Source: a virus | Taxonomy: Duplodnaviria > Heunggongvirae > Uroviricota > Caudoviricetes | IMG/VR virus record: IMGVR_UViG_3300043447_000408 | Location: 64,001 to 75,732 of that record | Reading direction: 5' to 3' (one strand) | DNA: 11,732 nt | Shown: piece after piece, positions 1 through 11,732 of the stretch | How positions within the stretch are numbered: the first letter of the stretch is position 1 | Layout: each line of letters begins with the position of its first letter | Notes under the pieces: generated by a model | The model's input: only the letters and a program-made list of their open reading frames with translations | Told to the model about the DNA's origin: nothing | The model's database searches: none | Made by a program: the position numbers and the translations under genes

Positions 1-1
1 A

Positions 2-139
2 TATGAGATGATGTGTCCTAATATTAAATTCTACGATTTAAAGTCGTGGAAAGATATTGAAGAGACTTACAAAACGGTGTATGAAAAGGGTGGAATATCC
101 GTTATTGTCGAATATCCTGAGTTATATTACGAAGCATAA
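2..139 (+). CDS. 3' end of a gene entering from the left; possibly a short transketolase pyrimidine-binding / alpha-ketoacid dehydrogenase E1 beta-like subunit
   Basis: Open frame from nt 2 reads YEMMCPNIKFYDLKSWKDIEETYKTVYEKGGISVIVEYPELYYEA* (TAA 137-139) and is directly followed by a terminator. The 'MCPNI..L....I...Y......G.S.IVEY..Y' pattern resembles the C-terminus of truncated E1-beta/transketolase-like proteins in sugar clusters (from memory, only 45 aa visible). Confidence 0.45.
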   Translation, partial: YEMMCPNIKFYDLKSWKDIEETYKTVYEKGGISVIVEYPELYYEA

Positions 140-170
140 AAAAAGGGACTAAAAGTCCCTTTTTTATTTT
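138..170. terminator. Bidirectional rho-independent terminator between convergent genes
   Basis: Stem AGGGACT (144-150), loop AAA, stem AGTCCCT (154-160), flanked by an A-tract (138-143) and T-tracts (161-165, 167-170), giving U tails on both strands. It lies between stops at 137-139 (+) and 169-171 (-). Confidence 0.9.
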
Positions 171-945
171 ACTCTCCCCAATGTTTTTTACGTAATTCTT
201 GTAAATCAATTGGTTCTCTTTTCATATGACCTCCTTGATTGAAGTGTGCACCTTGTTTAAGATATCCACCCAATAAGTTTCTTCTCATTCTATTTGAATT
301 GTTTGGTTCAGAACCGTGAACAACGTGTGAGTGTAATAACACTACTTGACCTTTTCTTAAGAAACCTTCAACTTTTTTGAAGTCGTGTCCTTCAGGCATT
401 ACACAAGGTTTACCTCTTTCGTTTCTCCAAAATGTTGGGTTGGTTTTAGTTCTTTCCTCATCAACTTCAATTGGTAAAGTTGGTAATCTGTGTGAACCTT
501 CGTAATTCCATACCGCACCATTCTCAGGGTCGTGGTTATCTAACGCGATTGCTGTGTTAATAATCTCATTGTGTTTACAACCAGTGTAGAATGCGTTTTG
601 ATGCATATCTCTACCTAATTGTCCCGGTGGTTTGAAATAACACCAAGTTTGTAATCCTACTGTTTTACCTTCCATAAGAAACTCACAAGCTTCTAATACT
701 TTAGGATGACAGAATAATTTTTCAATCATTGGTGAAATTTTATGTGGGTACGCAAATGGGTCCCACTCACCCCACTCTTTACCATCTTCAGTTGTAGTTT
801 TAGACCTTTCATTTCTTAATCGGTCCAATTCATCATTAACCGCATCACATTCGTCTTCGGTTAACAATTCCAATACTGTCCAACCTTTGTATCTCCAATC
901 AAATGTCATTTGTTGGATTTCTAATTCTGTTAAATGTTTGAACAT
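169..945 (-). CDS. Phytanoyl-CoA dioxygenase (PhyH) family Fe(II)/2-oxoglutarate oxygenase with H-Q-N motif
   Basis: N-terminal GWTVLELLTEDEC, FKPPG..G..MHQN (H115), GAVWNYEGSH, distal VHGSEPNNSNRMRR (H210, R221): typical PhyH layout. Confidence 0.88.
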   Translation of the reverse strand: MFKHLTELEIQQMTFDWRYKGWTVLELLTEDECDAVNDELDRLRNERSKTTTEDGKEWGEWDPFAYPHKISPMIEKLFCHPKVLEACEFLMEGKTVGLQTWCYFKPPGQLGRDMHQNAFYTGCKHNEIINTAIALDNHDPENGAVWNYEGSHRLPTLPIEVDEERTKTNPTFWRNERGKPCVMPEGHDFKKVEGFLRKGQVVLLHSHVVHGSEPNNSNRMRRNLLGGYLKQGAHFNQGGHMKREPIDLQELRKKHWGE

Positions 946-992
946 AGTTTTCTTTTTGTATAATTTATTTATTTTTTATCTATTAGTAAATG

Positions 993-1397
993 TTACCAAC
1001 TAATTTCCCAATCTTTAAATTCCGCAGCTAAACAATCAATTTTATAATCTTTTCTACCACCTACAATTTCTTGTATTTTGTTTTTAGCGGTATTTCTAAT
1101 ACCGTTCAATCCGTGTGTTAGTTCTAATTGATTACCTTCTTTAATTCCTTTACGATAGTTAGATTCGTTGTGCCAAATATGTAAATTCATCTGAGATAAA
1201 ACAACAATAGCTCTAATAGTTTCGGCGGTAATTTTCCCATCATTGTCATCAAGTAGTAATTGAATGTCGTGTAAAATGTCACTAATTTCTTGACCATATT
1301 CTTCTTTGTGCTCCGTAATAAAAACCTCTTTTAATTGTGATATACTCAACCTATCAACTAATTCAGCTAATGTTGGTAAATATTTTCTTTCACTCAT
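993..1397 (-). CDS. Small helical protein, DUF6165-like
   Basis: TLAELVDRLSISQLKE ... N.HIWHNE..YR ... N.IRN..K..I...GG matches the recalled DUF6165 pattern (xGELxDKxxILxIK ... NxxLWxxExxxR ... NxxRxxxKxxI). ATGA overlap with the upstream gene. Confidence 0.55.
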   Translation of the reverse strand: MSERKYLPTLAELVDRLSISQLKEVFITEHKEEYGQEISDILHDIQLLLDDNDGKITAETIRAIVVLSQMNLHIWHNESNYRKGIKEGNQLELTHGLNGIRNTAKNKIQEIVGGRKDYKIDCLAAEFKDWEISW

Positions 1398-2677
1398 ATT
1401 AAATTCTGTTTGATGTTAAAATATTGATTATGATACTTTTGAAATTCAACAAATGAATCAGGTAATCGATATAATTTATTTATTAGATTTGAATGATTGT
1501 GTTCAACAACTTCTCTCATTGACTTGAACCATTCCATTTTATTTTTAACTGAAATTGTCTTTTTAACACTTTCAATAATTGCTTTCATTCTCTCGTGTGT
1601 TGGTAAACTATCATAATCTTCATCTAAGAATTCAGAAAATGTTTTGTATCCCATTTTCTTCATCATCGCGAGACTATCTTTATTACCCATCACCATCCAA
1701 GGATGTCTACAAGCAATTGGTTTATAAAGTTTTTCACTTAAGAACATCGTTTCGTCACTATCACCACAATGGGCTTCACTTACAACACTAACCCAACTAT
1801 CTAAACAAATCTGTTCATTCAATCTTCTAATGTAATAGTTGTCGTCAAATTCATTATTTGGTTTTTCATATATCAACAATGGTAATGGTTCATATATTTT
1901 ATCAACAACCTCATCTGACATATATTCACCTTCAAATGGGTACTGATGTTTAGGAAAATGATTCATACTAACCAATCCATCTTTTAGAATATCATTGTCG
2001 AACATATAACGATAAAACCAAACTCTGTGAGGTCTTATTCTTTTATTCAAACAAGAAAAACTTTTAATATTCTTTTTGTTCTTTTTCTTGTATTCTAAAT
2101 GAGTATCGAAATCTGGTAGTTTTCCTTCTCTATCAAAATGGTAACAGGTCATCCCGACATCTAATTCAAAATGTGCGTATGGGATTACTTTTAACTTTTC
2201 TTTAATTTTATTTTCAATACACCACTTATCATAAATCTCATCCGCAATCATATTACCGGTGACATATACAATACTTGATGGTGGTACTTTATACTTCTTA
2301 CAATGTGTATGGAAAAAATCCCATAACCATCTTGATTGGTACCCTTCAAAACTTTGGTCTAATAAAAGTAATGCTTTCTTGTTTCTTAAATCACTCAAAT
2401 ATTTTGGGTTAAGATATTCAAACAAACTCTTAACCCTTGATGTGTATCCTGTCCAATCTTCAGGACTGTGATTAACTGCGGCAGGAATAACATAGTTTTC
2501 CACATCGTTATCCAATTTCAAAAATTGTAAAAAGGATTCTTTATGTGTAAACCCAAAATACATATTCGTTGCATTAATCAACGGTGCATATGTAAATCTC
2601 TTTATACCTGACGGATTTACATCAGGACAACTTGTAAAGTTGTGTAAGTTTTCAACATCTTCAAAAACTAATTTCAT
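1394..2677 (-). CDS. Putative GT-B fold glycosyltransferase, GT10 (alpha-1,3-fucosyltransferase)-like C-terminal nucleotide-sugar-binding region
   Basis: 427-aa ORF coupled on both sides. FSCLNKRIRPHRVWFY and VSVVSE...FLSEKLYKPIACRHPWMVMG...GYKTF..DEDYD loosely echo the GT10 motifs (F...N...R..FY; F....EN.....Y.TEK...A....P...G). The ORF is certain; the family is tentative. Confidence 0.45.
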   Translation of the reverse strand: MKLVFEDVENLHNFTSCPDVNPSGIKRFTYAPLINATNMYFGFTHKESFLQFLKLDNDVENYVIPAAVNHSPEDWTGYTSRVKSLFEYLNPKYLSDLRNKKALLLLDQSFEGYQSRWLWDFFHTHCKKYKVPPSSIVYVTGNMIADEIYDKWCIENKIKEKLKVIPYAHFELDVGMTCYHFDREGKLPDFDTHLEYKKKNKKNIKSFSCLNKRIRPHRVWFYRYMFDNDILKDGLVSMNHFPKHQYPFEGEYMSDEVVDKIYEPLPLLIYEKPNNEFDDNYYIRRLNEQICLDSWVSVVSEAHCGDSDETMFLSEKLYKPIACRHPWMVMGNKDSLAMMKKMGYKTFSEFLDEDYDSLPTHERMKAIIESVKKTISVKNKMEWFKSMREVVEHNHSNLINKLYRLPDSFVEFQKYHNQYFNIKQNLI

Positions 2678-4131
2678 TAAATAATATTGGGTTTAACATC
2701 TGAAACGTACTCACCAGGTTCGAAATGTGTTATTGCACCGTCAGTAACTTGAACATTAGGTATTGAATAATCAACTTTGATTGAATCATACCATTCGATT
2801 AGTTCGGGGTCATTAAACGTTGCTCTGAAATCTTTATTTCTTCTAACATCATATTGTTCGTAGAAACTCTTGAAGTCGTGCCATTGTTTGTCTTTATCCA
2901 ATTCTGTTTGGTTGTGACCTCTTTCAACAACTTCAATATAGTCAATCAATCTTTCGATTTGTGCCTTCTCGTGAATACTAAATAAAGGACTCTCTTTATG
3001 TTCAGTATACCAATTCTTTAACTTAAGATGTAACTTAGATTTGATATTATCAGGTAATGATAATGGTGACATAAATGACGGCCATCTTAGGATGTTGAAA
3101 TCAACGTTTGGTCTATTTGGTCCGTACTTCTCTTTCAATACTATCATATCATCTAAGAATTCAGTTATACTGAATAAACAAAGACTATTAATTGTCATCA
3201 TAATGGTTAATGAACGGAACTTAGCGTTCTCAATAAACTTAACCATATTAGCTCTCCAAATGTCATATTTTAGACCATCTCTGATATAGTCAGCGTGAAC
3301 ACCGAATGATTCATTACTTGTGTACAAATCAAATTCTTTAATTGGTAACTCGTGAGAGATACTAATTAATTTAAACAAAGTTGCTTCATTCAATCCAAGA
3401 TTTGAGTTAACTGCAAGTCTTAAGTTTTCAGAAGGATGTTGTTTCATTACATCAATGAAATTCCAAAAGTTACGACTTTGTGATGGTTCACCACCAGTAA
3501 CTCTAATCTCTTGTAAAGTCTTTGATAACTCAGGCCACCATTCTAAGAATGCTTGTACGTATGGGTTATTTTCGTTGTGTTTACCAAATTTTTCAGACCA
3601 AGAACCGTCCGCATAATATGCACCTGCACTACTTGTTTTGAACTTTTGATATGCTCCGTTCTCTTTGATATCTTTTGCCCAAGTTGTACTATAACCTGAG
3701 TTACAATAACTACAAGCAAAATTACAAGTACGGTCAAAACTAACCTCAACAGTTTTTAATAAGATGTCTTCTTCCCAAGGAATTTCTTTAAGTGCAGCAA
3801 TTTCTTCTTCAGTATAGATTAAACTCTTATATACTCTATCAGAAATGTTATCACGACCAATATCTTCAATCTTCCAACAATATGAACATTCAGCAGGTCT
3901 GATACCTGTTAACATCATCTTTCTTGCAATCTTCTTGTGTCGAGTATTATGTAACGCTGAAGGATTTGTTTTAATCTCTTCTAAATCAATAGGGTGTGGT
4001 AAAGGAAGATGACAGGAATTTGTGTATCCGTGTCCTAAATGTAAACTAGCGTTGTACCACTTAGCTGCACAGAAACTTTTACTAATACAGTTTAGATTTT
4101 TATTCCTCCATTCTCTTAGTTCGTCGGACAT
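2677..4131 (-). CDS. Radical SAM enzyme with N-terminal twitch (auxiliary Fe-S) domain, paralog 2
   Basis: CxxxCxxC = CNFACSYC (C136/C140/C143), RVTGGEP motif, N-terminal FCAAKW...G..NSCH...ECSYCW (C21, C40, C82, C85), C-terminal DF..F...Y..RR..D....PEL. Confidence 0.9.
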   Translation of the reverse strand: MSDELREWRNKNLNCISKSFCAAKWYNASLHLGHGYTNSCHLPLPHPIDLEEIKTNPSALHNTRHKKIARKMMLTGIRPAECSYCWKIEDIGRDNISDRVYKSLIYTEEEIAALKEIPWEEDILLKTVEVSFDRTCNFACSYCNSGYSTTWAKDIKENGAYQKFKTSSAGAYYADGSWSEKFGKHNENNPYVQAFLEWWPELSKTLQEIRVTGGEPSQSRNFWNFIDVMKQHPSENLRLAVNSNLGLNEATLFKLISISHELPIKEFDLYTSNESFGVHADYIRDGLKYDIWRANMVKFIENAKFRSLTIMMTINSLCLFSITEFLDDMIVLKEKYGPNRPNVDFNILRWPSFMSPLSLPDNIKSKLHLKLKNWYTEHKESPLFSIHEKAQIERLIDYIEVVERGHNQTELDKDKQWHDFKSFYEQYDVRRNKDFRATFNDPELIEWYDSIKVDYSIPNVQVTDGAITHFEPGEYVSDVKPNII

Positions 4132-4170
4132 ATTTTTGGTTTTTAATTATAATATACAGAAAAAATCTTA
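4132..4170 (-). promoter_or_regulatory. Possible internal sigma70-like promoter ahead of radical SAM paralog 2
   Basis: The only gap (36 nt) between 11691 and 993. The minus strand reads GATTTTTTCTGTATATTATAATTAAAAACCAAAAAT-ATG, with TATAAT at 4146-4151 and an overlapping TATATT, but only a weak -35 (TTTATA at 17 nt). The AT-rich background makes such matches cheap. Confidence 0.3.
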
Positions 4171-4911
4171 TAAAACGAATTTTTCAGGTACTTTTTCCAA
4201 GAAATTATTATTTTTAGATTCATCGAAAATAATTCCGATGTTATTAATTGTATTAAAGTTGTACAGACAAAGAATGTCTTTGTAATTTGGATTAGATATT
4301 AGTTTCTCTCCTTGAGTTTCATAAATTGATTTCGCCACTTTAATATCTGAAGTTCCTCTTACAATTGAAAAATGATATATGTCATATTCTCCGTGATGTC
4401 TGTGTTCCTCTACAGGTGAACCAGGATTAGCACATCCTAAGAATAGTCCGCTGTGTTGGTAGTCGTCAATTAAATTGTTTTTAAATCTTAGTTTATTCGA
4501 GACTTCAAAATTAACATATAAAGTAAATGCATTTCCTTGTCTTGCGATTGAGATTTTAACCGGTCTGTTTAAGTCGGTATGCTTTAATCCGTTGAAAGAT
4601 GCGAAATTAAAATCATCCCAAGTATTATCGTCTCCCTTTGTCCAAAATTCAAATGCAAGAATTTTACTTTCATTATTATAAGTCACACCTATATTTTTAC
4701 CAGGTTTACCAAATAAAGTACAAATGGGGTCTCTTCTATAAAGGTCTAATAATCTAATTTCTGCGGTGATTATGTACGAATCCTCGTAGAGAAAAGTTTT
4801 TATTTCCTCGATGTCAGTTTTGTTGAATTGAGTTACATATTGATTATCGTGGTGAGTATCTAAATCCCACTTATACATTACCCAATAAGGTTCTTTATAC
4901 TTTATTCTCAT
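4168..4911 (-). CDS. Stand-alone LamG / concanavalin A-like jellyroll protein
   Basis: Beta-strand pattern KISIARQGNAFTLYVN, LFLGCANP...EYDIYHFSI, and LCLYNFNTINNIGIIFDESKNNN. These match the domains inserted in the two GT7 genes (FYIGAANP...GYFDKFVVF; MVLYYN...ADLTGTQN). Confidence 0.7.
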   Translation of the reverse strand: MRIKYKEPYWVMYKWDLDTHHDNQYVTQFNKTDIEEIKTFLYEDSYIITAEIRLLDLYRRDPICTLFGKPGKNIGVTYNNESKILAFEFWTKGDDNTWDDFNFASFNGLKHTDLNRPVKISIARQGNAFTLYVNFEVSNKLRFKNNLIDDYQHSGLFLGCANPGSPVEEHRHHGEYDIYHFSIVRGTSDIKVAKSIYETQGEKLISNPNYKDILCLYNFNTINNIGIIFDESKNNNFLEKVPEKFVL

Positions 4912-6313
4912 CTCTGATGTTTTTTATAAATTGAGTTAATTCAGGATAGTATTCTTCGCAATCCATCCCTCTTCTTATTTTATATTCGTCAATAAACTTA
5001 ACAAAATCTTTTTTCTCTTTTTCGAATGAGATATCTGAATTGGAGTCTGTTATGAATATTTCTTTTATTCTTGTTATTTTTTCAATCTCCTTGGTTGAGA
5101 ATCCAACATCTTCGATTGATTGTTGTTCATAGAAATTTAAACTCCTATATGTTGAATAGAATTTCATAAACTTCTCACATCGATTAAAGTATTCTACATC
5201 CAAATAATCTTTCAATACTCTGAACCCTAAAAAGTCAGGATATCTTAGATACGATGTGTCTAATATTAGTGCTGAATTCCAATATCGTTCAGTGTTAAAA
5301 TGTTTAAGTTTTAAATCATAGACTTTTTTAATTAAAGACTCATATGAGAAGATACTGAATATGTTAAACGTCGACATTATGACGACAGTTACTTTAGGGA
5401 GTACTGTTAGAATTTTATCAATGTTACTGAATAGTCTGTCGAATTCCAATCCGTATCTAACATATTCTGCTTGTTTACCATAAGCATCGCAAGACGTGAA
5501 TATGATAACTTCTTTTACTCTTTCTTCACTAATAATCTTTTCTAATTTTACAATTAATTTATCAATCAATTCATCGTTAACTCCAAGATTACTATTGATT
5601 GATAGTTTTAATTGTCGGTTGGGTTCTTCCGTTTCAATGATATTTTCTAATACTCTCCAAGTATCTTTTGATAATAGGGGTTCTCCACCAGTAATTCTAA
5701 ACGTATCTAATGTGGTGTATAATTCAGGCCACCATTCCCAAAATGCTGCAACATAAGGATTATGTTCAGTTTGTTTATATGGTCTGGTTTTATTCTCATC
5801 CATTTGTTGAGTACTATTATAATCGGAGGATAGTTTATATCCACCAAACTGATTAATTTCCTCCATCCATTTAGTTGAATATTCGGGACCACAATATGCA
5901 CATTTGAAATTACAAGTGTTTGAAAAGTTTACCTCAACATACTTTGGATTAAAGTCTGCTCTCCAATGTGACTTTGATATTTCATCAAAATATGGTTCTG
6001 ACCAAGGTTCTGCACTTTTAAAAATTCTATCTGAAAATGAATTAGAATTATCTTCAACATTCCAACAATATCCACACTCCTTTGGTCGTTGACCGTTTAA
6101 CATTTCCTTCCTTGCGTACTTTTTAACATTACTATTATGTAATGCCGTGTAGTTTCTTTCAATCTCCTCTAAAGGTACTTTGTGTGGAGAAGGGTGGTGA
6201 CAAGAATGTGTTGTACCATTATGTAAATGCATTGTCACTTGTGTCCATTTTGCCAAACAGAAACCACAACCAACACCATTTAATTTATCTTTTGTTATGT
6301 TAAAATCTATCAT
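4895..6313 (-). CDS. Radical SAM enzyme with N-terminal twitch (auxiliary Fe-S) domain, paralog 1
   Basis: CNFKCAYC (C134/C138/C141), RITGGEP, N-terminal FCLAKW...G.THSCHH...ECGYCW (C19, C38, C80, C83), C-terminal DF..F..EY..RR..D....PEL. Confidence 0.9.
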   Translation of the reverse strand: MIDFNITKDKLNGVGCGFCLAKWTQVTMHLHNGTTHSCHHPSPHKVPLEEIERNYTALHNSNVKKYARKEMLNGQRPKECGYCWNVEDNSNSFSDRIFKSAEPWSEPYFDEISKSHWRADFNPKYVEVNFSNTCNFKCAYCGPEYSTKWMEEINQFGGYKLSSDYNSTQQMDENKTRPYKQTEHNPYVAAFWEWWPELYTTLDTFRITGGEPLLSKDTWRVLENIIETEEPNRQLKLSINSNLGVNDELIDKLIVKLEKIISEERVKEVIIFTSCDAYGKQAEYVRYGLEFDRLFSNIDKILTVLPKVTVVIMSTFNIFSIFSYESLIKKVYDLKLKHFNTERYWNSALILDTSYLRYPDFLGFRVLKDYLDVEYFNRCEKFMKFYSTYRSLNFYEQQSIEDVGFSTKEIEKITRIKEIFITDSNSDISFEKEKKDFVKFIDEYKIRRGMDCEEYYPELTQFIKNIRDENKV

Positions 6314-7755
6314 TTCATTTTTGTATTAATGAACATAGTATTAGGATACAATGTTTCATCTGTTTCTACAACTTCGGTTACCTCAGTTATTTTGTTAAGA
6401 CCTTCGTCTTTATAGTTAATTTTCTTTTGTTGCATTTCGGTAACAAATCGTTTCTCGTTTCTTGCGGTGGTTTCACCTTTAGCCCATTTACCATTCACAA
6501 AACCTTCATCAATATGTGGTAAACAATAGAATTGACCTTCTTTTCTAAATGGTAAAACGTTTTTAACAATTTCAATATCTTCTTCACCAATGATTGAATC
6601 TTTAACAACCGCCATTGAGCCGTTTACCTTATTAGTGAATCCATCTTCAAAATCATAATGTAAAACCAAATCTTCATCTTCTGTGGTTGTAAACACTTGT
6701 TTAATTTCATTTGGTTTTATGCACTTTTTAAAAATTTTCACCTCACCAATTTTACCTTTATAGTATGTTCTTTGGTGTGGACAATTACCCAAAACAAATG
6801 GTTTTACCGCATCCATTCTAGCCAATTCGTATTTCGCTTCGAAAGGTAATTTTTCTCTAATACCTCTAACGTTTCTCTCCAATTCATCATTGATATAAAG
6901 ATACAGTTTATTTTCCTCTTGTGAGTAAGAAATTGTTACCCAAGTCCATAAATTTTCAAATCGTTTTGCCCAAAAATAATGATGTTGACTATTTCTGTCG
7001 AAAACAACCATAGATACCGCTCTCGAATTATTGAATGAAACACCCCAAGTCCACATACCTTCTTTTCTTAATATTGGGTACTCTAAGAATCTATTTTGTT
7101 GGTCACCAACTAACCAAATAGGTACCACATCTTGTTGTTGTTCCGCATTAAATAATATTGAAATGGTATGGTCTGATGTGAAACAAGAACTTATTTCCCT
7201 ACTCGTCGGTATTTCAACTGCCGATGTTTTTCCGTTAAATTTAGCATACTTTTTACTTTCATATTTTTGGATGATTTTACCAGTGGTTAAACCTTCAAAG
7301 TAACATCTCCAAAATAAGTCATCATCTTCTTGTCCCCAATCCCAATAATCATTTGAATACCCATTAGTTTGATAAGCTTGTTCTTTTGTAAATAAAACAA
7401 CTCCGCCAAAGTATTGGTCGTATCCCAAACCATAATTGTATTTGGACAATCTAGTTGCAATGTGCATCGGATTATCTTCAGGATATGAGTAGTCAGCAAA
7501 CACACCATCTTTATCATATACCAACATATCCACATCGTGCCAAGCAACGTAATCACATCCGTCATTAAACGCGTAATGGGCTGCAATATTTTTCATTGCA
7601 CCTCTATTAAAAAGTTTATCGTCAACCTGATGTCCCACATAAAATTTGTGGTCAATATTTTGACTTGTTAGATACTTTGATAAGTGAGGGATTAATCTTT
7701 CAATGTGTTCCTTTCTATTTCGATAAGGGATACAAATTCCTAATTTGTGACTCAT
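6310..7755 (-). CDS. GT7 (beta-1,4-galactosyltransferase-like) glycosyltransferase with internal LamG domain, paralog B
   Basis: IPYRNR, LFNRGAMKN, HDVD (DxD), QYFGGV, NGYSNDYWDWGQEDDDL. A LamG core spans about aa 160-399, then the GT7 tail follows (GQFYCLPH...RNEKRF...EGLN...FIN). Confidence 0.88.
   Translation of the reverse strand: MSHKLGICIPYRNRKEHIERLIPHLSKYLTSQNIDHKFYVGHQVDDKLFNRGAMKNIAAHYAFNDGCDYVAWHDVDMLVYDKDGVFADYSYPEDNPMHIATRLSKYNYGLGYDQYFGGVVLFTKEQAYQTNGYSNDYWDWGQEDDDLFWRCYFEGLTTGKIIQKYESKKYAKFNGKTSAVEIPTSREISSCFTSDHTISILFNAEQQQDVVPIWLVGDQQNRFLEYPILRKEGMWTWGVSFNNSRAVSMVVFDRNSQHHYFWAKRFENLWTWVTISYSQEENKLYLYINDELERNVRGIREKLPFEAKYELARMDAVKPFVLGNCPHQRTYYKGKIGEVKIFKKCIKPNEIKQVFTTTEDEDLVLHYDFEDGFTNKVNGSMAVVKDSIIGEEDIEIVKNVLPFRKEGQFYCLPHIDEGFVNGKWAKGETTARNEKRFVTEMQQKKINYKDEGLNKITEVTEVVETDETLYPNTMFINTKMK
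6559..7278 (-). other. LamG/ConA-like domain inserted in GT7 paralog B (approximate limits)
   Basis: KFNGKTSAVEIP, TISILF, WTWVTISY...LYLYIND, FVLGN...YKGKIGEVKIF.....NEIKQV, LVLHYDF. Confidence 0.75.
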
Positions 7756-9176
7756 ATTCCAACGTTAATGTGTGTTATGTTATTTTCTACTATTTTTCCA
7801 TAAAGAACAAAATCTAAATCTGATAACCCATCGTTTTCGAGTAGTTCATCGTTTTTTGAAACTTCGTTATAGAATCTTAATTGGTTCCACCTAGTTGCTT
7901 GGTGTTTCCATTTATTTTGATAGAATCCATTTTCTTCGTGTGGTAACGAAATAAATGTGGATTCTCTTCTATGTGGTACTTTTACTTTTCTTGATTTGTT
8001 TAATTCCAAGTCAACAATCTCACAATTGGTTATCATACCATAGTTTTGTGTACCAGTCAAATCAGCCAATCTATACCCATCAATAAATTTAGAATTATAA
8101 TAAAGTACCATATTATAATTTTTACCGAATTCTTTCATAATTCCTTCATTATGATGATTCGAAATTTTATGGATTTCTTCTTCGGTTAATATGTCATTAA
8201 AGACAACAAATTTGTCGAAGTAACCCTTAAAAAAACTTTGTTTCTCTTCTCTTTTTGGGTTTGCTGCACCTATATAAAAATGTTTTTCTTTTGCATATGG
8301 ATGTAACTTACCAAATGTATCGGGTGAACCAATATATTCACCGTCTTGATAAACATTAATGATTCGTTCTGTTGGGTCAATTGTTACACAAATATTGGTT
8401 TGGTAATTCGGTTTAATGTTTGAGTTAACATATAGTGCTTGTTTGTCTTTATCGAAGAAACAAACATTATATCTTGAGAATGAATTATATGAAATTGAAA
8501 AATCGTAACCAGGTATTGAGAATATTGTATAATCATCGGTTTCTTTTTCGTGATTACACGTTAATTCATCAGGGAAGAATGAAACAAAAATTGTTAGTAC
8601 TTGATTTGTATTAATTAAGTTAGGACACTCAACATATGCATCAATACCATTGAATTTTAATTTCTGACCATCAATACCTACATTCTTAATTACCAAGTCA
8701 TCTAATTCAATTTTATTCTTAATACAACGAAGTCTTAAGTCATCATCCTCATATCCCCAACCCCAATACTTGTTTGAATAACCATTAATTTTCTTGAAGT
8801 CTTTCATTGGGAATAGTGTAACTCCTCCGAAATACTCATCAAAAATATCTCTTGGTTTTTCGTCTTTGTTTTCTTTAAATCCTGTCGCCAAATGGACAGG
8901 AAAATCAGAATATGAATAGTCGACGTGAAGTGGTATCATATCTATATCGTGAAATACCACATAATCACAATCAAGTTCCTCAGCATATTTGAATCCGATG
9001 TTTAAAAGCATACCTCTATTGAACAACTTTGCATCGTCTTGATTAACAATGATTAATTCAAAAGGAATCGAATGTCTATTAAGATATTTCGTTATTCTCT
9101 TTTTGAATAATTCAAGTTGTTCCGGTCTGTTTCTATACGGAACTATAACACCAAGTTTTTTACTTTTTTTCGACAT
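7752..9176 (-). CDS. GT7 (beta-1,4-galactosyltransferase-like) glycosyltransferase with internal LamG domain, paralog A
   Basis: VPYRNR, NQ....FNRGMLLNIGF, HDID, EYFGGV, INGYSNKYWGWGYEDDDL. A LamG domain follows, then the GT7 tail (STFISLPH...NQLRF...NDGLSDL...HINVGI). Start moved from the TTG at 9191 in the ORF track to the ATG at 9176 (MSKKSKKLGV). Confidence 0.9.
   Translation of the reverse strand: MSKKSKKLGVIVPYRNRPEQLELFKKRITKYLNRHSIPFELIIVNQDDAKLFNRGMLLNIGFKYAEELDCDYVVFHDIDMIPLHVDYSYSDFPVHLATGFKENKDEKPRDIFDEYFGGVTLFPMKDFKKINGYSNKYWGWGYEDDDLRLRCIKNKIELDDLVIKNVGIDGQKLKFNGIDAYVECPNLINTNQVLTIFVSFFPDELTCNHEKETDDYTIFSIPGYDFSISYNSFSRYNVCFFDKDKQALYVNSNIKPNYQTNICVTIDPTERIINVYQDGEYIGSPDTFGKLHPYAKEKHFYIGAANPKREEKQSFFKGYFDKFVVFNDILTEEEIHKISNHHNEGIMKEFGKNYNMVLYYNSKFIDGYRLADLTGTQNYGMITNCEIVDLELNKSRKVKVPHRRESTFISLPHEENGFYQNKWKHQATRWNQLRFYNEVSKNDELLENDGLSDLDFVLYGKIVENNITHINVGI
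7992..8699 (-). other. LamG/ConA-like domain inserted in GT7 paralog A (approximate limits)
   Basis: LKFNGIDAYVECP, LTIFVSF, ICVTID...INVYQDG, FYIGAANP...FKGYFDKFVVFNDILTEEEI, MVLYYN...ADLTGTQNYG. Confidence 0.8.
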
Positions 9177-9372
9177 CGTTAGACTTAACAAACTTATTAT
9201 GGAATTCAGTTAAGTAATATTGAATTCTATTGCTCCATTCTTCTTTATCCACTTCTTCAAACCAAATGGTTAATGCGTCAAGTGAGTTTGCAATTTTTTC
9301 AAGTGCTTTAACTTTCTTTTTTTCAAGGTCCAACATTTCTTGTTGGTTGTCTTTTTTTGTTGTTTCGCTCAT
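9160..9372 (-). CDS. 70-aa hypothetical helical / coiled-coil microprotein
   Basis: ATGA overlap with the upstream GT stop and a 17-nt overlap with the GT7-A start fill the gap exactly. Amphipathic heptad-like LEKKKVKALEKIANSLDAL. Confidence 0.7.
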   Translation of the reverse strand: MSETTKKDNQQEMLDLEKKKVKALEKIANSLDALTIWFEEVDKEEWSNRIQYYLTEFHNKFVKSNDVEKK

Positions 9373-10226
9373 ATTGATATTATTTGTTTTATTAATTTAT
9401 TCCAATTACGGTATCTTTGATATTCAGGTTGGGTGATTCCTAATTCAAAATAAAAATCCTCTTTAGTTACGTTTATTTTAAATTTAGTTTTTTTCAATTC
9501 ATTGTACATTAATTCATACTCGGTTGAATATGAATAATCTTGTTTTAAATCTGCAACACTTTTAATTCTGTTTATCGATGATGAGTCCCATTTAAAATGA
9601 TGAACCTGAACTGAGTGTGTTTCTATTGGTGCAATTAACGGATGGTTCCATCCCTGCCATCTCCAAGTTGTTTGTCCGTTTATTTTAGCGTAGTGTTGAC
9701 CACTTGTGATTTCAACATAACCTTTCACAACACATATTTTATTAGGACAAGCATTACTCATTGGATATCTAAAAAATCCCGCATTCGGATATTGTTCCCA
9801 AATACTTTCGTCCGATTTTAATTCAACAAAATCACCACCTCTTCCTATTCTGTCAATAAAACCACCTCTAACAATATCCCAATTATTCTTATTACAATCA
9901 GATATTAATAAATTCAAACTATCTTCAGGATATAAATGAAATTCATCAATATCGGCAATCACCCACCAATCGTTTGGGGTTTTTGATTTGACAAAATTGT
10001 AAAGTTGTGTAACTCTTTCCCAATCAAATATTCTATCATATTGTGTTTTAACAATTTTAACATTGTCATAACCTTCAATAATGTCTTGTACTTCTTCGTG
10101 TAATTTTGGTCTTTCGTCTGTATTGTAAACGATGTAGTTTATCTCATCAACATACTTAGAATAATGTTTGATGTGATGCTCAATGAGATTTGTCCCGTGA
10201 CCTATAACTGTTAGTAACCTAATCAT
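9369..10226 (-). CDS. GT-A glycosyltransferase, GT2-like (Glyco_tranf_2_4 type)
   Basis: LIEHHIKHY near the N-terminus, WWVIADIDEF (DxDE), GGFIDR, KICVVK..., GQH, and VHHFKW. Confidence 0.75.
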   Translation of the reverse strand: MIRLLTVIGHGTNLIEHHIKHYSKYVDEINYIVYNTDERPKLHEEVQDIIEGYDNVKIVKTQYDRIFDWERVTQLYNFVKSKTPNDWWVIADIDEFHLYPEDSLNLLISDCNKNNWDIVRGGFIDRIGRGGDFVELKSDESIWEQYPNAGFFRYPMSNACPNKICVVKGYVEITSGQHYAKINGQTTWRWQGWNHPLIAPIETHSVQVHHFKWDSSSINRIKSVADLKQDYSYSTEYELMYNELKKTKFKINVTKEDFYFELGITQPEYQRYRNWNKLIKQIISI

Positions 10227-10951
10227 TTTTTTCGATTTATCAACGTTATCCCGCTTGAGGATGGTTTTGTTGATAATATACGAAAATTAAAAAGATTAAT
10301 CAAGTTCCACTCGGGATTTTCTTGTAGTTCTTTAATGAATTTTGCTGGACCATCGAATCGATAGTGGTCTTTTTTAGAATCCTCAGAAACGATTAAAGTT
10401 TCTTCGTAGTTACTATCTGTGTCGTGTATAAAGATTATACCATTATCAGATAATATTTGTGAATAAAGTTCAAAGTCTTGTTTAACGCCATCATATGAAT
10501 GGTCACCATCAATGAAGAGGACATCTATTTTAATATCCTGTCTAATAAAAAAATCATAATACGCGTCGACAGAAGTCGATTTAATAAACCTCGGATAAAA
10601 ATTCTTACGATAGAATGACTCTTCATTATCCAAATCATTAGGCCCACCGACACCGTTACAAGCGTCAACAACGTAAGTAACACCAATGTCACCCCAATTA
10701 TAGTCTCCATTTCCTTCAAATATATTTTGTTTATGTAAATCAATTCTAGCTTGTGTCATAATACGTGGAATGAATCCACCACCTGAACCAATACAAACAC
10801 AATTCTTGGCTCTCATATGTTGAATGATTGAATAAACAAGAATTCCATCACCTATGTGCAAATCAGTTGCCCCGTGTGTCCATCGATATAGTACAGGGGT
10901 ATCATCATTGTTTGTGATGAATTTTTTAATATAGTCGTTGTTACTTATCAT
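10223..10951 (-). CDS. Class I SAM-dependent methyltransferase, Methyltransf_24-like (probable O-methyltransferase)
   Basis: VCIGSGGG (motif I), YVVDA, IDVLFIDGDHSYDGVKQDFELY...L..NGIIFIHDT. Start moved from the TTG at 10960 to the ATG at 10951, which forms an ATGA overlap with the upstream stop. Confidence 0.85.
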   Translation of the reverse strand: MISNNDYIKKFITNNDDTPVLYRWTHGATDLHIGDGILVYSIIQHMRAKNCVCIGSGGGFIPRIMTQARIDLHKQNIFEGNGDYNWGDIGVTYVVDACNGVGGPNDLDNEESFYRKNFYPRFIKSTSVDAYYDFFIRQDIKIDVLFIDGDHSYDGVKQDFELYSQILSDNGIIFIHDTDSNYEETLIVSEDSKKDHYRFDGPAKFIKELQENPEWNLINLFNFRILSTKPSSSGITLINRKK

Positions 10952-11691
10952 TTCATCCAATCAGGCCAAAGTGGTTTTGGTGTGTATCTTTTACTGACAC
11001 TTATCATTTTATCTTTTAACATTTCATATAATGTTAAATCTTGTTGTATTTTAGTTTCAGATAGTTTTGCACTAATTCTAATAGATATTCCTTCACCGGC
11101 ACCATTAACTTCTTTATTTAAACCAACATCACAAAATTCTTTTGCTATTTGTAATTTTTCATAGTAATGATAGAATCTTTCTTTATTAAATCCATTTTTA
11201 TTTATGACCAAAAAATATTCCCACATTGTTTCATATTCAGTAAAATTAGGGCATAATTTATTGGCATAACCATAGTACTTGTTCCATTCATCTCTATCAA
11301 TACTAATTAATTCTTTAATAAATCTTTTCTTTGATTTATGATTTAGTAATGTATCAATATAACTTATTCCTTCACTAAATTCATACGTTTTTAATTCTTT
11401 CAAAAATGAAAAGTCTGTAACGTGTGTATCAGCATCGAGTAGTATTGAAATGTTGTGTTTGTCTAAGATATATTTTGGTAAAATCATCTTATCCGCATAC
11501 GATTTAAATGTTCTATCGTATTGGATTATATGTAAAAATGATGATGAATATTTTGTTGTAAATCTTTCGGGGGTATCTGTTAATATGTAACAATGATACC
11601 CCTCGTTAAGTATATTTCGTATTTTATCAAATGTACCATTAAAATAGTACTCTTCACCAAAACAAAAAATTCCAAAACCTATGTTATTCAT
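10948..11691 (-). CDS. Putative GT-A fold glycosyltransferase (GT6/GT8-like N-terminus)
   Basis: IGFGIFCFGEEY...GYHCYILTDTP resembles the GT6 N-terminal strands (human ABO IGLTVFAIKKY...GHRVHYYVFTDQP), and a DxD motif LLDADT sits at the expected position. The ORF is certain; the family is tentative. Confidence 0.45.
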   Translation of the reverse strand: MNNIGFGIFCFGEEYYFNGTFDKIRNILNEGYHCYILTDTPERFTTKYSSSFLHIIQYDRTFKSYADKMILPKYILDKHNISILLDADTHVTDFSFLKELKTYEFSEGISYIDTLLNHKSKKRFIKELISIDRDEWNKYYGYANKLCPNFTEYETMWEYFLVINKNGFNKERFYHYYEKLQIAKEFCDVGLNKEVNGAGEGISIRISAKLSETKIQQDLTLYEMLKDKMISVSKRYTPKPLWPDWMK

Positions 11692-11732
11692 AGGTAAAAT
11701 TTAAATAAAAATCTTAAGATTGTGGAGTTTAA

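Follow-up and report, generated by a model that had tools for sequence, protein, structure and literature searches.

What does a large uncultured aquatic phage make with a block of twelve genes rich in glycosyltransferase-like, radical SAM and tailoring enzymes, and on what acceptor? The window analyzed here, an 11,732-nt stretch of the IMG/VR record IMGVR_UViG_3300043447_000408 (Caudoviricetes), contains 12 ORFs, g1 to g12, all on the minus strand and spanning positions 169-11691. Overlaps of 1 to 17 nt occur at nine of the 11 gene junctions, and the two intergenic gaps measure 36 nt (g9/g8) and 47 nt (g12/g11), in line with the co-oriented, mostly overlapping genes described in an initial annotation. 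A bidirectional terminator-like hairpin at 139-165, with a 12-bp stem flanked by runs of A and T, separates g12 from a convergent NDP-sugar operon that ends around window position 139. We read the window as the core enzymes of a conserved, cytoplasmic phage cassette for glycan assembly and editing, and put the chances of this reading, taken together with the mechanism and the virion-fibre acceptor proposed below, at about even. HMM and structure searches of each ORF upheld the enzyme family or fold calls, and most ORFs, g4 and g11 excepted, fall in a recognizable family.

All five glycosyltransferase-like calls survived testing: two GT7 enzymes, one GT2_4 enzyme, one GT-A fold and one GT-B fold. 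The GT7 genes g5 (7752-9176, probably starting at the ATG at 9176) and g6 (6310-7755; 30% identical to g5 on alignment) match Glyco_transf_7N, Glyco_transf_7C and Laminin_G_3 above the Pfam cut-offs. Their N-terminal 150 residues resemble animal beta-1,4-galactosyltransferases (CAZy GT7; beta4GalT7, 3lw6/4irp; beta4GalT1, 2ae7/1o0r), with E-values of 1e-28 for g5 alone against 3lw6 and 1.4e-50 for the family profile against beta4GalT1. The HDxD and WGWGxEDDD motifs are kept, as HDID (8940-8951) and WGWGYEDDD (8739-8765) in g5 and as HDVD (7528-7539) and WDWGQEDDD (7318-7344) in g6. Unlike the animal enzymes, both proteins are soluble, have no signal anchor and have their catalytic domain split by a LamG insert some 230 residues long (at about 7992-8684 in g5 and 6556-7278 in g6). 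In g5 the GT7 end restarts after the insert at LPHE (7935-7946); the C-terminal 50 residues of both proteins align weakly to the end of beta4GalT1, seen in the family profile as a second, weak stretch (425-474 against 235-283). We found no GT7-LamG genes in cultured phages. GT27 polypeptide GalNAc-transferases, in which a C-terminal ricin-type lectin domain positions the protein-linked glycan acceptor, likewise combine a GT-A catalytic domain with a carbohydrate-binding-type module. This is an analogy only, with homology limited to the GT-A fold and the LamG module here lying within the catalytic domain.

The other three transferase-like proteins are g3, g1 and g10. The window copy of g3 (9369-10226) matches Pfam Glyco_tranf_2_4 weakly (E 4e-4), but 23 of 24 members of its family match (best E 4.8e-8) and the DxDE motif at 9942-9953 is invariant among them. 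Pfam gave no match for g1 (10948-11691, 247 aa), whose AlphaFold2 model (pLDDT 86.6) matched GT-A enzymes in Foldseek, from GT6 and GT24: BoGT6a (4ayj, E 8e-7), GTA/GTB and the catalytic domain of UGGT. We class g1 as a GT6/GT8/GT24-like protein; D86-A87-D88 is invariant in its family alignment (DAD at 11428-11436), and the gene is accessory, with copies in 21 of about 80 loci. Neither Pfam nor a PDB sequence search matched g10 (1394-2677), which belongs to a mainly viral family that has no name. Its AlphaFold2 model (pLDDT 88.9) has a GT-B fold, matching OtsA, MshA and PimA in Foldseek (E 1e-5 to 1e-3) and GT1 and fucosyltransferase clusters in AFDB. E315-K316 is invariant in the family ('SEK' at 1730-1738). 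The gene is accessory and multi-copy across loci, and its paralogs include six long proteins with a fused NAD epimerase/dehydratase domain.

The two twitch radical SAM enzymes of the initial annotation were recovered as g7 (4895-6313) and g9 (2677-4131), which are 36% identical and score 315 and 284 bits against NCBIfam NF033640 (N_Twi_rSAM; cut-off 170 bits). This family is without a characterized member, and no solved relative is detectable by sequence. Both proteins have the CxxxCxxC motif (CNFKCAYC at 5891-5914; CNFACSYC at 3703-3726) and the family's four invariant N-terminal cysteines, which in g7 (Cys 19, 38, 80 and 83) could be ligands of an auxiliary cluster. The radical SAM enzyme is encoded in at least 372 viral loci. 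Between the two genes lies g8 (4168-4911, 247 aa), whose first 17 nt overlap the end of g7 and which is found in 81 loci. In hhalign it is a stand-alone paralog of the GT7 family LamG insert (probability 98.1%, E 9.2e-14, 190 columns), so that the LamG modules noted earlier occur both within g5 and g6 and as a free-standing protein.

Complex prediction supports binding of g8 to g7. The median ipSAE over three runs was 0.79, against 0.00 for the best control; 58 of 80 solved complexes score this high, as do 2 of 110 mismatched pairs, counts that apply only approximately to a prediction made with custom alignments. At least 79% of contacts agreed between runs, with partner pLDDT of at least 90. 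The predicted docking surface on g7 comprises residues 322-326, 372-389 (5147-5200) and 407, and the predicted contacts on g8 are residues 17-26 and the conserved C-terminal 201-237 (4201-4311). On the radical SAM side of the interface, conservation falls below the average for the protein (0.55 versus 0.72).

Two further proteins are candidates for decoration. The first core gene, g2 (10223-10951), encodes a class I SAM-dependent methyltransferase (Methyltransf_24, E 3.3e-12, 47.6 bits, cut-off 26.3), is found in 73 loci and probably starts at the ATG at 10951, overlapping the g1 stop (ATGA). The proposed O-methyltransferase stands as a methyltransferase but not in its O-specificity. Similarly, g12 (169-945), accessory and present in 8 loci, belongs to the PhyH family of Fe/2OG oxygenases (E 1.6e-22), but its earlier description as an oxygenase does not extend to activity: HQN (595-603) replaces the expected HxD/E, with a distal HGSEPN at 301-318, and all 8 homologs from the loci keep HQN, as do 118 of 120 homologs from databases. 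The helical 70-aa protein g4 (9160-9372) belongs to no recognizable family. It occurs in 77 loci at 28-67% identity, and alignment of its homologs gave E17, A23, E25, I27, W46, R49, Y53 and L54 as invariant residues. Because none of these is Ser, Thr or Asn, an adaptor role is more probable for g4 than that of an acceptor. For the accessory g11 (993-1397, 134 aa; 20 loci), which likewise has no recognizable family, all Pfam matches were to DUFs and below threshold.

Genes g2 to g9 form an eight-gene core, namely methyltransferase, GT2_4, the 70-aa helical protein, two GT7-LamG proteins, radical SAM, LamG and radical SAM. Its order and strand are kept in about 80 fetched IMG/VR loci at identities as low as 35-55%, a strong co-occurrence of the genes in other genomes. 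Downstream of the core the loci vary, encoding NAD epimerase/dehydratases, a DegT aminotransferase, UDP-glucose dehydrogenase and transketolase-like proteins, together with additional GT-B paralogs and radical SAM arrays of up to seven or eight copies.

The phages are T4-like, with matches to the Gp23 capsid protein in related records, and this invites the reading that the transferases assemble a glycan on a modified DNA base, as in T-even phages. Phage glycosyltransferases that place several sugars on DNA are known from a passage of PMC12619734, which cites Pyle et al. (2024) for metagenomic enzymes making a DNA-base glycan. We consider this very improbable here. The sole Thymidylat_synt-family gene, in one of three records, scores as a normal thymidylate synthase (314 bits over its full length), Pfam detected no DNA-binding domain in the window, and lectin-insert GT7s, a free LamG protein and adjoining fibre genes fit a DNA acceptor poorly.

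A product that is a soluble peptide or small molecule is somewhat better founded but still improbable. The cassette would then be part of a larger tailoring island (39-64 kb of the contig) making a glycosylated secreted or packaged peptide, or a free glycoside of the aminoglycoside type. Many enzymes of this upstream island share a Lys-x-x-Leu/Ile-Ile tail with g10 (KQNLI) and, less clearly, g9 (KPNII); the tail occurs in 40 of 81 g10-family members against 2% expected from composition. The mix of twitch radical SAM, DegT aminotransferase, methyltransferase and, in bacterial relatives, carbamoyltransferase is also aminoglycoside-like, and a similar trio was termed 'antibiotic synthesis genes' in a cyanophage paper (PMC12801897). 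However, the tail is missing from the core GT7, methyltransferase, g3, g4 and g7 proteins, the core has no conserved gene for a precursor peptide or scaffold, and most core-carrying loci have no upstream island.

A glycan-type set of soluble enzymes is supported by the verified transferases together with a hydropathy scan, which gave no convincing membrane segment in any window protein. In four related phage records (about 664 kb in total), Wzx, Wzy, ABC-2 permease, Bac_transf and WecA-type families were absent, and no flippase, polymerase or initiating transferase was found. These observations agree with the earlier statement that this is not a Wzy- or ABC-dependent locus, but the records are fragments (CheckV completeness 23-65%) and the missing export genes are therefore no proof of absence.

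The bacterial relatives of the radical SAM enzymes lie in a different setting. In Bdellovibrionota, N_Twi_rSAM genes, often in tandem and in up to 8 copies, occur in ABC-transporter-dependent polysaccharide loci that share glycosyltransferases, epimerases and g10-like proteins with the phage cassette. This setting links the radical SAM family to glycans by a route separate from the phage cassette. Those loci encode an ABC-2 permease, ATPase, GT1, GT2 and carbamoyltransferase but not GT7-LamG, g3, g4 or g8. Pairing of the radical SAM with a LamG protein and GT7 distinguishes the phage loci from the fetched bacterial ones. Two MAG contigs with the rSAM-LamG-GT7 pairing look like mis-binned phage.

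A lipid-linked acceptor fits the bacterial context equally well, since the family sits there in exported polysaccharide pathways. The phage enzymes could modify lipid-linked O-chain or capsule intermediates of the host at the cytoplasmic face, leaving export to the host transporter and altering the cell surface, e.g., to block superinfection or keep progeny from re-adsorbing to debris. Such a model predicts the missing phage export genes, and in the bacterial loci soluble or peripheral enzymes complete the glycan before export. The glycosyltransferases of the pelagimyophage host recognition cluster have been read in this way (Zaragoza-Solas et al., 2020; PMC7029224). We regard this, the main rival of a virion acceptor, as unlikely, though with appreciable weight. 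A lytic jumbo phage would be spending a strictly conserved core exceeding 10 kb, plus a large variable tail, on changing the host surface, and a core conserved at 35-55% identity across phages with presumably different hosts and O-chains would have to recognize each intermediate. Moreover, neither an initiating transferase nor a lipid-carrier enzyme was found, and the LamG modules and upstream LamG and fibre proteins suggest a phage-encoded acceptor.

That pelagimyophage cluster resembles the present locus: in these T4-like aquatic phages it forms a large, hypervariable stretch with tail-fibre genes and many glycosyltransferase and sugar genes, and its radical SAM cassettes are gained and lost between close relatives (PMC7029224). 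The claim that the system is undescribed therefore holds in part: cassettes of glycosyltransferases and radical SAMs are mentioned there, but no conserved core, GT7-LamG protein or radical SAM family is dissected. Our preferred reading likewise places the present cassette in the fibre, or host recognition, region of a large T4-like aquatic phage, a hypervariable part of the genome.

Inspection of the flanks showed fibre-like genes as well as NDP-sugar enzymes. Upstream are usually Ser/Thr/Gly-rich fibre-like and LamG proteins; a Gly_rich_2 protein was also seen there, as was a fibre carrying a Peptidase_S74 chaperone. The upstream sequence extends for at least 4 kb in 33 distinct gene arrangements, and 22 of these encode, within seven genes upstream and on the same strand, a protein of 400 aa or more with at least 20% Ser+Thr, a content reached by only 7% of all large proteins in the same loci. 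One lineage (L049, L051, L052, L065, L067) has divergently oriented genes for small membrane proteins there, not fibres. Gene neighbourhood suggests the fibre and LamG proteins just upstream as the likeliest acceptor. The argument is weak, since phage fibres are commonly Ser/Thr/Gly-rich and that hypervariable islands in T4-like phages border fibre genes anyway.

With a virion acceptor, the cassette would resemble virus-encoded protein glycosylation systems, in which soluble glycosyltransferases, a methyltransferase and nucleotide-sugar enzymes are encoded near structural genes and host export machinery is not used. Examples are the capsid glycan enzymes of chlorovirus PBCV-1 and the fibril glycosylation clusters of Mimivirus. 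We know of no radical SAM or LamG-inserted GT7 in these or in the mycobacteriophage system; the enzyme families differ, and a virion glycan is demonstrated there whereas the present cassette is known from its genes. For mycobacteriophages, glycosylation of capsid and tail tube is noted in a passage of PMC12619734 (citing Freeman et al., 2023).

From the observed enzyme families, folds, solubility, conserved synteny, variable tail and neighbourhood, we infer joint action on one product. The soluble transferases g3, g5 and g6, with the accessory g1 and g10, would build a sugar chain from nucleotide sugars, which the adjoining phage epimerase/dehydratase, aminotransferase, dehydrogenase and transketolase-like genes would supply or alter. 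The LamG module inside each GT7 catalytic domain may hold the acceptor, and g8, docking on g7, would provide the same type of module separately. The radical SAM enzymes could then act on this same bound glycan through radical chemistry that needs no oxygen, candidate reactions being oxidation, epimerization, deoxygenation or C-methylation, with extra decoration by g2 and, where present, the PhyH-like g12. Most likely, the cassette would thereby put a coat made of an unusual sugar chain on the fibre proteins of the phage itself.

The window closes a single viral contig of 75.7 kb (G+C 32%), of which it is the final 11.7 kb; CheckV put the completeness of this record (IMGVR_UViG_3300043447_000408) at 23%. 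In IMG/VR, the same genes occur at 94-100% protein identity on two contigs, 115 and 160 kb long, that reach past the end of the source contig. Because related records carry Gp23-type capsid genes, the source is a large, T4-like phage, with a genome probably of several hundred kb; Megablast of the window against cultured phages gave no match. Twelve minus-strand genes (g1-g12) run from 11691 down to 169 and overlap by 1-17 nt at 9 of 11 junctions, in agreement with the co-oriented, mostly overlapping arrangement first described. A hairpin at 139-165 is the end point common to these genes and to a convergent operon in this genome, composed of sugar genes of the type found downstream of the core. 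Apart from this hairpin, a sigma-70 promoter and terminator scan of the window stayed at chance level, and none of five sites with the T4 late-promoter motif TATAAATA is positioned to drive the window genes.

The cassette is a unit. Its radical SAM (rSAM) family was found in at least 372 viral stretches, and synteny was analyzed in the best 80 of these loci, to which four retrieved with g5 were added. In almost every locus analyzed, the core genes co-occur on one strand in the fixed order g2 to g9, with protein identities down to 35-55%. The remaining genes, g1 and g10-g12, are accessory. The content downstream of g9 differs by lineage and includes further N_Twi_rSAM paralogs (up to 7-8 consecutive copies), g10-like GT-B proteins, NAD epimerase/dehydratases, a DegT-type aminotransferase, UDP-glucose dehydrogenase and transketolase-like proteins.

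The sugar transferases, LamG modules, paired twitch rSAM enzymes and PhyH protein proposed in the initial annotation were recovered by family or fold searches. Both GT7 enzymes exceeded the Pfam gathering cut-offs, with 69.8 bits (g5) and 61.1 bits (g6) for Glyco_transf_7N (cut-off 27 bits) and 68.8 and 65.8 bits, respectively, for Glyco_transf_7C (cut-off 23 bits). The weaker glycosyltransferase-like calls were upheld as well: Glyco_tranf_2_4 matched 23 of 24 members of the g3 family, in which a DxDE motif is invariant; the predicted fold of g1 (pLDDT 86.6) matches GT-A enzymes of families GT6 and GT24, and its family has an invariant DAD motif; and the predicted fold of g10 (pLDDT 88.9) matches the GT-B enzymes OtsA, MshA and PimA. 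Pfam assigned g2 to Methyltransf_24. PHROGs provided only generic radical SAM and methyltransferase labels, and sequence searches against solved structures with g1, g2, g3, g8, g10 and the rSAM family returned nothing useful. Six long g10 paralogs (about 720 aa) are fusions with an NAD-dependent sugar epimerase/dehydratase domain, uniting nucleotide-sugar modification and transfer in one protein (L019:15151-17322, L020:17941-20064, L022:15532-17655, L025:17233-19392, L027:12568-14778 and L036:17193-19364 in the fetched loci).

GT7 enzymes have a contiguous catalytic domain in which the DxD motif serves metal and donor binding, the WGWGxEDDD motif carries the catalytic base, and a metal-binding His loop lies toward the C-terminus. 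The DxD and WGWGxEDDD motifs of g5 and g6 align with those of beta4GalT7 and beta4GalT1, and residues H76, D77, D79, W138, G141 and D144 are invariant in the family alignment (n=30). The catalytic domain of g5 and g6 is discontinuous: the GT7 motifs up to WGWGxEDDD are followed by an inserted LamG domain of about 230 residues (Laminin_G_3, 45.2 bits in g5 and 30.0 bits in g6, cut-off 27.6), after which the last 50 residues again show weak similarity to GT7. An invariant His (H413, g5 numbering) falls within this resumed segment, and residues 425-474 of g5 align weakly with residues 235-283 of beta4GalT1 (independent E 5.1). Given the GT7 motifs before LamG and this weak alignment to the beta4GalT1 end after it, the sequences would place LamG inside the catalytic domain. 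No homologs of the GT7-LamG enzymes were found among cultured phages by protein search.

The rSAM enzymes g7 and g9 scored 315.2 and 284.4 bits with N_Twi_rSAM (NF033640, curated cut-off 170), and their family has invariant C134, C138 and C141 (CxxxCxxC) as well as N-terminal C19, C38, C80 and C83. A literature search for this N-terminal twitch radical SAM family found no paper. The small protein g8 had no Pfam hit in its window copy and weak matches in 2 of 24 family members; profile comparison (hhalign probability 98.1%, E 9e-14) identifies it as a paralog of the LamG insert of the GT7 enzymes. Two features prompted the modeling of a complex of g7 and g8: the 17-nt overlap of the g8 start with the g7 stop, and the conservation of the rSAM-LamG-rSAM order in 81 loci. 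The median ipSAE was 0.79, and none of three controls exceeded 0.00. A score this high was obtained for 58 of 80 solved complexes and for 2 of 110 mismatched pairs, counts that are rough since custom alignments were used. At least 79% of contacts were common to the model runs, with a partner pLDDT of at least 90, and the model, which expresses prediction confidence rather than a measured interaction, supports binding of g7 to g8. The predicted interface on g8 is its conserved C-terminal segment 201-237, which in the GT7 enzymes comes after the LamG core. On the g7 side, it is a variable surface with conservation under the protein average, which we read as neutral. From the modeling, LamG would seem to be a module common to both enzyme types: part of the polypeptide in the transferases, and a separate protein for at least one rSAM enzyme.

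Membership of g12 in the PhyH family is clear from Pfam (81.3 bits, cut-off 22). At window positions 595-603 it has HQN in place of the expected His-x-Asp/Glu, and HQN is shared by all eight locus homologs and by 118 of 120 database homologs; of the other two, one has HQD and one HQE. The database homologs are close relatives (at least 68% identity), so the count speaks for the near family of g12. The column is taken to be the position of the iron-triad carboxylate by analogy with the PhyH 'HQD' motif. The g12 protein may be an Fe/2OG enzyme of non-canonical type, or one that is inactive.

The 70-residue helical protein g4 (window 9160-9372, between g3 and g5) was a candidate peptide acceptor but was rejected, since its family has no invariant Ser, Thr or Asn. 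It is more conserved than the neighboring enzymes: in tblastn comparisons its identity reaches 79% where that of g5 is 42%. The central 40 or so residues are fixed and the tails vary freely. Neither a family nor a partner emerged for g4.

A C-terminal tail, Lys/Asn-x-x-Leu/Ile-Ile, recurs on unrelated accessory enzymes. It occurs in 40 of 81 members of the g10 family, in 7 of 9 epimerase-oxygenase fusions (cluster c25), in 16 of 34 and 7 of 13 members of clusters c9 and c20, and in 15 of 65 g9-type rSAMs, where composition predicts about 2%. The tail is nearly missing from the core (g7-type rSAMs 1/76, GT7 enzymes 2/170, methyltransferases 0/73). In this genome it ends g10 (KQNLI, window 1394-1411) and g9 (KPNII, window 2677-2694), with further sites at 39.5-49 kb and 60.0-61.8 kb of the contig. 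The tail has the look of a common tag for docking or targeting. The Lys-x-x-Leu/Ile-Ile form, which g10 (and with less clarity g9) has in common with many upstream tailoring-island enzymes, would also suit a pathway whose product is a soluble peptide or small molecule, a reading we regard as improbable.

The genes directly upstream bear on the identity of the acceptor. In the same phage these encode a protein of 1172 aa (28% Ser+Thr, 14% Gly), two LamG proteins and one Gly_rich_2 protein, and in most lineages fibre-like, LamG, Gly_rich_2 or S74 genes lie directly upstream, linking the glycosyltransferase genes to structural genes. In locus L002 of this phage, the genes occupy 33-3551 (the 1172-aa protein), 3553-5109 (the LamG pair) and 5282-6940 (the Gly-rich protein). 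Among the 33 distinct arrangements with at least 4 kb of upstream sequence, 22 have, on the same strand and within seven genes upstream, a protein of 400 aa or more with at least 20% Ser+Thr; only 7% of all large proteins of these loci reach this Ser+Thr content. One upstream family has the fibre chaperone domain Peptidase_S74, and homology to the GT7 insert was detected for the upstream LamG proteins (probability 96.9%). These LamG proteins (cluster c8, 230-280 aa) and a neighboring 326-aa family (c57) share, across loci L001-L037, a conserved Arg/Lys-Phe/Tyr-Gly-Leu C-terminus, which may be an assembly or attachment signal of putative fibre-associated proteins.

The proposal that this is not a standard O-antigen or capsule locus was sustained. 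Four fragmentary phage records (about 664 kb) contained no match to PF02397, PF00953, PF01943, PF04932 or PF01061, and no flippase, polymerase, ABC-2 permease or initiating transferase of either kind was found in these incomplete records; nor did their flanks reveal an ordinary Wzy- or ABC-dependent locus. The matches to ABC_tran (PF00005) covered no more than P-loop fragments of roughly 150-aa ORFs and were rejected as transporters. A hydropathy scan gave no convincing membrane segment in the window proteins, as the initial annotation had supposed; the sole stretch above threshold, residues 301-322 of g7, is probably a buried core segment and not a membrane helix.

We consider it very likely that the genes form a cassette by which the phage builds and tailors a glycan in the cytoplasm. 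Because of the conserved fibre-gene linkage, the protein- or glycan-binding modules and the missing lipid-carrier machinery, virion fibre or LamG proteins fit best as the acceptor, with close to an even chance of being so. The main rival, which we consider rather unlikely, is that the cassette modifies lipid-linked glycans of the host; this agrees with the bacterial context of the rSAM family and is the published reading for pelagimyophage glycosyltransferases (PMC7029224). Glycosylation of DNA is very improbable, as Pfam revealed no DNA-binding domain in the window and the only Thymidylat_synt-family gene, present in one of three records, scores as a true thymidylate synthase.

Outside phages, members of the rSAM family are concentrated in Bdellovibrionota MAGs, often as tandem arrays, in loci with GT1 and GT2 transferases, an ABC-2 permease and ATPase, a carbamoyltransferase and another SPASM rSAM. 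These loci tie the family to glycan pathways independently of the phage cassette. They have the rSAM but lack GT7-LamG, g3, g4 and g8, whereas the phage cassette has all of these, and within the samples examined the full cassette is viral. In three Bdellovibrionota contigs (L115, L125 and L130) N_Twi_rSAM lies directly beside Flagellin_N/C genes; this adjacency hints at a role in flagellin glycan tailoring and a precedent for a protein-linked glycan. The complete core in phage order with phage-type neighbors was also present on a 248-kb contig of a 'Flavobacteriaceae' MAG (L086) and a 23-kb contig of a 'Pelagibacterales' MAG (L102), which are probably phage contigs mis-binned with their hosts or by composition; the binning could hint at host identity. 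Among cultured phages, protein search found the rSAM only in the Ralstonia jumbo phage RsoM2USA (40% identity), where all neighbors are annotated 'hypothetical'. There (L085, 217-219 kb of the record) the gene has unannotated c110 proteins of about 316 aa on both sides, and c110 also flanks the rSAM in bacterial loci (B8), making it a second conserved rSAM partner besides LamG.

Giant algal and amoebal viruses, and a few mycobacteriophages, have established glycosylation systems of their own; to our knowledge, none has been established in the large T4-like phages dominant in lakes and oceans. Glycosylation by a virus is thus known, and what is unprecedented are the GT7 enzymes with a lectin-type LamG domain within the catalytic domain and the pairing of rSAM with LamG. 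The claim of an undescribed system needs qualification: in pelagimyophages, a 2020 paper (PMC7029224) reports a host recognition cluster that is hypervariable and holds fibres, glycosyltransferases and cassettes with radical SAM genes, so such cassettes had been mentioned, but no core was dissected. Other papers mention phage glycosyltransferases only generically.

The cassette is widespread (the rSAM alone in at least 372 viral stretches) and combines a strict core with a hypervariable tail in a presumed host-range region. An orphan rSAM family without a characterized member gains a functional context and a predicted protein partner. Since 'LPS genes' were first seen in cyanophage and pelagiphage genomes, it has been asked whether they decorate the virion or the host, and the cassette offers a route to this question in marine phages. 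Tentatively, LamG, as the GT7 insert and as g8, would tether all enzymes to one fibre-bound glycan, while rSAM arrays (two copies here, up to 7-8 in fetched loci) would diversify this glycan by oxygen-independent C-H chemistry. If this is true, the sugar coat of the fibres would evolve fast and help to determine host range or resistance to defences in abundant aquatic jumbo phages.

Follow-up and report, generated by a model that had tools for sequence, protein, structure and literature searches.

Tandem phage β-1,4-galactosyltransferase-type enzymes with a LamG domain nested in the catalytic fold

Gene content of the cassette

The window, an 11,732-nucleotide stretch of a tailed-phage genome (IMG/VR record IMGVR_UViG_3300043447_000408, positions 64,001 to 75,732), carries a six-gene cassette in the order methyltransferase, GT2-like glycosyltransferase, 70-aa protein, GT7-A, GT7-B and twitch radical SAM protein. 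GT7-A and GT7-B are phage β-1,4-galactosyltransferase-type enzymes (CAZy family GT7) whose catalytic fold is interrupted by a LamG domain. The features comprise:

10223–10960, minus strand: Methyltransf_24 class I SAM methyltransferase (Pfam, E 3e-12), in 77 of 81 loci
9369–10226, minus strand: GT2/GT92-like GT-A glycosyltransferase, 285 aa (weak Pfam Glyco_tranf_2_4 match), in 79 of 81 loci
9160–9372, minus strand: conserved 70-aa protein, probably helical, between the GT2-like gene and GT7-A; same place in 72–75 of 81 loci
7752–9176, minus strand: GT7-A gene (P0002), encoding a β4GalT-like GT-A enzyme of 474 aa (start ATG at 9176) that contains a nested LamG
8709–9176, minus strand: GT7-A N-terminal catalytic core, P0002 residues 6–161 (phmmer, motifs)
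7977–8708, minus strand: GT7-A LamG/pentraxin-like jelly-roll insert, P0002 residues ~162–405 (Laminin_G_3, VIA-align)
7755–7976, minus strand: GT7-A C-terminal GT-A segment, residues 406–479 (superposition, tail profile)
6310–7755, minus strand: GT7-B gene (P0001), the GT7-A paralogue, 481 aa
6553–7287, minus strand: GT7-B LamG-like jelly-roll insert, P0001 residues ~157–401 (Laminin_G_3, VIA-align)
6313–6552, minus strand: GT7-B C-terminal GT-A segment, residues 402–481 (superposition; conserved P402, R404, C411, H414, N433 and G452)
4895–6313, minus strand: N-terminal-twitch radical SAM protein, 472 aa (NCBIfam NF033640, E 7e-94), in 76 of 81 loci

The open reading frame listing offers an alternative GT7-A start, a TTG at 9191; the ATG at 9176 is the likely one because the 97%-identical homologue P0004 measures 474 aa. 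Gene order and strand are kept in 76–81 of 81 loci. A 4-nt stop/start overlap, present in this window, joins GT7-A to GT7-B in 63 of 79 loci; in another 11 it is 1 nt. A second 4-nt overlap joins the GT7-B stop to the start of the radical SAM gene. The T4 late promoter TATAAATA had no matches against 2.5 expected, and sigma-70-like sites occurred at chance level (65 versus 63.9 expected).

ESM Atlas neighbours of the GT2-like protein are GT2-like or GT92. The 70-aa protein has no match in Pfam or PHROG and falls in an Atlas cluster of 906 members, all Uroviricota. A free LamG-like protein of 247 aa lies at 4168–4911; the GT7 inserts match it in a weak, partial BLASTP alignment (E 0.016–0.037), and we do not claim it as a copy of the insert. 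The inserts showed no BLASTP similarity to a canonical LamG protein of a twin contig (E 1.2).

Peptide maturation is a typical task of twitch and SPASM radical SAM enzymes. Two of this type are present here and a small ORF sits inside the cassette, as would suit decoration of a ribosomal peptide or small molecule, with a RiPP-like or secondary-metabolite-like product made through the twitch radical SAM enzymes and the methyltransferase. We regard this as very unlikely: the 70-aa protein, with its nearly invariant core, its short, variable tail and no Cys- or Ser/Thr-rich core region, does not resemble a precursor peptide and is an improbable RiPP precursor, and no protease or exporter genes turned up in the cassette.

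The GT7 fold continues beyond a jelly-roll insert

With every Pfam match above the gathering score, GT7-A contains Glyco_transf_7N at residues 9–89 (69.8 bits, cut-off 27), Glyco_transf_7C at 112–163 (68.8 bits, cut-off 23) and Laminin_G_3 at 185–341 (45.2 bits, cut-off 27.6), and GT7-B contains 7N at 3–83 (61.1 bits, cut-off 27), 7C at 98–159 (65.8 bits, cut-off 23) and Laminin_G_3 at 175–352 (30.0 bits, cut-off 27.6). The 7C match ends at profile position 62 of 78 in GT7-A and 63 of 78 in GT7-B. The two proteins align end to end with 29% identity (E 6e-49), and both ORFs bear out the tandem GT7 pair, split by LamG, that an earlier note had described; that note did not name the 70-aa cassette member. 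Residues 11–157 of the GT7-A core match B4GalT7 and B4GalT1 by phmmer (E 1e-28 to 1e-26), with the motifs PYRNR, FNR, HDIDM (the DxD), YFGG and YWGWGYEDDD followed by a helix; these motifs do not vary among 69 orthologues. Past the insert, the motif order in the GT7-A tail is P-x-R-R, F-x-S-L-P-H, a lengthened loop NGF..KW, N-Q-L-R-F, D-G-L and the last two strands.

AlphaFold2 models of GT7-A (pLDDT 94.5, pTM 0.90) and GT7-B (pLDDT 93.9, pTM 0.90) were superposed on known structures. With Foldseek, the alignment to B4GalT was limited to 157 N-terminal columns; bridging the insert required VIA-align. On bovine B4GalT1 (1tvy_A), GT7-A superposes over 218 residues (Z 26.7, rmsd 2.9 Å) and GT7-B over 217 residues (Z 27.6, rmsd 2.1 Å), with model residues 5–479 and 1–481 spanning chain residues 174–398 and 178–399, respectively. 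Against B4GalT1 and B4GalT7 together, both models give Z 25–28 over 205–219 residues, and both model ends are covered. Since the N-terminal core amounts to only ~157 residues, most of the tail must align to B4GalT1; in both predicted structures, the C-terminal 75–80 residues complete the GT-A fold. The intact GT-A fold that the note had expected of such models is thus present, C-terminal segment included.

A profile built from the tails alone agrees with this arrangement. Against the whole PDB it matches B4GalT1 chains only, weakly and below significance when taken by itself (E 0.11), at their NPQRF...DGLNSLTY...ITVD end, and it matches insert-less relatives of ~220 aa about 10 residues past their EDDD motif (best E 8e-8 at Z = 1e6). 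The proposal that the GT7 sequence resumes past the insert is upheld by these matches and by the superposition, which runs to the last residue.

The insert itself is predicted to form a two-sheet β jelly-roll of the LamG or pentraxin type. In GT7-A (model range 173–405) it matches the LG module of PAPP-A with Z 20.9, 4dqa with Z 20.7 and pentraxins with Z 17–19; in GT7-B (model range 165–398) the values are 20.9 for PAPP-A and 17–18 for pentraxins. Both inserts match BACOVA_03559 (4dqa) with Z 20.2–20.7, and the jelly-roll matches extend over ~185–200 residues. In both paralogues, the insertion point falls after the helix that follows EDDD and directly before the strand that runs to the metal-binding His and on to the flexible loop, so that the shared position proposed earlier was confirmed; the length of the insert, put at ~235 aa, had to be revised to ~245 aa by comparison with insert-less relatives. 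The high pTM of 0.90 suggests that the LamG and GT-A parts hold a fixed arrangement in the models. A complex prediction for GT7-A with GT7-B scored 0.00, below the mark, and we drew no verdict on a heterodimer.

Catalytic residues and paralogue specialization

To follow residue conservation, we compared 69 A-type and 69 B-type orthologues from 69 loci. Invariant in both types are FNR, DxD, Tyr120, WGWG-E-D-D-D, R155, P406, R408, W428, N436 and G455. The DxD (D82-x-D84) and the W145-G-x-E148-D149-D-D151 motif align with their counterparts in B4GalT1 and B4GalT7 and are invariant in all 69 + 69 sequences. In the GT7-A tail, P406, R408, H418, W428, T433, N436 and G455 show little or no variation. 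The putative metal-binding His, H418 in GT7-A and H414 in GT7-B, is kept in 68–69 of 69 orthologues, and N436, R439 and G455 are conserved; from motif order and superposition, we infer that this His is the equivalent of bovine His347. With the catalytic motifs intact in both copies, both paralogues are predicted to be catalytically competent. That one of them is a pseudo-enzyme is ruled out by the invariance of all catalytic motifs in both.

A Tyr is invariant in both paralogues at the position of B4GalT1 Tyr289, a residue that disfavours GalNAc, which suggests, from the sequence, Gal or Glc rather than HexNAc as the donor sugar. Fixed differences between the A and B types occur at positions 117, 147, 415, 421 and 434; of these, 415 corresponds to B4GalT1 Met344 and is Cys in all B-type orthologues. 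The flexible loop is lengthened and holds conserved residues.

The insert is the fastest-evolving part of the proteins, at 42–46% identity versus 64–72% for the core. Each paralogue's insert has its own set of invariant polar and aromatic residues, and the residues invariant across both are structural glycines only. In the LamG/concanavalin A-like lectin superfamily, the rim of the fold carries a ligand site, often for Ca2+-dependent binding of carbohydrate or protein. The insert is a plausible candidate for the acceptor-selection or processivity module that the earlier note suggested, a role consistent with the high pTM, the paralogue-specific invariant residues, the lengthened and conserved loop and the adjoining Ser/Thr-rich fibre genes. 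It may also have a purely structural role, for which the glycine-only invariance across paralogues leaves room. In that case the LamG domain would stabilize a minimal GT7 core, mediate oligomerization, or dock the enzymes to other cassette proteins (the radical SAM, free LamG-like or 70-aa protein), with the cassette acting as one complex and specificity residing in the GT-A cleft. The phage core does lack the first ~45 residues of the crystallized B4GalT1 catalytic domain, its aligned chain range beginning at 174–178, and all cassette genes are tightly coupled in translation, which suggests that their products are made in stoichiometric amounts. However, relatives of ~220 aa that have this minimal core and no insert are widespread, so the core does not need the insert to fold, and the several polar and aromatic residues invariant within each paralogue fit a binding site better than packing; we consider a purely structural role doubtful.

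Relation to known GT7 enzymes and distribution

The animal enzymes B4GalT1 and B4GalT7 (GT7; 1TVY, 1NF5, 1O0R, 4IRQ, 3LW6) share the GT-A fold of the phage pair over ~210–219 residues (Z 25–28, 28–33% identity), along with PxRNR, FNR, DxD, YFGG, WGWGxEDDD, a His past the last core strand, N..RF and the DGL..L.Y end. The phage enzymes differ in that the catalytic domain is broken by the ~245-aa LamG ahead of the metal-His strand, the flexible loop has ~10 additional residues and contains conserved G, W and T, and the membrane anchor, the stem and ~45 N-terminal residues of the catalytic domain are absent. To our knowledge, all characterized GT7 members have a contiguous catalytic domain; the non-contiguous domain is a variant architecture that does not in itself exclude homology to GT7.

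Compact insert-less GT7-like proteins of ~210–260 aa occur in bacteria and giant viruses; examples are those encoded on Parachlamydiaceae and Azospirillum chromosomes and the galactosyltransferase of Mimivirus LCMiAC01. They have the same minimal core (36–50% identity over residues ~4–164), with the tail ~10 residues past EDDD, but lie outside the phage cassette, lack LamG and are likewise uncharacterized. ESM Atlas and BFVD neighbours agree with these relatives. A quick IQ-TREE tree unites all insert-bearing sequences, with weak support at that node (SH-aLRT 74).

We count at least 544 IMG/VR phage contigs with the cassette, and the nested GT7 and LamG architecture recurs in one nameless UniProt/AFDB cluster and in several ESM Atlas clusters, the latter 100% Uroviricota. 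Neither GT7-A, GT7-B nor the GT7-A core alone had a tblastn match in 50,697 GenBank phage records, the window had no megablast match among GenBank phages, and PHROGs and NCBIfam hold no family for either protein. The earlier note's view that this architecture is unrecognized therefore stands for the literature, where our search found no description of a GT7 with a nested LamG, but not for the databases, given how common it is in uncultured phages. A 'moraphage' paper names four core glycosyltransferase groups without detail (PMC12619734). The architecture is real, widespread and unstudied.

Its carriers are uncultured tailed phages of aquatic origin that form a large group. Among the genes of the genome studied here are those for a T4-type tail fibre and an Rnl1-like ligase. 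Because some contigs with the cassette are longer than 300 kb, we considered an NCLDV origin; it is ruled out by the tail-fibre and Rnl1-type genes in the same record and by Atlas taxonomy, a capsid search on this question being uninformative.

Fibre neighbourhood and candidate acceptors

The cassette usually lies just downstream of very Ser/Thr-rich tail-fibre genes. In the 54 loci with enough flank, we screened the 10 kb upstream for same-strand ORFs that reach 400 aa and 22% Ser+Thr. Such an ORF is present in 39 loci, with Ser+Thr contents as high as 49% against a background median of 11.4%, and 15 have no such neighbour at this threshold. Two of the Ser/Thr-rich ORFs score as PHROG tail fibres, and the twin contig (97% identical) carries a 1220-aa ORF with 31% Ser+Thr and LamG virion-type proteins directly upstream. 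The link to fibres is one of guilt by association.

Soluble GT-A enzymes are equally able to act on lipid-linked precursors of the host envelope. GT7-A and GT7-B could be true GT7-LamG transferases that modify LPS, capsule, an S-layer glycan or a lipid-linked intermediate, remodelling it as infection proceeds, for instance to prevent superinfection or to alter the cell surface, with the LamG binding polysaccharide. The wider island of this genome encodes a Nol-like carbamoyltransferase and other tailoring enzymes of the polysaccharide type, the closest insert-less relatives are encoded on bacterial chromosomes, a setting in which enzymes of this kind usually act on envelope glycans, and the sequences of both proteins show neither a signal peptide nor a membrane segment, a trait shared with many peripheral LPS and capsule transferases. 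Against this, fibre and virion genes in the same orientation consistently lie immediately upstream of the cassette, and it contains no flippase, polymerase or lipid-carrier genes; we judge a host envelope target unlikely.

Discussion

We propose that the common ancestor of the two enzymes acquired a LamG/pentraxin-like jelly-roll between the helix after EDDD and the strand that bears the His and opens the acceptor loop, and that the gene was then duplicated, the copies being retained as a fixed, translationally coupled A-then-B pair. GT7-A and GT7-B would be soluble, cytoplasmic and probably inverting enzymes that use a metal ion and a UDP-hexose donor. They may add successive β-linked hexoses to a glycan begun by another enzyme, on a phage virion protein as acceptor, most likely the Ser/Thr-rich fibres. 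Each LamG insert, docked rigidly beside the acceptor loop, would recognize a fibre repeat or the growing glycan, each paralogue serving its own step. To the scheme as a whole, from competent pair, ancestral insertion and duplication through conserved operon to virion-fibre glycan and insert-guided acceptors, we assign a probability of about 0.5.

A lectin-like domain also accompanies a GT-A domain in the ppGalNAc-Ts (GT27, C-terminal ricin-type lectin) and in B4GALNT3/4 (GT7, N-terminal PA14). In the ppGalNAc-Ts, the lectin domain binds glycans already in place and guides the enzyme to particular acceptor sites on Ser/Thr-rich substrates, and by analogy this steering may serve as a working model for the phage pair. 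In those enzymes, however, the lectin is terminal and joined by a flexible linker, whereas the phage LamG is nested in the catalytic fold by short linkers, and the lectin folds differ (ricin β-trefoil or PA14 there, LamG here). Lactose synthase offers a second comparison: α-lactalbumin, sitting beside the flexible loop, re-specifies the acceptor of B4GalT1, and 1NF5 is among the top structural matches. α-Lactalbumin is a separate lysozyme-fold protein that binds reversibly, whereas the phage LamG is covalently nested. We speculate, with low confidence, that the nested LamG is a built-in counterpart of α-lactalbumin on the loop hinge that would couple recognition of the fibre repeat or glycan to loop closure, so that GT7-A and GT7-B would carry out a two-step, substrate-gated and possibly processive O-glycosylation.

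Two further precedents come from the literature. PGAP4, a GPI-GalNAc transferase, is reported to have tandem transmembrane regions inserted in its GT-A catalytic domain (PMC5785973) and is a precedent for a foreign module within a GT-A domain, although its insert is a membrane helix pair and the enzyme is eukaryotic and of another GT family. Glycosyltransferases encoded by mycobacteriophages glycosylate the capsid and tail proteins of the phage itself (Freeman et al. 2023, cited in PMC12619734); they provide a precedent for a virion target, with other GT families, phages and hosts and no nested lectin, and the link is by analogy only.

Taken as a design, a lectin-like domain at the acceptor-loop hinge departs from the usual one, in which lectin modules are added at an end of the GT-A glycosyltransferase. 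B4GalT1 is a mainstay of glyco-engineering, and if the insert controls specificity, it would offer a new way to programme a well-understood enzyme. The family is large and limited to uncultured tailed phages, and its six genes form a fixed operon next to fibre genes rich in Ser/Thr; these features make the hypothesis of fibre self-glycosylation by abundant aquatic phages directly testable with recombinant proteins. The cassette also supplies a genomic context for the orphan N-terminal-twitch radical SAM family (NF033640). We know of no virion glycan yet described from uncultured aquatic large phages. Should the α-lactalbumin-like reading be true, the pair would form the core of a virion-glycosylation system in hundreds of these phages.

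An intact GT-A fold surrounds the insert

The two β-1,4-galactosyltransferase-type paralogues are encoded side by side in the window:

7752-9176, minus strand: GT7-A (P0002), with Glyco_transf_7N, Glyco_transf_7C and Laminin_G_3
6310-7755, minus strand: GT7-B (P0001), with Glyco_transf_7N, Glyco_transf_7C and Laminin_G_3

All three Pfam domains scored above the gathering score in both proteins, with the Glyco_transf_7C match ending at profile position 62-63 of 78. The proteins align end to end with 29% identity (E 6e-49). GT7-A likely starts at the ATG at 9176, since its 97%-identical homologue P0004 has 474 aa and a conserved upstream open reading frame ends at 9160; P0002 residues are numbered here from the TTG at 9191.

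By sequence alone, the solved B4GalT7 and B4GalT1 chains aligned to just residues 11-157 (E 1e-28 to 1e-24), so the C-terminal part needed separate tests. AlphaFold2 models, computed from alignments of 89 (GT7-A) and 65 (GT7-B) sequences, reached pLDDT values of 94.5 and 93.9, respectively, and a pTM of 0.90 in both cases. Foldseek aligned the first 157 columns alone to B4GalT. With VIA-align, which tolerates long gaps and hence can bridge the insert, 218 residues of GT7-A (Z 26.7, rmsd 2.9 Å) and 217 of GT7-B (Z 27.6, rmsd 2.1 Å) were placed on bovine B4GalT1 (1tvy_A), from model residue 5 (GT7-A) or 1 (GT7-B) to the final residue, reaching chain residue 398-399. Because the N-terminal core comprises ~157 residues, ~60 of those aligned must belong to the tail, the segment that follows the insert.

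A profile of 54 tails had B4GalT1 chains as its sole PDB matches, at E 0.11 only, aligned to the NPQRF...DGLNSLTY...ITVD end of that enzyme. The profile also matched GT7-like proteins of ~220 aa that lack the insert (P0191, E 8e-8; P0228, E 3e-7; Z = 1e6), beginning ~10 residues past EDDD. In these relatives the string '...R-x-x-x-x-G-L-x-P-x-R-R-x-G-x-F-x-S-L-x-H' is uninterrupted, which bounds the insert at ~I161 to P406 in GT7-A and ~L156 to P402 in GT7-B. The earlier note had described a GT7 catalytic domain that is split at the same site in both paralogues and resumes after the insert; the superposition and the insert-less relatives bear this out, and the models it proposed as a check have an intact GT-A fold. 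As modelled and aligned, the tail is part of that fold in both proteins, and the nested architecture is as firmly established as predictions allow.

The insert is a LamG-type jelly-roll

In the models, the jelly-roll occupies residues 173-405 of GT7-A and 165-398 of GT7-B. Over ~185-200 residues, it matches the LamG-like module of PAPP-A (Z 20.9), the putative carbohydrate-binding protein 4dqa of Bacteroides (Z 20.2-20.7) and pentraxins (Z 17-19). Together with the Laminin_G_3 matches, these predicted structures uphold the assignment of the insert as a LamG-type jelly-roll. The linkers to the GT-A fold are short, and the pTM of 0.90 argues for a fixed mutual orientation of the two domains in the models.

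Each paralogue's insert has its own set of invariant polar and aromatic residues: N191, D219, D230, R240, Y241, T265, Q282, Y373 and D377 in the A type, and E225, R230, N242-R245, K264, W270 and N289 in the B type. The insert is also the fastest-evolving part of the protein: A-type orthologues are 46% identical in the insert, 64% in the core and 52% in the tail, and B-type orthologues 42%, 72% and 60%, respectively; between A and B, identity is 21.5% in the insert, 45% in the core and 29% in the tail. We consider it rather unlikely that the insert has a structural or assembly role; acceptor recognition is the role that we favour.

A hairpin with the motif 'L.LYY.F ... D.SGN.N.G' (minus strand, 7977-8100 in GT7-A and 6553-6680 in GT7-B) is placed in both inserts past the LamG core and C-terminal helix, pentraxin-like. 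The same hairpin lies ahead of the Pfam core in a canonical LamG_3 protein (L004:4450-5283) of the 97%-identical twin contig. This order may reflect a circular permutation that joins both domain ends for nesting. A 247-aa protein (4168-4911, minus strand) had no Pfam match and, by BLASTP, weak, partial similarity to the two inserts (E 0.016-0.037). It occurs in only 22 of 81 related loci; a second, unrelated-looking family of ~248 aa occupies the same position in 33.

Catalytic residues and differences between the paralogues

Across 69 non-identical loci, F57-N58-R59, D82 and D84 (DxD), Y120, W143, W145, E148, D149, R155, P406, N436 and G455 (P0002 numbering) are invariant in both paralogues, and D151, R408, H418, W428 and T433 nearly so. 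From motif order and superposition, we take the bovine B4GalT1 counterparts to be FNR228, D252/D254, Y289, W312/W314, E317/D318/D320, H347 and N356. Judged by these residues, both enzymes are likely active. Tyrosine at the Y289 position disfavours GalNAc in B4GalT1, making a UDP-hexose the best guess for the donor.

Fixed differences separate A from B at five positions, 117 (F/Y), 147 (Y,F / M,Q), 415 (L,S / C), 421 (N/E) and 434 (R/A). Position 415 is the Met344 metal-ligand position of bovine B4GalT1; it holds Cys in 69/69 B-type orthologues (C411 in GT7-B; 6523-6525, minus strand) and Leu or Ser in A-type proteins, which hints at different metal handling. The loop from the His to N..RF exceeds that of B4GalT1 by ~10 residues and that of the insert-less relatives by 4-6, and bears the conserved residues G422, W428 and T433.

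Distribution and evolution

A word-indexed search found 3308 relatives, with the three Pfam domains in almost all of the 120 matches listed and contigs of up to 345 kb. An exhaustive search returned 4554 at E <= 1e-3, among them ~55 full-length clusters at 50% identity and numerous compact proteins that lack the insert. At least 544 loci are present in IMG/VR, and at least five ESM Atlas clusters have the same three domains, all from Uroviricota. Among 185,579 prokaryote species genomes, the insert-bearing form was found on only ~11 contigs, all in MAGs; five carry the whole cassette and thus probably represent phage contigs binned into MAGs. GT7-like genes without the insert reside in genuine bacterial chromosomes, for example in Azospirillum and Parachlamydiaceae. 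The AFDB clusters gave one full-length match, an unnamed 474-aa protein; BFVD gave none, its best matches being giant-virus GT7s over the core only. GenBank phages (INPHARED) and PHROGs gave no match, and literature searches did not find the nested architecture.

In a quick IQ-TREE tree of core and tail, with the insert removed, the A and B groups separate (SH-aLRT 96 for B), each with one copy per locus, and 19 of 21 insert-less proteins form a separate cluster. The node joining all insert-bearing sequences is weak (SH-aLRT 74). One insertion preceding the A/B duplication would be the parsimonious reading. More divergent insert-bearing GT7 proteins of ~490-530 aa, found on MAG contigs L089, L090, L093, L094 and L100 (Spirochaetales, Fibrobacter and others; sometimes two per contig), lack cassette neighbours and group with the B clade.

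A conserved cassette in a tailed phage

The window is the terminal 11.7 kb of a 75.7-kb IMG/VR record (CheckV completeness 23%) from a tailed phage, which elsewhere encodes a 1276-aa tail fibre matching T4-type long-tail-fibre PHROGs, an Rnl1-type 'tail fibre attachment' RNA ligase and a Nol-like carbamoyltransferase. All genes in the window lie on the minus strand, with start and stop codons touching or overlapping. Directly after the last gene, a PhyH-type dioxygenase (169-945), a hairpin with a perfectly palindromic GC stem and with A and T runs on its flanks (139-165) resembles a terminator and is likely a bidirectional one closing the co-directional array. Further features of the cassette and its surroundings are:

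9160-9372, minus strand: 70-aa ORF, flanked by the GT2-like gene and GT7-A
2677-4131 and 4895-6313, minus strand: radical SAM paralogues with an N-terminal twitch (NCBIfam NF033640, a family of unknown function)
L004:3-3665, directly upstream of the cassette on the twin contig: Ser/Thr-rich ORF encoding 1220 aa or more (31% Ser+Thr), with repeats of the LETSTGSIN type

Gene order and strand are conserved in 81 related loci (methyltransferase in 77, GT2-like in 79, GT7-A in 81, GT7-B in 80 and twitch radical SAM in 76). The end of the A gene overlaps the beginning of B by 4 nt in 63/79 loci and by 1 nt in 11/79. The 70-aa ORF shares 4 nt with the end of the GT2-like gene and 17 nt with GT7-A as read from its ATG, and is matched by a homologue in the equivalent position in 72-75 of the 81 loci. 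Its core, LE.RKVKALEKIANSLDALT.WFEEIDK.EWS.RIQYYL, is nearly invariant, its conservation exceeds that of the enzymes, and the C terminus of many homologues reads PKDPTI(N/D)G. This ORF matched no Pfam or PHROG family; its ESM Atlas cluster has 906 members, all Uroviricota. One of the radical SAM genes is a constant part of the cassette and is coupled directly to GT7-B; some loci carry up to five NF033640 copies. That the pathway yields a small-molecule or peptide product seems to us very improbable.

Of the 54 loci whose flank extends for 8 kb or more, 39 have, upstream on the same strand, an ORF that is 400 aa or longer (often > 1000 aa) and contains 22-49% Ser+Thr, against a background median of 11.4%; two such ORFs gave strong tail-fibre scores. 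On the twin contig, the four genes ahead of the cassette encode the 1220-aa Ser/Thr-rich protein, a Gly_rich_2 protein and, between them, two LamG proteins similar to the C-terminal portion of a 'virion structural protein' in PHROGs; the contig of the window stops short of the region matching L004:3-3665. Against this background, remodelling of host-envelope glycans by the enzymes appears a doubtful alternative. We put at about 50% the joint reading that GT7-A and GT7-B would successively add β-linked hexoses to a glycan carried by Ser/Thr-rich virion fibres, and that each LamG domain would be the acceptor-recognition element of its own enzyme.
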